Shown one piece after another: positions 1-64,000 of a stretch of DNA of 64,000 nt. The position numbers and the translations under genes were made by a program. Source of the DNA: a virus; the IMG/VR virus record IMGVR_UViG_3300045738_001221, positions 12,367 to 76,366 of that record. One strand, 5' to 3'. Positions within the stretch are counted from its first letter, which is position 1, and each line of letters starts with the position of its first letter. Below the pieces are notes generated by a model that was given only the letters and a program-made list of their open reading frames with translations, was not told the DNA's origin and did not search any database.

Positions 1-1367
1 AGTTAGGTCACTCTTTTTCTTCAGAAACTGATTCCGAGGTCATTCCTCATGCTATTTCAGAATGGGGCATCGAGGAAGCCATCAAAAGGCTAGGCGATGA
101 CTGTGGTGCATTTTTAGCGATAGACGATTCAGATCCAAACAAGATGTGGGCCTACTCAGACGGCGCTCCTCTCCTAATATCCGGTAGATATATTGCTAGC
201 GATATCAATGCGTTGTCAGGATACACCGATCAAGCGTATAGGATAATTCCCAAAAGACTTCTTGTGATCGAAAAAGACATGAAGACCAAAGACTTCAAAG
301 AAATGTGGCTTAATAATCTTGATCGTGACAATCCCATAAAAACTTTTGATATGAGAGAAAACGACAAGGGGCCATTTGAACACTACATGCTAAAGGAAAT
401 ACATGAGCAACCCAACTGCTTGAAAGATATGTCGGGACGCATGTGTCCTGCCTACATAACGGCTCCTAAATTGCAACGGGCCGTTATACTAGGCTGCGGG
501 ACAAGCTATTACGCAGGCTTACTTTTAAAGCGATATCTCAAGGAAACCCATTCAGTAGAAACCTCGGTAGACTATGCCAGTGAGTTTGAATATAATGGTA
601 TAGACGATGGCACATACTATATTGCAATAAGCCAGAGTGGAGAAACTAAAGATGTTATTAATTCCATTAAGGACATACCTGCCCACAGAGTAATAACCTT
701 TCACAATTCGCCCAACTCCACAATTACTAACTATTCAAAACATAATAATTACATTCAAGCCGGTCTAGAGATAGGTGTGGCGGCGACTAAAACCTTTACA
801 GCTAGCTGTATGAAGATGTGGCATTTTACGGAATGGCTTAAGGACGAGAGCTACCATAAAAACTACGAACTTGCAGAAGATGTTAATTCCGTAATCAACA
901 TGTCAGATACGATATTCCATATAGCAGAACAAGTTTATCAGTACGACAACTTCTTGATTTTAGGATCTAGATATCACTATCCAATTGCCCTAGAGACAGC
1001 TCTAAAGATAAAGGAGGTTGCATATGTCCACGCCGAGGCGATGCCAGCCGCAGAAATGAAGCATGGCCCTTTGGCGCTTGTGGATTCAATGATACCCTCC
1101 GTTGTTTTTTGTATGGAGGGAGATGCCCACCAAAGAATTAAACACAACATTGAAGAAATAAAGAGCCGAGAAGGAAAGGTCTTGGTGATAACCAACTTAG
1201 ATGACGTTGAAGCCGACTGGGTTATTAAAGTTCCAAAGAACAAACCCCCTTTGCAGCCCATTATTTCAGTAACGGCAGCGCAATTGCTTTCTTATCATAT
1301 AGCAACCCTCCGAGGATGCAACGTAGACAGACCAAGGAATTTGGCGAAATCAGTAACAGTTCTATGA
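1..1367 (+). CDS. glmS: glucosamine--fructose-6-phosphate aminotransferase (5' end outside window)
   Basis: Frame is open from nt 3 (LGHSFSSETDSEVIPH, glutaminase domain). SIS motifs GCGTSYYA, ISQSGET, VAATKTF, ALKIKE, EMKHGPLAL and C-terminal NVDRPRNLAKSVTV. Confidence 0.95.
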   Translation, partial: LGHSFSSETDSEVIPHAISEWGIEEAIKRLGDDCGAFLAIDDSDPNKMWAYSDGAPLLISGRYIASDINALSGYTDQAYRIIPKRLLVIEKDMKTKDFKEMWLNNLDRDNPIKTFDMRENDKGPFEHYMLKEIHEQPNCLKDMSGRMCPAYITAPKLQRAVILGCGTSYYAGLLLKRYLKETHSVETSVDYASEFEYNGIDDGTYYIAISQSGETKDVINSIKDIPAHRVITFHNSPNSTITNYSKHNNYIQAGLEIGVAATKTFTASCMKMWHFTEWLKDESYHKNYELAEDVNSVINMSDTIFHIAEQVYQYDNFLILGSRYHYPIALETALKIKEVAYVHAEAMPAAEMKHGPLALVDSMIPSVVFCMEGDAHQRIKHNIEEIKSREGKVLVITNLDDVEADWVIKVPKNKPPLQPIISVTAAQLLSYHIATLRGCNVDRPRNLAKSVTVL

Positions 1368-2173
1368 AAAATTTCAAAGAAGAATTTTTTAAAATGCTAT
1401 CTCTAGTTCAAGGGGGCACCCCTTTCGCCCTCTCTAGATTTTCTGATGGAGAGGTCACCGTACTTAAAAATAAAAGGCTTGTTCTCGCTGAAAATTATTT
1501 TATTCAGGGCGATGTTTATGGAGACAATGCAGTTCAAGCGCCAATACCCTACATGGAAGAGGAGAGAAAGGAATTTTGTCCAGACCAACATTCTTTTTAT
1601 CAAAAGAAACTTATAGAATCTTTCAAATTTAGAAAGAAGAATTACTTCAAGGGAATTCCCGGCACGAACGAGTGGGGTAGCGATTCTTTTCACTACTGCG
1701 TAGCTCTTTACGAAGAGGGAGACACAGAGCACCTTACATTTGCTAATGTTTTGATCAACGGGAATTACGATCTCTTTATGAAGACGATGGTTCCTCAATT
1801 CAAGAACAGAAATATAGTAATTGTATGCAACGAAAATGCTAACTTTGAGGACCTACCCTTTGACATTCAAAAAGACTTTAGGGTGGGATCAAATTGTATG
1901 ATAAATGACTATGCCCTTATAGATGAGATGAAAAATTACATCAGAGAAAATAACATTAAAAACCATGTGTTTCTCTTCTCGGCCGCGACCCTAAGTAATT
2001 TTTTAATATATGAACTGTATAAAGAGTTTGACGACAACCAATACATCGACATCGGCTCCGCCCTTTCACCCCTTCTCGGTTTGGAGGGCTGGCGAGGCAC
2101 GCGAGTTTATTTACGTTGTTACTGGGAGGGTGAAAATAATTCTATCATAAGGCAGGAAGATTCATGGGGCTAA
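1364..2173 (+). CDS. GT-D fold (DUF1792-like) glycosyltransferase
   Basis: LSRFSDGE and YIDIGSAL motifs; start ATG at 1364 overlaps the glmS stop (ATGA). Confidence 0.7.
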   Translation: MKNFKEEFFKMLSLVQGGTPFALSRFSDGEVTVLKNKRLVLAENYFIQGDVYGDNAVQAPIPYMEEERKEFCPDQHSFYQKKLIESFKFRKKNYFKGIPGTNEWGSDSFHYCVALYEEGDTEHLTFANVLINGNYDLFMKTMVPQFKNRNIVIVCNENANFEDLPFDIQKDFRVGSNCMINDYALIDEMKNYIRENNIKNHVFLFSAATLSNFLIYELYKEFDDNQYIDIGSALSPLLGLEGWRGTRVYLRCYWEGENNSIIRQEDSWG

Positions 2174-2544
2174 AATTAGTAGATTGCAGCAGAAAGTATT
2201 GGGATTTTGTAATGGAGCTTAGGAACGGCCTGAGAGAAGGGTTTGTTTGTCAAGGCTTAATTGAAAAAGAAGATCATTACAAATATATGGAAAAGTATTC
2301 TGATCATTATTACATATGTTTAGAGGGCGAGATACCCGTAGGCTGGGTAGGAAGTATAGACCAAGACATTCGAGTGGCTACACATCCTGACCACCAAAAA
2401 AAGGGGATCGGTAAATTTTTGATTAACGAGGTAATGGTTCGCCATCCAGATGCTTTTGCGAAGGTAAAATTAGATAACGAAGCTAGCATTAGACTGTTTG
2501 AATCCTGTGACTTTAAGAAAAAATATTATATCTTAGAAAAATGA
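2164..2544 (+). CDS. GNAT N-acetyltransferase
   Basis: HPDHQKKGIGK acetyl-CoA motif; NEASIRLFESCDF. Confidence 0.85.
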   Translation: MGLKLVDCSRKYWDFVMELRNGLREGFVCQGLIEKEDHYKYMEKYSDHYYICLEGEIPVGWVGSIDQDIRVATHPDHQKKGIGKFLINEVMVRHPDAFAKVKLDNEASIRLFESCDFKKKYYILEK

Positions 2545-3461
2545 ATTACGACGGAAAGGAAACATACTCTTGTCACCCTACAGTACTTAATAAATTATTC
2601 ATAGACTCTTTTGAGCAGCATAAAACGTTAAGAGATGCTGACCTTTTAAACCCACGTCTGGTTGGTCCGCGTAAGAACGGATGTTCCTGCAAGGATTGCA
2701 TAACGATAAACAGCTTTGATGATGATATATTTGTAGTAATTCAAGGCCACACAGAACACATAGCCGATATTTTACGAAGCTATGGCGGCTATAAAAATAT
2801 CATTTGGGCTTTAGACGATAAATGTTCTATTAAAGATTACGATATGATTAGTTCCCATTCGCAGATAAATACTTGCGTGGCTGATGTTGGTGATTTCGGT
2901 GGGTTCGGCAATGTAAATTTTCAAACAAGATCGACTGTCGCGGGTGTAAAATACGCTAAATCTTTAGGAGCAAAATATTGTATTAAAATACGTTCTGATA
3001 TGGCGTTCTTTCCCTTGCATAAATTTATTAATAGTATGAATTTTGATAAATTAGGATTTTTATACCACTCCGATTTTGGATATTTTGATTTTGATAAGCC
3101 AGACTATGGCGTCCATCAATACAAAAGGTCTTTTGTTGAGCATTACGAATTAGAGGATAATCACAACATATCTAACGATTACGTGTGTGATTTCTGTGTG
3201 ACTGGGCCAGTAGATGAGGTGATTGATTTTTTTGATTGGGAAGAATCGACCCTCGTCCCATCTATTGTAGAGTTCAAGCTACTGTGGCATTACATGTTGA
3301 GAAAGGGATACTACATGGACACCAGTAAAGAATCTTTGTTTGAAAAGTTTTATTTTTTTATTGATATGTTACAAAAACAACAAATAGACTTAGTATCGTT
3401 TAAGCATAATTATAAAAATCTTACGAACCATAAACGACCTCGTGGTTACCTGTATTCCTAA
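2541..3461 (+). CDS. WavE-like glycan biosynthesis protein
   Basis: VVIQG, NVNFQ..ST..G and KIRSD motifs resemble WavE; glycan-cluster context. Confidence 0.5.
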   Translation: MNYDGKETYSCHPTVLNKLFIDSFEQHKTLRDADLLNPRLVGPRKNGCSCKDCITINSFDDDIFVVIQGHTEHIADILRSYGGYKNIIWALDDKCSIKDYDMISSHSQINTCVADVGDFGGFGNVNFQTRSTVAGVKYAKSLGAKYCIKIRSDMAFFPLHKFINSMNFDKLGFLYHSDFGYFDFDKPDYGVHQYKRSFVEHYELEDNHNISNDYVCDFCVTGPVDEVIDFFDWEESTLVPSIVEFKLLWHYMLRKGYYMDTSKESLFEKFYFFIDMLQKQQIDLVSFKHNYKNLTNHKRPRGYLYS

Positions 3462-3484
3462 TATCACTGGAGTTCTCACTAAGT

Positions 3485-4096
3485 ATGCTTAGAAATCCAT
3501 TCCAAATAGTCAGATGGTTTGAGGAAGAAATAGCCCACTACGCAGGGGCCCCTTATGCCATAGCAACCGATAGCTGCACGAACGCCATCTTCCTATCCTG
3601 TAAACATTTAGGCGTAGACGGACACACAGTAACCATACCAAAGAGAACATACCTTTCTGTGCCACAATCAATTAGACAGGCTGACGGAATTTTACAGTTT
3701 GAAGATCTAGACTGGCAAGGAATTTATCAACTGAAACCATTCCCTATTTATGATGCGGCCAAAAGACTGACTTCCGATATGTACATACCCGGAAGCCTTA
3801 TGTGTCTATCTTTTCATTTCAAAAAGCATTTAAAAATTGGGAAAGGGGGAATGATTCTGACTGACGACGTAGTGGCACTCGAACGTATAAAAAGGATGCG
3901 GTACGAAGGAAGAACAGAAGGAATTTCTTATCATGAAGATATAATAGATGAGGAGGGATGGAATATGTACATGACTCCTGAGCAGGCAGCAAGAGGCCTA
4001 ATATTGCTGAGTAACTATCCAGAGCACGCAGAGGATCAAATTGAAAATCCTCCCTATAGAGACCTGACTGAATTCAATCTATTTAAAGGACTTTAA
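3485..4096 (+). CDS. compact DegT/DnrJ/EryC1/StrS sugar aminotransferase
   Basis: FEEEIAHY..AIATDSCTNA, YDAA, SFHFKKHLKIGKGGMILTDD (PLP lysine), GWNMYM. Confidence 0.85.
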   Translation: MLRNPFQIVRWFEEEIAHYAGAPYAIATDSCTNAIFLSCKHLGVDGHTVTIPKRTYLSVPQSIRQADGILQFEDLDWQGIYQLKPFPIYDAAKRLTSDMYIPGSLMCLSFHFKKHLKIGKGGMILTDDVVALERIKRMRYEGRTEGISYHEDIIDEEGWNMYMTPEQAARGLILLSNYPEHAEDQIENPPYRDLTEFNLFKGL

Positions 4097-4097
4097 A

Positions 4098-4901
4098 ATG
4101 AAGAAGTCCAATCCGAAGAAGAAGGTTTCCATAGACCTGAGCAACCGAAGAACCTTAGCCCAAAGTCTTAGCAATTCACTTCATGCCCTGCTCCAGCTCA
4201 ACATCGTGCAGGAAGACCAGCGTGCCATCAACGCGCAACCGATTATCTACCCGTTCCCGGCGGTTAGTCAGATTTATTCTAAGAGCAGATGGGATCAGCT
4301 TTCTGAAAAGCAGCAAGAGCAAAGGATAAATCTGAGCAACCGAAGAACCTTAGTCCAAAGTCTCAACACAAAAGATTATAAAACAGCGGTTGAAGTCGGA
4401 GTTAGGCTGGGATGGTTTAGTAAATATATTCTTGACCATACAAGCATGAAGGTATTTTGTATTGACCCTTGGGAAAATAATGCCCAACTTTCAAATGCTG
4501 AGAGTGCTTTAAGGGAGTGTTCAGAGAGGCTAGCTCCCTACGGAGAACGCGCGTCAATGGTAAAAGGTTATAGCCAGCAAGAAGCAGAAAAATTTTCAGA
4601 TGAAAGTATTGATTTCGTTTATATTGATGGCCTTCATGATTACGAGTCGGTCAAGGGAGACATTAATGGCTGGTGGAGCAAAGTGTCACAAGGAGGCATT
4701 CTCTCAGGGCATGATTTCAACAGGAGAAAGTGGAAAGGCGTTGTTGTTGCTGTAGAGGAATTTTGCAATGAAAATAATACAAATTGTTATTTAACTGGAA
4801 CTGTTGGAAATGCTATACAATCTTTTTCTGGAGATATAGATGAATATGATGGGGACGAACTTAGTTGGGTAATTATAAAAGGAGACAGTGATGTTGTCTA
4901 G
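4098..4901 (+). CDS. class I SAM-dependent methyltransferase (Methyltransf_24-like) with N-terminal in-frame insert
   Basis: VEVGVRLG, IDPW, IDFVYIDGLHDYESV, GGILSGHDF. Confidence 0.85.
   Translation: MKKSNPKKKVSIDLSNRRTLAQSLSNSLHALLQLNIVQEDQRAINAQPIIYPFPAVSQIYSKSRWDQLSEKQQEQRINLSNRRTLVQSLNTKDYKTAVEVGVRLGWFSKYILDHTSMKVFCIDPWENNAQLSNAESALRECSERLAPYGERASMVKGYSQQEAEKFSDESIDFVYIDGLHDYESVKGDINGWWSKVSQGGILSGHDFNRRKWKGVVVAVEEFCNENNTNCYLTGTVGNAIQSFSGDIDEYDGDELSWVIIKGDSDVV
4137..4363 (+). repeat. 32-bp direct repeat pair (4137-4168 and 4332-4363, 1 mismatch), 195-bp period
   Basis: ctgagcaaccgaagaaccttag(c/t)ccaaagtct occurs twice; protein reads LSNRRTL(A/V)QSL twice. Confidence 0.95.
4267..4330 (+). 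repeat. 64-bp dispersed repeat, copy 1 (copy 2 at 53439-53502)
   Basis: 62/64 identity by direct comparison; both copies read RWDQLSEKQQEQRIN. Confidence 0.95.
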
Positions 4902-5661
4902 AGAATGGCTTCAGAAAACTAAACTTTCAGAAATAAAAGAGATACCTCCAGAATGTAACAAGTTGTTTATAGACGTAGGGACTGCAATAGACGCCCCTAA
5001 TTCAGCAGCATGGATTTTTGACTATAAAGAAGCCTTTGTAATTGGAATAGAGCCAAGCCCTATCAATATGGAGATACTTAAGAAGGGTCGTCCCCATGTG
5101 GATAACTTACCGTACTTATGTCTGGACGCAGGGCATGCCGTATTAAATGATCAGAAGAAAGAGATAGGAGGCCGGTTTCAATTATTGGAATGTGCTATAG
5201 GCAATGTAGAAGACCCTACTCTTTTACCTTTCTACTTCACAAACGAAATAAACACAGGATGTTCAAGTTTACTAAAACCCACTATTAAGTTGGATCTAAT
5301 CTTCGGCACTTCTTGTGTCGATAAGGTTTGTAATGTTCCAGTGATTTCGCTAAAAGATGTTTTAGATAATATTCCTTTTAAAGAATTTGGATATGTTACT
5401 TATCTAAAAACTGATTGTCAAGGAACTGACCTAGAGGTAGTCAAAAGCTGCAAAAAATACTTGAAGAGCGTGCTATTAATTCAAATGGAAGTTCAGACAG
5501 GCGGACAATACGAAAAAGAACAAAGTATAGAAGATATAGATTCTTTCATGCGGTCTGCTGGATTTGTCCAGAAAGCCGAGCACCCTTATGACCGAGTCTA
5601 TATCAATGAAGACCTTGCAAGATCTGTAGAAGTCCCAGAAGTGAGATTCATATCAACATAA
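4888..5661 (+). CDS. FkbM family methyltransferase
   Basis: FIDVG, IGIEP, TGCSSLL, YLKTDCQGTDLEVVKS. Confidence 0.8.
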   Translation: MMLSREWLQKTKLSEIKEIPPECNKLFIDVGTAIDAPNSAAWIFDYKEAFVIGIEPSPINMEILKKGRPHVDNLPYLCLDAGHAVLNDQKKEIGGRFQLLECAIGNVEDPTLLPFYFTNEINTGCSSLLKPTIKLDLIFGTSCVDKVCNVPVISLKDVLDNIPFKEFGYVTYLKTDCQGTDLEVVKSCKKYLKSVLLIQMEVQTGGQYEKEQSIEDIDSFMRSAGFVQKAEHPYDRVYINEDLARSVEVPEVRFIST

Positions 5662-5662
5662 T

Positions 5663-6541
5663 ATGATTACATTTTACGAGCTTGGAAGTCTAGGTAGACT
5701 AGGGAACCAACTATTTCAATATGCTGCACTACGAGGACTTGGCCTAAAGAGGGGGTATGAAACTAAAATACCCGACCCCAGCAAACGACAATGGCACGGA
5801 CAGGAGTGTTTGCTAGGCAACTTTAACATCCAGTCTCCTTATCTGGATGACAATGAAGAAGATTTGTTGCAAATACATAATATGTATTCTGAGCCAAATT
5901 CTATGGTTTTTGATGATGGTTTTTTTAATATTCCAGATAACACTAACCTTACGGGGTTCTTTCAAAGTATTTACTATTTTAAAGACCAACAAGAAGAGAT
6001 AAAAAAAGAGCTTACTCCTAAAGATTGTCATTTAAAGAAGGCTACTGAAGAGTTTTTGAAACTAAAAGAGAAATTCCCTGAGCATGAGATCGTTTCACTT
6101 CACGTTAGACGGGGGGATAATACAGACAACGTAGACCCAAACCAATATTCTTTGAGCGAGTACTACAGTCCTAGTGGGTTATATCATCAGTATTTAGGAC
6201 AAGCGTTTGAATCCTTTGAAGGTCGTAAGGTCAGGTACTTGGTATTTACAGGTGGCAAGCGTGGTAGTGAAGACAATGTTAGCGATATTGAATGGGCAAA
6301 AGACAGCTTCAGAGGAGATGAGTTTATTTTTTCTGAAGGCAGAAGTCCTTTGGAAGATTTTTGTTTAATCATGAAATGCAATCATCATATTGTATCTCCT
6401 TCCAGTACTTTCGGTTGGTGGGCAGCTTACTTAGTAACAAGAAAAGAAAAAATTATAATTGCACCTCTTAAATATCAACCGGAACTGGTAGATATAAATT
6501 ATAGGCCCGGTTTTTATCCAGAGGAGTGGAAACTATTATGA
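5663..6541 (+). CDS. alpha-1,2-fucosyltransferase-like (GT11)
   Basis: GRLGNQLFQYA, GFFQS..YF, HVRRGD, STFGWWAAYL. Confidence 0.9.
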   Translation: MITFYELGSLGRLGNQLFQYAALRGLGLKRGYETKIPDPSKRQWHGQECLLGNFNIQSPYLDDNEEDLLQIHNMYSEPNSMVFDDGFFNIPDNTNLTGFFQSIYYFKDQQEEIKKELTPKDCHLKKATEEFLKLKEKFPEHEIVSLHVRRGDNTDNVDPNQYSLSEYYSPSGLYHQYLGQAFESFEGRKVRYLVFTGGKRGSEDNVSDIEWAKDSFRGDEFIFSEGRSPLEDFCLIMKCNHHIVSPSSTFGWWAAYLVTRKEKIIIAPLKYQPELVDINYRPGFYPEEWKLL

Positions 6542-7479
6542 AAATTGTATCTGACATGAGTGGAGACTACGCAGATGGGGTCACCGCTAATCTGAAACTA
6601 GAATATCTTTCTGAAGACAATAGTGAGGAGGTATTGTTCTGCGGCTATAACTCTATAATGAATTCTGATCTTCAAGAAAAGTATTCTTCGTACAAGAGAA
6701 AAGTGCTATTAAACCTATGGACTCCTACTGATTTTTTACTTATTGGAGATGACAGAGGAAGAAACGCTATCGAACAGCCAAGCTTTTTTGATGAAATTTA
6801 TACTATCTGTCCTTATACGATTGACTGGCACCACAGACACCACGGAGACAATAGGTATAAATATATTTTTCATCCCTTTGATGGAAGCCATGTGCCAGTG
6901 GACTACGAGAAAGATGCAGATGTCTGTTATTTTGGAGGAATTCATGGGAATGACCACTTAGAGATGATAGAGGGGATGAGGGGATTTAATTACCGCGTAA
7001 TTTCTATGCTCAACAACCGTTTTGTAACTCATCATAATATTCCTCACCATGAAAAATTAAACGTAGTGGCAAAGACTAAGATAAGTTTATGCGTAAACCT
7101 GCTGCCCTTAGAACCTAAGCATGTTTTGTATCTCACAAATTACGACGCATGGGATAAAAATGTTGCGTTTAGGTCTTGTGAGCAGGGATTAATTCCCCAA
7201 TATAAATGTAGGGCCGCAGAAGCTGCTTTTTGTAAAAGCTTACTGCTTGTTAAAAGAGATCCTTGGAATCTAATAGAACACTATTTTGTTCCTGATGAAG
7301 AGTTTATTTACTATAGTGATACGCAAGACTTGAAAGAAAAAATATTTTATATAATAAATAATTATGACCAATTCCAAGTAATGATAGAGAAAGCATATAA
7401 GCGATCTTTGAACTACACATCAAAACCCTTGGTTGATATAATCAAGAGCAAAAAAGAATGGAGACCTTTAAATGTATGA
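6538..7479 (+). CDS. glycosyltransferase (GT-B, Glyco_trans_1_2-like)
   Basis: DVCYFGG, KISLCVN, R..EAAFCKSLLL, IEHYFVPDEEFIYY. Confidence 0.7.
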   Translation: MKIVSDMSGDYADGVTANLKLEYLSEDNSEEVLFCGYNSIMNSDLQEKYSSYKRKVLLNLWTPTDFLLIGDDRGRNAIEQPSFFDEIYTICPYTIDWHHRHHGDNRYKYIFHPFDGSHVPVDYEKDADVCYFGGIHGNDHLEMIEGMRGFNYRVISMLNNRFVTHHNIPHHEKLNVVAKTKISLCVNLLPLEPKHVLYLTNYDAWDKNVAFRSCEQGLIPQYKCRAAEAAFCKSLLLVKRDPWNLIEHYFVPDEEFIYYSDTQDLKEKIFYIINNYDQFQVMIEKAYKRSLNYTSKPLVDIIKSKKEWRPLNV

Positions 7480-8419
7480 TGTTGAAAATAAAAATATTTT
7501 AATAACTGGGGGCACCGGCTTTGTGGGGAAGAATATTGTTCCCCTTTTGGAAAAAGAAGGAGCCAACGTAACAGCAACGGGCAGAGATTACGACTTGTCA
7601 GTTTTTTCCGAGAGTGAAAAGCTCTTTACCTTAAAAAAATATGATTTGATTATTCACGCTGCTGCCTTTCAGGGCGCTGGGGATTTTCCTTTACGATATC
7701 CGGCCGACCAGTTTATGATTAATAACCTTATTCATACTCACGCTCTCCATATGTGGAAGGAACATCAGTCGCAAGCGACCTTTGTAGGGATTGGCTCTAC
7801 TTGTTCATACCCCGGAAATCTGGCTGTTCTTAGAGAAGAGGATTATTTTACAGGCCCATTGCATGAGTCGGTTGAAACATATGGGCTGACTAAGTGTGTG
7901 CTGCAAAAAGGTATCGAAGCCTATAAGAAACAATATGGTTTAAAAGGCACGACCGTGGTATTTGCTACATTATATGGTCCACACGATGAATTTGATCTGG
8001 AAAAGAGTCATGTCGTATCCGCTTTGGTAAAGAAATTCTGCGATGCAAAACAGTTCGACTTACCAGAGGTTGAGATCTGGGGCGATGGCACCCAAACAAG
8101 AGAGCTTATCTATGTAGAAGATCAAATTAAGGGACTTTTGGCTACTTGTGAATATGAAGGCGATCTTATAAATATTGGAACGGGAATTGAAACCACCATT
8201 AGAGACTTGGCGGAAACAATAAGTAACCTGACTGGTTTCGCAGGGAGTATAATTTATAATACAGACAAATTTGTAGGCGTTAAAAGAAAAGTGTTAGACG
8301 TTTCTAAAGCTGAAAGTTTATACGGGTGGACAACAAAAGAGGGTTACGTCTTGATACCGCTAGAAGATGGGCTTGAACGTACTATCACATGGTATAGACG
8401 CAACTATCTGGAGAAATAA
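7472..8419 (+). CDS. NAD-dependent epimerase/reductase, GDP-fucose synthase-like
   Basis: ITGGTGFVG, STCSYP, YGLTK, LYGPHDEF, SHVVSALV, IWGDGTQTRE. Confidence 0.88.
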   Translation: MYDVENKNILITGGTGFVGKNIVPLLEKEGANVTATGRDYDLSVFSESEKLFTLKKYDLIIHAAAFQGAGDFPLRYPADQFMINNLIHTHALHMWKEHQSQATFVGIGSTCSYPGNLAVLREEDYFTGPLHESVETYGLTKCVLQKGIEAYKKQYGLKGTTVVFATLYGPHDEFDLEKSHVVSALVKKFCDAKQFDLPEVEIWGDGTQTRELIYVEDQIKGLLATCEYEGDLINIGTGIETTIRDLAETISNLTGFAGSIIYNTDKFVGVKRKVLDVSKAESLYGWTTKEGYVLIPLEDGLERTITWYRRNYLEK

Positions 8420-8448
8420 ACAAACCCAAATTACTGGGAAAATAAAAC

Positions 8449-9405
8449 ATGCCGAATATTAACAAAAACGATACAATAGTTGTTACCGGGGGAACCGGGT
8501 TCTTGGGTCGCGCAGTAGTTTCCAAGCTATCAGAGGAGGGGTATACGAACGTAGTGCCTCTTGGTTCATCTGACTATGATCTTAGAAAATTTGACTCGGT
8601 AGAAGCTATGTATAACCATAGGCAGCCTGATGTTATAATTCATTTAGCAGCAACGGTGGGCGGCATAGGTGCAAATAAAAAAAACCCCGGAAGATTCATG
8701 TATGAAAATCTTATAATGGGGGCCAATCTAATTGAGGCTGGAAGGCATGAAGATTTAAAGAAGTTTATTATGGTAGGGACTGTGTGTGCTTATCCTAAAT
8801 TTACTCCAGTTCCTTTTGAAGAAAAAGATATTTGGAATGGCTATCCAGAGGAAACAAATGCACCTTACGGAATAGCTAAAAAGACCTTGATGCAATTAAT
8901 CATTTCCTACAAGGAGCAATATGGCTTTAACGGCATCAATCTAATTCCAGTGAATATGTATGGGCCACATGATAATTTTGACCCTGAGATAAGCCACGTT
9001 ATACCTGCTCTTATCCTTAAATTCCATCAGGCAACCCTCTCCGATTTGCATTCTCCAATGAACATCTGGGGAACTGGGTCTGCCAGTCGAGAATTTCTGT
9101 ATTCGGAAGATTGCGCAGAGGCCATAGCGTCCTCCATGTTGATTCATAATGACCCCCAGCCAGTCAATATTGGAACTGGCGTGGAGATTACTATTAAAAA
9201 CTTGGCGCATTTGATAGCTGATAAAATGGGTTACAAAGGACATATGATATTTGATACCACCAAACCAGATGGACAGCCCCGTAGATGTTTAAACACAGAC
9301 AGGGCTAGGCGGGAGTTTGGTTTCGTTGCTAAAATATCATTTGAAGAAGGCATAGAAAAAACTATAAAATGGTTTAGAAAAAACTATGACGGTAGATATG
9401 ATTAA
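8449..9405 (+). CDS. fcl: GDP-L-fucose synthase
   Basis: TGGTGFLG, HLAATVGGIGAN, TVCAYP, YGIAKK, SHVIPALI, WGTGSASREFLY, KPDGQPRR. Confidence 0.9.
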   Translation: MPNINKNDTIVVTGGTGFLGRAVVSKLSEEGYTNVVPLGSSDYDLRKFDSVEAMYNHRQPDVIIHLAATVGGIGANKKNPGRFMYENLIMGANLIEAGRHEDLKKFIMVGTVCAYPKFTPVPFEEKDIWNGYPEETNAPYGIAKKTLMQLIISYKEQYGFNGINLIPVNMYGPHDNFDPEISHVIPALILKFHQATLSDLHSPMNIWGTGSASREFLYSEDCAEAIASSMLIHNDPQPVNIGTGVEITIKNLAHLIADKMGYKGHMIFDTTKPDGQPRRCLNTDRARREFGFVAKISFEEGIEKTIKWFRKNYDGRYD

Positions 9406-9461
9406 GTTAGGTTTTTTGGTTGGCAATTTGTGGCCCTCAATTAGGATATTATATTAGCAAA

Positions 9462-10427
9462 ATGAAGATATTAATAACCGGAGCCGGTGGCTACATAGGC
9501 TCGATGCTAACTTGGTATCTTAAGTCTATTGTTACGAACGCTCAGGTCTTTGCGTTTGATAATTTTATATACGGTCAGGGAGCACAGCTATATCACTTGC
9601 TGACTAACAAGTCTAAATTTTATCAAGAAGATGTAAGGCATTTTAGCGACAATCTGAGACGCTGCATAAAAGAAGCCGACGTTATAATTCCGCTTGCTGC
9701 AATAGTAGGTGCTCCTGCGTGTGATAAAATACCAAAGTATGCGGTAGACATTAACTATAGGTGGTACGAGAGGCTTTTGGAAGAAAACATTTCAGAAAAA
9801 TTAATTATTTATCCCAATACGAATTCTGGGTATGGCTCTACAGGAGAGGAAATCTGCACTGAAGAAACTCCGTCTAGACCCCTCTCTCTCTATGGGGAGA
9901 CTAAGCAGAATACAGAAGACTTCTTGCTAAGAAACCACCCCAACACAGTCTGCTTTCGCTTGGCTACAGTTTTTGGCTGGTCTTACAGGCCACGCCTTGA
10001 TCTCCTAGTAAACAACCTAACATACGAGGCCAAATTCAATAAACATATTGATGTTTTTGACGGTCACTTTAGAAGAAACTATATTCATATACAAGATATA
10101 TGCAGGGCGTTTAAGTTTGCTATACGAAATTCCGAAAAAATGAAAGGTCAGGTATACAACCTTGGCAACGACGACGCCAACATGACCAAAAAGGAATTAG
10201 TGGAGCTGGTTTGTGGATTGACGGGGGCTTCCTTCTCGGAGATTAGCAATCGAACAGACCCGGACAAGCGAGACTATGTAGTAAGCAGCCAAAAGCTCTA
10301 TGATTTAGGATACTATGCCGCCTTCGGCGTAGAGAAGGGAGTTAAAGAGATCATTGATTTCCTAGGATATCTATCGCTAGACAAGAAGACACGCCAGTTA
10401 CAAATCTCCCATATGTTTAACTACTAA
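9462..10427 (+). CDS. NAD-dependent epimerase/dehydratase
   Basis: MKILITGAGGYIG, PLAAIVGAPAC, YGETK, FRLATVFG..RLDLLVN; start taken at ATG 9462. Confidence 0.9.
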   Translation: MKILITGAGGYIGSMLTWYLKSIVTNAQVFAFDNFIYGQGAQLYHLLTNKSKFYQEDVRHFSDNLRRCIKEADVIIPLAAIVGAPACDKIPKYAVDINYRWYERLLEENISEKLIIYPNTNSGYGSTGEEICTEETPSRPLSLYGETKQNTEDFLLRNHPNTVCFRLATVFGWSYRPRLDLLVNNLTYEAKFNKHIDVFDGHFRRNYIHIQDICRAFKFAIRNSEKMKGQVYNLGNDDANMTKKELVELVCGLTGASFSEISNRTDPDKRDYVVSSQKLYDLGYYAAFGVEKGVKEIIDFLGYLSLDKKTRQLQISHMFNY

Positions 10428-11422
10428 TGATTATCACCAGAGTACCCTTTAGACTCTCCCTGTTTGGAGGCTCTACAGATTATGAATCCTTTTACAGTAA
10501 GCACGGTTCCCTGTGTATTGGTGCAACTATAGACAAATACGTGTACACTTCGATCAGGTTTCGACCCAAGGTTGTTGATCACGAAAGCGTAATAGCTTAC
10601 TCTAAACTAGAGAGAACTCCAAACCATGCCTCGATTGAAAATCCTCTCATTAGGGAATCTCTATTGAAGTTCAATGTCAACAGGGCTGTTGATCTGCACC
10701 TTTTCGCAGATATCCCAAGCAGAACGGGGCTCGGGGGCTCTTCTTCCTGTTGTGTGAGCCTTTGTTATTCAATAAGAAAGCTCCTAGGCCTTCCTGTGGA
10801 CAAGCGATTGATTGCCCTTGATGCTATTGACATAGAAAGAAGGTCTCTGGGTGAGCCGGGAGGAATCCAAGATCAAATATGGGCTGCATACGGAGGACTA
10901 AACTCTATTGAAATAAAAAAAGATGGTAACTTTCGTGTTAAACCACTCCCCGTTACAAAAGAATTTATTCAAGACTTCGAGTCTTCTATATTTCTTGTTT
11001 ATACAAACACGCAAAGAGACACCCACAACATAGCGGCAAGCCACGACTCAAGAGGCTCATTAAAAGCCAGACTTTTCATTAAAAAATTGGCCTTTGAAGC
11101 CTACAGGCTATTCTGCAAAGAAAACATCAAAGAAATTGGCGAACTAATGCTGGAGACTTGGAACCAAAAAAAGAAAATATCCAATTCCATATGCACACCA
11201 GAGATAGAAAGGCTTGAGGGCTTCTTGTTGTCCAAGAAAATATATGGCATGAAGCTGCTAGGTAGCGGAGGGAGTGGATTTATTGCGGTTTTATGCAGGA
11301 AAAGAAATAAAAAAAGACTGATGAACGCTATAGAAAAAAAATATGAGGTGTTAGATTTGAGGGTAGAATTTAATGGAGCACAAAGCATCTTAGAGGAAAA
11401 AAATGACAACGTTATTTATTGA
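10427..11422 (+). CDS. hddA: GHMP sugar kinase, heptose-7-phosphate kinase-like
   Basis: RVPFRLSLFGGSTD, DIPSRTGLGGSS, GIQDQ..AAYGG, KLLGSGGSGF. Confidence 0.8.
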   Translation: MIITRVPFRLSLFGGSTDYESFYSKHGSLCIGATIDKYVYTSIRFRPKVVDHESVIAYSKLERTPNHASIENPLIRESLLKFNVNRAVDLHLFADIPSRTGLGGSSSCCVSLCYSIRKLLGLPVDKRLIALDAIDIERRSLGEPGGIQDQIWAAYGGLNSIEIKKDGNFRVKPLPVTKEFIQDFESSIFLVYTNTQRDTHNIAASHDSRGSLKARLFIKKLAFEAYRLFCKENIKEIGELMLETWNQKKKISNSICTPEIERLEGFLLSKKIYGMKLLGSGGSGFIAVLCRKRNKKRLMNAIEKKYEVLDLRVEFNGAQSILEEKNDNVIY

Positions 11423-11747
11423 CATTGATGGAACTTTATTTAAACATCAAGGAACATTCAGTGACATTTGCATGAAAGAAGCCACCCTCCTGCCAAATGT
11501 TAGAGAAAAAATGAACGAATGGTGCGCCAAGGAGTATAAAATAATATTGACCACAGCTAGAAGAGAAAGCATGAGGTCAATAACAGAGACGCAGCTCTCT
11601 AGGCTTGGTGTACCTTATGATATATTAGTTATGGGTATTAGCAAGGGGCATCGAATAATTATTAACGACAGGCGTCCCAGTGGAGACAAGACGGCCTTTG
11701 CGATAAACGTTGGAAGAGATCATGGTCTTGGAGATGCCAACGTATGA
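11403..11747 (+). CDS. HAD-superfamily phosphatase
   Basis: FIDIDGTL, TTAR, INDR. Confidence 0.8.
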   Translation: MTTLFIDIDGTLFKHQGTFSDICMKEATLLPNVREKMNEWCAKEYKIILTTARRESMRSITETQLSRLGVPYDILVMGISKGHRIIINDRRPSGDKTAFAINVGRDHGLGDANV

Positions 11748-12184
11748 GGGTAGTAGTTATATCGGGATACTTTAATCCTTTACACGCAGGGCACTTAGAC
11801 TACATTAAGGGCGCGTATGAATTAGGAGACAGGCTTGTTGTTATAGTTAATAACGACGCTCAAGTTGAGGTAAAGGGCTCTACGCCTTTTATGAACGAAT
11901 CTGATCGCATGCGTATAGTAAGTGCCATTAAAGGAGTTGACCAAGTAGTTTTATCAAGAGATACTGATTCTTCTGTTGTCCAAACGTTAAGCGCGGTTTA
12001 TGGTGAATACGCCATTGATTACTTTTTTGATAGTATGATATTTGCAAACGGTGGGGATAGAACTAGAGTAGATTCCCCGGAGGAGTCTTATTGTCGGTGG
12101 AGAAAAATTAAAACAGTATACGGAGTGGGAGGTGAAAAGACAGAATCTTCTAGCAGCCTACTAAATAAAAAAATCACAAAGTAA
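11744..12184 (+). CDS. cytidylyl/adenylyltransferase (HxGH; RfaE domain II/TagD-like)
   Basis: SGYFNPLHAGH, VNND, FANGGDR, KTESSS. Confidence 0.88.
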   Translation: MRVVVISGYFNPLHAGHLDYIKGAYELGDRLVVIVNNDAQVEVKGSTPFMNESDRMRIVSAIKGVDQVVLSRDTDSSVVQTLSAVYGEYAIDYFFDSMIFANGGDRTRVDSPEESYCRWRKIKTVYGVGGEKTESSSSLLNKKITK

Positions 12185-12199
12185 AATAAGGGGATTATA

Positions 12200-12472
12200 A
12201 TGACAATAAGTCTGCACGAGATGGGCGAAGGATATATACAGAGTCTTAAATACAGAATAGAACGTAGCCAGCAGGAGGTACAGGAGCTTGTCCAACACCT
12301 TCAAGAGTGCGAAAATACCTTAAGCTTTGAAAAAAGTTCCAATCAATTCACCGAATGCTGCAATGCAGAATCTGATAAATACAATAGCACAGAAATCAAA
12401 GGGGGCGAAACGGCATCGACTGAGCATGTTGAAGAATATAAGCATGGAGTGGTTGATCAAGAGGCCACTTAA
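12200..12472 (+). CDS. hypothetical coiled-coil protein; last 72 nt overlap the tmRNA
   Basis: RBS-like AAGGG before the ATG; helical N-terminal half. Confidence 0.5.
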   Translation: MTISLHEMGEGYIQSLKYRIERSQQEVQELVQHLQECENTLSFEKSSNQFTECCNAESDKYNSTEIKGGETASTEHVEEYKHGVVDQEAT

Positions 12473-12742
12473 AAACTTGATCAAACTAATAATTGCTGAA
12501 AAAGAAATTTTAGCGTTAGCTGCCTAGCAGCGGGGGTCGTGCCAACCCTCTTGCCAAATTGCACCGACTCCGATAATTCGGATAGAGTTCCCCCGCCTTG
12601 AATTAAGCAGGGGTGATAGCAATAATTTGCTTGACTCAGATAACTCTGATAGCCTTGTTCATTGTGCGAATACAATGCACTAATCATGTAGAAAGTATTT
12701 GGATAATGTTACAGGACGCGGGTTCGACTCCCGCCGCCTCCA
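12401..12742 (+). ncRNA. ssrA: tmRNA; tag reading frame 12495-12527 encodes AEKEILALAA*
   Basis: 5' GGGGGCG pairs with 3' CGCCTCC including the G3.U alanine wobble. T-arm GCGGG-TTCGACT-CCCGC. Resume context ATAATT-GCT; tag ends LALAA. 3' end reads ACTA, so CCA is not encoded. Confidence 0.95.
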
Positions 12743-12754
12743 CTAAGGAAAAAC

Positions 12755-12940
12755 ATGAGCGACTATCAAAACAAACGGAAATTCAAAAAAAGGCAAAAGA
12801 AGAAAGAGGTGAGAAGAAAGAAGATGATGGCAAGAAGAAAGTCCATACTGGAAGAAAAGCAAGTGCAAAAGCTTATTGACAAAATGAACTATGAGTCTAG
12901 AGAAAGATTACGACCTATTAAAAGCCATAAGGAAGAATGA
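12755..12940 (+). CDS. small basic hypothetical protein
   Basis: RBS AAGGA; Lys/Arg-rich; ATGA-coupled to the next gene. Confidence 0.65.
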   Translation: MSDYQNKRKFKKRQKKKEVRRKKMMARRKSILEEKQVQKLIDKMNYESRERLRPIKSHKEE

Positions 12941-13137
12941 TGCAAAAATTTTTGGTGCGATATCGGGTTGGCAATAAGGCTTTTGAAGAAGAGGTCTTGG
13001 CTTCAAGCGAAGGGGAGGCCTCCGACATGACTGAAGCTCAAGCCGGATGGGAGTTTCCAAAGAAAGAAATAAGGATAATCTCTACGAAGTCTCTGGACAA
13101 AACCATTACAAGACTTCGGCCCCCCAGCTTACCTTAA
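12937..13137 (+). CDS. hypothetical protein
   Basis: Translationally coupled ORF with RBS. Confidence 0.6.
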   Translation: MMQKFLVRYRVGNKAFEEEVLASSEGEASDMTEAQAGWEFPKKEIRIISTKSLDKTITRLRPPSLP

Positions 13138-13229
13138 GAAAAAGCGACAACTCTTTATCTAAGCCTGAGGTTTCGGTGTATAGGACTATATGCTTATTAA
13201 TATTACTATCCCGCAGCAAGGAGACCAAG

Positions 13230-13316
13230 ATGCCCCACGACTCAAAAGTAAAAAAGGCAGACCCGGCCCCGAAAAAGGCACCCAAAAAGATAGAGAAGCC
13301 CAAAGAAGACAAGTAA
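13230..13316 (+). CDS. small Lys/Pro-rich peptide
   Basis: AAGGAG RBS then ATG 13230 (MPHDSKVKKADPAPKK...). Confidence 0.45.
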   Translation: MPHDSKVKKADPAPKKAPKKIEKPKEDK

Positions 13317-13326
13317 GGGTAGAGTA

Positions 13327-13635
13327 ATGCCTCTCAAAAAATGCTCCGACGACGATAAGAGTGGATGGAAATGGGGAGATTCTGGAAAGTGCTATACTGG
13401 TCGGGACGGTAAGAAGAAGGCTATCCAACAGGGAATTTCTATTGAAGGCCCAGAGAAGTTTCAGAAGATGGCGTCTGCCGGGGATGTAGGTATTTCCGAA
13501 TATGATACCCCCTTTGTCTCCTATGCTCTTCATGATTTAGGGTATCCACTTGCAACTATAGTGGCTGTCGTAGCCACCATACGAAGAGGTCTATCAGAGG
13601 CCAATAAAGAATCGGGGTATCCCCTCTCAGATTAA
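13327..13635 (+). CDS. hypothetical phage protein
   Basis: ORF with RBS; GWKWGDSGKCYTG motif. Confidence 0.6.
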   Translation: MPLKKCSDDDKSGWKWGDSGKCYTGRDGKKKAIQQGISIEGPEKFQKMASAGDVGISEYDTPFVSYALHDLGYPLATIVAVVATIRRGLSEANKESGYPLSD

Positions 13636-13780
13636 TATCTATTGATAATTAGGCGTCCTCCGGCGTTTTTTCTTATATTATCATTTTTTTCTGTGTATAT
13701 AAGTGTAGTAAGCCACTGATATCTTGAGACAAGAAAAGCAAGATATTACCATAAAACTCTTGACGAAAGGGTCATAGGCT

Positions 13781-14446
13781 ATGTCAAATGATAGAAGAAA
13801 ATTTTTACAGACTTGCGGTATAGCATCATTCATAGGAATAAATTTTTCACTTACTAGCGAATTACTGGCCGAGCCTCACAGGAAAAAGGGGGACTGTTTC
13901 TGTAATGTCGCCAAAATGGCTCAGGGAAACGCTATCCTAGGCAAAGGAAGATGGGGTAGGAAACATCTTAGATACCTTATCTCAGACAGGGATGAACAGG
14001 ATTTAACAAAAGAAGCTTGGGACAATGAATTTAAACTCGCCTTTAGCGCGTGGTCTGAAATCACCCCCCTTACCTTTGAACAGGTCGATGAAGACGGCGT
14101 GTATGACATTGTAATATCGGTAGGAGACAAGAAGTGGGAGGGTTTTGGTCGAGAGGGAGGCATTCTGGCTTGGGCTCAAATGCCGCCGACAAGAAACTTT
14201 GATGGGATTCTTTTGTCAAAATTTGACCTAGCGGAAAATTGGATATTGCCAGAAACAAATGTCATTGCAATTTGGCCACCGACTGGAATTATTCTGAGAT
14301 CAGTTGCTTGTCATGAAATAGGCCATTTGCTTGGTCTTCAACATTCCCAAGACCCAAACGCTTTAATGTATCCCTATATTAACAACTCTCTTAAACCGAA
14401 AGAAGATGATATTAAAAAGATTCAAAAGCTATATGGTAAAAAATAG
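13781..14446 (+). CDS. matrixin (M10) zinc metalloprotease with twin-arginine signal
   Basis: RRKFLQ Tat-like signal; AFSAWSEITPLTF, GGILAWA, HEIGHLLGLQHS, Met-turn ALMYP. Confidence 0.9.
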   Translation: MSNDRRKFLQTCGIASFIGINFSLTSELLAEPHRKKGDCFCNVAKMAQGNAILGKGRWGRKHLRYLISDRDEQDLTKEAWDNEFKLAFSAWSEITPLTFEQVDEDGVYDIVISVGDKKWEGFGREGGILAWAQMPPTRNFDGILLSKFDLAENWILPETNVIAIWPPTGIILRSVACHEIGHLLGLQHSQDPNALMYPYINNSLKPKEDDIKKIQKLYGKK

Positions 14447-14483
14447 CAATTCTCAATTTTTTCTTTCCTCTTTCGCCGCCTTC

Positions 14484-14493
14484 GAGGTATAAT
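14484..14493 (+). promoter_or_regulatory. putative -10 promoter box (GAGGTATAAT)
   Basis: TATAAT at 14488-14493 in an intergenic gap; same motif recurs at other operon starts. Confidence 0.55.
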
Positions 14494-14548
14494 ACTGTGT
14501 AGTCGATAAGACACAATACTTAACAAGGATTTTTATGAGGAGCGATTC

Positions 14549-14776
14549 ATGAGAACTGCCGAGACCATCAGTTGGTCAACCCTTCTTTCTACCAAGAAGT
14601 CTTCAAAGGTTATGTATAACTTTGCGACCGAACGGTACTCTGTTAAGGACGCCACCATTGCTTTTTCTGGAACAGTATATTCTGGAGAATTTCGTAGACT
14701 AGTAAGGACCCACGGAGCTTCCTATGCTCGTCGACTGACGCGCAAGGCACTTCGTTATCGTGGTCTTTTAGCTTAA
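14549..14776 (+). CDS. hypothetical basic protein
   Basis: GAGGAG RBS; downstream of the promoter box. Confidence 0.65.
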   Translation: MRTAETISWSTLLSTKKSSKVMYNFATERYSVKDATIAFSGTVYSGEFRRLVRTHGASYARRLTRKALRYRGLLA

Positions 14777-14796
14777 CATTTTTAAGGAACTTTATA

Positions 14797-15234
14797 ATGA
14801 GCGATATTAACAAGGTTATAATCACCGGGCGAGTCACTAGAGATAGCGAGTTGCGCCAAACGCCAAATGGAACCTCAGTTACTGATGTTAGTGTGGTTTC
14901 TAACAGAATCTGGAACAAAAACGGAGAGCGCCAAGAAGAAGCAACCTTCGTAGATGTTACCGTCTGGGGCAAACAGGCAGAAACCCTTTCTCCCATGCTT
15001 ACCAAGGGTCGCCATATTATGGTAGAGGGAAGAATGAAGCTTAACAGTTGGGAAACTGACGAGGGCGTGAAGAGAAGTAAGCTCACTGTTGTAGCTGAAA
15101 ATATCAACTTGACCCCCAATAACCCTAATCCGCAGGGAAACCAAGGCGCTTCGTCGTCTCGCCAATCCGTGGCGGCAGAGGTCGTGGCGGCAGGGGCCGG
15201 GGCATCAGTGACTGAAGAAGAGACCCCGTTTTAG
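14797..15234 (+). CDS. ssb: single-stranded DNA-binding protein
   Basis: INKVIITGRVTRDSELRQTPNG, WGKQAE, KG..IMVEGR, acidic tail EEETPF. Confidence 0.97.
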   Translation: MSDINKVIITGRVTRDSELRQTPNGTSVTDVSVVSNRIWNKNGERQEEATFVDVTVWGKQAETLSPMLTKGRHIMVEGRMKLNSWETDEGVKRSKLTVVAENINLTPNNPNPQGNQGASSSRQSVAAEVVAAGAGASVTEEETPF

Positions 15235-15254
15235 TTTCTGAAATCTATCTATAG

Positions 15255-15294
15255 AAGAGGAAGGAGTGGGGTTCACCCTCCCCTCCTTTTTCTT
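15255..15294 (+). terminator. intrinsic terminator after ssb
   Basis: aaggag..gggg-ttca-ccc..ctcctt followed by a T-run. Confidence 0.6.
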
Positions 15295-15381
15295 TGCAGC
15301 AAGGAAATAAAATGTTTGATATTCTTTTCTGGTTTTGTGCTTTAGAAACGGAATATGAACTAGAGGAAGAGCAATATTACG

Positions 15382-16449
15382 ATGAAGAATTTGAATATAA
15401 TGACTCCGATCAATGATCTGGGTTATGGCGTAGCAGGAAGAAACATCTGCAAAAGCCTAAGTTCAAAAGGATACAACCTCTCCCTTTTCCCCATTGGAAA
15501 TCCATCGTTTTCTTCTCAGGAGGAAGCCAATTTTTTCAGCTACATGGTTAACAACGGGGCATCTTTCGATGTAGATGCACCATGTTTAAAAATATGGCAT
15601 GAGTTCAGCATGGCTGAACGCGTCGGAAGGGGAAGGTTTATTGGATTCCCTTTCTTCGAAATAAATAAATTTAATGATGTAAGAAAGAATCACTTAGCCT
15701 CATGTGATGATATTTTTGTTGCCTCTAAGTGGGGACAGAATATATTAAAGGAAGAAGTTCCATCGGTCAAATCTCACGTAATTCCACTAGGCGTAGATAC
15801 AGAATTGTTTGTATCGTCCGACCACCCCTCACCTCAAGATAAGTTCATTTTCTTCAATTGCGGAAAGTGGGAAAAGCGTAAGGGACACGACCTGCTGTTG
15901 CTGTTCTTCCAGCAGGCCTTTAAAGACGAACTCGACGTTGAACTTTGGATGATGTGCGACAACCCATTCTTACCGCCAGAGGAAGTCGCTAAGTGGACTA
16001 TGGCCTACGCCCAAGACCCTCGGGTAAGGTTGATTAACAGAGTTCAGTCCCAAGAAGAAATGATCCCCATCATGAACCAAGTGCATTGTGGGGTTTTTCC
16101 GAGTAGGGCAGAAGGGTGGAATCTTGAGATTCTGGAACTGATGTCTATGGGGAAGCATATAATAGCAACAGACTATTCGGCACATACCGAATACTGCAAC
16201 AACAACAACAGTATGTTGGTTAAGCCAGCAAAAACAGAGGCTGCCGAAGACGGCCTTTGGTTTGATGGCTCTGCTGAATGGGCTTCCCTAGAGAATGTCG
16301 AAGAGCAGTTTATAGACCACATGAGAGCCATATACAGTACATGGAAAGAGGGTAAGTACCAAAAGAATTCGGCAGGTATAGAAACGGCCCACAGATACAG
16401 GTGGGATGTCTGCGCAGAAAAAATAAAGGAGGTATTAAATGAAAGTTAA
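15382..16449 (+). CDS. GT4 glycosyltransferase
   Basis: VIPLGVD, GKWEKRKGHD, FPSRAEGWNLEILE, IIATDYSAH. Confidence 0.9.
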   Translation: MKNLNIMTPINDLGYGVAGRNICKSLSSKGYNLSLFPIGNPSFSSQEEANFFSYMVNNGASFDVDAPCLKIWHEFSMAERVGRGRFIGFPFFEINKFNDVRKNHLASCDDIFVASKWGQNILKEEVPSVKSHVIPLGVDTELFVSSDHPSPQDKFIFFNCGKWEKRKGHDLLLLFFQQAFKDELDVELWMMCDNPFLPPEEVAKWTMAYAQDPRVRLINRVQSQEEMIPIMNQVHCGVFPSRAEGWNLEILELMSMGKHIIATDYSAHTEYCNNNNSMLVKPAKTEAAEDGLWFDGSAEWASLENVEEQFIDHMRAIYSTWKEGKYQKNSAGIETAHRYRWDVCAEKIKEVLNES

Positions 16450-16861
16450 AGTGCAGAAGGTGTGCCCGCACATTCCACTCCCCACAAAAAGCCACTCTTC
16501 GGATGCTGGCTGGGACTTATATGCGAACGAAGACTGCTGCATCTCTAGTAGAACAAGGAGAACCATTGACACCGGAATCAAGCTAGAAATTCCCGATGGT
16601 CATGTTGGTCTTATATGGCCCAGATCTGGAATTGCCACCAAGAGAGGAATAGATGTATTCGCTGGTGTCGTTGATTCAGGATACCGGGGAGTCGTTAAGG
16701 TTTGCCTATACAACTCAAGCGACGAGGACTTTGAAATTAACAGACACGACAGGATTGCTCAAATTATTTTCCAAGAGGTATCTCCATTCTTGATAGAAGA
16801 AGTAGAAGAAACCGGGGACTCCTCTCGTAAAGAAGATGGCTTTGGGAGTACCGGTAAATGA
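16439..16861 (+). CDS. dut: trimeric dUTPase
   Basis: AGWDL, PRSG, GVVDSGYRG, DRIAQ, R..DGFGSTG. Confidence 0.97.
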   Translation: MKVKVQKVCPHIPLPTKSHSSDAGWDLYANEDCCISSRTRRTIDTGIKLEIPDGHVGLIWPRSGIATKRGIDVFAGVVDSGYRGVVKVCLYNSSDEDFEINRHDRIAQIIFQEVSPFLIEEVEETGDSSRKEDGFGSTGK

Positions 16862-17409
16862 ATCGCCTGAACGGTATGAGGACGTATTTGGCAGGAGCTA
16901 TGGATAGAGTCCCTGACGGTGGAGTAGAGTGGAGACAAAAAATAACACCAACCCTTAATGACTTTGGCATCACGGTGCTAGACCCGTGCGATAAGCCAGC
17001 AGAGATTGGAATTGAAGATGACGAGACACGCCTAGTAATAGACAAGTACAAAAGGGCGGGCGAGTTTGGTAAAATACGAGAAAACTACGGAGTTATTCGC
17101 ACCCTAGATCTTCGATGTGTAGATATATCCGACTTTATTATAGCATCCATAGACATGAACGTTCACGCCTGTGGCACCTATGAAGAAATTTCAGTGGCAA
17201 ACAGTCAGAAAAAACCTGTACTGGTCTGGTGCCAACAGGGAAAAGAACGTGCCCCGAACTGGCTTTTTTTCATGCTTCCTCATCAGCATATATTCGGGTC
17301 GCTTGGCGACCTCATTGAATATTTGTCTAGCGTAGACTCAGGAGAAAATAAAAAACACTACAAAAGATGGTTCTTTTTTGATCAGTCTAAAATGTCATGT
17401 ACGCAATAA
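16858..17409 (+). CDS. nucleoside 2-deoxyribosyltransferase-like protein
   Basis: TYLAGAMD, WRQ, VLDP, D...SDFIIA, GTYEE, KKPVLV. Confidence 0.75.
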   Translation: MNRLNGMRTYLAGAMDRVPDGGVEWRQKITPTLNDFGITVLDPCDKPAEIGIEDDETRLVIDKYKRAGEFGKIRENYGVIRTLDLRCVDISDFIIASIDMNVHACGTYEEISVANSQKKPVLVWCQQGKERAPNWLFFMLPHQHIFGSLGDLIEYLSSVDSGENKKHYKRWFFFDQSKMSCTQ

Positions 17410-17561
17410 CAGCAGTATCAGTTACAATCGTTTGTTACCTTATAGCCTCGTTTAGCTGCATAAAAGACAAGGATTATCCACATTCCTTAATGTGGTTCGC
17501 CTACTCTTTAGCTAATGTCGCGCTACTCTGGTATGAAATTAACAAACAAAAATCTCAATAG
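17397..17561 (+). CDS. small membrane protein (54 aa, not in ORF track)
   Basis: Hand translation MYAITAVSVTIVCYLIASFSCIKDKDYPHSLMWFAYSLANVALLWYEINKQKSQ; two hydrophobic segments; ends just before a terminator. Confidence 0.65.
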   Translation: MYAITAVSVTIVCYLIASFSCIKDKDYPHSLMWFAYSLANVALLWYEINKQKSQ

Positions 17562-17585
17562 CCACCCATGAGGTGGCTCTTTTTA
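17561..17585 (+). terminator. intrinsic terminator
   Basis: gccacc-catga-ggtggc followed by tcttttt. Confidence 0.75.
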
Positions 17586-17594
17586 TGTATAAAA

Positions 17595-17604
17595 GGGGTA
17601 TAAT
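17595..17604 (+). promoter_or_regulatory. putative -10 box giving a leaderless mRNA
   Basis: GGGGTATAAT ends 5 nt before ATG 17610; no Shine-Dalgarno in between. Confidence 0.5.
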
Positions 17605-17609
17605 ATTAT

Positions 17610-18044
17610 ATGAAAGACCTTATGCGATACATAAAAAATTTGATCAAAACAAAAAGGGTAAAGCCCGAAGAGGACTCTCCCCCAGAAAAATCACTAGAGG
17701 ACTCTCCCCCAGAAAAATCACTAGAGGAAGAATACCCCTCTGGCACAATGAAATTGATGTGGGACAGTTCCACCGGAGACTTCGCAGTTGACTTTGATAT
17801 TTCAGATGCTAGCGACGAATCTTCATACACACTAGCCCTCCTTCTCTTTTATCTTCAAGGCGGTGAGCTAAACACTTTCATATTAAAATCCCTTGAGCAT
17901 AGAGACGAAGAGCTACCAGAAGACTTTTATGAAAGCGTGGTAGACAAATGGAGCGGTATGGTTAACATGGAAGAGCTAATTTCCAAAGCAGGAAGGGCTG
18001 TCGTAAGTGCCTCTGAGGTATTTAATTTTAAGAACATAAAATAA
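17610..18044 (+). CDS. hypothetical protein with a 27-bp tandem duplication
   Basis: EDSPPEKSL occurs twice. Confidence 0.65.
   Translation: MKDLMRYIKNLIKTKRVKPEEDSPPEKSLEDSPPEKSLEEEYPSGTMKLMWDSSTGDFAVDFDISDASDESSYTLALLLFYLQGGELNTFILKSLEHRDEELPEDFYESVVDKWSGMVNMEELISKAGRAVVSASEVFNFKNIK
17670..17728 (+). repeat. 27-bp perfect tandem duplication
   Basis: gaggactctcccccagaaaaatcacta twice, then gagga. Confidence 0.95.
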
Positions 18045-18551
18045 TTGAATAAATCCAGCGAATGGAGGCCTCAGATGATGTCAGAAAATATACCGATCCC
18101 CAGCGGATATAACGTTTATTGGGAAAAGTGGGTAGATGCTTACGAAACAGATGTCGAGAGTCTAGACAAGGAAGAAGAAGAGGAGGACTTTGGGGTTGAA
18201 GAGCTAGAGGTTTCCTTTGGGGCTCCTGAAGAAGATTTTGAAAACAATATTAAAAATATTCAAACTATCTTCACGCCGTTCGGAGTTCTACCGCTAACAG
18301 AACATTCCTTGGCCAGCAAGTACTTTAAGTTTTGGGTTGGTCACACAAACTTCAAAATAACACAGCCATTTAATTCTATCATATCTAACATAGAGGGGGT
18401 TGAGACACTGGACGTATTCACCCCCTACCGCTTCCGGATCTCCGTAGGAAAACTTTTCAGGGACAGAGATGTAATGGTTAGCATCAAAAATTCTATGGTA
18501 AGCCATATGGGAGGAACAAAAGACAACGGTCTCCCAACGGGGGAGAATTAG
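18045..18551 (+). CDS. hypothetical phage protein
   Basis: ORF in operon; FWVGHTNF and GVETLDVFTPYRFRISVGKLF look like conserved blocks. Confidence 0.65.
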   Translation: MNKSSEWRPQMMSENIPIPSGYNVYWEKWVDAYETDVESLDKEEEEEDFGVEELEVSFGAPEEDFENNIKNIQTIFTPFGVLPLTEHSLASKYFKFWVGHTNFKITQPFNSIISNIEGVETLDVFTPYRFRISVGKLFRDRDVMVSIKNSMVSHMGGTKDNGLPTGEN

Positions 18552-18575
18552 AATTGTCAGAAAAGATATAGAGAG

Positions 18576-19232
18576 ATGCATCTTGAATACTGCTGCTACA
18601 ACAAAAGGTTAGTTGGCAAAACAGAAACAGAAACACTGGAGATTTTCAAGTCCATAGGTCTTAATTTTTCAGGAGTATGTCTGCCACTGTGCCTGCTCAG
18701 GGAGATCCATAGAGACCTAGTTTACTTAGAAAACTTTACTATAGCGTGTCCAATCGACTATCCTCTTGGAATTGGAGACCGAAAGGTGAGGCAGCATGAA
18801 GCTCTCGTAGCCCTGAAGGGAGGAGCAAACACGCTAGATCTCGTAATGAACCCCTACTTGGCAAAAAAAGAAAAACACAAATTAATTAAAAAAGATATTT
18901 TGCCCATAATAGATATATCCAAAAGCCGCAATGCCCAAACCAGACTAATTATAAACTATGACCTATACGACCTACAGGATGCCATGCAAATAGCTGAGAC
19001 AGCCAGAGACGCGGGCATAGATACCATAATACCTTCCGGTGGTTTTAGAAACGACGACATATTTGATAACTTGCTTTTTTGTAATTCCGTAGAAGAAAAG
19101 CTAGGAGTCAACGCCATTTGCAGTGGAGGAATGTGGCTCAAAAAGCATTATGACGCCGCAATAAAATCAAAAATATTCGGACTTAGGATCTATTCCTTAC
19201 ACAACCAATTCAGTTTAGGTGTAAGTAATTAG
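18576..19232 (+). CDS. DeoC-like TIM-barrel protein lacking catalytic lysines
   Basis: IDYPLG, K..EA..AL.GGA..LDLVMN, AGIDTIIPSGGF (DeoC has GADFVKTSTGF), CSGGM. Confidence 0.7.
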   Translation: MHLEYCCYNKRLVGKTETETLEIFKSIGLNFSGVCLPLCLLREIHRDLVYLENFTIACPIDYPLGIGDRKVRQHEALVALKGGANTLDLVMNPYLAKKEKHKLIKKDILPIIDISKSRNAQTRLIINYDLYDLQDAMQIAETARDAGIDTIIPSGGFRNDDIFDNLLFCNSVEEKLGVNAICSGGMWLKKHYDAAIKSKIFGLRIYSLHNQFSLGVSN

Positions 19233-19302
19233 CAGGACAGGACTTAAAGTGTTTGGAAATACAGGAATATAATTCACCTCTATAATAAAAAAGAGGTATA
19301 TT

Positions 19303-19917
19303 ATGGCTTTTGTTACTAATCTTGCAGGTACGCTTAAGTACAACACTTATGTAGACGGCTCCCCTAGCGGTGTCGATAATGATCAAGGCAATATCAGAGC
19401 CGGAGGGACGATTGCTGAAACCGACCTCTGGACATCGTCCGCGCTTGGAGAAGAGGACCGTTTTGTTATCCTTTCTTCCGGGGCAGGCGGCACAACGGGT
19501 GTTATAGCTCCCAGCACAACAACCACCTTCAATCAATACGATCAATTTGAGGATATTGTTAAGGTTACCACCAGCTTGGCTGGAGTTTCCAACAATGCCC
19601 TATTGTTTGGTTCGAGTGATTCGGCGGAGGGCCCCTCCATTAATCAGCTTGCTGTTATGCGTATATCCGCATATAAACAGGCCATTGTCAATAACAAGTG
19701 GAATGAGTACAGTGGGGCGTGGGATACTGGCTATCCAGTTAACGCTACGTCTGGTGCTTTAAATATCATTGGTGGCGTTGATCAGTCGTCCAACCTAGTT
19801 GGCAACAAGACCGATAAGGCTGCTAATCCTTCGGCTGCGGAGCCGGGACACCTTACTTACACGTTTGGCGCTCCCCTTCCGACGACCGGTCTCTACGCAA
19901 GCAGAAGTATTTGGTAA
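19303..19917 (+). CDS. hypothetical Gly/Ser/Thr-rich protein, possibly virion structural
   Basis: GAGGT RBS; own terminator; composition typical of beta-rich virion proteins. Confidence 0.6.
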   Translation: MAFVTNLAGTLKYNTYVDGSPSGVDNDQGNIRAGGTIAETDLWTSSALGEEDRFVILSSGAGGTTGVIAPSTTTTFNQYDQFEDIVKVTTSLAGVSNNALLFGSSDSAEGPSINQLAVMRISAYKQAIVNNKWNEYSGAWDTGYPVNATSGALNIIGGVDQSSNLVGNKTDKAANPSAAEPGHLTYTFGAPLPTTGLYASRSIW

Positions 19918-19928
19918 AGTTTTGACGC

Positions 19929-19962
19929 GCCCTCACCCCCTTCGGGGGGTAGGGTGTTTTTT
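19929..19962 (+). terminator. intrinsic terminator
   Basis: ccct-c-accccc-TTCG-gggggt-aggg followed by a T-run. Confidence 0.85.
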
Positions 19963-19985
19963 AAACCCATAAACGAAAGGCAAAC

Positions 19986-20306
19986 ATGAAGAGCGCTTTG
20001 CTAGCATTTTTACCTCCGCTGTTAGCAGCCTCCGATGCAATCCCCGGCTTTCAGTGGGGGACCATTTCTGCAACGGCTCTTCTGGGTTGGTATTTGTGGT
20101 ACACAACGAAGGTTGTTTTCCCCCACCAGCGCAAAGAAGTTTCCGAAATGCAAGAAAAGTATGTCGAGCAGCTTACCTCGCAAAGAGGCCACTACGAAGA
20201 CCTCCTAGAGGACTTGCAGGCTCGACATGACGGACGTCACCAGCAAATAGTGGATACTCTTGACAAAATAAGTCAATGCTTAGAAACGAAAAAGAGAAAC
20301 CAGTAG
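19986..20306 (+). CDS. membrane-anchored coiled-coil protein (BhlA/holin-like)
   Basis: Hydrophobic helix ATALLGWYLWY followed by a helical charged tail. Confidence 0.5.
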   Translation: MKSALLAFLPPLLAASDAIPGFQWGTISATALLGWYLWYTTKVVFPHQRKEVSEMQEKYVEQLTSQRGHYEDLLEDLQARHDGRHQQIVDTLDKISQCLETKKRNQ

Positions 20307-20355
20307 TATAATTATAAAAGGTACCGATTTTTAACCTTCATAAGGAGAATTAGAG

Positions 20356-20529
20356 ATGGTAGATAAGATCAAGGCGATGCTGAAGTCTCGCCGGTTTTGG
20401 GCGGCTGTAGGCAGCGTCCTAGTTGTATGTCTACAGGATACTCTCGGTCTTCCTGAGGGAACGGCCAATACCATTGTTGCCGTTGGCGTCGCATGGATAG
20501 TTGGCGACTCGCTCAGGTCAACAGAATAA
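20356..20529 (+). CDS. small two-TM holin-like protein (57 aa, not in ORF track)
   Basis: AAGGAG RBS; MVDKIKAMLKSRRFWAAVGSVLVVCLQDTLGLPEGTANTIVAVGVAWIVGDSLRSTE; KSRxFW is common in small phage holins. Confidence 0.65.
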   Translation: MVDKIKAMLKSRRFWAAVGSVLVVCLQDTLGLPEGTANTIVAVGVAWIVGDSLRSTE

Positions 20530-20543
20530 AATGGACTTTATAT

Positions 20544-20582
20544 AAAAGAGAGGGGGGGGGATTTTCGTCTCCCCCTTTTTTA
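20544..20582 (+). terminator. intrinsic terminator
   Basis: G-run/C-run hairpin followed by a T-run. Confidence 0.7.
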
Positions 20583-20654
20583 TTCCCAACCAAATTTTAA
20601 CACAAAAATAACCTTAAGAGTATCCTAATGATTGTTCCGAGGTGTATAATATGT

Positions 20655-20855
20655 TAGATCAGAGACCATAAAGAACGGAAGTCGCACTTCTTCAAAGTAG
20701 CGATCTCTTGTTAAAGCGGCACACCTCTGATTTAAAGTCTATTCTCAGAACCACATAGTAAAAGATAGAACGTAGATGTTACATACAGTACAGCGTGGTT
20801 TCGGCAGAATGGTAAAACGTGCCGCTTTTTTAAATCTATTAAACGACGACTTTTA
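20655..20855 (+). ncRNA. candidate structured RNA or leader with long-range pseudoknot
   Basis: Starts just after GTGTATAAT (20642-20650). Pairings 20655-64/20725-34, 20713-22/20819-28 (perfect 10 bp), 20734-39/20848-53, plus nested hairpins. Confidence 0.5.
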
Positions 20856-20863
20856 GAGGAACA

Positions 20864-21076
20864 ATGATGTTTGATAAGGAGAAGGACAAGCTGTCGCCCA
20901 AGTTTGAAATAAATTTTATACTGAGAGACAAAGATGGAAAGCCTACCGGTAAAACAAAGACCTTCTCCTCTGAAGAAGGTAATGAATTAGCTAAATTCTA
21001 CAATAGGCATCAAGCCTACAAAGCTAAAGGTCGCAAGGGGCGTAAGGGAACTGGAAACGGAAAAGGCAAGGGGTAG
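20864..21076 (+). CDS. small basic hypothetical protein
   Basis: GAGGA RBS; Gly/Lys-rich tail. Confidence 0.6.
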   Translation: MMFDKEKDKLSPKFEINFILRDKDGKPTGKTKTFSSEEGNELAKFYNRHQAYKAKGRKGRKGTGNGKGKG

Positions 21077-21162
21077 GCAAGGACGCTTTCTCATAAAAAT
21101 TCAACGGAAGCCGCGTGGTTTATATAGTAGTTAGTGGGAATTTTATATGAGGACAATGGTGG

Positions 21163-23346
21163 ATGTCAATTAGATCGCTGATGGATTACAGCTTCGTTTC
21201 TAAATATGCAAGGTGGATACCAGAAAAAAGCAGAAGGGAGACTTGGCGGGAGTCAGTTAACCGAGTAATGGATATGATGTACGAAAAGTACCCCGAAGTT
21301 AACGGGGATATTGCTTGGGCATACAGCATGATGCATAAAAAAAGGGTGCTTGGTTCCCAGAGGGCGTTGCAGTTTGGCGGAAAACCAATCTTTAAGCATA
21401 ACGCTAGGATGTACAACTGCATTGCTTCGTACATCGACAGGGTGAGGTTTTTTCAAGAGTGCATGTATCTGCTTCTTTGTGGCTGCGGAACTGGATTCTC
21501 TGTTCAGCGACACCACATTGACAAGCTTCCCAGTCTAGTTAAGGAAAAATCTGGGACAAAAAAGTTTACTATTCCTGACAGCATAGAGGGCTGGTCTGAT
21601 GCCATTGGGGTGCTTGTTTCTAGCTATTTTCAGCAAAAAGATTTATTCCCAGAATACAAGGGTAAAAATATAAGCTTTGATTTTTCTCAGATTAGACCAG
21701 CGGGGTCGTTTTTAAGCTCTAGTTCAGGAAAGGCTCCCGGACCAGAGCCCCTCAAGAATGCCCTCTCCAATGTAAAAAGGGTTCTGGATAGGGCGATCAA
21801 AGAGAGCAGCCCCGGATCGAGGAGACTAAAGCCCATTGATGCATACGACGTTGTTATGCACAGTGCAGACGCTGTAATCAGCGGTGGAGTTCGACGCAGT
21901 GCAACGATATGCTTGTTCTCCCCACAAGACGAGGAAATGGCTAAGGCTAAAACGGGAAACTGGTTTCACGAAAATCCACAGCGCGGAAGATCAAACAACT
22001 CTGCACTCCTCCTTAGGGAAAAGACAACTCAAAGGCAGTTTTCCAAATTGATGCAATCCGTTCGTGAGTTCGGGGAGCCGGGTTTTGTGTGGTCAGACTC
22101 CACAGAACTTATCGTCAATCCCTGTGTTGAAATTGGACTCTACCCAGTAGACGAAGAGACCGGAGAGACAGGCTGGCAGGCGTGCAATCTAAGTACAGTC
22201 AACTGCTCTAAGATAGAAACAGAAAGCGACTTCTACGAATCTTGCCGAGCCGCAGCAATCATAGGGACGCTTCAGGCAGGCTTTGGAAACTTTCCATATC
22301 TTGGTGAAGTTAGTGAACGTATTATATCCAGAGAGGCTCTGCTGGGGGTTTCTATGACAGGAATTATGGATTGCCCCGGAATATGTCTTGACCCAGAAGT
22401 TCAGGTGCGTGGTGCCAAAGTGGTAAGAGATGCCAATCGAGAGATGGCAAAAAAGATAGGAATAAATATAGCCGCTAGAACAACTTGCATCAAACCAGAA
22501 GGCACAACGTCATGCGTACTCGGAACCAGCAGTGGAATACACCCTCACCATGCCAAGAGATACATAAGGCGTGTTCAAACAAACAAAATGGAACCAATAT
22601 ATCAATACTTTAAAACCGTGAACCCAAGGGCTTGCGAAGAATCTGTGTGGTCTAATAATGACAGCGATGAAGTGATAGAATTTTGCATAGAGGTTGCTCC
22701 GGGGTCTAAAACAAAAAACCAAATCAGCGCACTAGAGCTATTGGACTATGTAAAGTCGGCCCAAAAAAACTGGGTAATTCCCGGCACGAACAAAAGCAAA
22801 TGCGTAAAGCCTTGGATTACACACAATGTATCCAATACAATCAATGTTAAGTCCGACGAATGGGATGAGATAGAGACTTTTATATACAAAAATAGAAACT
22901 TTTTTTGTGGCATATCACTCCTTCCAATCACTGGAGACAAAGACTATCCTCAAGCACCATTTACTGCAATTTACTTGCCAAGCGAGCAAGTGGGACACTA
23001 TGGGGACGCATCATTATTCGCTAGCGGCCTAATAGAAGTGGCCTTGGATCTATGGGAGGACAACCTGTGGGCAGCCTGCGACGCACTGCTCGGCCGGGGG
23101 AAAAGACCAAAGGGTGCATCCAAAAAGAAATGGATAGCAAGATGCAAAAAGTTTGCCGATAGATACTTTGAGGGAGACATAAGGAAGCTAACTTATTGTA
23201 TGAAGGATGTTTACAACTGGAAAGAATGGGTTGATCTCAACAGAGAATACAAAGCCGTGGATTATACACAGGTAATAGAAAAAGAAAACAACGTTGTACC
23301 GGAGCGGGAATGGGCCTGTGCCGGAGGAACTTGTGATATAATTTAA
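21163..23346 (+). CDS. nrdJ: class II (adenosylcobalamin-dependent) ribonucleotide reductase
   Basis: KYARW..RRETW, YNC, GCGTGFSV, GGVRRSA, NPCVEI, CNL, TTCIKPEGTTS, HNVSNTI, C-terminal CAGGTC; no beta-subunit gene adjacent. Confidence 0.9.
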   Translation: MSIRSLMDYSFVSKYARWIPEKSRRETWRESVNRVMDMMYEKYPEVNGDIAWAYSMMHKKRVLGSQRALQFGGKPIFKHNARMYNCIASYIDRVRFFQECMYLLLCGCGTGFSVQRHHIDKLPSLVKEKSGTKKFTIPDSIEGWSDAIGVLVSSYFQQKDLFPEYKGKNISFDFSQIRPAGSFLSSSSGKAPGPEPLKNALSNVKRVLDRAIKESSPGSRRLKPIDAYDVVMHSADAVISGGVRRSATICLFSPQDEEMAKAKTGNWFHENPQRGRSNNSALLLREKTTQRQFSKLMQSVREFGEPGFVWSDSTELIVNPCVEIGLYPVDEETGETGWQACNLSTVNCSKIETESDFYESCRAAAIIGTLQAGFGNFPYLGEVSERIISREALLGVSMTGIMDCPGICLDPEVQVRGAKVVRDANREMAKKIGINIAARTTCIKPEGTTSCVLGTSSGIHPHHAKRYIRRVQTNKMEPIYQYFKTVNPRACEESVWSNNDSDEVIEFCIEVAPGSKTKNQISALELLDYVKSAQKNWVIPGTNKSKCVKPWITHNVSNTINVKSDEWDEIETFIYKNRNFFCGISLLPITGDKDYPQAPFTAIYLPSEQVGHYGDASLFASGLIEVALDLWEDNLWAACDALLGRGKRPKGASKKKWIARCKKFADRYFEGDIRKLTYCMKDVYNWKEWVDLNREYKAVDYTQVIEKENNVVPEREWACAGGTCDII

Positions 23347-23371
23347 TTATTTATATAGGAAAAAACAGAGC

Positions 23372-23833
23372 ATGACCGTCAGGCCCCCGTGGGATCAATA
23401 TTTTATGGGGCTTGCCCACTACACCTCTATACGAAGTCACGACGAACAAACCAAGGTTGGTTGTGTCATTGTAAATAATGAAAACCATGTCCTAAGCATG
23501 GGGTATAACGGTTTCCCAAAGGGGGTTGATGACTCCGATCTACCCACGAAAAGGCCCGAAAAGTACCCATTTATGGTACACGCAGAGGAAAACGCCGTGT
23601 CCAATCTAGTTACAATTAGCGGGGATGAGCTTAAAATATATCTCACTCACTATCCGTGTCATCGCTGTGCAAAGCTTTTATGGCAAAATAATGTCAAGAA
23701 ATGGTTCGTCGAAGAGAAAAATCTGGTTGTTTCCTATACAAACGACGATAGAAAGGTGTATAATTTATTGGTGGATAACGGTTTGAAAATCGTTGAGATA
23801 TGCACACATTCCTCTTTAATCATAGGAAGCTAA
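23372..23833 (+). CDS. dCMP deaminase
   Basis: WDQYFM, VGCVIV, GYNGFP, HAEENA, PCHRC. Confidence 0.93.
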   Translation: MTVRPPWDQYFMGLAHYTSIRSHDEQTKVGCVIVNNENHVLSMGYNGFPKGVDDSDLPTKRPEKYPFMVHAEENAVSNLVTISGDELKIYLTHYPCHRCAKLLWQNNVKKWFVEEKNLVVSYTNDDRKVYNLLVDNGLKIVEICTHSSLIIGS

Positions 23834-23834
23834 A

Positions 23835-25085
23835 ATGCTAGACTTTTATTCAAACAGACGTGACTTTCTAAGGATAGGCAGTATTGGAGCAGGGATGTCC
23901 GCTCTAGGGCTTTCTGATATTGCTATGGGTCAGGAAGAGGCGCAAGAACTTAAAGATAGCTCTGTCGTGTGGGTATGGCTTGGGGGAGGCCCAACACAAT
24001 TTGAAACATTCCACGCCCCAAAGGAAGACAGTGTTCCCTCTGAATACAGATCTGTGGGCGGCGCTTTGGTGGACAAGCCAACCGGAATGGCCTTTGGTTC
24101 TCATTGGCAAAACCTGATTAAGCAGGCCCCCAAGCTGAATGTAGTAGACTCCTTCACTCACGGAGACTCTTCTCACAGGCAGGCTACTCACTGGGTAATG
24201 ACTTCCCACTACAACAAAGAACGAAGTCAAACATCTAACTCTATGTTCCCATCTCATGGGTCTATTGTGTCTGCTGTCTATGGTGCCAACAACCCCAAAA
24301 ACGGAGTTCCTACATATGTTAAACAGGGCAGGATAGAAGGTGAAGATCCAGCGTGGTTGGGCGGAGCATACAAACCCTTCGACCCTTCAAATAAAGACAA
24401 CCTAACCCCCAGAGTAGACATTGAGAGATTTACAAATAGAAATGAACTATTAAAGTCTCTTGCGGGTGTTAATATTCCTAGTCCATCAGCAGACTCTGTT
24501 ACCAAATTCAATCAGCAGGCATTTGATGTAATCCTTGGAACAGCTAAAGACGCATTCAACTTGGACAAAGAAGATACAAAAATGAAGGAGGCTTATGGCG
24601 ACACCCCAATTGGGAAACAACTCCTTCTTGCTCGGCGTCTATGTCAGTTTGGAACAAGGTTTGTTACTATCAATTATGGTGGTTGGGACATGCATGGCAA
24701 CATCGCAAACGCACTTAAGGGAAGAGTTCCCCCTATCGACAAAGCTCTTGCGGCTTTTGTAGAAGACGTGCAGCAAAGAGGTCTTAATGAAAAGATTCTC
24801 TTGATTGTCACTGGTGAATTTGGCCGTACCAAACTTAACGCCAATGCGGGCCGCGATCATTGGCCCTCGATTTCCACAATGCTTATGTCGGGTGGAAGAT
24901 ATGACAGCGGTAGGGTTATAGGGAAGGCCGATAAGTCTTATACTCCATCGGAAAGTCCCTTTGGGCCTATCGATGTAGCTGCTACTATGTTTGATCATTT
25001 TGGCATTAATAAGAATATTCAGAGGGTTGACAATGGGGGTCGTCCAAGATATTTGCTGGAAGGTGAAGCGAAAGTTATTTTATAA
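23835..25085 (+). CDS. DUF1501 family protein with Tat signal
   Basis: RRDFLRIG signal; WLGGGPTQFETF, LLLARRL..G.RFV, GGWDMH, GEFGRT, GRDHWP. Confidence 0.9.
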   Translation: MLDFYSNRRDFLRIGSIGAGMSALGLSDIAMGQEEAQELKDSSVVWVWLGGGPTQFETFHAPKEDSVPSEYRSVGGALVDKPTGMAFGSHWQNLIKQAPKLNVVDSFTHGDSSHRQATHWVMTSHYNKERSQTSNSMFPSHGSIVSAVYGANNPKNGVPTYVKQGRIEGEDPAWLGGAYKPFDPSNKDNLTPRVDIERFTNRNELLKSLAGVNIPSPSADSVTKFNQQAFDVILGTAKDAFNLDKEDTKMKEAYGDTPIGKQLLLARRLCQFGTRFVTINYGGWDMHGNIANALKGRVPPIDKALAAFVEDVQQRGLNEKILLIVTGEFGRTKLNANAGRDHWPSISTMLMSGGRYDSGRVIGKADKSYTPSESPFGPIDVAATMFDHFGINKNIQRVDNGGRPRYLLEGEAKVIL

Positions 25086-25255
25086 TGAATAAATATATGC
25101 AAGCTGTCTATGAATATGTAAAGTCCAAGACTTACTATGCGTATGAAGACCCTAGAACTGGGGAGATTTATTATTATAAAAGAAAGGGAGTATACAGAAA
25201 GAATGGGCGTGTCCTTGTTCTAGCAAAAGACTCCGAAGGAGGATCTAGTAAATGA
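25085..25255 (+). CDS. small Tyr-rich hypothetical protein (56 aa, not in ORF track)
   Basis: TAATG coupling upstream and ATGA coupling downstream. Confidence 0.55.
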   Translation: MNKYMQAVYEYVKSKTYYAYEDPRTGEIYYYKRKGVYRKNGRVLVLAKDSEGGSSK

Positions 25256-25467
25256 CAATTATGCTAAGAAAAGCAGCACTTCTGCTTGGTGTGTTTGGCG
25301 TCGGTGCGTGGCTAATGTACTCAGCCCAAAATGGAAATTATGAAAGGCAAGACCTTCTCAAAGGAATAGCCTTGTGGTCACTTATTGGTTCCTTTGGACT
25401 ATACATATGTTCGACGGGATTACTCAAGTTTCATAGTCGAACTGTTGATAGGAAGGATAACCAATGA
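25252..25467 (+). CDS. small membrane protein
   Basis: GGAGG RBS; two hydrophobic segments. Confidence 0.6.
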
Positions 25468-25787
25468 CAATTAAGTTAACAGAATCCGCAGGAGCAGAGG
25501 CTAAGAAATATCTTGAAGATACCGAAGAAAAGTATCTAAGGATTGCCGTGGAGGGCGGTGGATGCTCTGGCTTTCAGTATAATTTAACAGTAGTCGATGA
25601 CTACGATGAAGAAAAAGATACACTGTCTAATCAACATGGCGTAGACGTTATCGTAGACAAGAAAAGCGATCTATACTTAGATGGCACCACCTTAGATTAT
25701 TATACCGACATTTCCAAGCGTGGTTTTATGTTTGACAACCCAAACGCAGTTAAATCCTGTGGTTGCGGAAGCAGTTTTCAGGTATAA
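25464..25787 (+). CDS. iscA: A-type Fe-S cluster carrier (IscA/ErpA/HesB)
   Basis: [38 protein letters not shown]. Confidence 0.95.
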
Positions 25788-25822
25788 ATTTAATTTTTAA
25801 AAGCAAAAATGGGAGATATACA

Positions 25823-25993
25823 ATGGTAGAAAAAAAGAAAAGAAGCAAGTTTAAGATCATGCTTATAGCATTGGGAATTGCCGCAATTATAATCTTTAGT
25901 AGTCCCAAATATAAGGCTAAGTTCTTAGAGATAATCGGAATGGGTGGAGATACTTCCGGTGAAGTGGAGGCCCCAGAGGAAAACGAGGAATAA
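25823..25993 (+). CDS. small single-TM protein
   Basis: GGGAG RBS; basic N-terminus, hydrophobic helix, acidic tail. Confidence 0.6.
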   Translation: MVEKKKRSKFKIMLIALGIAAIIIFSSPKYKAKFLEIIGMGGDTSGEVEAPEENEE

Positions 25994-26017
25994 AAGAAAC
26001 CTAAAAGGAGATAAGTT

Positions 26018-26302
26018 ATGGTTAAACTAGGAGATTGGTTACAAAGAACGGAATGTCCGCTTGCGGGGAAAGCTCCGTTTGACTGACATGAATATTCTAT
26101 CGCACAGGTTGTGCGTATTGACAAGGAGTATGTTGAGGTCAACTTTGCTTGTAACTGCATGACCTTCGACAGTAGTAATACAAAAATGTGGTATCATGGA
26201 GAATATAAGCCCATCGACGACGAATCTTATGTAACACATAAGAAATCCCACGATAGTTGCTGCCTATTTGATAAAGAATTAGAGATTGAATATGCAGCGT
26301 AG
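26018..26302 (+). CDS. candidate selenoprotein, 94 aa, in-frame TGA (Sec?) at codon 23 (26084-26086)
   Basis: AAAAGGAG RBS and ATG 26018, in frame with track ORF 26111..26302 except for one TGA; SECIS-like hairpin follows. Confidence 0.65.
26098..26117 (+). promoter_or_regulatory. bacterial SECIS-like stem-loop
   Basis: TA-(T bulge)-CGCACA-GGT-TGTGCG-TA starts 11 nt after the TGA; G-first GGU apical loop and bulged U as in E. coli fdhF SECIS. Confidence 0.65.
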
Positions 26303-27512
26303 AAATTTTATCAAGCACTTATCCTTTCTTCCAGCTATACCCTTGGTGGAATCCATACGCGCCAACCAGAAGGATATAAAGAAGAGGGGTAAGTCTGCTA
26401 TTCTTTTATGGATGGGAGGTGGTCCATCTAGTATGGATATATGGGACCTGAAGCCGAGAGCCCCTACTGGGGGGCCATTCAGACCTATTTCAACTTCTGG
26501 AGACTTACAAATTTGTGAGCACATGCCCCACATGGCAAAGCAGATGCATAACATGGCCGTCATTAGGTCCATGAGTACTTCTGAGGCCGACCACACTAGG
26601 GGCAGCTACTACATGCACACAGGCTACAAGCCCAACCCCACCATGGAGCACCCAAGCTACGGAGCTGTAGTATCGCATGAACTAAAGCCGGAGAACTTAA
26701 GCATACCCCCCTTTATATCAGTGGGCGGCAATAGTCTCGGTGGGGGCTTTTTGGGTGTTCGACATGCCCCCTTTGTGGTAAATAGCGACGGTCGCATCAG
26801 AAACCTTAACATGAAGGTAGATGCTCGTTTTCATCAAAGAGCATTTGCATTAGATGTCCTTGAAGATAACTTTATTAACCAGAACAGAGGGTCTATGGCA
26901 AAAGACCATAGAGATATTCTGAAACAAACCTTTGAGGTTCTTACGAGTGAACAAATGAATGCCCTAAAGGTGGCAGAAGAGCCAGAAAACGTTAAGGAGA
27001 GGTACGGTGACAATAGCTTTGGCAAGGGATGCCTGATGGCAAGAAGGCTTGTTGAGGCGGGTGTTCCGTTTGTTGAAGTAAGTCTAGGGGGATGGGATAA
27101 TCATCAGAATATTTTCCCAACTTTAAAGGACACGAAGCTTCCAATGCTAGACCAAGGCATGAGCGCCCTTATTGAAGACCTTGAACAAAGGGGCCTTCTG
27201 CAAGACACTGTTATTATTTGGATGGGAGAGTTCAGTAGAACCCCTCGCATCAATGGTAATGCCGGTAGGGATCACTGGGCCCGAAGCTGGAGCCTTGCTG
27301 TGGGGGGCGGTGGAATGAATACTGGCATTGCAATTGGAAAAAGCAATGAAGATGGAACGAAGGTAGAAACGACACCATATATGTCACAAGATATTATGGC
27401 TTCCGTATGCAAGGCCCTCGGAATACCCCTAAGCACAACCTTTACTAGTAAGAATGGTAGACCCATGAAGATAGCTAATTCAGGTAAAATTATTGGAGAT
27501 TTATTTTCATGA
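26292..27512 (+). CDS. DUF1501 family protein with Tat signal (second paralog)
   Basis: MQRRNFIK signal; ILLWMGGGPSSMDIWDLKP, CLMARRLVEAGVPFVEV, GWDNH, GEFSRTPRIN..GRDHW. Confidence 0.92.
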   Translation: MQRRNFIKHLSFLPAIPLVESIRANQKDIKKRGKSAILLWMGGGPSSMDIWDLKPRAPTGGPFRPISTSGDLQICEHMPHMAKQMHNMAVIRSMSTSEADHTRGSYYMHTGYKPNPTMEHPSYGAVVSHELKPENLSIPPFISVGGNSLGGGFLGVRHAPFVVNSDGRIRNLNMKVDARFHQRAFALDVLEDNFINQNRGSMAKDHRDILKQTFEVLTSEQMNALKVAEEPENVKERYGDNSFGKGCLMARRLVEAGVPFVEVSLGGWDNHQNIFPTLKDTKLPMLDQGMSALIEDLEQRGLLQDTVIIWMGEFSRTPRINGNAGRDHWARSWSLAVGGGGMNTGIAIGKSNEDGTKVETTPYMSQDIMASVCKALGIPLSTTFTSKNGRPMKIANSGKIIGDLFS

Positions 27513-27988
27513 TAAGCACATTAAAATGCGCTTGCGTAGCGCTAATGCTATTCGCATTCCCCGTTAGCCATTTGAGCGCCCAGCAAACCCAAGCCGAAGC
27601 TCGCATTGACTTACAGATGGAGATAAGCAAAACCGTTCAAGCCATTAGAGCGGTTACAAGACCAAAAGAAATATCCGACAGATCTAACCTTATGCAGGAG
27701 TTCAAAAACTTAGAGTATTCTCCAGCCGCTAGAGAGCTTGCGGTTGCGCGTAGGAAAGCCTCGCTCGACGGTAGGTTCCTCGGCCAAATGAGGAACTCTG
27801 TTGGCTATCGCCCCATTATTTCCTTTTTTCCTCAAGGAGACATGATGACAGTGGGACCAGTCATCGTTTCACCAGATCGTCGATATGTTAGAATAGGCAT
27901 TTCAGCGGCCAGAACAGGCATAGGTCATGTCCATACATTTAATTTCTCTACAGGAGAATACCGGAGACTAGACAATAGAGCACCATAA
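27509..27988 (+). CDS. secreted hypothetical protein with VSPDRRYVRI motif
   Basis: Sec-type signal peptide (..HLSA-QQ); motif resembles a segment of planctomycete secretin-like proteins. Confidence 0.55.
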   Translation: MISTLKCACVALMLFAFPVSHLSAQQTQAEARIDLQMEISKTVQAIRAVTRPKEISDRSNLMQEFKNLEYSPAARELAVARRKASLDGRFLGQMRNSVGYRPIISFFPQGDMMTVGPVIVSPDRRYVRIGISAARTGIGHVHTFNFSTGEYRRLDNRAP

Positions 27989-28001
27989 AAAGGGTGAAAA
28001 C

Positions 28002-28349
28002 ATGCGCAGCAAACTAATAATTTTTTTACTATTATTGAATCTTATTACTACTTTAACAGTCGGCTATACTCTCTATACCAACGATTCCGAATCGCGTGTC
28101 TTGAAAGTCCAACAGGAACATGAAAAATTTAGAAACAATGTATATCAAGGGTTAGGTCTTTTGATGAGTGGTCAATCCCAACTAAACATGAATCAAGATA
28201 GACTAAATATAGCCCTTTTAAGGATACATCATTTTGCAGAACCTCACGCTGATGCATTTTATGAAAATTGCCCAGAATGCCAACTGGAAAAGCAAAAAAT
28301 TCTAGAGGAAGAAAAGGACAGAATTACCGCCAGCTTAGGAGGAGACTAA
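28002..28349 (+). CDS. membrane-anchored hypothetical protein
   Basis: N-terminal TM helix; CPEC motif. Confidence 0.6.
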   Translation: MRSKLIIFLLLLNLITTLTVGYTLYTNDSESRVLKVQQEHEKFRNNVYQGLGLLMSGQSQLNMNQDRLNIALLRIHHFAEPHADAFYENCPECQLEKQKILEEEKDRITASLGGD

Positions 28350-28552
28350 TGGACTTTTTAAATATTACTAAATTTTTAGTTATCTTTGCCTTTTGCACCA
28401 TCTTCATCTGGGATGTTGCAGTTATGCTTTTTGCTAAAGACTTAAGTGCTACAATTAGCTATGCAATATATACAATATCTTGTGAACATCCTATAATATC
28501 CTTTGCAATTGGCGTTTTATGTGGTCATGTTTTTTGGCCTCTCAAGTCGTGA
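28349..28552 (+). CDS. small membrane protein
   Basis: GGAGGAG RBS, ATG 28349; hydrophobic; ends GHVFWP. Confidence 0.65.
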   Translation: MDFLNITKFLVIFAFCTIFIWDVAVMLFAKDLSATISYAIYTISCEHPIISFAIGVLCGHVFWPLKS

Positions 28553-28559
28553 GAAATAT

Positions 28560-29555
28560 ATGGTTAAAGTTGGCGTAGTCGGATATGGAACAATAGGAAA
28601 GCGTGTAGCCGATGCAATACTTCTACAGGACGACATGGAGCTTGTCGGAGTTACTGCAAATACTTATAATTATAGAATTAAAACGGCACACAAAAAGGGA
28701 ATAAAAATATTTACAATTGATTCCCTTTTACCCATATGTTGGCACAGCATAGATATAGCTGGTAACTTTGATGATCTAGTTAAGCGGTCTGATATTATTG
28801 TAGACTGCACACCAAAAGGCACTGGCCGCAACAACAAAAAACGGTATAAATATTATGGAACTAAAGCCATTTTTCAAGGAGGGGAAGACCCCGACATTGG
28901 CAAAAGCTTTGTTTCTCAATGCAACTATGATGAAGTCGTTGGATCGGACTTCATCCGGGTAGTTAGCTGCAACACTACGGGGCTTTGCCGAACCCTTTAT
29001 CCCATTGATCAAAACTATGGCATAGATAAAGTCCACGCCACCATGATCAGAAGGGCCGCTGATCCTTGGGACATATATCATGGCCCCATCAACGCCCTTG
29101 TTCCACATTTGATAGTCCCATCACATCATGGACCCGATGTTAGAACTATCATTCCCGACTTGGAGATATTTACCACCTCCATATCTGCTCCCACGACGTT
29201 AATGCACATGCACAGCATTACTGTTGATCTCAAAGTGGAACCTACCGTCGAGGAGACCATAAGACTATTTGAGGACACAACAAGGGTTCGCGTCGTACAC
29301 AATTCCGATGGAATACGGTCAACAGCCGAAATTATGGAATATGCTAACGATCTTGATAGGAGCAGGGGCGATATGCCGGAAGTGTGCGTATGGAGCGACA
29401 CTATTGGGGTGTGGAACAAGAAGCTGTTATATATACAAGCAGTCCATCAAGAAAGCGATGTGATTCCAGAAAACATTGATGCAATCAGGGCGTCGATGGG
29501 AATCTGTAATAAAAACGAAAGCATTAGATTAACAAATTCCAGCTTGGATATATAG
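28560..29555 (+). CDS. gap: type II (archaeal-type) glyceraldehyde-3-phosphate dehydrogenase
   Basis: GYGTIGKRVADA..QDDM, IFQGGE, VVSCNTTGL, RRAADP, PSHHGPDV, TLMHMH, AVHQESDVIPENIDAIRA. Confidence 0.92.
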   Translation: MVKVGVVGYGTIGKRVADAILLQDDMELVGVTANTYNYRIKTAHKKGIKIFTIDSLLPICWHSIDIAGNFDDLVKRSDIIVDCTPKGTGRNNKKRYKYYGTKAIFQGGEDPDIGKSFVSQCNYDEVVGSDFIRVVSCNTTGLCRTLYPIDQNYGIDKVHATMIRRAADPWDIYHGPINALVPHLIVPSHHGPDVRTIIPDLEIFTTSISAPTTLMHMHSITVDLKVEPTVEETIRLFEDTTRVRVVHNSDGIRSTAEIMEYANDLDRSRGDMPEVCVWSDTIGVWNKKLLYIQAVHQESDVIPENIDAIRASMGICNKNESIRLTNSSLDI

Positions 29556-29564
29556 GGAGACTAA

Positions 29565-30239
29565 ATGGCACGAAGAAACAACGGCTCAGTATCGCACCCT
29601 AGAAGAAAGCAATTAAAAGCAAAGACGCCCAATCAAGCCGAATACATCAATGCCATGGAAACATCTTCCGTAACATTTTGTTCAGGGCCTGCTGGTTCGG
29701 GAAAAACAAGCGTAGCGGTTGGGCTTGCCTGTAAATACCTGCTTTCAGAAAAAGTTAAAAGAATAATAATTACCCGACCCGTGGTTGAATCTGGCAGGGG
29801 TCTTGGACACCTTCCGGGCACTATGCTTGAGAAAATAAATCCCTACCTAATACCTATACTTGAAGAAATGGACATGTATTTAAGCAATAAAGAAGTTCAG
29901 AATTATATGGAAAAAAATATAATAGAACTTTGTCCCCTTGAATATATGAGAGGAAGAAACTTTCATGAATGCTTCATGATTCTTGATGAGGCCCAAAATG
30001 CAACATTCGATCAAATCAAAATGTTTGTTACCCGAATAGGAAGAAAGTCGAAGGCGGTTATCAACGGTGATCTCAGACAATCTGATTTAGGTAAAATGAG
30101 CGGAGGCCTCCACACTTGCATGGGTCGACTTGGGAACATTGAGGACGTAAGCATCTGCGAGCTTGACTATTCAGATATCGTCCGCAGCGATATCGTTGCT
30201 AAGATTTTAATGTCTCTAAATAATGTCCCCCAAGAATAA
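29565..30239 (+). CDS. phoH: PhoH family ATPase
   Basis: GPAGSGKT, TRPVVE, LGHLPG, YMRGR, DEAQN, GDLRQSD. Confidence 0.96.
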   Translation: MARRNNGSVSHPRRKQLKAKTPNQAEYINAMETSSVTFCSGPAGSGKTSVAVGLACKYLLSEKVKRIIITRPVVESGRGLGHLPGTMLEKINPYLIPILEEMDMYLSNKEVQNYMEKNIIELCPLEYMRGRNFHECFMILDEAQNATFDQIKMFVTRIGRKSKAVINGDLRQSDLGKMSGGLHTCMGRLGNIEDVSICELDYSDIVRSDIVAKILMSLNNVPQE

Positions 30240-30265
30240 TTTTTTGGCCGGTAATCCCGTTTCAG

Positions 30266-30274
30266 TGGTACAAT
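30266..30274 (+). promoter_or_regulatory. extended -10 promoter (TGGTACAAT)
   Basis: Intergenic, at the head of the recombination/replication operon. Confidence 0.5.
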
Positions 30275-30307
30275 ACTGTATGGACCTCTTGATGTTAGGG
30301 TAGACAT

Positions 30308-30688
30308 ATGCCAGAGTATAGTTATTTGTGTAAAACATGTGATCACAAATGGTCTGTTTTTACCACTCTTTCCAAATACAAGGACAGGATTAAGTGCCCT
30401 AGTTGCAAAAAAATAAAAAACGTTCACAGGGACTTCTCCGAAGACAATGTGTATGGAGGATATAGTTATTCCCTCAGCGAAACACAAACTCTGGGCCATT
30501 ATGCCGACAAGCAAACAAAAAAATATGGTAAGTGGAAGTGCGAAGACTTAAAAAGAAGTTTTAAAACAAAGAAAGTTGAAGGGGGCGGAGAGCTACCACA
30601 AGGAATGAGTCGTATGGAAAAACCTAAGGAGAGGCCGCAATGGACAAAGAACGAGAAACCAAAAAAGAGAAGGAACAAGAATAGATGA
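30308..30688 (+). CDS. FmdB family zinc-ribbon protein
   Basis: MPEYSYLCKTC...CPSC. Confidence 0.8.
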   Translation: MPEYSYLCKTCDHKWSVFTTLSKYKDRIKCPSCKKIKNVHRDFSEDNVYGGYSYSLSETQTLGHYADKQTKKYGKWKCEDLKRSFKTKKVEGGGELPQGMSRMEKPKERPQWTKNEKPKKRRNKNR

Positions 30689-31089
30689 GTAATTTTAAGA
30701 TAAATCCAGACAAGCCTGTGGAAATAACCAACGAGGACACCGAAGAGGATGTATCCTGTCTTTATTCCGTCATAGGCAAGCACGACTGGCTTGATGAAGA
30801 AGGCTTTCCAAGGCTAAACTCAGAAAATTTCGATGCCGGACAGGTTCATGCTAAGGTAGTTAGGGCGAAAGACAGAACCCCAAAGTTCTATGTAAAAATG
30901 GGCAGGTACGGCAGGTTTTTTAACCCCATTGGAATCTACAGCGAAGGCACTGAATACAAACAAAAACGTCACGCTGGACACCCAGAGTGGGAACTCAAGT
31001 CGGTTCCTCAAAAGGCGTTCAGCTTTTATATAAATTTTTTAAAGACAAAAAATGCCGCTTGGCTTAGTAATGCAGAAAGGGAAGTTTAA
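30685..31089 (+). CDS. hypothetical protein
   Basis: ATGA-coupled ORF in operon. Confidence 0.65.
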   Translation: MSNFKINPDKPVEITNEDTEEDVSCLYSVIGKHDWLDEEGFPRLNSENFDAGQVHAKVVRAKDRTPKFYVKMGRYGRFFNPIGIYSEGTEYKQKRHAGHPEWELKSVPQKAFSFYINFLKTKNAAWLSNAEREV

Positions 31090-31090
31090 A

Positions 31091-31396
31091 ATGGGCAAGT
31101 TATCTAAAGCAAAATCTCTCACTGAAGCGGAAAAGTACTGCATAGAGGGCATGTTATATAATGGAATGGGTGCTTCGGAAATTTCAAAAACATTAGGAAG
31201 AGACGAAGTCCTCATAGAGGAATTCATCAAGCAAGAAGAAGAGGGTGGTGGCCCAATGACCATTAATGAAACCGCCTCTGGCAGCAAGGGGGTTACTATT
31301 ATGACAGAGGCTGGCTCCTATAGGGTAGACGAAGCAAAGAAAAAAGACTTACCGAAACCCAGCACCGAGACTACCATCCATAAAATTCATGAGTAA
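31091..31396 (+). CDS. hypothetical HTH-like protein
   Basis: GMGASEISKTLGR; start taken at ATG 31091. Confidence 0.55.
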   Translation: MGKLSKAKSLTEAEKYCIEGMLYNGMGASEISKTLGRDEVLIEEFIKQEEEGGGPMTINETASGSKGVTIMTEAGSYRVDEAKKKDLPKPSTETTIHKIHE

Positions 31397-31820
31397 AAAA
31401 AGAAGCGACAAAAGCAACTATCCCTCTAGGTACTCCCCTCAGGGATGGGTTTCTGCGCCCCAATACATCACAGAATTTGTCTGCGAGAAAAAGGCAAGAA
31501 AAGATAACATAGATCTACCCATTAAATTCTGGGAGATCAAGGAATGGAAAAATTATTTTCGCTACCAAATTACGTTAGCGAATAAGCTCCTAAAGGAGTT
31601 CTCGGAAGACGCTATTATGGCTGCCCTCAAAGACAACAGGTGCTGGAAAACCTATTCCTTGCGTTCTCCGTTTCTCCGTAGCATAATTGAAGAGAAGCAA
31701 ATCGCCACAAAAGAAAGACACTCGGCTGACTATGAAATTATAGACAAGCAGGAAGTAAGCCACAAAACAAACAACAATAAGAAATCTATTATATCAAAGC
31801 TAAGGGAACTCGATGGATAA
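31389..31820 (+). CDS. hypothetical protein
   Basis: Overlapping operon ORF. Confidence 0.65.
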   Translation: MSKKRSDKSNYPSRYSPQGWVSAPQYITEFVCEKKARKDNIDLPIKFWEIKEWKNYFRYQITLANKLLKEFSEDAIMAALKDNRCWKTYSLRSPFLRSIIEEKQIATKERHSADYEIIDKQEVSHKTNNNKKSIISKLRELDG

Positions 31821-32799
31821 AGACATTATCAAAGAATATGGTAATGTTCTTCACGACGCTAGCTCAATTACCGAAAGACCTCTAAAGGTAATTTCTATCG
31901 GGCCGAAGCTAGACATTGCCTTGGGCGGGGGTGTCCCTGAGGGGTCTCTCTTCATAATGACAGGGCCAGAAAAGGTTGGAAAAACAGTCACCGCCTTAAG
32001 CTTTTGTGCAAACGCCCAGAAGAATCACCAGAGAGTTATCTATTATGCCAACATAGAGGGAAGGCTGCGGAAGCGTGATTTGGAAGGAATTTCCGGACTT
32101 GACCTCGACCCAGAAAAATTGCAAATTATTTCCTCAACGGAGGGAAATATCCTTTCGGCAGAAAAATATCTGAGCATTGTAGATAACATAGTTCACACGA
32201 AGCCCGGCGCTGTAGCTGTTGTTGACTCCTTTTCCGCACTGTCAAGCGAATCGGAATTGACCGGAGATCTCGAAGACGTTCAGGTCATGAGCGTGCAAAA
32301 AATACTTGCAAAGTTTTGCCGACGCATATCAAACGCTCTCCCCATCAATAGAGTAACAGTAGTGGGGGTTACCCACCTAATGGCAAACATACAGCGGTTT
32401 GGGAGAGGTAAGTCAAAAATTGAAAAGTCTGGAAGCGCGCTCAAATATCAGGTTGACGTTAAGCTTCACGCAACCCACTCGGTCCCTCTCATGCAGGGGA
32501 ATACCCAGATCGGCCAAACCATTCATTGGCAGATAGCTACTTCGGCCATTGGCCCTCCGGGTCAAAAGGTTGAAAGTCACATTCTTTACGGAAAGGGTAT
32601 CTGGAAAGAAATGGAGATTGCAGATTTGCTTGTTGACTTTGGCATAATTTCAAAAGCGGGGGCTTGGCTTAAGCTACCCAACGGTGAAAAGATTCAAGGC
32701 AAGACGAATTTAGCAAAATATTTAGAGGATAACCCAAAGGAATATAACGACTTCAGATCGCAGGTCTTTAAAATGGTGGGATTAAAAGATGAAGGTTAA
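31813..32799 (+). CDS. recA: RecA-family recombinase
   Basis: LDIALGGGVPEG, Walker A GPEKVGKT, VVDSFSAL, SGSALKY, AGAW. Confidence 0.9.
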   Translation: MDKDIIKEYGNVLHDASSITERPLKVISIGPKLDIALGGGVPEGSLFIMTGPEKVGKTVTALSFCANAQKNHQRVIYYANIEGRLRKRDLEGISGLDLDPEKLQIISSTEGNILSAEKYLSIVDNIVHTKPGAVAVVDSFSALSSESELTGDLEDVQVMSVQKILAKFCRRISNALPINRVTVVGVTHLMANIQRFGRGKSKIEKSGSALKYQVDVKLHATHSVPLMQGNTQIGQTIHWQIATSAIGPPGQKVESHILYGKGIWKEMEIADLLVDFGIISKAGAWLKLPNGEKIQGKTNLAKYLEDNPKEYNDFRSQVFKMVGLKDEG

Positions 32800-33163
32800 A
32801 ACGAAAGAAACTTGTGAGTTCAGAATTTATATAGGCTCTATTTACGAGCCCAATGGAGTCCCCTTCTATGAGAGTAAGCTGCTTATGGAGATAGGTAAGT
32901 TCCAAGACAACTATGGGATACAAATACCCGTCAGACTAACTAGAACGTCTTTTGTTTGCGGCCTAGAGTACGGAGAAGATGGCTGGGAAATAGCCATTAT
33001 AAACTATCCGAAACTGAAAGCTGAGATTGAAGACATTGAATTATTTTCTGAAAGATTAGCAGAATACCTATTGGATGTTTTTCAACAAAAAATAGTCACT
33101 CTCGTAACCCCCTTGGTATCTATCATGTATGAGGAAGATCGTGTGGCCCAACCGATGGAATAG
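32789..33163 (+). CDS. hypothetical protein
   Basis: Operon ORF; EDGWEIAIINYP. Confidence 0.6.
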   Translation: MKVKTKETCEFRIYIGSIYEPNGVPFYESKLLMEIGKFQDNYGIQIPVRLTRTSFVCGLEYGEDGWEIAIINYPKLKAEIEDIELFSERLAEYLLDVFQQKIVTLVTPLVSIMYEEDRVAQPME

Positions 33164-33165
33164 CA

Positions 33166-33582
33166 ATGAAAATAAGAGACCTAGACAATCAGGTCCAAAA
33201 CTGGAGGCTCCACGGACACATAGTTCGGGCCAACGACAGCAGGCCTAAATCAAAGCTTCATCTGAGGGCAAGAGACCTACTCGTACGGCTATTTCCCACG
33301 GTTCAAATTCTAGAAGAGGTAGGCATCCCCATAGCTAGAAACGAAAAACTGTTTTTGGATTTTTATATCAACACCCTTAAGCTAGCTGTTGAAGTTCACG
33401 GACAGCAGCACTATGAATTTAACTCCCTTTTTCACACTTCAGCACAGGATTTTCTGAATCAAAAGAAAAGAGACGCCAGAAAACGTGAATGGTGCGAGTA
33501 TAATAATATTACATACGTGGAGTTACCTTATAATGAGGACGCCGTCCAGTGGCATTACAAGATCGAGCAAAGGAACGCCTAG
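33166..33582 (+). CDS. Vsr/DUF559-like endonuclease
   Basis: LDFYI...AVEVHGQQHY, KRDARKREWC..NNI..VELPY. Confidence 0.8.
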   Translation: MKIRDLDNQVQNWRLHGHIVRANDSRPKSKLHLRARDLLVRLFPTVQILEEVGIPIARNEKLFLDFYINTLKLAVEVHGQQHYEFNSLFHTSAQDFLNQKKRDARKREWCEYNNITYVELPYNEDAVQWHYKIEQRNA

Positions 33583-34034
33583 AAGCCGTCGATAGGGTTC
33601 TGGACGAATATGAGGGGTCTCTAGGGCTCCCCTCTTATACGGCAGACTTCCACGACCCTTCTGTGCGAGAATACCTGAGTATGCCCAGAGAGCAAATGGA
33701 AAAACTTACGGTAGAGGAATGTGCCGAAGCTGCTCTCTTGCTGGGCGGCTTCTCTTTCTACTTACAAAGATCCTATAATAGAGAAGTAGCAAGGGTAAAT
33801 TGGTGTGCTTCCTCAATAAAGACAATGATTTCTGGCAGAGAGAGCCAGTACTCTGGGTCTTGGGATAGCCAATACCAGCAGGCTGTCCGAGAAGATAGTT
33901 ACGCATCCAAGATGAACAGAATTAAAGTGTATGCGCAACAAAGAGCAGACAGGATTACTTATTTGGCCAATTCTGTTAGAAATTTTAGCGACTTATTTGT
34001 TAACCTTCAGAAAGCAAAGATAAGCAGGACATGA
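33549..34034 (+). CDS. helical protein, possible recombination mediator (UvsY-like)
   Basis: All-helical; lies between recA and dnaB; function is inference only. Confidence 0.4.
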   Translation: MALQDRAKERLEAVDRVLDEYEGSLGLPSYTADFHDPSVREYLSMPREQMEKLTVEECAEAALLLGGFSFYLQRSYNREVARVNWCASSIKTMISGRESQYSGSWDSQYQQAVREDSYASKMNRIKVYAQQRADRITYLANSVRNFSDLFVNLQKAKISRT

Positions 34035-34510
34035 ACAAAGAAGATTTAAAAAGAGCATTAAAAGAGATGTCCAAGAAAGAACTCATGGAAGTCATTGCAG
34101 AAATGCAAGATGATAAAGCTTCTCCCGATCTACATTCTATTGACAAAACCAAAAAGAACCGCCGCCGAGGAAAAGGTGGAAGAAAGAAGAAGGCTCGTTC
34201 CACCAAGACGTTTGGAGCAAACAAGGGGGATAAAGCTCGCACCAGTCGTGTTGATACCTCTGGCAATCGTCCTAACAAGTTCGAGGAATTTATGAATAAT
34301 ACGGTTTTGTCGGGAACAGAAATGCGGGAGCTTGAGGAGGCGACCACCTCAGACAAATCAAACATAGACACCAAAAGGTCTCCACGGGCACGACATTCTT
34401 CTATGGTAGAGGTTAAGTGTAGAATATGTGAAAAAGAAGAAACCGTAGCCTCATCTCTGGTTCACGAAGCTGATCGCTATTTATGCAACAGTTGTTGCTC
34501 AAGGAAATAA
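34031..34510 (+). CDS. hypothetical protein with C-terminal zinc finger
   Basis: CRIC...CNSC. Confidence 0.65.
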   Translation: MNKEDLKRALKEMSKKELMEVIAEMQDDKASPDLHSIDKTKKNRRRGKGGRKKKARSTKTFGANKGDKARTSRVDTSGNRPNKFEEFMNNTVLSGTEMRELEEATTSDKSNIDTKRSPRARHSSMVEVKCRICEKEETVASSLVHEADRYLCNSCCSRK

Positions 34511-34511
34511 C

Positions 34512-35954
34512 ATGATTCTACAAGACTTGCCTGCCGAAAGAGCTATTCTAGCAGGCATCTTTCGCTATGGATCTGATGCCTATCTTGACACGGTAGACAT
34601 CATTGACGAAAACAGCTTTACGCTAGAGTCGAATATGTCCATATACTGTTGTCTTAAACATATTTTAGATAAAGACGATTCTTCAAAAGCCGACATTCCC
34701 TCGATACTCTCCACAGCAAAAGAAATCGGTCTAGATGATTTCTTTAATACTCAGGAAGTATCACACCTGTCTTCTATCATGAAGTTCCCGGTCCTTCTTG
34801 GAAACGTAAGGCGCTTTGCAGCCAAAGTAAGAAAGCTACAAATAGCCAGAATGATGTATGATCAGCTAGAGCTGACCAAAGAAAAGTATACCGAAATCAA
34901 GGGTGACGAGCCCATATCTCAAATACTGGGAATTGCTGAAGAATCAATATTTGATTTCACCTCAATTCTTTCCGACTCAGACGAAGCCCCCGGCAAGATG
35001 TTCGACAACATATCCGAATATCTAGAAGACCTTGCTAATGACCCAGTGGACCAGATAGGTATATCTACAGGATTCAATAGATACGACTTTGCTATCGGGG
35101 GAGGTCTTCGGAAAGGAACAGTCAGTGTCATTGGGGCTCGTCCAAAGGTAGGAAAAACTCTTTTGGCAGACAATATGGGAGTACACATTGCACAACGAGG
35201 AATTCCAGTCCTCAACCTAGATACCGAAATGAGGAAAGAAGATCATCTTAATCGGCTTATGGCAATGCTTACTGGGGTTCAAATTAATGATATCGAAACT
35301 GGCGCGTTTTCCAAAAGTCCGCTCCTGAAACAAAAGGTTTTCGATGCAGCTCAACATATTAAAGATATCCCCTACTACTTTAAGTCCATTGGGGGAATGC
35401 CCTTTGAGGATCAGATTTCCATCATGCGTCGATGGCTTGCCAAGGTGGTAGGCTTAAATGATAAAGGCAAAGCAAAGGACTGTGTCATAATTTATGATTA
35501 TTTAAAGCTAATGGACTCCGCCGAGATCAAGGGGGACATGAAGGAGTTTCAGGTTCTGGGATTTATGATGACGGCACTTCATAACTTTGCTCTGAGATAT
35601 GAGATTCCAATTTTATCATTCATTCAGTTGAACCGGGACGGCATCAATAAAGAAACTACAGACACTGCCTCCGGGTCTGATAGAATTATCTGGCTGTGTT
35701 CAAATTTCAGCATTTATAAGTACAAGTCGGACGAAGAGGTCGCAAAGGATGGCCCCGAAAATGGAAACAGAAAGCTTGTTCCCGTCATTTCTAGGCACGG
35801 AGAGGGGCTTGAGGACAGAGACTATATCAACATAAGAATGAACGGAGCCTACGCTAAAATAACCGAGGGTAAAACGGCATTTGAACTAGAGGACAATACA
35901 CACGAAGATGACCCAGAACAATACTCAACAGAACAAGACGTTCCATTCGTATAA
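34512..35954 (+). CDS. dnaB: replicative DNA helicase
   Basis: AERAIL, GISTGF..D...GGL, GARPKVGKT, DTEM, IYDYLKLM, QLNR. Confidence 0.93.
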   Translation: MILQDLPAERAILAGIFRYGSDAYLDTVDIIDENSFTLESNMSIYCCLKHILDKDDSSKADIPSILSTAKEIGLDDFFNTQEVSHLSSIMKFPVLLGNVRRFAAKVRKLQIARMMYDQLELTKEKYTEIKGDEPISQILGIAEESIFDFTSILSDSDEAPGKMFDNISEYLEDLANDPVDQIGISTGFNRYDFAIGGGLRKGTVSVIGARPKVGKTLLADNMGVHIAQRGIPVLNLDTEMRKEDHLNRLMAMLTGVQINDIETGAFSKSPLLKQKVFDAAQHIKDIPYYFKSIGGMPFEDQISIMRRWLAKVVGLNDKGKAKDCVIIYDYLKLMDSAEIKGDMKEFQVLGFMMTALHNFALRYEIPILSFIQLNRDGINKETTDTASGSDRIIWLCSNFSIYKYKSDEEVAKDGPENGNRKLVPVISRHGEGLEDRDYINIRMNGAYAKITEGKTAFELEDNTHEDDPEQYSTEQDVPFV

Positions 35955-37080
35955 ATATGGCGACTTTGGCAAATTAAAACAGTTGTCTAGCCTCGCCGCC
36001 CAACACATAGATCAGATCTATGAGTACTTCGGGATCAAGACCGGGTACAAAAACGAAATATTAATGAAGTCGTGCTGCCCTATTCATGGTGGCGACAATC
36101 CGACAGCCCTTAATATGTATTATAACGGGGACTATAAGGTTCACTACAAATGTAGGACACACCAATGTGAAGATATATTTGGCAACAGCCTAATCCACTT
36201 TATTCGGGGGTGTCTCTGCAGATTTAAGTATAACTGGGAAAAGGAGGGGGACAAGGAGGCCACCTTCGCGGAAGCGGTGGAGTTCTTGCTTGCGTTTCTT
36301 AAACAAGACTTTGACTCCCTCAAAAGCGAGACAGTCAATATAGAAAAAATGAAGTTTGGAAGTCTAGTAAATTCCATATCTTCAAAAAAAGCAAGAGGAC
36401 TTGGCATAACACAAGAACAATATCGAGAAAAGCTCCCGACCGTTGCTCAGTACTACATAGATAGGGGTTTTGATGTAAGCATATTAGAAGAATATGATGT
36501 GAGGTATTGTGATAACCCCAGAAAACCCATGTACCAAAGGGCGGTTGTCCCTGTGTATGATAATGATCACAAATACATAGTTGGCTGCACGGGTAGAAGC
36601 ATATTCCCAAAGTGTGAACAGTGCAACAATTACCACAATCCTAATGAAAAATGTAGACACTTTCCCAAGTGGCTCCACAGCAAAGGGTTTCAAAAGGAAA
36701 AGTGGTTGTATAATTACTGGAAGGCCAAAAATCATATCCTAGACACTGGAGTTGTTATTCTTGTTGAATCGCCCGGAAACGTATGGAGACTTGCCGAAGC
36801 CGAAATACATAATACTGTTGCAATTTTTGGAACAGCTTTCAACAATGACCAAAAACACTTACTAGATGAGTCAGGAGCGTTGTCTATTGTTTGTCTAATG
36901 GACAACGATGAGGCAGGAAGAAAGGCTGCCGCCAAGATAGAGGATATATGCGGGAGACTTTATCGGCTATATTTTCCCACCTTCGATGCAAATGATATTG
37001 CAGAACTGAATACGGACAAAATAACATCTGACATTAGACCATGGATAGAAAAAGCTAAAGAATTATATAAAGGAATTTAA
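35908..37080 (+). CDS. dnaG: DNA primase (CHC2 zinc finger + TOPRIM)
   Basis: CPIHGGDNP..C, GCTGR, LYNY, ILVES, MDNDEAGRKA, DIAE. Confidence 0.88.
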   Translation: MTQNNTQQNKTFHSYKYGDFGKLKQLSSLAAQHIDQIYEYFGIKTGYKNEILMKSCCPIHGGDNPTALNMYYNGDYKVHYKCRTHQCEDIFGNSLIHFIRGCLCRFKYNWEKEGDKEATFAEAVEFLLAFLKQDFDSLKSETVNIEKMKFGSLVNSISSKKARGLGITQEQYREKLPTVAQYYIDRGFDVSILEEYDVRYCDNPRKPMYQRAVVPVYDNDHKYIVGCTGRSIFPKCEQCNNYHNPNEKCRHFPKWLHSKGFQKEKWLYNYWKAKNHILDTGVVILVESPGNVWRLAEAEIHNTVAIFGTAFNNDQKHLLDESGALSIVCLMDNDEAGRKAAAKIEDICGRLYRLYFPTFDANDIAELNTDKITSDIRPWIEKAKELYKGI

Positions 37081-37081
37081 A

Positions 37082-37312
37082 ATGAATGACGTAAAGGCGT
37101 TTGCGGTTAGTTACCTGTTTCACAAGGCCATTTCCGATCAAGAGAAGGCAAAGCTGTCCCTTGAGTTGCTAATGAATAGGTCGGCTGGAATTGGCGACCA
37201 CTCAACTGGTGATTTTCATCAGAATTTAGACGAAGCACTCGACCTTCTGGTGGATTCTCGGGATCGTCTAGAGGTGCTACACAGTAGTTATCCAGATTTT
37301 TTAACAGATTAA
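37082..37312 (+). CDS. hypothetical phage protein
   Basis: AAGGA RBS; AGIGDH motif. Confidence 0.65.
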   Translation: MNDVKAFAVSYLFHKAISDQEKAKLSLELLMNRSAGIGDHSTGDFHQNLDEALDLLVDSRDRLEVLHSSYPDFLTD

Positions 37313-37325
37313 GAAAGGAAGATCC

Positions 37326-38174
37326 ATGACGCAAATCTTAGGCTTTGCGGGTAAGAAGCAAAGCGGAAAAAATACAGCGTGTAATTTCATTCTTGCCATG
37401 AAGCTCGCAGAGATTGGTGTCTGCAAAACATCTAGGCTCTCTGATGAAGGAATGGTGGAGATCACAGACATCTTTGGGGAAAAGCCCCCAAATGTTTCCT
37501 CAGATTTCTTTCCCTTTGAAGATCCGTATGTAAATGTAGGCAGCCTCTTTGACAACGAGCTTGGGGGTTTTGTTAGGCTCTATGCTCTCGCAGACACCCT
37601 TAAAGAAATATCGGTTAAGATACTCGGATTGCGTGAAGAGCAAGCCTTTGGGACAGACGAAGATAAAAACAGCAAAACAAATTTGAGGTGGGAAGACATG
37701 CCCGGCATCATATCGCCGGGAGAGTTGAGAAAAAAGGGATTTACAAAAGACCAAGCGGGCTCCTTGGGACTAACGGTTCACGCAAAGGGAAAAATGACAG
37801 CAAGGGAAGTCTTGCAGTATGTTGGTACGGACATATTTAGAAAGATGAATCACAACGTATGGCTAGACTCTTTCGTATCCAAAGTTAATTCGGACGGCTC
37901 CGAACTTGCGTTAGTATCTGACGTTAGATTTAAAAATGAAATAACGGGCATTCAAGACAGAGGCGGCTTTGTGGTGGGCCTCTCAAGAGACATCTACAGC
38001 GGTGGAGACCCACACTCTAGTGAATCGGAGTTAGATGAAGCACTGTCTTTCTGTGATGCAACCGTGGACAATGGGGACCTAACCATTCCAGAACAAAACG
38101 AACAAATATACTATTCGGTAGAACATCTAAAAGATGTAATACCTAGGTTTGTAGAGCCTAAGGTAGAAGGCTAA
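37326..38174 (+). CDS. deoxynucleoside monophosphate kinase
   Basis: GFAGKKQSGKNT, ADTLK, TAREVLQYVGTD, SDVRFKNE, HSSE. Confidence 0.9.
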   Translation: MTQILGFAGKKQSGKNTACNFILAMKLAEIGVCKTSRLSDEGMVEITDIFGEKPPNVSSDFFPFEDPYVNVGSLFDNELGGFVRLYALADTLKEISVKILGLREEQAFGTDEDKNSKTNLRWEDMPGIISPGELRKKGFTKDQAGSLGLTVHAKGKMTAREVLQYVGTDIFRKMNHNVWLDSFVSKVNSDGSELALVSDVRFKNEITGIQDRGGFVVGLSRDIYSGGDPHSSESELDEALSFCDATVDNGDLTIPEQNEQIYYSVEHLKDVIPRFVEPKVEG

Positions 38175-38176
38175 AC

Positions 38177-39238
38177 ATGGGAATTCCGATAGTTTATTTT
38201 AGAAGCAGTTCCTTCAACTGCCATAGAATGTGCCCCATGCAATATTACATAGAATATGGCTTGGGATGGAGGGGCATCTCCGGCAAGAAGGCTGACAAAG
38301 GAACTATCGTCCATAAAATTCTTGAGATAACGGCGGTTTCCAAGAAGGCCCTACAGGAGGGGAAAGCAACAATTAATGATAGCGAAATAGGCAAGATTGA
38401 GGTTGCTAATTATGAACCTGACTACTTAGATGGAATAATAGACAGGGTTTATGAACATTATACATCAAGGCTCAAGCATCATAAATGGATTCCTAGCGAC
38501 AAGAAGCATTGTCACGAGTGGGTATGGAAAATATTTAATGACCACGACGGAATGTTCGATCCCAAAAACAGAAATATTATAGATGCAGAGCCGCATTTTG
38601 ATTTCGAGATAAACGAAGAGTGGGCTTCTTACGACTATGCTCTTCACGACGGAACTAAGCTTCAAGGTAACCTAGCTTTAAAGGGAACCGTTGACCTTAT
38701 AACAGACGTTGGTGATGGAGTGTACGAGATCATTGACTGGAAAACTGGCAAGCGTCTTGACTGGGCAACGGGTAAGGAAAAAACGCCAGCCAAACTGCAA
38801 AAGGACATTCAGCTAAGGATGTACCACTTAGCGGCCAAGAAGCTCTATCCCGATGTAAAAACGTTTCTTGTTACCATCCACTTTATAAACGACGGGGGGC
38901 CATTTACAATACACTTCCAAGACAGCGACATATCGACTACTCTCGAAATGATACGCAAGAAGTATGAGTTAATTAAAGAGACAGAGCTTCCCCAACTTAA
39001 TAAAAGCTGGAAGTGTACCAAGCTTTGTCCGGCAGGAAAGAGCACGTTCGAGGGAACCCATATAAAACCCCTAATAGAAAGAAGGTTTGGCGCGGTCACT
39101 AAGTATGGAGAATATATGACCAAATGCGAGCAAACTAAATATCTCATTGAGAAGCACGGAATTGGATGGGCAACAGAAAATTTAATGGAACCTGATCACG
39201 CAATAGGAAAGTATAATGCCCCCGGAGAACTATCGTGA
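38177..39238 (+). CDS. PD-(D/E)XK exonuclease, Cas4/RecB-like
   Basis: SSSF...CP, KGTIVH, KGTVDL, IIDWKTG, QLRMY, C-terminal Cys cluster. Confidence 0.85.
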   Translation: MGIPIVYFRSSSFNCHRMCPMQYYIEYGLGWRGISGKKADKGTIVHKILEITAVSKKALQEGKATINDSEIGKIEVANYEPDYLDGIIDRVYEHYTSRLKHHKWIPSDKKHCHEWVWKIFNDHDGMFDPKNRNIIDAEPHFDFEINEEWASYDYALHDGTKLQGNLALKGTVDLITDVGDGVYEIIDWKTGKRLDWATGKEKTPAKLQKDIQLRMYHLAAKKLYPDVKTFLVTIHFINDGGPFTIHFQDSDISTTLEMIRKKYELIKETELPQLNKSWKCTKLCPAGKSTFEGTHIKPLIERRFGAVTKYGEYMTKCEQTKYLIEKHGIGWATENLMEPDHAIGKYNAPGELS

Positions 39239-39726
39239 TAGAAATTGAAATAACAAAAGAAATGAAAAAACGGGCTTGGAAGAAGGCACGCGAGATGGGA
39301 GTCATCTACAACTCCATTATGAAGGGAGGGGGCAATATTGCAGGCTTCCTAGGAGAAGAGATTGCAAATTCTCTAATAGAAGGCACAGTAAATAACACCT
39401 ATGACTACGACATAACTTCCAAAAGCGGAATCAAGTATGACGTTAAAACTAAAAGGTGTACATCTGCCCCCAAACCCAACTACGAATGCTCTGTTGCAAA
39501 CTTTAATACCAAACAGAAGTGTGACAGGTACGCATTTGTTAGGGTAGAATTTAAAAGCGGAAGGTGGGGAAGGGCTTGGCTTCTAGGCTGGCTAACTCAC
39601 GAAGAATATTTTGAGAAATCAAAGAAGCTTACTAAAGGACAGATTGACTCATCAAATGGCTTTGTTGTGCGTGCCGATTGTCACAATGTTGCTATTTCGG
39701 AGTTGAGAAAATTTAGGAGAAAGTAA
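39235..39726 (+). CDS. hypothetical protein, possible restriction-fold nuclease
   Basis: GFLGEE, YDYD...DVKTK. Confidence 0.55.
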   Translation: MIEIEITKEMKKRAWKKAREMGVIYNSIMKGGGNIAGFLGEEIANSLIEGTVNNTYDYDITSKSGIKYDVKTKRCTSAPKPNYECSVANFNTKQKCDRYAFVRVEFKSGRWGRAWLLGWLTHEEYFEKSKKLTKGQIDSSNGFVVRADCHNVAISELRKFRRK

Positions 39727-41591
39727 TGAACCTCTACGTTCCTCTTCATGTGCATAGCGAATATTCATTGCTTGACGGCCTTTCGCAAACAAAGCACATT
39801 GCAAAGCGTCTCGAAGAAATTGAAATTGATACTTGCGCACTTACGGATCATGGCACGGTGTCCGGCGCTGTAGACTTTCATAAAACAATATCGAATGGCT
39901 TCAAGCCCATTTTGGGGTGCGAATTTTATCTTTCTGAACAAGAAGCTACCTTAAAAGATCCAACCAATTCCAAACTAATGCATCAGGTTGTTCTTGCGAA
40001 AGACCTAGAGGGATGGAAGAAGCTCTTGTCTATTGTTTCTGAATCCAACAAACCAGAGCACTTTTACAAGAAGCCAAGAATTGGATTTGAAAAATTCCTT
40101 GAGTCTGCGGCAAGTTCAAGAAAAATAGTTTCTTTTAGCGGCCACCTAGGATCTCATCTCGCAAACGTTGTTTCGGATAACCCGAACTGGAAAAAGGATG
40201 GCATCCGAGAAGCACAGAGGCTTCAGGAGGCATTTGGAAAAGGAAACTTCTATATAGAAATTCAGCTTATTGATTCTTTGATAAACGAAAAAGCAAAAGA
40301 AGTGGGCGAAAAACTTCGTGAAATTTCTATCGCAACCGGAATACCCTCTGTGGCAACGCCAGACGCACACTATTGCCGCCGAGAAGACGCGCACGATCAG
40401 CGAGTGCTTCTTTGTACCGCCATGAGAAAAAGCATTGGACAGATTCAGAGTGAAATCAAACAGGGGAAGTCAAAAGTAATGAGTTCGTTCTTCGAGTCAA
40501 ACAATTATCATATCCCAACCTATGATGATATGAAACAATTTCACTCAGATGAAGAACTCGATGCCACTTTGGAAATAGCAAACATGTGTTCTGTTTACGA
40601 TATACTCGGACCCCCCAACCCCCCTACCTTTGACTGCCCCGGAGGCATATCCCCCAACGATTACCTTCGCCACCTGTGCCGTGAGGGGTGGGCGGAAAAA
40701 ATGGAGCACATAGACAAAGACCATGACATGTTTGATGAGTATGGCAAGAGAGTTAATAAAGAAATCGAGATTTTCACAGAAACAAACCTATCGAGCTACT
40801 TTTTAATCGTTAGAGATATCTTGCGATATGCCGACTCAAAGGGCTATCTTACAGGCCCCGGTCGTGGAAGCGCAGCGGGATGTATTGTATCATATCTCAT
40901 GGACATAACCAAGATTGACCCCGTTCGCTATAATTTAATCTTTGAAAGGTTCTACAATGCCGGAAGAAATTCAGGAAACCGAATATCTATGCCTGACATT
41001 GATATAGATGTTCCTAAGTGCGGTAGGTCAGATATAATTGAATATATCAGAACGAAATACGGCAAAGACAATGTTGCTCAAATCGTTACATTTCAAACGC
41101 TAAAGGGTCGCGCGGCACTCAAAAGGGTCATGGCAGCCCGTGGAAATATCGGCTTTGATGAACAAAATTCTATAACATCCCACTTACTAGATGAATCCAA
41201 AATCGTAGATGAATTACAAGACATGAAAGACGAGCTAGGAACATCCTCTGTTATCCTTTGGGCCCTTGAGAACAGGAGCGACAAGCTGAGTGATTGGTGC
41301 TATATTGATGATGATGGAAATTTGCAGGGACGCTTTGCTAAAATTTTTGAGCAGGCTATTCGCCTCGAAGACACAAAGATCATTCAGTCTAAGCACGCGG
41401 CGGGAGTCGTAGTTTCCCCTCAGCCAATCTCCGAAGTGTGTCCTATGGTTTTAGACCGCGAGGAAAAAGGCTTACTGGCAGGCTTTGAGGGCCCCAGTTG
41501 TGAAGATGTAGGTCTTTTAAAGCTAGATGTCTTAGGAATTAAGATGCTAGATAAGATCATGGAAGTTCCCAATATTTTAATGGGGGCATAG
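39726..41591 (+). CDS. dnaE: DNA polymerase III alpha, N-terminal part (PHP + palm/thumb)
   Basis: HVHSEYSLLDG, TDHG, GRGSAAG, LIFERF, MPDIDID, SKHAAGVV, GLLKLDVLG, then stop. Confidence 0.95.
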   Translation: MNLYVPLHVHSEYSLLDGLSQTKHIAKRLEEIEIDTCALTDHGTVSGAVDFHKTISNGFKPILGCEFYLSEQEATLKDPTNSKLMHQVVLAKDLEGWKKLLSIVSESNKPEHFYKKPRIGFEKFLESAASSRKIVSFSGHLGSHLANVVSDNPNWKKDGIREAQRLQEAFGKGNFYIEIQLIDSLINEKAKEVGEKLREISIATGIPSVATPDAHYCRREDAHDQRVLLCTAMRKSIGQIQSEIKQGKSKVMSSFFESNNYHIPTYDDMKQFHSDEELDATLEIANMCSVYDILGPPNPPTFDCPGGISPNDYLRHLCREGWAEKMEHIDKDHDMFDEYGKRVNKEIEIFTETNLSSYFLIVRDILRYADSKGYLTGPGRGSAAGCIVSYLMDITKIDPVRYNLIFERFYNAGRNSGNRISMPDIDIDVPKCGRSDIIEYIRTKYGKDNVAQIVTFQTLKGRAALKRVMAARGNIGFDEQNSITSHLLDESKIVDELQDMKDELGTSSVILWALENRSDKLSDWCYIDDDGNLQGRFAKIFEQAIRLEDTKIIQSKHAAGVVVSPQPISEVCPMVLDREEKGLLAGFEGPSCEDVGLLKLDVLGIKMLDKIMEVPNILMGA

Positions 41592-41665
41592 TGCCGTGGG
41601 CAACAATCGCGGCGATAAGAGCATATTATAGAGACCTATGCTCCTGATTCCAAAGAAATTAGCGG

Positions 41666-41674
41666 TGGTATAAT
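41666..41674 (+). promoter_or_regulatory. extended -10 promoter (TGGTATAAT) between the two dnaE halves
   Basis: Consensus TGnTATAAT followed by the AAGGA RBS of the exonuclease gene. Confidence 0.6.
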
Positions 41675-41716
41675 TGAATAAGCAACAAGCGGTATCGGAG
41701 ATAAAGGAACTAAAAA

Positions 41717-42388
41717 GTGAACAATAGATGGATTATAGTATTCGACTGGGAAACCGATAGCCCAAATCCCCAAACATGCAATCCCGTTGAACTTGCTGCC
41801 GTACCGGTAGACCCCAGAACGCTAGAAATAAAAAAGGATCAGGCGTTCAGGGCGACAATACGACCAGACGGAATCGACAGCGAGGAGTATTTCACAAAGG
41901 AGCGTCAGGACACAATTGCGTGGCACTCTAAACAGCGAGGGGTCAAGACAGAGGAAATTGTCAAGGGCTGGAAAGCGGGGCAAAGCGAGAAGGTGGTGTG
42001 GAAAAATTTCTGTAACTATTGTGCTAAATATGAAGTTGACAAAAAGGCCGGTCAGTGGTATACCGAGCCAATTCCTTCTGGCTATAACATCATAGGGTTT
42101 GACCTTGTCATTGCCAATAGGCTCGCTGAAAAATACTCAACAAAATCCCCCTTCTCGAAAGTAACTAAAATTGATATGATGGACATTTTATTTATGTGGT
42201 TCGAGAATTTAGATGAGCCGAGTAGCATGAAGCTCGATGCTTTTCGCAAGTTCTTTGGAATGGAAGCTGCCCAAGCACATGAAGCCCTGTCGGACGCCCT
42301 TGATGAGGCCGAGCTTATGGTTAAGTTCATGAAGTTTCATAGGCGGCAATCTACAGTGGAAAAATTTAAAGGGGCTTTTGCTAGATGA
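41717..42388 (+). CDS. DEDDh 3'-5' exonuclease (DnaQ/epsilon-like)
   Basis: ExoI VFDWET, ExoII GYNIIGFD, ExoIII AHEALSDA. Confidence 0.9.
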   Translation: MNNRWIIVFDWETDSPNPQTCNPVELAAVPVDPRTLEIKKDQAFRATIRPDGIDSEEYFTKERQDTIAWHSKQRGVKTEEIVKGWKAGQSEKVVWKNFCNYCAKYEVDKKAGQWYTEPIPSGYNIIGFDLVIANRLAEKYSTKSPFSKVTKIDMMDILFMWFENLDEPSSMKLDAFRKFFGMEAAQAHEALSDALDEAELMVKFMKFHRRQSTVEKFKGAFAR

Positions 42389-44019
42389 AAAAATTTGCCT
42401 GCGGCTGTGAGTTCGAGGAAGTCAGCGACGGAATCATTTTCAAACCAAAAATTACAGAGATCACCCTTGAGTGTTCAGCTACTTGGGATTTAATTTGCGA
42501 AGGAAACACAAAGGGTGTTTTTCAGTTAGAATCTCAGCTTGGCAGGTCTCTTGCAAAACAAACAAAGCCAAAGAGCATAGAGGAGCTATCGGATCTTATT
42601 GCTATCATGCGTCCGGGGTGCTTGGAGGCGATGGTCAAGGGAAAGAGCCTGACCATGCACTATATTGACCGCAAACATCATCGTGAACCACTTGAATATC
42701 TGCACGAATCTCTTGAGCCAATACTAAAAAGCACGTATGGAATTTTAGTATATCAAGAGCAGGCAATTCTTATAGCCACAGAGATTGCTGGATTCGATCT
42801 CCAAGAGGCCGACATCCTCCGCAAAGCCATCGGAAAGAAAAAGGCAGACGTTATGGCAACGGTAAAGAAGTCTTTCCTAAAGAAGTCGGTTGATAAAGGG
42901 GTCGTTACTAGAGAGCAGTCGGAGGAGATATTTAGCTGGATAGAAAAATCCCAAAGATACTCCTTCAATAAATCACACGCAATTAGTTATGCTCATAACT
43001 CCTATCTAACCGCCTACACAAAGGCACATTTTCCACATGAGTTTTTTACCTCATACCTAAAGCATGCCGTTGGAAAACCCGACACATTTTGGGAAGTACA
43101 TGAACTCGTAAACAATGCCAAAATCATGGGCATTCAAGTCATGCCGCCCAACATCATTCATATGAATGAAGAGTTTAAGCTGATTGGCAAAAACCCAACC
43201 TATGGAATGACAAATGTAAAAAATGTAGGGTCCTCTGTTTTCAAGAAGATGGTAAACCATATCAAAGATAATAATATAAACCTGAGTGAGTGTGACTGGG
43301 ATTGCTTTCTAATTCTTATATCTCCATTTGTAAACAAAAAGGCTTTTGAGTCCCTGATCTTGGCGGGTGTATTTGATTGCTTTAAAATGCCTCGCTCCAA
43401 GATGCAGCATCATTTCAATTTAATTAAAGAGTTTACCAAAAGAGAAATAGAATGGCTACGTCTCTATAAAGAAAAAAATGACAAAGCCACTGCCCCAGAA
43501 GCAATCGGACGCATGATAGAAGAGTCAAGGGTCAAGAGCAAGAAGCGTCCCATCTTTAGGCAGGACAGAATATCTATAATCGAAGATCTGCTGGCGACTT
43601 ACAATAATCCCGGATATGAACTATATGATTCCCCCTCTTGGACCTCGAAGATAGAAGAAGAGCTTTTAGGGATCTCGTTGACATGCAACAAGGTAGACGA
43701 ATACGATACCAGCAAGTCTAACTGTTCATGTAAAGAGTTTATAGATGGATTTAACTCAAAGGGCGGCATAGTTTTAGCAGTTAAGATAGACTCAGTGAGA
43801 GAGTGGAAAATCAAAAAGGGAAGGTCCAAGGGTATGACAATGGGATTTGTCACAGTTAGTGACACAAGTTGCTCTCTTGATAACGTAACAGCCTTTTCTG
43901 ATGAGTGGGAAAAGTATAAAAAGGTCCTGCACGAAGGCAATACCGTTCTCCTGAGGGGAATGAAAGACAAAAATAGAGGAAGTTTTTTGATAAAAAAGGT
44001 AGAGCAACTAACAAGTTAG
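42385..44019 (+). CDS. dnaE: DNA polymerase III alpha, C-terminal part (fingers, HhH, OB)
   Basis: GVFQLES, RPG, TYGILVYQEQ, ADILRKAIGKK, YSFNKSHA, KAHFPHEF, E.ELLG, MGFVTVSD. Confidence 0.95.
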   Translation: MKKFACGCEFEEVSDGIIFKPKITEITLECSATWDLICEGNTKGVFQLESQLGRSLAKQTKPKSIEELSDLIAIMRPGCLEAMVKGKSLTMHYIDRKHHREPLEYLHESLEPILKSTYGILVYQEQAILIATEIAGFDLQEADILRKAIGKKKADVMATVKKSFLKKSVDKGVVTREQSEEIFSWIEKSQRYSFNKSHAISYAHNSYLTAYTKAHFPHEFFTSYLKHAVGKPDTFWEVHELVNNAKIMGIQVMPPNIIHMNEEFKLIGKNPTYGMTNVKNVGSSVFKKMVNHIKDNNINLSECDWDCFLILISPFVNKKAFESLILAGVFDCFKMPRSKMQHHFNLIKEFTKREIEWLRLYKEKNDKATAPEAIGRMIEESRVKSKKRPIFRQDRISIIEDLLATYNNPGYELYDSPSWTSKIEEELLGISLTCNKVDEYDTSKSNCSCKEFIDGFNSKGGIVLAVKIDSVREWKIKKGRSKGMTMGFVTVSDTSCSLDNVTAFSDEWEKYKKVLHEGNTVLLRGMKDKNRGSFLIKKVEQLTS

Positions 44020-44048
44020 TTTGAGAAGTACTATAATAAGGAAGAGAC

Positions 44049-44498
44049 ATGGATGATTTGATAGAAAAAAACATGGGGCTCGTTGTCTCCGTGGTCAATT
44101 CTTTTAAACCTCAGAATCCGACTGAGCGTGAAGACTACATACAGGCTGGCAGAATAGGCCTCTGGAAGGCGCTTAAAAAATACGATCCCTCTAAGGGAGC
44201 GGTATTGTCTACATATGCTTGGAACCCAATAAGGTGGGAAATAATAAAGGAAATCAAGTCTGCAAAAAAGGGAAGATATACCACCCTCACGAGGGCCCGA
44301 TGCCCTATTTATAAAAGGAGAGACGAGCTGTGGGAGTTCTTGCCTAGTATACTATCCGAAGAAGAGGTCAATTTTTTAGAATTGAGAAAGATGGGATACA
44401 AGCTGGCTGAAATGGCAGACATTACAGGGAAAACAAGCTCATATGTAAAAAGAATTTTCTACAGGGCCGTTAAGAGAATAAGGGAAAAGAATGAGTAA
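44049..44498 (+). CDS. small sigma-70-family factor (regions 2 and 4)
   Basis: NMGLV, EDYIQAGRIGLWKALKKYDPSKG, STYA..IR, GYKLAEMAD. Confidence 0.85.
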   Translation: MDDLIEKNMGLVVSVVNSFKPQNPTEREDYIQAGRIGLWKALKKYDPSKGAVLSTYAWNPIRWEIIKEIKSAKKGRYTTLTRARCPIYKRRDELWEFLPSILSEEEVNFLELRKMGYKLAEMADITGKTSSYVKRIFYRAVKRIREKNE

Positions 44499-46128
44499 AA
44501 AAAAGGTTTTGTTTGTTACCGAATCCCACAAGCTGGCGTCTGGATTTGGAACATATGCAAAACAAGTTCTTCCCAGACTAGCTGCCACGGGCAAATATGA
44601 ATTAGCCGAATTTGCAAGCTATGGCGATTTTAATTCAGTAAATAATTTAGATTGGCTATTCTTTAGCAACTCGCCCAACACTGACGAAGAGAGAAAGCTT
44701 TTCGACCAACACCCAGCAAATCACTTTGGTTTGTGGAGATTCGATAAGGTCGTAATGCACTTTCAGCCTGACATAGTTATTACATACAGAGACCCTTGGA
44801 TGGATCAGTGGATATCTCAATCTGCAAATCGTCCCTATTTCCATTGGGTCTGGATGCCGACAGTGGACTCTGCGCCACAGCGGAGAAAGTGGATAGAAAA
44901 TTTTGGGGAGTGTGATGCTCTGTTTGCATATTCTGAATTCGGGGCCAAAACACTACTGGAACAATCCAACAACAAGCTAAACGTTATAGGGTGCGCTTCT
45001 CCAGCTATAGATCCAACCGTTTACAAGCCGGTTCCAAGCAAAAAAAGCCTACGAAGATCTCTTGGAATTGATCCAGAAATAAACATTGTTGGAACCGTCA
45101 TGAGGAACCAAAAAAGGAAGCTGTTTCTAGAGCTTATGAGATCCTTTAGAATGTTCTTGGACAACGCAGACCCCGAGATAACAAAAAAAACGTTTCTATA
45201 TCTACATACAAGCTATCCAGAAAAGGCGGGGTGGGACATATCAGCGGGGGTGCAGGAGTTTGGCCTTCAGAATAAAGTTTTGACTACTTACATTTGCCGG
45301 GCATGCTCTCGTTTTTCTTGTGCCTTATTTCAGGATGCCATTACCACATGCAAGCACTGCAACGCTCGTTCAGCGGTCATGCCCAGTGTGGCACTAGGGC
45401 TTGAAATACCGGACTTAATAAAAATATACAATCTGTTTGATCTTTATGTTCAATATGCTATATGCGAAGGCTTTGGAATGCCACAAGTCGAGGCCGCCGC
45501 CTGCGGCGTTCCGGTCGCCGCTGTGAATTATAGCGCAATGGAAGATGTAATCAAGTTTACCAAGGGATATCCCATAAGGGTAAAGAGCTTATATAGAGAA
45601 ATAGAGACTGGGGCCGACCGAGCGCACCCAGATAACGAACACTTTGCAAAAATTCTAGCAGAACATTTTTCTCTGTCGGAAAGCAAAAGAAACAAGAAAA
45701 TGCTAGAAACAAGAAGAGCAACCCTCAAGAGATACAACTGGGATCAAACGACCAAAGTGTGGGAAGACTATATTGATTCCTATATACCCACGGGCACTCA
45801 AGGCAGGTGGGACGCCCCATACATACACCTTGATATCCCAGAAAAAAGGCCGGAGGAGCTAGCCCCCGAGAACTTGGTTAGGTGGTGCTATGGCACCCTT
45901 CTGAAAGATCCGCAGGCTGCATACTCTTATGAGGCAATTGAACTTACGCAGTCCCTTGCTTTTGGTGCGCACGTAGAGAGCCTAGAGCCCTTTACCGTTA
46001 ATAGCGTTTGGGAAATAATGATTCAAAAGGCTAGGAATAAGCTGCTTTGTGAACAAATAAGGACAGGGCAGCAGAAAATGGTTGTTGATGAATTCATCAA
46101 GCAAGCCTACCAAAGGAGAAAACAATAA
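44491..46128 (+). CDS. GT4 glycosyltransferase with inserted zinc ribbon
   Basis: SGFG, RNQKRK, CRAC..CKHC, EGFGMPQVEAAACG. Confidence 0.88.
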   Translation: MSKKKVLFVTESHKLASGFGTYAKQVLPRLAATGKYELAEFASYGDFNSVNNLDWLFFSNSPNTDEERKLFDQHPANHFGLWRFDKVVMHFQPDIVITYRDPWMDQWISQSANRPYFHWVWMPTVDSAPQRRKWIENFGECDALFAYSEFGAKTLLEQSNNKLNVIGCASPAIDPTVYKPVPSKKSLRRSLGIDPEINIVGTVMRNQKRKLFLELMRSFRMFLDNADPEITKKTFLYLHTSYPEKAGWDISAGVQEFGLQNKVLTTYICRACSRFSCALFQDAITTCKHCNARSAVMPSVALGLEIPDLIKIYNLFDLYVQYAICEGFGMPQVEAAACGVPVAAVNYSAMEDVIKFTKGYPIRVKSLYREIETGADRAHPDNEHFAKILAEHFSLSESKRNKKMLETRRATLKRYNWDQTTKVWEDYIDSYIPTGTQGRWDAPYIHLDIPEKRPEELAPENLVRWCYGTLLKDPQAAYSYEAIELTQSLAFGAHVESLEPFTVNSVWEIMIQKARNKLLCEQIRTGQQKMVVDEFIKQAYQRRKQ

Positions 46129-47177
46129 TGGACATTCTTTTCATTGGTCCTTACAGGCAATCCGACGCATGGGGAGCATCCAGCCGAAGCCTAATCAAGT
46201 CCATGTCTCTTATTGAAGGGGCAGACTTAACTACTAGGCCAATATTTTTGTCAGACAGTATCGAGTCCAGTCTCGACCCGAGCATTTTTAAATTTGAGTC
46301 AAATAAAAAGGCAAGCTATGACGTTTTGGTTCAACACATGCTCCCTCCTTACATGATATATAGCGGGGATTTTAACAGCGTTGTTGGCATTGCAAACTTT
46401 GAAACGAAAGGGAACAGCCAGTGGGATAGCCATCTTCACCTTCTTGACAAGATACTTGTATCGACTAAAGCTGAAAGACAGTGCGTGTCAGACAATTTAA
46501 GGGAAAAAACCTACTCGATAGGGGTTGCCCAAGAGTCCGACTCTACCAAAAAGAATCCAGCAACCGACAGGTTCGCTTTCTATTCCATAGGAGGAGGCCT
46601 AGAGAGCCGGGGAGGGGCAAGGGAAAGCCTTCAAGCTTACCTTACAGAGTTTCATTTAAACGAAAATGTAAGCTTTATACTGCAAGCAAATGATCCAGAA
46701 AGGGCGCAGCTTCTAATTAATGAAGTAACACAAGAGGTGGGCCTTTATGGACTACCCTACTACCCCCACGTACATCTGGTAGAAAGCGAAAGCGACCTTC
46801 ACGATAACTGCCATTGCTTTGTAGATGTAGCCTGTTCTATAGGATTTAATCCGGAAACCGCCAAGGCTCTCCTAAAGGGAAATGCTCCTATAGTTCTTAG
46901 AAACTCAGGTAGAGACGAATATGTAAACGACGAAAACGGTTCTATCGTAGATTCCTTTGAGGATATTTTAATATGCCCAGACCGACCTTTGAGAGATATA
47001 TTTACTGCTAGAGAAAGTTGCGTTAGGCCCAATATCACATCCTTGATGAAGGCCATGAGGGAGAGCTTTGATAACAAAATTGGACTTCTTAGAAAGTCAA
47101 GAAAGGGGAGTGAGTCGAAGGAGGCACTGTCCCACCAGAGGCAATCCAAAACAATTGAGGAAATACTATGCTCATAA
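46128..47177 (+). CDS. divergent GT-B glycosyltransferase-like protein
   Basis: AYLTEF, HDNCHCFV, GF....ALLKG resemble a degenerate GT4 core. Confidence 0.6.
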   Translation: MDILFIGPYRQSDAWGASSRSLIKSMSLIEGADLTTRPIFLSDSIESSLDPSIFKFESNKKASYDVLVQHMLPPYMIYSGDFNSVVGIANFETKGNSQWDSHLHLLDKILVSTKAERQCVSDNLREKTYSIGVAQESDSTKKNPATDRFAFYSIGGGLESRGGARESLQAYLTEFHLNENVSFILQANDPERAQLLINEVTQEVGLYGLPYYPHVHLVESESDLHDNCHCFVDVACSIGFNPETAKALLKGNAPIVLRNSGRDEYVNDENGSIVDSFEDILICPDRPLRDIFTARESCVRPNITSLMKAMRESFDNKIGLLRKSRKGSESKEALSHQRQSKTIEEILCS

Positions 47178-48130
47178 CCTCCAACATAATAAGATCCGCT
47201 ACCAGAGCTTCTGATAGCCGACCCAAATGTATATCTTTTTGCAGAGAAAACGAAAAGTATCTAAAGCTCTTGTCTAAGTGTGACTGCGATATTTATGTGG
47301 TTAAGTACGAAGGGCTATCCGACTGGAAAGAGTCTATTACGAGTTCGCCCGAAAACCTGTTTGTGCTAAATAAAGAGTTACATGAGTGCAATATTTCATT
47401 CTTTGATTTTGTAATATGCAATGGGAGGCTCCAAGAATTCGATGTAGCAGACAGCCTTGCAGCCTCCCTACACGTCCCCCTCATTACGGTGGACCACGTA
47501 GGCAAGGGTATCTTCCAAAAACTTCCTCTACATTCGTCTGTTTCACCTCCGATACCCCTAGAATCAAGAGTGGGAAAAATAAATGTAGCCTTGTCGGATG
47601 ACATTAAAAAGTCTTGGGAAGCATCTACATACGGAATATCTATTACAATACCAACAACCGTTGACAGTCGTTTCTTTGAAAAGAAAAAAAAGGAAAAAGA
47701 GTTTCTTTTAGACAATAATGTCCCAATGGAAATCATGACACACCTTCAGGGGCTTGTTAGTGAGTTCAATTGCTCTCCACGATTTTATCCAGACAAACAA
47801 GAAGACCCTCTAGATTTTAAGTTTTATATAAATACTTGGAATAACATTGACAATAAAACATTAGAGGCCATGGCCGCTGGATGTATCTCCCTATCCCCCC
47901 GTACTCCCGAGACAGAAAGAATAATCACACATGAGGAAAACGGTCTTTTATTCTCGGACACACAAGACCTGAGAACCCTAATGGAAGATTGTAAAAATGG
48001 TAAGTATGCCGAAGTTGGAGACAACGCCCGAGAGCACGTATCAAATATTTGTTTAGACGAAGAAACGTTTATTAAGAAATGGAAGCAAGTTTTCTCTTAC
48101 GCTTCCGACTCTTTTTTTATGAGGAATTAA
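47168..48130 (+). CDS. GT-B glycosyltransferase-like protein
   Basis: FYINT, LEAMAAGC, IITHEENGLL. Confidence 0.7.
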   Translation: MLITSNIIRSATRASDSRPKCISFCRENEKYLKLLSKCDCDIYVVKYEGLSDWKESITSSPENLFVLNKELHECNISFFDFVICNGRLQEFDVADSLAASLHVPLITVDHVGKGIFQKLPLHSSVSPPIPLESRVGKINVALSDDIKKSWEASTYGISITIPTTVDSRFFEKKKKEKEFLLDNNVPMEIMTHLQGLVSEFNCSPRFYPDKQEDPLDFKFYINTWNNIDNKTLEAMAAGCISLSPRTPETERIITHEENGLLFSDTQDLRTLMEDCKNGKYAEVGDNAREHVSNICLDEETFIKKWKQVFSYASDSFFMRN

Positions 48131-48131
48131 A

Positions 48132-48548
48132 ATGAAAGCCATTGTTTATGTAGACGGAAAATCCTCTCCACCGTTCGAGAATGAAAAAGAATCTATCTCG
48201 CTAGTTAACAGTCTAGAAATAGATTCGCTACCAGATGCCGTTTTTGAAGAGGTAGAACTACTAGATGTTCTTGAATTTAGCGATGAGCCAAACATACTAG
48301 AGATAGCTATCAAGAAAATCCGTCACGGAGGCACATTAAAGATAACAGGAACAGACGCGTTGCAGGTAATAAAGGGCGCTGCCTTTGGACTGTGCGATCT
48401 CCAGCACGCTTCGGAAGCACTGCTTAATGGTCGTAACAAGCTTGTTTCTGCTCACGATTTAAAGAACAAGCTTTCTTCATTCGGATTAAATGTGTCCTTG
48501 GTTGGAATAGTTGGCTATAAATATATTGTGGAGGCCCAGAGACAATGA
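48132..48548 (+). CDS. degenerate SAM-methyltransferase-like protein
   Basis: DVLEF...KKIRHGGTLKI. Confidence 0.45.
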   Translation: MKAIVYVDGKSSPPFENEKESISLVNSLEIDSLPDAVFEEVELLDVLEFSDEPNILEIAIKKIRHGGTLKITGTDALQVIKGAAFGLCDLQHASEALLNGRNKLVSAHDLKNKLSSFGLNVSLVGIVGYKYIVEAQRQ

Positions 48549-49378
48549 AAAAAAATAAAATACATATAGCGGAACCCACAATAAACGAACTGCACACGGC
48601 CTGCTTGGGCTGTGTATTTTCCATAAAGGACAAACAAACCCAGACTGGGTGTGAATTCAACCGACTGGAGGTCTACAGAAAGGTTGGGGCTGACATAATT
48701 AAGGCCTATGACGCTCACAACAATGAGTTTAACGTGATAAACATGCGTATTTGTATGTACAAGCGGGGAGAAGAGTGGGGATCAGAAGTACCAAAGTCTG
48801 AGAGAGAGGAAACGGTTCTCAGGGAACTGCGCATCAAATACCATGCCATGATTTATTTTGGGGAGAACGACCCCCTAGAAGGTCTAGATAGATCTATGGT
48901 GTCTCTGGAGAATCAAGAAAACCCCCCACGAGTTGTGAGCATTATAAATAAAAGGAAAGACATCTCCCAAAAAAAACTTGTGGAACATATATCGGCCGCT
49001 GATTATAAAAAGATTGAGTGGCGTCTTCAAACGTTTTTTGATGAAGAGATGGCAGATCGAGAATGCGTTGACATGGTTATCGACAACACAAAGAATGATT
49101 ATAAAATAATATTTTATATTTGTTTTAATTCTGGATTTGAGATTCCTAGCGTCCTTAGTCAAGAGTTACAAAAGTTTTTTGTAGAAGACATGAGTCGTGC
49201 GGGATATGCCCATCCCACCAAAGAAGGTAATGGGGAATTGGTCAATTCTGTTTTGCATCTTAAGCACGGTGGAAATTGCTTCAACATACCTATCGTAGAA
49301 AAACTCAAAGAATTTGAAGAAGGAGCTGAAGAGTATATACTTAATATAGAAGACATATGTCCAAGCTTAAAAATATAG
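48545..49378 (+). CDS. hypothetical protein (Cys-rich N-terminus, possible GT-A remnant)
   Basis: CLGCVF..QTGC..RL; operon position. Confidence 0.55.
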   Translation: MKKNKIHIAEPTINELHTACLGCVFSIKDKQTQTGCEFNRLEVYRKVGADIIKAYDAHNNEFNVINMRICMYKRGEEWGSEVPKSEREETVLRELRIKYHAMIYFGENDPLEGLDRSMVSLENQENPPRVVSIINKRKDISQKKLVEHISAADYKKIEWRLQTFFDEEMADRECVDMVIDNTKNDYKIIFYICFNSGFEIPSVLSQELQKFFVEDMSRAGYAHPTKEGNGELVNSVLHLKHGGNCFNIPIVEKLKEFEEGAEEYILNIEDICPSLKI

Positions 49379-49749
49379 GGGTGGTGAGTCACGTATTGAG
49401 GTTGCCAATGCAAGACTACAGCAACATCATTACATATTATAATTTACAAAATGAAGATGAAATGCTGATAAAGATTTTTAATAGTCCGACATTTGATATT
49501 TTTGGATATCTGCCGCCCGGATTTTTCTTTTCAATGCCCGACAACACCCAAAAAATTATGGATGCATTTAATAAAGAGGAAAATTTGAATGTTGTTTTTG
49601 CAAGCAACGAGCAAGACGTAAGGCCGTTCTTCATAAATAAAAGGACTACTAGATCAAAGGTTTTTTCTATTAATGATATCTTAGATATTGCCAATGATAA
49701 AAATCTAAACAGAAGGGTGGTAAACGCTAAATTTATTTATGAGCATTAG
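49357..49749 (+). CDS. hypothetical protein
   Basis: Fills the operon gap. Confidence 0.5.
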   Translation: MSKLKNIGVVSHVLRLPMQDYSNIITYYNLQNEDEMLIKIFNSPTFDIFGYLPPGFFFSMPDNTQKIMDAFNKEENLNVVFASNEQDVRPFFINKRTTRSKVFSINDILDIANDKNLNRRVVNAKFIYEH

Positions 49750-50461
49750 ACATACTAAAAAAATAAAGAAGGCGCTCAAGACCATTGGCGACCTAGATAT
49801 ATTGATACCGGCAGCGGGCCTTGGAAAAAGAATGAAATCTTACGGGCCCAAGTCATTAATAACAATAAAGTACGGGCAGAGCATATTAGGGAGGCAACTC
49901 TATCTTATAGATAGTTCTTTCAAAGATTATAATCTTGTGCTTGTTTGTGGGTTTCAGGCCGACAAACTAATGGAAAGCTCTCCAGCAGAAATAATAAAGG
50001 TAGAAAACGAACTATACGAAAGCACAAACGTTTGCAGAAGCATAGGCTTAGGACTTAGGTCTATACCACGAACAAAGAGACTTTTAATAATAAATGGGGA
50101 CTTGGTGTTTACTGAGAATACAATTGGCTCCATGAGTTACGATGGCTCTTGTGTGTTTGTATCAAAACAATCCATGAATGACGGTGAGGTGGGGTGCATT
50201 ATAAACTCAAAGAGCAACTTGGAGAATTTGATGTATGACCTCCCCACTAAATGGTGTCAAATTGCTTACTTTGAGGGAAAGGAGCTTGAAGCCCTAAAGG
50301 ATATTGCTTGGGACAGGAACAATAAAAAGCTTTTTGCTTTTGAAGTAATAAATAAAATAATTGATCGTGGAGGGATATTTAAATGTATTGATAATCCTGC
50401 TGCAAAAGTGGTGGATGTAGATACGTCTAAAGACATAAAAAGAGCGAGGGAAATAATATGA
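49739..50461 (+). CDS. nucleotidyltransferase (LicC/NTP_transf_3-like)
   Basis: IPAAGLGKRMKSYGPKSLI, INGDLVF, DVDTSKD. Confidence 0.85.
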   Translation: MSIRHTKKIKKALKTIGDLDILIPAAGLGKRMKSYGPKSLITIKYGQSILGRQLYLIDSSFKDYNLVLVCGFQADKLMESSPAEIIKVENELYESTNVCRSIGLGLRSIPRTKRLLIINGDLVFTENTIGSMSYDGSCVFVSKQSMNDGEVGCIINSKSNLENLMYDLPTKWCQIAYFEGKELEALKDIAWDRNNKKLFAFEVINKIIDRGGIFKCIDNPAAKVVDVDTSKDIKRAREII

Positions 50462-51252
50462 AGATACTTGTGCAAGCAAAGATTGGCAGGATTGGAGACG
50501 GCATAGCCTCTTCCTTATCGTGGGTTCCGGATTTCCACGTCTCTCAGTGGAGTCGTGAGGAAAAACCGATTATGGATATGTTTGACGAGGTCTCCCCGGA
50601 TTTTTTGATCGTAACATCTGATGTGCTGGACGACAAGGCTTTTAAAATAGCTTCAGGAAGATACCCCCAGACAAAAATTATTTCTGTCGGAGAAGTTAAC
50701 AACTCAACGGGGGCCCATTTAAGCATATGCAAGAAAGGCTCTCCCCATCTTCCCTCCATTGTTTTTGAAGACGGTGCCATGCTGGGCAGAATAGGAAGTC
50801 CGGCCCCAGAACCGTCGCTAGCGTCTGACGTACTGTGCATAACAGACTACATAGAAGGCAACTCAGAAGAGATTGGAATTTTGCAGTTTCTTTGCTCAAA
50901 TTATAACACTAAAATATTCGGAAATCTCCACGTAAGCGTTCCTAGTTATCTTGGCATCGTCTCTGATCAAGTGAGGGCAAGCGCAATGGCATCTACAAGG
51001 GTTTATGTTGATTTGGATGGGGGATCACACTACGACCTAGAGTGGCTAAGGAAGAATACGATATCTAAGTTTGAGAATATTCTTGACCTTAAGGGCAAAA
51101 TAGATGCGGCGCTGAAAAAGGGGGATCAGGAAATATATAGAATATCTGTAAAAAACCAAACATACTTTGATTTATGCAGTCAAATACTGGGTTTCTTCGG
51201 GCTAGAAAAAGAAAGCGCCCATCTTATAAAAAAGAAAGGAGAGCTATCGTGA
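50458..51252 (+). CDS. hypothetical protein, possible degenerate glycosyltransferase
   Basis: Operon ORF; weak GT-B-like pattern. Confidence 0.5.
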   Translation: MKILVQAKIGRIGDGIASSLSWVPDFHVSQWSREEKPIMDMFDEVSPDFLIVTSDVLDDKAFKIASGRYPQTKIISVGEVNNSTGAHLSICKKGSPHLPSIVFEDGAMLGRIGSPAPEPSLASDVLCITDYIEGNSEEIGILQFLCSNYNTKIFGNLHVSVPSYLGIVSDQVRASAMASTRVYVDLDGGSHYDLEWLRKNTISKFENILDLKGKIDAALKKGDQEIYRISVKNQTYFDLCSQILGFFGLEKESAHLIKKKGELS

Positions 51253-51665
51253 TAGGTATACTACTGGGACATGCATTTGATGACCATGTTGTTGAGAGCA
51301 TCTACAAGAATAACGAAGACTATTGTCTGTTTAGCACGGGGGCGGTTTCGCAAAAGTATCCCGTACCCTATCTGCAAACCTTGCGCATTTATGACTTTGC
51401 GGGCACTGTAATTTCCACAGACATACCAACTTCGATACTCACGTCTAAGCTTAAAATGCCATCCAAGAAATACTTTTACATTAGATCTTTGGAGTGGGTT
51501 GGATTTCAGCCCCTTATGTATGAAGAACTAAAAAGTATTTATCTTAATGAAGAGCTAGAGCTTATTGTATCTAATAAAAAAGACTATGATCTTATCAAAA
51601 ATCTATTTAGAGAACCGAAATATATTGTAAAAGACTGGAATTTTAGTGAGATAAAAAATGATTAA
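51249..51665 (+). CDS. hypothetical protein
   Basis: AAGGAG RBS, GTG 51249; KKYFYIRSLEW. Confidence 0.55.
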   Translation: MIGILLGHAFDDHVVESIYKNNEDYCLFSTGAVSQKYPVPYLQTLRIYDFAGTVISTDIPTSILTSKLKMPSKKYFYIRSLEWVGFQPLMYEELKSIYLNEELELIVSNKKDYDLIKNLFREPKYIVKDWNFSEIKND

Positions 51666-52458
51666 AAAAAATGAATTGTATTGGAGACTATCAGACAAAG
51701 AAAGAAAGATTTTTTTGTTGGACGCCTATCACGAAAAAAAGATGAGCTGGCTTAGTATCTCAAAGGAGCTGTCAACATATCCTAACAAGGTCAGAAGGGA
51801 GGCCAAGAGGCTCGGCATACAGTCTAGAGATAAAAGCTCGGCCCAAAGAGAGGCCTTGAATCAAGGAAGGTCTGAACACCCAACGGAGGGAAGAGAGCGT
51901 AGCGAAGAAACAAAGCTGAAAATCAGCAATAGCCAAGGTCGTGTATGGGATGAACTTACGGATCAAGAGAGAAGTCAAAGATCTGCGGTTGCAAGAGAGT
52001 CTTGGGATAAAAAAAGCGAAGAAGAAAAAAGAAATATTATAAGCAAAGGAAGCGATGCTATAAGGAAAGCCTCGAAGGAGGGATCAAAGCTGGAAAAATT
52101 TATACTTGGCGAGCTGACAAAAAGAAACTATAGGGTACAATTCCATAAGGAACATTGGCTAAAAAACCAGAAGTTGGAAACTGATCTCTTTATTGAGGAC
52201 TTGAGAACTGCCATAGAAATAGACGGCCCCTCCCACTTTGAGCCGGTCTGGGGTGAAGAAAACTTAAGAAGAAACCAGAGGTCTGACTTAGAGAAAACGG
52301 GTCTCATATTAGAACAAGGCTTAGTTCTTATAAGGATTAGACAAAGAAAGAGGATCTCTAATAGATACTTACGCAGCGTTCTTGAAGAGTTACTTAAGGT
52401 AATAAACAAGATTGAGGAAAAATTTCCAAAGGAAAATAAGAGGTATATAGAAATATGA
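51658..52458 (+). CDS. homing-endonuclease-like protein (HTH + NUMOD3-like + Vsr/DUF559 nuclease)
   Basis: GRERSEETKLKIS; SKLE, DLFI...AIEIDGPSHF, K...ILEQGLVLIRI. Confidence 0.7.
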   Translation: MIKKNELYWRLSDKERKIFLLDAYHEKKMSWLSISKELSTYPNKVRREAKRLGIQSRDKSSAQREALNQGRSEHPTEGRERSEETKLKISNSQGRVWDELTDQERSQRSAVARESWDKKSEEEKRNIISKGSDAIRKASKEGSKLEKFILGELTKRNYRVQFHKEHWLKNQKLETDLFIEDLRTAIEIDGPSHFEPVWGEENLRRNQRSDLEKTGLILEQGLVLIRIRQRKRISNRYLRSVLEELLKVINKIEEKFPKENKRYIEI

Positions 52459-53195
52459 GTAAAAAAAGCGATTTCGACCAAGTTGTAGCCGAGGTTCAGG
52501 AAGAAGCAATCCTCGAAAAGGAAGAGGGCGACGAAAAGCCCCCATGTCCCCACGATCCCAGTTGGAGTGAATATGTCCTAGATCACCTTTCTGATAGCGA
52601 ACTCAAGGAGGGCAACCCAACCGTAGATGGCCTAAGGCGTGTCACGGAAGTTGTTTTTGGTGATATTCTTTCCTCCGTAAGTGACATCCATGACTATGAT
52701 TCCGGGCGTGGCATTTGCACAATCAAGCACACCCTGCAAATACGAAGGCATGATACAGGAGATCTGCTAACTGTAGATGGATGTGTAGACGTTAATCGCA
52801 GTAACATACCTCATCCATTCAATCAGCACTTAGTCGCAACTGCCGATACTCGCGCAGAAGGAAAGGCCCTACGGAGGGCTCTTAAGATTCGTGTGGTCAC
52901 GGCAGAGGAAATGCAAAATTCAGCCGAAGACGACCTAATGGCAGCAGAGGAAGACATTACAGATCAACAAATACTTGCAATTAATCAAATGTGCAAGAGG
53001 CTTGATATTAACTTAAAGAAAGCTGTTCAGTCATCTTGTACCGGAGTTAAGTCAGTAAGGGCCGTTAGCAATCTACAGGGCAGAATGTTCCTTGCGTCTC
53101 TATCCGAATATCAGAGAGACACGTCTCTGATTCCAAAGAAATTGACGGGCTATGACTCTAATTGGCGTGAAACATTTGACTCGGGAGGTAAGTAG
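52455..53195 (+). CDS. hypothetical protein, possible single-strand annealing protein
   Basis: ATADTRAEGKALRRAL and ITDQQI resemble ERF/Rad52-type proteins (weak). Confidence 0.45.
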   Translation: MSKKSDFDQVVAEVQEEAILEKEEGDEKPPCPHDPSWSEYVLDHLSDSELKEGNPTVDGLRRVTEVVFGDILSSVSDIHDYDSGRGICTIKHTLQIRRHDTGDLLTVDGCVDVNRSNIPHPFNQHLVATADTRAEGKALRRALKIRVVTAEEMQNSAEDDLMAAEEDITDQQILAINQMCKRLDINLKKAVQSSCTGVKSVRAVSNLQGRMFLASLSEYQRDTSLIPKKLTGYDSNWRETFDSGGK

Positions 53196-53197
53196 AT

Positions 53198-53584
53198 ATG
53201 AAGGCTAGAATTAAAGCATCTAACGATCTGTGGTTTGAGGCAGACGCCGAAACAGAAGAAAAGCTTTTTAAGCAAGTTGCTAGGGTTCAAGAAATCTTTC
53301 AACATAATTCCTGCGGTAAATGCAATTCATTCAATGTGAAGTTTGTATGTAGGTTTGATAGTTCTGAAAATGACTGGCTTGAAATTGTTTGCCAAGACTG
53401 TAGGGGCAAGCTCATTTTTGGTAGAACCAAAAAGGGTGGTCAGATTTATCCTAAGATCAGATGGGATCAGCTTTCTGAAAAGCAGCAAGAGCAAAGGATA
53501 AACGAAAAAAGCTACGCCGAGAAGAATAGGGGATATCTGCCTGATAAGGGGTGGTTCATATATAAGCCACCAGCGGCCTCCTAA
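53198..53584 (+). CDS. hypothetical zinc-ribbon protein
   Basis: GGAGG RBS; CGKC...CQDC. Confidence 0.7.
   Translation: MKARIKASNDLWFEADAETEEKLFKQVARVQEIFQHNSCGKCNSFNVKFVCRFDSSENDWLEIVCQDCRGKLIFGRTKKGGQIYPKIRWDQLSEKQQEQRINEKSYAEKNRGYLPDKGWFIYKPPAAS
53439..53502 (+). repeat. 64-bp dispersed repeat, copy 2
   Basis: Matches 4267-4330 at 62/64. Confidence 0.95.
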
Positions 53585-53605
53585 GGCCCTCTACGCTTAG
53601 TTTTT

Positions 53606-53636
53606 AAAAGAAGAGGGGGTTTATACCCCCTTTTTT
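53606..53636. terminator. bidirectional intrinsic terminator at the convergent junction
   Basis: A-rich run, ggggg-tttata-ccccc, then a T-run. Confidence 0.8.
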
Positions 53637-54117
53637 ATTCCTTTTTATTATTCCTATACGGAAAGAGTTTATTTAGGAATTTTTTGCGCTCTGAGCACCC
53701 ACACCCACCCACGCTTGGAAGTACTTCAAATCTCTCCGGCGTAATTCCTATTATCTTTAGTACCTTTTCTATGGTGTCGCCAAGACCCTCGGAATGTTTT
53801 TCAATGTTGCCTTCGTTGATTCCAACCTTTCCCATTTCCTCAACAAAAACATTTGCCAATCTGTCGTTCGATTCTTTATTCTCATCAAGCATCGGCTCTT
53901 GGGATAGATCTAGGCTCTCTACATTACTTTTTATTTCCGCAGACTCTATTTTTAGTTGCTCTATTCTCTTCCTCTCTTCTTCTGTGAGGTATTCATCAAA
54001 AGACTTCCTATAGTCCTCGCGGGTCTTGCATAGCTTATATAGGTCTACACTCATTTCCCTGTTGTAACGATGGCAAAATCCAGCACCCGAGCATTCACAG
54101 GGGCTGTACTTAGGCAT
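53635..54117 (-). CDS. Cys-motif hypothetical protein (paralog A)
   Basis: CECSGAGFC; GLGDTIEKVL...GIT; GCGC..RKKFLNKLFPY; start taken at MPKYS. Confidence 0.7.
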   Translation of the reverse strand: MPKYSPCECSGAGFCHRYNREMSVDLYKLCKTREDYRKSFDEYLTEEERKRIEQLKIESAEIKSNVESLDLSQEPMLDENKESNDRLANVFVEEMGKVGINEGNIEKHSEGLGDTIEKVLKIIGITPERFEVLPSVGGCGCSERKKFLNKLFPYRNNKKE

Positions 54118-54568
54118 CTTCCTTGGCTCCATAGGGGAAAATCTTGTTAAGCCATACCTTCCTTTTATCACAATTACAGTTACCACCCGTAGCCTTTGAA
54201 ATTACTTCTTCAGTTATACCAAATGCCGCCAAAACTTTTGACACCGTATCCCCGAGCCCCTTGGATTTTTTATCTTCTAGTCCTATTCCTTTGCTCTGTA
54301 GGGACAATATGGCATTGTCTACCTTAGCCTTTGCCGACTGCTCGGTAAGCTTTTTCTGGTAGGCTGCATTATCTTGTTCAGTATCTCTTCTCTTAACTGA
54401 CTCAAGAAACCAATCACGATCAGATTGAGAGTTTTGACATCTACGGTGTAGATTTTTAGACATTTTCAACATAAAAAGCTGGCATTCTCCGGGGGTATCA
54501 CACACACATTCAGAAAGACCGTTTTTATAAATTTCCTGCCTCTCTTCTCTGGTTACTTTTCTATTCAT
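54110..54568 (-). CDS. Cys-motif hypothetical protein (paralog B)
   Basis: CVCDTPGEC; GLGDTVSKVL...GIT; NCNC..RKVWLNKIFPY. Confidence 0.7.
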   Translation of the reverse strand: MNRKVTREERQEIYKNGLSECVCDTPGECQLFMLKMSKNLHRRCQNSQSDRDWFLESVKRRDTEQDNAAYQKKLTEQSAKAKVDNAILSLQSKGIGLEDKKSKGLGDTVSKVLAAFGITEEVISKATGGNCNCDKRKVWLNKIFPYGAKEDA

Positions 54569-55103
54569 AAATAATTCCTTTTGGTAAACAAATTGTCCTC
54601 TTGCCTGTTTTTTTGTTTAATAGATAAGCGATTCCGCAGCTTGCTACTATAAATACTTTATCCTCTAGTTCTGAAAAAAAGTCCGCAACCTCATGACTTT
54701 GTAAGAATAATTCGCCCTCCGTACAATCAGATCTATTGGAAAACCATCTCTGAAAGGGATACATAATAAGCTTTCCATATTCAACGTCGATCTCTTTGAG
54801 ATATTTCTCTGTGTCGTTCCTGTGGGTTTCAAGCTTGCTCGTAACAATTGTCTGGAAAAATGCGCTCTTTTTTATAAACTGAAGGGCGTCCAATTCTACG
54901 GCAACGTTTGTCTCGGAAACAATGACCTTTTCTACCCCTCCATCCTTTGGTTCTTGAAATCGGTTTGCCAAGGGGTTTGAAGCAATAGATGCTATCTTTG
55001 AGGCGGATCTTCTTTGACATGACAACCACTCGTGCAAACCAACCCTCTGCTCGTACTTATGGCAATAGCCAAAGTCCCGGCACTTGCAGTTGGATTTCTT
55101 CAC
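54561..55103 (-). CDS. hypothetical protein with the same N-terminal CxC...GxC motif
   Basis: GTG start at 55103, coupled to the upstream stop; CKCRDFGYC. Confidence 0.6.
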   Translation of the reverse strand: MKKSNCKCRDFGYCHKYEQRVGLHEWLSCQRRSASKIASIASNPLANRFQEPKDGGVEKVIVSETNVAVELDALQFIKKSAFFQTIVTSKLETHRNDTEKYLKEIDVEYGKLIMYPFQRWFSNRSDCTEGELFLQSHEVADFFSELEDKVFIVASCGIAYLLNKKTGKRTICLPKGIIYE

Positions 55104-56107
55104 TAGGGGCCTCCCTTTTCGCAGCCGTCCACCGGAGTAATAATTGCCGTAAACCAAGCGGCTTTCTTAGGAACCACATATTCCATTGGCGCTACTCCAA
55201 CAACCTCTGTATTGAAACAACAGTCACAATTCCAATATACAGGATTAGCCGCACTCCCTAGTCTATATTCCATTCTGAAGTTGCTGGGATCAAAAGGCTC
55301 TGCGGGATCATCTTGATAGCTACAGTCACCAGCAACGTGTTCCCAAACCATAGATAAACCGTTAGTGTGGCCATCGGTGACATTTGGGTCTGGAGGCAAT
55401 GCTTCGGTTTCCAGACCCATTCCCCCCACCCCGTCGTAGCAGCTACACACCCCACCGGCCTGCGGCGGCGTAACGCCCGGACAAATTCCCCACTCTGTTC
55501 TAAACTGATAAGAGCATGTTTTACACTCACCCTCGTAAGTGCCTTGCTCTATCGGTATTGCTGCTATCTGGTGATCACAGCAGCATAAACTAAATGTCAT
55601 CCATATGCCATCGCAATCTATGGATTCTCCGGGGAAATCGGGGCAATCCCCCCCACCACCATCGCCGTTCCAAGTCCCGACTGGGGCTTGAGAGTCGGTG
55701 GTCGGTTCGCCGCCGCAAAAACATGCCCCCCAATCCTCACCCGTTTTGTTCGCCCATTTTTCATAAGGATGCTGCCTGCCCCAGTAGGGGCATATCTCCT
55801 CATCGAGGTAACAATAATCGCTTGCGACATTTGCGGAAGTGGGGTTATCGGTATAGCAATAGTGATCTTGGAAGTTATCCCAAGTGGCTCTTTCCATTTC
55901 AAATTCCAGACCATCCATTCCGTCGCAACAAAATGCTGTTATAACTACCTCTAGGTCACAAAGAGGGGGGCATGTGCAGCATAGGGGTGGGCATCCGGTG
56001 CAGTTATTATAGTGGCCATCAAACTCTGTGGTGCATCTGTAGCAACAGTAGCAGCAATCTTCGCCACCCCACGGCCCCGCTAGATAAATTTTTTCATGTT
56101 CTGCCAT
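55103..56107 (-). CDS. extremely Cys-rich acidic protein
   Basis: AGGAG RBS; about 33 Cys in 334 aa by hand count. Confidence 0.7.
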   Translation of the reverse strand: MAEHEKIYLAGPWGGEDCCYCCYRCTTEFDGHYNNCTGCPPLCCTCPPLCDLEVVITAFCCDGMDGLEFEMERATWDNFQDHYCYTDNPTSANVASDYCYLDEEICPYWGRQHPYEKWANKTGEDWGACFCGGEPTTDSQAPVGTWNGDGGGGDCPDFPGESIDCDGIWMTFSLCCCDHQIAAIPIEQGTYEGECKTCSYQFRTEWGICPGVTPPQAGGVCSCYDGVGGMGLETEALPPDPNVTDGHTNGLSMVWEHVAGDCSYQDDPAEPFDPSNFRMEYRLGSAANPVYWNCDCCFNTEVVGVAPMEYVVPKKAAWFTAIITPVDGCEKGGP

Positions 56108-56131
56108 TTCTTAGCATTCTCCTGTAGAATA

Positions 56132-59100
56132 TTATAGGTAATCACCCGGCTGTTCAGTTCCCTCGCAGTCTTCATACGGCAGCACGCCTGTGAATAATCC
56201 ACAATCAGTAAATCTTAAATTTTTGTATCGAATTACGAGACCACTTCCCCCGGAGCAGCATACGTCGTGTACGACCCTGACGCTCCCGACGCCATGATAA
56301 CAGAGTGGTTCTATATTAATAGTTATGTCGCACACTTTCGAGTTGCCCGCATATCCAGCGCCAGCATCACAGGAAGTAGGCCCATTCCCGCTAAGACCGC
56401 ATCCAAGGTTGATAGTTTCTAGCCCTTGTACATAGCCTTCCCCTCCGTGTGCGGTGCTATGCGACGTGGTGTTTCTTTGTCCGCCGGGATATGCCACACC
56501 GCACCCTAGGCCTGCGGACAGCGCTGTTTCTATGTACTGATATCCACTTACATCGACTGAGCCTATTGTTTTAGCTCCAGTTACATCATACATGAATAGG
56601 CCGGGCCCAGCAATAAGTCCCTTACAGGCTTCTCCGAAAGCGGACGTGGCAAGAATATGGTCTTCTACATACTTCCCACACCAGCTCGATGCTGCTTGAG
56701 CGCAAGATACGTTGACAGCTTTTTTTTCACATACTCCGGTAGCCTCGATGTAAACAAAGTCACAATCCTGAGTGGGGCCAGTTTGATCGCTCCTTCCTCC
56801 GCTGTAAACGGCCAGCCCGGACCCAAAAATCAATGTTCCCCAATCCGCAATACAGTTACTCCCGAGCTTTTTAATGACAGAGCGACCAGTAGAGCCAGCA
56901 GTTCCAGTGGACCCAACGTCAAAAACCGGCACTCTAAGGGAAATAAAGGTGCCTGTGCCAGAGGGAAACTGGTCTCCGCACGAGCCAACAGTGTCGGCGT
57001 TTTGGTTTATTGCCACCTGAGCCGCTTGCAGCCCACTCCCCACTATTATTGTATTGCTTGTCCAGCAGCCTCTGTCAGACTGGGCATGGCACTGCTCGCC
57101 CCAAGCAATAGAATCATAGCAAATTCCCGTGTTATAGAAGACGGGGGGAGCCCCGCCCACGAGGGGGTAGTATTTACATGCAATTGAATCGTAAACCGCA
57201 AAGAAGCTGTCCCCTTGCGCAATATCAGCACCCCAGCTTGGGTTGTTTACTTCAATTGTCCCGGACGTATTAGGTATACTAGCTCCAGCGCTGTCATAAA
57301 CGGGATTGGATACAGTCCCCATGTCAAGAGCTTGGACATCATCACGAGACGTTCCCGCCGCAAGAATCCCACCCGTATTGGCAGCTTGAATAATCTTATA
57401 CTGGATGGGCTGAGTCCAAACGCCCCTTGCTCTGTCAAACCTAAGGTCTACAGGAGCAACTGGCCAAGTGTGGGGCTTTCTTAGGTAATGACTCAGGAAG
57501 CGGTCAGTTAATCCAACAGCCTTAAAAGTCCCTCCCGACGCGGCTCCTTCGGTGTCTGCTTCGTTTGGAACGGGCTTGCCGTCTAAATCAAAACCCCACC
57601 CATGCATTAACATTGGACCTTTCATTGCCAACATTCTTAGAGATTCAGGAAAACTATTGCCCTCTCTTACATATGCATCCAATTGCATTGAGCCTTTTGG
57701 AGGAACCGTTCCGTGAGCCACTATTGATATATCTGTGTGATTTCTCGCAGCATTAGGATTATCATCATGTTTATTTCTACCCGGATAAGCATAGGGATCA
57801 AAATAATCAATATCAATAATGCACGGCTTGTAAAAATGATCCCCATTAAAAGGAGGGTTAATGTGTCTTGATTGGTGAGGTCTTTCTGTCCAACACAAGT
57901 CCCATGGTGCGGCCCTCCCATTGGCAGTCTTGGCATAGCGAGGTAGCATTGTGCCAAGCTTCTGATCGTTACTTACGGGTCTGAAGAAACCATCGTTGCT
58001 TGTGATGGCCTGATGTTTCCAATCTTCGGGATTGCCCATACGAAGCGTGCGAGGAGACAAATTCGTTGAATTCGTCAATACTGTAGTGTGGTCATCCGTG
58101 GTCTTTTTGCCCTCACCCATCCCGCCAGTTTTTATGGTATTCGCATTTGGAGCATCCTGTTTGCTCTGTCTCTTATTTTTCATATCTTTAAGTGAACGGG
58201 AAGTCCTAGTTTCGGCAGCCCTTAATGCCCTTGCAAGCTTATTTCTCTCTCTTTGGGCCTTGAGGAAGGAAGTCCTCTGTCTACCTATTATCTTCAGCCT
58301 ATTGGCATTGTATTTGGCAAACCTTCCGAAGCTGGGTGAAAAGGTACTGAGTGTGTAATTGGTAGTAAATCCATTCTCTCCAATGTTTATCTGTATGTTT
58401 GTAATATTGGGCCCAAATTCCCCATCCCATGAGCCGATATCAATTTTCTTCAGGTCGAAGGACTTGTTGAGAACTTTGAAGGTATCGTTTTGAATGCTCA
58501 AGAAGGACATAACCTGTTGTGCGGATCTAAGTTCAGCACCAAGTCTTCTTGTGGGGTGACCGGGGAAGTTTATTGAACCTCTTTCACCTTCTTGCATATA
58601 GGTAACGGCAGACCTTGCATGTTCCGACATCACGTTCGGGGAGCCGTTCATTAAATTTGTGTAGCCAGCATACTCCCACGGAACAAGGCCATCGTCGGCA
58701 ACAAAATGAACCTGACCCGGAGGGCCCTTGAATGCTTGGGGCCCATATCTAGTGGTGTTACTCTTCATTGGAACAGCAGCTTCGCTGGGAGTTCGCCTGC
58801 GAGGAACAATTGCTATAGATCCGTCCGTACCTCTTTGGTTGTCTGGGCTGAAGGTTAGGGCAAATTTAAGGTTACTTATATCAAGGGCGGACAGGCCGGA
58901 CTGGTGAGCTAGTTCAATAAGACCCCCGAAGCTAGGGTCAATGTCAGCTAAATCTTTCTCAAGGCCGCTCATCTCAATTGGATTGTCCACCTTGAGGACA
59001 GCCGTGGCATACCCAAAATAATTTAGTGGCTTTTCTTCTACTTGTGCCTTTACATATATTGATTCTATGCCACCTGCGGGAGTATATACAATCCAGTCAC

Positions 59101-61009
59101 CTTCTAGAGCAACGGCACCGGTATTTGTTTTATAGTAACGAGCAATAGGTAAGATTTTATTTACATCGTCAGTAAAGTGATCTGTGGGGACGCCGGGGGT
59201 TCCCTCGACCGAATCAACTGGAAGCCCAAGAATGTTCGTTACTCCCGGAGCTGGCCAACCGCCATCCTGAGTTGGATTATCTGAGTACATTATTTGCCCA
59301 GAATCTGCTTCGTTACACCAACAAACATAGGGAAGCTGTACCAAAAATTGTTTGCCGTAATAGGTGTCGGCCCAGTTTTGGATAAAGTCGTGTACCTTGC
59401 GGAGGTCTCCGTTTTTGGGATCTTGGGGATCTTGATCGGGCTGGAAAGCTATTCCAAAACTAAGCAAGTTTGAAAAGTTTCTACCTATGGTTCCCTTGTC
59501 GTTCAATCCAACATGTCCAAAATGAATCTGGGGCCCATTTATATTAAGAACACTCCTCAACTGGTTTCCAAAGTTGGTCCCAACTCCCGCATTATAAGTC
59601 AAAGCATAGTTCATCCATGGATCAAAGCCCGCTAGGGCCATCCGAATCTCCCTTTCGTTAATACTTATATAGTGGTTACCGACCCTTCCCGGAGCAGTCC
59701 CTCCCGCAATAGTATTCTGTAAAGTTAAATTAAGGGGTCTAATGTCAAGATAAACCTGCCATTCTCCTAGCTCACGGCCTGTTAGTGTGTTGTTGTATGC
59801 TACTGTAAGATTATGTGCCGCATCATATCCCCAGAATTGGATTATTTCCCCATCAGATTTCACGGAAAACTGGTCCTGTTGATAAATTGTCTGAACATAA
59901 CCACCATAAACAAAGGCTTGGGTGGGTTCATTTCTAAGCTCCCTACCAATATTTTTGGAGGTTACATTTACTGTCTCATTTACAAATTCCTCGATATCTC
60001 CCAGACTAGGAGCAACTGCACGCTCCACTACTCTGACCTTAATACATTTCTTTTTTTGTTGGGTTACAAGAAGTTCAATGTAATAGTCACACCCAGAATC
60101 CGTAAGAACCTGACTAATCATATCAAGGAGGCTAATGCTAGGGCCAGCTATTCTATAGAAAGCTGGGGTAAAGGGAACCTCAGATATATCAATATAGTAC
60201 TGAGAAACATATTTATGTCCTCCTGCTGCTGCGAGAGCTGCATCTGTTGTGTCTTCGGGGCTGTCTTCTATAATTCCGTAATACCCTCCGTCCGAAGCCT
60301 TGTCGGAGTCCGGGTCGGGTCCTCTATATGAACCATAACCATAAGGAGAAAAGGCAGAGGGGTAGCCACTCAGTAGTCGTTGAACAGCGTACCTTAAGCC
60401 GCCCGGTCCCGCTGGCTGGTTCCATGGGGTTCCTTCGTTGTTGTTTGCTGCTCCACAGAAGCCTCCTGCGGGCGAACCAAAGCTTGCTCCATTTACAACC
60501 GAGTGGGGGCAGGCATATCCCTCGGATTCTAGCCAACCATAGGCATTGATAATATTATAAACAGAACCAACGCCCCCTGCATAGTCACTAACAATAATCT
60601 CTAGGTTTTGCAGGATTAAACGGGGGTCAACAATTTGAACTGTATAAACTGGATTTCCACCGGTGCCAAAGTCCTCCGTCCAAGATTGTATAATTCCGGC
60701 AAACTCAAAAATGTCTGAGCTGGTTCCAGCATCTCCCCCTATTCTAAAGTAAACAGGGATTCCAATGGTTGGTTTAATAAATCCGGGGTCAGCCTCTCTT
60801 GTTTCCACTCTTTGTCCCGGCTTGGGATAATAGACCTTCGGTGTCTTGCCAGCCGGGACTTCGCAGGGGTCATCTACCAAAGTAATAGTAAGTGAGGATT
60901 GCTGTTCATTCCAACCCATAGAGCAGCTAACTGACTGCACAGACGAACCCAGAAATATAGTCTGTTCTTTTGGTCCGTATATACTAGTTGGTGCGCAAAC
61001 CTTTGGCAT
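56132..61009 (-). CDS. large virion/tail protein with Cys-rich C-terminal region
   Basis: 1625 aa; Gly/Ser/Thr-rich beta character; hub/tail-like N-terminus; structural-module context. Confidence 0.65.
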   Translation of the reverse strand: MPKVCAPTSIYGPKEQTIFLGSSVQSVSCSMGWNEQQSSLTITLVDDPCEVPAGKTPKVYYPKPGQRVETREADPGFIKPTIGIPVYFRIGGDAGTSSDIFEFAGIIQSWTEDFGTGGNPVYTVQIVDPRLILQNLEIIVSDYAGGVGSVYNIINAYGWLESEGYACPHSVVNGASFGSPAGGFCGAANNNEGTPWNQPAGPGGLRYAVQRLLSGYPSAFSPYGYGSYRGPDPDSDKASDGGYYGIIEDSPEDTTDAALAAAGGHKYVSQYYIDISEVPFTPAFYRIAGPSISLLDMISQVLTDSGCDYYIELLVTQQKKKCIKVRVVERAVAPSLGDIEEFVNETVNVTSKNIGRELRNEPTQAFVYGGYVQTIYQQDQFSVKSDGEIIQFWGYDAAHNLTVAYNNTLTGRELGEWQVYLDIRPLNLTLQNTIAGGTAPGRVGNHYISINEREIRMALAGFDPWMNYALTYNAGVGTNFGNQLRSVLNINGPQIHFGHVGLNDKGTIGRNFSNLLSFGIAFQPDQDPQDPKNGDLRKVHDFIQNWADTYYGKQFLVQLPYVCWCNEADSGQIMYSDNPTQDGGWPAPGVTNILGLPVDSVEGTPGVPTDHFTDDVNKILPIARYYKTNTGAVALEGDWIVYTPAGGIESIYVKAQVEEKPLNYFGYATAVLKVDNPIEMSGLEKDLADIDPSFGGLIELAHQSGLSALDISNLKFALTFSPDNQRGTDGSIAIVPRRRTPSEAAVPMKSNTTRYGPQAFKGPPGQVHFVADDGLVPWEYAGYTNLMNGSPNVMSEHARSAVTYMQEGERGSINFPGHPTRRLGAELRSAQQVMSFLSIQNDTFKVLNKSFDLKKIDIGSWDGEFGPNITNIQINIGENGFTTNYTLSTFSPSFGRFAKYNANRLKIIGRQRTSFLKAQRERNKLARALRAAETRTSRSLKDMKNKRQSKQDAPNANTIKTGGMGEGKKTTDDHTTVLTNSTNLSPRTLRMGNPEDWKHQAITSNDGFFRPVSNDQKLGTMLPRYAKTANGRAAPWDLCWTERPHQSRHINPPFNGDHFYKPCIIDIDYFDPYAYPGRNKHDDNPNAARNHTDISIVAHGTVPPKGSMQLDAYVREGNSFPESLRMLAMKGPMLMHGWGFDLDGKPVPNEADTEGAASGGTFKAVGLTDRFLSHYLRKPHTWPVAPVDLRFDRARGVWTQPIQYKIIQAANTGGILAAGTSRDDVQALDMGTVSNPVYDSAGASIPNTSGTIEVNNPSWGADIAQGDSFFAVYDSIACKYYPLVGGAPPVFYNTGICYDSIAWGEQCHAQSDRGCWTSNTIIVGSGLQAAQVAINQNADTVGSCGDQFPSGTGTFISLRVPVFDVGSTGTAGSTGRSVIKKLGSNCIADWGTLIFGSGLAVYSGGRSDQTGPTQDCDFVYIEATGVCEKKAVNVSCAQAASSWCGKYVEDHILATSAFGEACKGLIAGPGLFMYDVTGAKTIGSVDVSGYQYIETALSAGLGCGVAYPGGQRNTTSHSTAHGGEGYVQGLETINLGCGLSGNGPTSCDAGAGYAGNSKVCDITINIEPLCYHGVGSVRVVHDVCCSGGSGLVIRYKNLRFTDCGLFTGVLPYEDCEGTEQPGDYL

Positions 61010-61026
61010 TTAATTATTTCCTTTAC

Positions 61027-62787
61027 TTAGCAATCCGTATGTATCCATGCGGCGGTTCTTCCCAGCCTGCCCGTCTTGGGGTCCCAGTTCATATTATCAG
61101 CAGTTTTGAAGTAGGTTCCGTAATTGTCGGAAATTCCTACTTCTACTGAATCTATAAGTGCTGAATAAAATCCAGTAGGGGCTCCTCCCCAAAAATCCCC
61201 GGTACAAACCCCGCTGAAATCGGGCACAACAATTGCCTCTATACTGCACTCTGTTGTTGATGCCGTCTTGGTTCCGATATCCTGTAGTATTGGGCCGTTA
61301 ACCCTTCCTAGTATTGTTAAGCTTGCATGAACGTCTGTTGCCAATCCTCTCGATATACTGATAGTCTCCGAAAGGGCACCACTGTAACAATTGTCTGGTC
61401 TGTTATTATATGAAAAATTATAAGATATTGTCCCCTCATTAGTATTATATGCGAGACTCTTGGAGATTGGTTCAGGCAATAAGTTTAATAATATAGTAGA
61501 AGGACTACCTAATCCGCTGTAAGCAGTAGCCGCCCTGTTGTAAAAGAGGGGAGATCCACTTTCCTTGAAGAGATAAGCACTCACGCTTCCGGGATGAACC
61601 ACCTTATATCTGCCCACCCCAGTTACTGAGTATATAGCTTCGTCCAAATACCTCTGGGCAAGAGCAATAGCCGTAGACATCTTGTTGTTTTCATCGGTCG
61701 CGCGTCCCAGAGGTCCCATTTGACCACTACCATCTGCCGTCGATGTTCCCGCAAAACTCTCAAGTCCCTTTACCTCTCCCTGAAGATTAACCTTAACTAT
61801 AGCATCTTCTAGTGAAGACTCAACATCTAAGCTAAATGTATCTATTACATTCCCAGTAGGAACCCCAGAACCAACATAGCTTCCAGACGTTGGTTTCATA
61901 ACATAGGTGTCAGACCAATTAAAACTTCCACCAAGAATGTTGATGCCATGATTTCTTTGTGTCAATACTGGATCAGTGAATCCACTGGCCGTCCCCGTAA
62001 AGGCAGTAGTCTGCTTTAAAAATCCGCTGGCAATATCGTCAAAGTCAGCCTGTGTTGGGGGGTAGAAATAGGTCTTTGTTTCTGATCCCTCTATGGATTG
62101 GGCGCTTGTGTTCACCCCGATCTGAAGCCAGAGGGGGGTACATCCTGTTCCAAACTGGTGGGGTTTTGCTAAAATCTCTACGGAGTAATCCCTTTCATAA
62201 GATTGCAGCTCCGCAAATTCAAAGCCAGTTCCAAAGACCCCCGTGTCTGCCGCCATAAAATCGTATGCCCCGCTCCATTGTTTATACGATCCGACATCAC
62301 CTAATCCAGTCCCTGTAGAGAGGTGGCTTCTTGAAAATAGATCAATAGTGTAATTGATTTTATTTACCCACTGGTCGTTACTATCAAACTGTACCTCATT
62401 GATTCTGGTGCCGCTTGTATAGATAGCATATCCGTCGCAAAGGGCATCAGAAGATGACCCCATAAACCTAACTTTAAATAGCTGGCCGTCTTGGTTAAGG
62501 GCATATAAGAGATCGTCCTTGGCCCGGAAGCTAGTCATGGCGTTCGACGTTCCATCAAATGAATGTCCTGAAGTTGCTGGTAGCGTGCTAACACTTGCGG
62601 CTTCAGCAGTGGTTAATCCTGTACCTCGAACTGATCCGGGAAGCAAGCTTCCATTAAGTGAAACGCGATAGCCTCCACCGAACACGGTTCCGTCATTTGC
62701 TTTATATTGTTCCCTAGAGATACTCATAAGCGGCGCAGGCTTAAACTGATAGTCGCCGTAGAATACCTCAACTCCTGTGATTGTCAT
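61027..62787 (-). CDS. putative tail structural protein
   Basis: 586 aa, Gly/Ser/Thr-rich, follows the putative tape-measure gene. Confidence 0.6.
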   Translation of the reverse strand: MTITGVEVFYGDYQFKPAPLMSISREQYKANDGTVFGGGYRVSLNGSLLPGSVRGTGLTTAEAASVSTLPATSGHSFDGTSNAMTSFRAKDDLLYALNQDGQLFKVRFMGSSSDALCDGYAIYTSGTRINEVQFDSNDQWVNKINYTIDLFSRSHLSTGTGLGDVGSYKQWSGAYDFMAADTGVFGTGFEFAELQSYERDYSVEILAKPHQFGTGCTPLWLQIGVNTSAQSIEGSETKTYFYPPTQADFDDIASGFLKQTTAFTGTASGFTDPVLTQRNHGINILGGSFNWSDTYVMKPTSGSYVGSGVPTGNVIDTFSLDVESSLEDAIVKVNLQGEVKGLESFAGTSTADGSGQMGPLGRATDENNKMSTAIALAQRYLDEAIYSVTGVGRYKVVHPGSVSAYLFKESGSPLFYNRAATAYSGLGSPSTILLNLLPEPISKSLAYNTNEGTISYNFSYNNRPDNCYSGALSETISISRGLATDVHASLTILGRVNGPILQDIGTKTASTTECSIEAIVVPDFSGVCTGDFWGGAPTGFYSALIDSVEVGISDNYGTYFKTADNMNWDPKTGRLGRTAAWIHTDC

Positions 62788-62811
62788 TTAAAAATCTCCA
62801 ATTAATTTATA

Positions 62812-64000
62812 TTAAGTGTTCGGGTATGTTGGACCGCTATCATTGCTCATGGGGCTATTCTTTGTCTCTAAAGTATCAACCCTTGCAGCAAGTTGCTCAA
62901 ACTTTTGGCCAACATCCCTGAATATAATTGCTTCAACAACCTTTCCGATCTCGGTTTGCATATTGTTGGTATTTACTATAACCTCTATGCGAGGAGTTTG
63001 CAGTGTTAATTGTATTTCTTTAGGAATTTTTGCCAAAGATCCCACCACCGTTTGAAGCACTCCCACAAAGCCATTGAATAATTGATGAACGGGGCCATCT
63101 GCTGCAAATGTTTCTTTAAATGTTTCTAGCCTGCTAACTGTCTCATCCCCGATAAGGGGCGACGCACCAGCTCCCATTGCTTCTCCTGCCGTTTTACCGT
63201 TCATCGATATCCCATAACCCCCCGTCTTGGTTCCCGATTGTGATGAATGCATTCCAGCAGGCTCAGGAGGGACTATGCCGACACCCGCTCCCAGCATAGC
63301 GGCATTGTTGTCCGTGTATCTTCTGTACATGTCCCGAGAGTTAGCTCCCCGCGTCACGCCCCCACCCATTCCACCCACTCCCGTTGTCAGATCCTTCGTG
63401 CCCACCGCCGCTGTGGTCATCGTAAGTGCGTTATCGAGAGCACTAACCCCTCTTGCTACGACTGCTCCGGCGATGGGAATTGCCTGTAGCGCTGTTTCTG
63501 CGTAAGCGGCATTCTCACCAATCGAATCAGAAAACGCCCTTAAAGCATCCCTACCTATGTCCCACCAACTGTGAAATCCACCCGGTGGCTCCGTCTCCGC
63601 TGTCCCTTCAGCAGTCCGGCTGCTGCTCAAATCCTTGTTCAGCAACCGGCCTGTTCCAAATAATCCCTCGTCGGGGGCCCCGAATCTCCTTCTCGACGTC
63701 GGCCAGCCTTCCATCGGCTTCGGCATGGGAACCGTCTTCGGTCCTCCCTCCGGCGGGATGTGCACCGGCATGGGAACCGTCTTCGGTCCTCCCTCCGGCG
63801 GGATGTGCACCGGCATGGGAACCGTCTTCGGTCCTCCCTCCGGCGGGATGTGCACCGGCATGGGAACCGGGGGCAGCTCCGGCAGATCACTAAATTTATC
63901 CGGCGGCCGTTGTTCCCTATCCGACGGGAGCTCACGGCGCACGCTGTCGCCCGGCTTATCTTCTGGCGGCCGTTGTTCCCTATCCGACGGGAGCTCACGG
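62812..64000 (-). CDS. C-terminal part of a large protein, possibly tape measure (5' end outside window)
   Basis: Frame stays open from 63942 to the window edge; Ala/Gly-rich helical segments; Pro-rich repeats. Confidence 0.55.
   Translation of the reverse strand, partial: RELPSDREQRPPEDKPGDSVRRELPSDREQRPPDKFSDLPELPPVPMPVHIPPEGGPKTVPMPVHIPPEGGPKTVPMPVHIPPEGGPKTVPMPKPMEGWPTSRRRFGAPDEGLFGTGRLLNKDLSSSRTAEGTAETEPPGGFHSWWDIGRDALRAFSDSIGENAAYAETALQAIPIAGAVVARGVSALDNALTMTTAAVGTKDLTTGVGGMGGGVTRGANSRDMYRRYTDNNAAMLGAGVGIVPPEPAGMHSSQSGTKTGGYGISMNGKTAGEAMGAGASPLIGDETVSRLETFKETFAADGPVHQLFNGFVGVLQTVVGSLAKIPKEIQLTLQTPRIEVIVNTNNMQTEIGKVVEAIIFRDVGQKFEQLAARVDTLETKNSPMSNDSGPTYPNT
63721..63869. repeat. 45-bp perfect tandem repeat x3.3 (VPMPVHIPPEGGPKT on - strand)
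   Basis: Unit cggcatgggaaccgtcttcggtcctccctccggcgggatgtgcac at 63721, 63766, 63811, partial at 63856. Confidence 0.97.
63902..64000. repeat. 36-bp repeat with 63-bp period (RELPSDREQRPP), truncated by window
   Basis: ggcggccgttgttccctatccgacgggagctcacgg at 63902 and 63965. Confidence 0.9.

Follow-up and report, generated by a model that had tools for sequence, protein, structure and literature searches.

Does a gene of an uncultured marine phage contain a UGA codon that is read as selenocysteine (Sec), and, if so, whose machinery would read it? Cellular organisms, and a small number of animal viruses, are known to insert Sec. The locus that raises the question lies in a stretch of 64,000 nucleotides (the window) taken from an IMG/VR virus record of 76 kb, about 50% complete. 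Phage replication genes were found in the window, and the record represents an uncultured marine phage whose hosts are probably planctomycete bacteria. On the plus strand, a Shine-Dalgarno-like AAAAGGAG, read directly at 26003–26010, stands 7 nt upstream of an ATG start codon at 26018, and GGAG-type motifs precede the ATG in most related loci. Translation with an in-frame TGA read through yields a gene of 94 codons plus a TAG stop (26018–26302, plus strand; stop at 26300–26302), in which the TGA occupies codon 23 (26084–26086). A preliminary description, made from the sequence alone, had pointed to this ribosome-binding site, start codon, TGA and 94-residue read-through product, all of which are seen in the sequence and its translation. 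It had also remarked that automated calling retains only the part after the TGA, and the mechanical list of open reading frames indeed recovers just a 63-residue frame from a GTG at 26111 to 26302.

The gene is embedded in a cassette. Upstream, on the same strand, lies a gene for an IscA-type Fe–S cluster carrier (25464–25787; Pfam PF01521, E = 2.7e-21), and downstream a Tat-signal DUF1501 gene, referred to as DUF1501b (26286–27512, plus strand; PF07394, E = 3e-104). A second Tat-signal DUF1501 gene (23835–25085, plus strand; PF07394, E = 9e-62) belongs to the same cassette by synteny. The Pfam matches thus bear out the IscA and DUF1501 neighbors named in the preliminary description. The candidate selenoprotein gene sits within a phage DUF1501 cassette in every locus, with IscA upstream in many related ones. 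The two start candidates of the downstream DUF1501 gene, a TTG at 26286 and an ATG at 26292, both fall inside the 3' end of the candidate gene. This overlap of stop and start is retained in most related loci and may couple translation of the two genes.

We consider it highly probable that the locus encodes a phage selenoprotein whose UGA is read by host SelB and tRNA-Sec with the help of a SECIS element that mimics one of the host's own. Ribosomes would initiate at the ATG at 26018, and a hairpin at 26098–26117 would recruit host SelB carrying Sec-tRNA(Sec) to the UGA at 26084. Sec would thereby be inserted, and the product would be a protein of 94 residues made with Sec machinery supplied by the host. 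The preliminary description, which had put forward such a protein, also listed observations that would speak against it: a sequencing error at the TGA, homologs with Trp, Arg or Gly at the site, homology beginning only after the TGA, or a host lineage devoid of Sec machinery. It further called for mapping of reads across the TGA, for a look at covariation in the hairpin, and for a search of the phage for tRNA-Sec or selD.

A conserved UGA within one reading frame

We assembled 62 copies of the locus, namely the window and 61 marine viral or metagenome loci (9 from IMG/VR and 52 from metagenomes), which comprise 44 distinct local sequences and span 49–91% amino acid identity. TGA stands at codon 23 in every one of the 62 DNA copies; TGG, TGT or TGC was found in none of them (0/62), even though the loci were sought with two back-translated patterns of which one was designed for Cys or Trp codons. 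The preceding codon 22 is an invariant GAC, and in 42 of 43 distinct sequences a C comes directly after the UGA. Contigs from two sequencing runs of different studies (X1 and X2) span the gene at a depth of about 20 with zero differences, so that the runs, too, show the TGA without variants. Between them, the 62 independent assemblies and the two runs exclude a sequencing error.

The protein search returned three full-length homologs with tryptophan at position 23. Among the database homologs, P0002 reads its own terminal TGA as tryptophan as well (compare L008), which marks it as a call made under genetic code 4, and P0003 and P0004 are near-identical to TGA-bearing loci; P0007 and P0012, which are among the most distant homologs, show tryptophan at the site too. 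Tryptophan in the database homologs therefore appears to be an artefact of gene calling, confined to protein predictions, whereas the DNA copies all carry TGA. A Cys-containing homolog was found neither in the 61 loci nor among 1.84 billion representatives, the genome contigs of 185,000 species or 251 Pirellulaceae genomes. In these collections the family consequently lacks the classical pairing of Sec with Cys forms, which is the usual support for a selenoprotein, if not a strictly defining one.

Is the sequence on either side of the UGA part of one protein? Alignments reveal conserved residues on both sides of the TGA, and synonymous differences, taken over 43 distinct sequences, make up a fraction of 0.44 in codons 1–22 and 0.46 in codons 34–83. 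Synonymous variation combined with invariant residues on both sides indicates that the two halves are translated in the same frame, and homology runs through the TGA instead of setting in behind it. From the UGA up to Met48 no start codon is conserved, and the GTG at 26111, at which the mechanically called frame begins, forms part of the hairpin stem and is replaced by GCG in one clade.

Elsewhere in the window, TGA behaves as an ordinary stop codon. It terminates 17 of the 73 long open reading frames, with only short open extensions beyond it; under table 11 the window has a coding density of 93%, and no further gene in it was found to be split by a TGA. The number of genes ending in TGA, together with the coding density, excludes a general reassignment of the codon, in agreement with the earlier view that any recoding here is specific to one site.

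A hairpin resembling selD elements of the likely hosts

Following the TGA and an 11-nt spacer (26087–26097), the transcript would read UA-U-CGCACA-GGU-UGUGCG-UA (26098–26117, plus strand). In the core stem, positions 26101–26105 pair with 26111–26115 and enclose the apical loop A-GGU-U (26106–26110, with GGU at 26107–26109). Below the core, 26098 pairs with 26117 and 26099 with 26116, leaving U26100 bulged. The preliminary description had depicted an 8-bp stem with a bulged U located 11 nt after the TGA. Both the spacing and the drawing hold for the window sequence, but comparison across the family supports a smaller core of 5 bp. The A–U pair closing the GGU loop is present in 41 of 43 distinct sequences and lost in two, for which reason the loop is best given as A-GGU-N, and just 26 of the 43 form both lower pairs together with the bulged U.

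Several comparisons indicate that this structure is maintained as RNA. Over the 43 distinct sequences it is 93% paired. Pair 27–41 of the alignment occurs as C–G (27 sequences) or U–A (15), pair 30–38 as A–U (35), G–C (4) or G–U (4), and pair 25–42 as A–U (21) or G–C (5), being unpaired in 17. Three pairs show changes at both partners (24 cells), and the covariation score was reached by none of 500 shuffles; controls in which the structure was slid along the alignment collapse. RNAalifold predicts this hairpin alone in the consensus. Synonymous differences drop to 0.21 in codons 27–33, half the value for the rest of the gene. Some of the compensations are costly, with an Arg changed to His or Gln alongside a silent change in an Ile codon, or a Val changed to Ala alongside a silent change in an Ala codon. 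That compensating changes alter the protein points to a constraint acting on the RNA rather than on the protein.

Mapped onto the gene tree, the compensatory changes represent only a handful of independent events, and we judge the covariation, which the preliminary description had named as a point in favor, to be real but shallow. The fold of the single sequence is unremarkable (z = -0.42) and does not go beyond chance; the signal comes from the comparison. A search of Rfam returned nothing.

How well does the hairpin agree with known SECIS elements? In the bSECIS model, as given in a 2026 review of the prokaryotic selenoproteome (PMC13188914), the apical loop measures 3–9 nt and the upper stem 4–16 bp, a G is present in the first two loop positions in the pattern N1-G[G|U]-N-N2, the UGA lies 16–37 nt from the loop, and the free energy is -7.5 kcal/mol or lower. 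The phage loop, counted either as A-GGU-U (5 nt) or as GGU (3 nt) with an A–U closing pair, fits this pattern. Its stem of 5–6 bp plus two lower pairs and its UGA-to-loop distance of 19–20 nt are both within the bSECIS limits. The hairpin alone reaches -7.0 kcal/mol, just short of the cut-off. With context the energy becomes -7.4 kcal/mol (UGA plus 39 nt, 42 nt in total) or -11.5 kcal/mol (57 nt), and the alignment consensus gives -7.61 kcal/mol. The element thus agrees with the published bacterial model in three of four features, and its energy is borderline.

The SECIS of Escherichia coli fdhF, numbered with the U of the UGA as 1, has an 11-nt spacer, a bulged U17 and a loop GU at positions 23–24. 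In the phage, too, the spacer between UGA and helix base measures 11 nt, and a bulge is possible at U17. In contrast to the 4-bp stem and 4-nt loop of fdhF, however, the phage element has 5 bp above the bulge and a loop of 5 nt; its GU falls at positions 25–26 because the stem is one pair longer, and only 26 of 43 phage variants form the arrangement with the bulged U. More generally, the phage gene shares with bacterial genes that carry a SECIS within the open reading frame and are read by SelB an in-frame UGA, a small hairpin in the coding sequence and a G[G|U] loop. It differs from them in being phage-borne and in belonging to a family for which neither a cellular member nor a Cys form was found.

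Another counterpart is found in selD of the likely hosts, the Pirellulaceae. At least 28 host selD matches with one in-frame TGA represent Sec forms, with the consensus ...CAG-U-AGKLPxxG(I/T)AQVV(R/Q)xL at the site and a hairpin of the form N-GC[A/G]C-AGGU[C/U/A]-GUGC-N. One host sequence (L176) carries AUUGCACAGGUUGUGCAA, which is identical to some phage variants and encodes the same peptide, (I/T)AQVV. Host sequences such as L176, L184 and L185 equal phage variants over the 15-nt stem-loop core, L176 over all 18 nt. Sec-type selD and the phage gene have nearly the same apical hairpin, GC[A/G]C-AGGUN-G[U/C]GC, and the same peptide, (I/T)AQVV(R/Q), in common. They differ in that the hairpin follows the UGA by 9 codons in selD and by 5 codons in the phage (12 nt closer), and in that the selD hairpin is preceded by a first small hairpin; the two proteins are otherwise unrelated. 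The phage element may have been taken over from selD or may have come to resemble it by convergence.

A covariance model (R1), for which 17 host selD hairpins were the sole input, was run over both strands of the 64-kb window with filters off. Its top match was the phage hairpin (26101–26115; 16.1 bits, E about 0.05), and the next match scored 11.1 bits. Applied to 39 loci, 36 of them phage loci with the gene, the model retrieved this hairpin as the sole match at E ≤ 1 in 33 and had no match in the remaining 6. Weak matches of the same model at 20185–20219 and 20455–20482 in the window were rejected, as a 57-residue open reading frame lies there and the TGA is in another frame.

Taken by itself, the stem-loop pattern shows no enrichment in the host genomes over a reversed control, which makes the match specific to selD; after an in-frame TGA, the pattern occurs in the host genomes only in selD. 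In host selenoprotein genes for glutathione peroxidase (GPx) and redoxin, an AGUU or GUU loop lies 21–22 nt past the UGA, so the short spacing of the phage element is normal for the likely host.

Host capacity and competing explanations

The downstream DUF1501 protein is 59–72% identical to gene products of Pirellulaceae and other Planctomycetota, from both metagenome-assembled genomes and isolates. Based on gene similarity alone, marine Pirellulaceae (Planctomycetota) are the most likely hosts. Are these bacteria equipped to insert Sec? Among 121 sampled Pirellulaceae genomes, selB exceeded the curated cut-off in 71, about 40% showing none, and selD was found in 72; tRNA-Sec and selA were each present in five of five genomes. 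Sec machinery and selenoproteins have been described in marine Planctomycetes, including a Rhodopirellula (PMC4807772). The likely host lineage, far from being devoid of Sec machinery, thus has selA, selB, selD and tRNA-Sec. None of tRNA-Sec, selB and selD was found in the phage records examined, each 30–52% complete, which implies that the phage relies on its host for decoding.

How else might the UGA be explained? It could be passed, in a leaky or programmed manner, by an ordinary near-cognate tRNA (for Trp, Cys or Arg), with the hairpin just stimulating read-through and selenium playing no part. According to work in E. coli, a C directly after UGA makes for weak termination, and the C found at this place in 42 of 43 distinct sequences would suit such read-through, as would the tryptophan placed at the site by gene callers and the absence from our searches of a Cys homolog marking a redox Cys/Sec position. 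We nevertheless regard this explanation as improbable. Were Trp or Cys required, a single substitution (to TGG, TGT or TGC) would supply it at full efficiency, yet it occurs in 0/62 copies; the tryptophan calls appear to be code-4 artefacts; and the hairpin has the G[G|U] loop and the spacing of a bacterial SECIS and is near-identical to the selD SECIS of the likely hosts.

Alternatively, the UGA could be a true stop that releases a 22-residue peptide, the hairpin serving as a regulatory element or a decoy for SelB and the downstream part being produced by re-initiation or not at all. The first 22 codons are conserved behind a good ribosome-binding site. Sec insertion is usually inefficient, and some of the 22-residue product is to be expected in any case. 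Against a true stop, codons 24–47, in frame with codons 1–22, keep their amino acids while synonymous sites vary, no start codon is conserved between the UGA and Met48, the GTG in the stem (26111) has become GCG in one clade, and the first barrel strand of an AlphaFold2 model is formed by residues 7–10. Such a stop is, in our assessment, highly improbable.

A general reassignment of UGA in phage or host (code 4 or 25) might account for those database proteins of the family that were called with TGA as tryptophan. It is exceedingly improbable given that TGA ends 17 of the 73 window genes, with short extensions, that 93% of the window is coding under table 11, and that the genes searched in the likely hosts read open with the standard code. 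For a sequencing error or a recent pseudogene, finally, the bare presence of a stop codon speaks and nothing more; 62 of 62 copies from many samples, two independent runs at a depth of about 20 and purifying selection on both halves reduce its probability to a negligible level. Returning to the selenoprotein reading, we infer that Sec rather than another residue is placed at the UGA.

The protein, its family and related systems

What might the protein do? W7, R10, F21, D22, U23, H24, C45, C47, M48, W58, E62, Y63, H78 and C82 are conserved, among which U23, H24, C45, C47, H78 and C82 are invariant or nearly so, and His and Cys replace one another at position 74. The conservation of U23, H24, C45, C47, H/C74, H78 and C82 suggests a metal or redox centre. 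AlphaFold2 predicts five strands and a C-terminal helix (pLDDT 92.3, pTM 0.82), and fold searches with the model return KOW, Tudor, PsaE, NdhS and SH3 domains (Z 5–6.6; Foldseek E ≥ 0.013). The model and these matches agree with the SH3-like barrel at which the preliminary description had guessed; it is a common arrangement with generic matches and implies no function.

We tentatively suggest, as a possibility that we would not favor strongly, that the protein assists in redox chemistry or metal handling in the cytoplasm, with U23, H24, C45, C47, H/C74, H78 and C82 as its working residues, and serves the adjacent IscA and the Tat-exported DUF1501 enzymes. It is conceivable, albeit unlikely, that the UGA and the SECIS act as a selenium- and SelB-dependent gate; as the stop of the candidate selenoprotein gene overlaps the DUF1501 start in most relatives, full-length translation would then tie DUF1501 expression to the Sec capacity of the host. 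On this reading the product would be a Sec-ligated metal or Fe–S factor which, with the phage IscA, matures the DUF1501 enzymes, and the hairpin would have been captured from host selD. The preliminary description had also raised a switch between products of 22 and 94 residues, which is likewise hypothetical. The sole contig from an RNA run covers DUF1501b and not the selenoprotein gene.

Homologs are scarce. The genome contigs of 185,000 species contained none, and a family profile HMM run against 251 Pirellulaceae genomes found no real homolog, only two marginal matches (E about 1e-4 to 1e-3). No family member was detected among the phage genomes deposited in INPHARED, and scans of viral contigs with the single protein or with a distant homolog (P0012) returned nothing. 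The family appears to be small, and its members are known from phages alone among the collections searched. In three large repeat proteins returned from the representatives (P0009, P0013 and P0016), only a short part of the query was matched, in repeated stretches.

Virus-encoded selenoproteins that depend on host Sec machinery have precedents in the glutathione peroxidases of poxviruses, which are selenoproteins of eukaryotic viruses (PMC1802603, PMC6769590). Unlike the phage family, the poxvirus proteins are homologs of host enzymes and use a eukaryotic SECIS, whereas the element described here would be of the bacterial, SelB-type kind and serves a family found in phages only. As in phages that recode TGA or TAG, a stop codon would be read as sense within a phage gene; in contrast to such genome-wide recoding, a single site is affected here, in a hairpin-dependent manner, and TGA remains a stop elsewhere. 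Genes for tRNA-Sec have been predicted in huge phages, with no selenoprotein gene reported (PMC10747093), while none was found in the phage records examined here. A literature search found no description of a bacteriophage selenoprotein gene, and phages or viruses go entirely unmentioned in the 2026 review of the prokaryotic selenoproteome (PMC13188914).

What would be new, then, is a phage-only family with an obligate Sec, a host group that is likely Sec-competent, and a SECIS copying the element of host selD. The resemblance to host selD offers a direct experimental handle on decoding, and the setting within a DUF1501/IscA cassette offers a clue to a large family of orphan enzymes in Planctomycetes. 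Because gene callers either cut such genes short at the TGA or translate the codon as tryptophan, viral selenoproteomes are probably under-counted. Among 1.84 billion representatives we obtained 14 matches to the family, several of which are calls that start after the UGA.

DUF1501 genes and the likely host

Two Tat-signal DUF1501 genes, divergent from each other in sequence, lie on the plus strand of the window (23835-25085 and 26286-27512); in related phages the selenoprotein gene is flanked by as many as three such copies. Because the second of them, DUF1501b (26286-27512), shares 59-72% identity with genes of Pirellulaceae and other Planctomycetota, we infer that the phage most likely infects Pirellulaceae (Planctomycetota). 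One marine metatranscriptome run yields a 151-nt contig identical to part of this gene (window 26860-27010); this single contig is a weak hint that DUF1501b is transcribed, and carry-over of DNA may instead be its source.

Selenoproteins are encoded in the likely host group itself. Among the selD matches in Pirellulaceae genomes (loci L129 and L159-L186), at least 28 are Sec forms, which share a conserved SECIS encoding (I/T)AQVV. The host GPx (loci L190, L191 and L193) is likewise a selenoprotein, with the hairpin CCUGC-AGUU-GCAGG located 22 nt downstream of its UGA.

tRNA and tmRNA genes

The phage encodes a tRNA-Arg(tct) upstream of the window (G000:C1:2341-2409, in the record that holds it), and a related 125-kb phage record encodes tRNA-Glu, Asp, Met and Arg(tct) (locus L063, 13-240 and 1338-1410); among the tRNA genes of these two, none has a UCA anticodon. 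A tmRNA gene lies within the window (12401-12743, plus strand) and specifies the tag AEKEILALAA, and a second is present in the related phage record G002 (locus L065, 1080-1526; tag AEPSFAIAA). The tags of Pirellulaceae tmRNAs, including AEENLSLAA, ADNNLALAA and AEGNFSLAA, resemble those of the phages.

A partial homolog, a polymerase in two ORFs and a small ORF

The 63-residue ENA protein P0005, found in the homology search, matches the phage selenoprotein family only over its last 34 residues, at 94% identity. Given that its N-terminal half is unrelated to the family, P0005 may derive from a family member through a frameshift or recombination.

The DNA polymerase (phrog_405) is represented by two plus-strand ORFs (39726-41591 and 42385-44019); the profile's N-terminal half matches one of them and its C-terminal half the other. 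Since a 223-aa ORF (41717-42388, plus strand) separates them, the gene may be a split one, or a mobile element may have inserted into it.

The gap preceding the ribonucleotide reductase gene is occupied by a hydrophobic 57-aa ORF (20356-20529, plus strand) and, 3' of it, a hairpin of a G-run and a C-run followed by a T-run (20548-20575), which looks like an intrinsic terminator.
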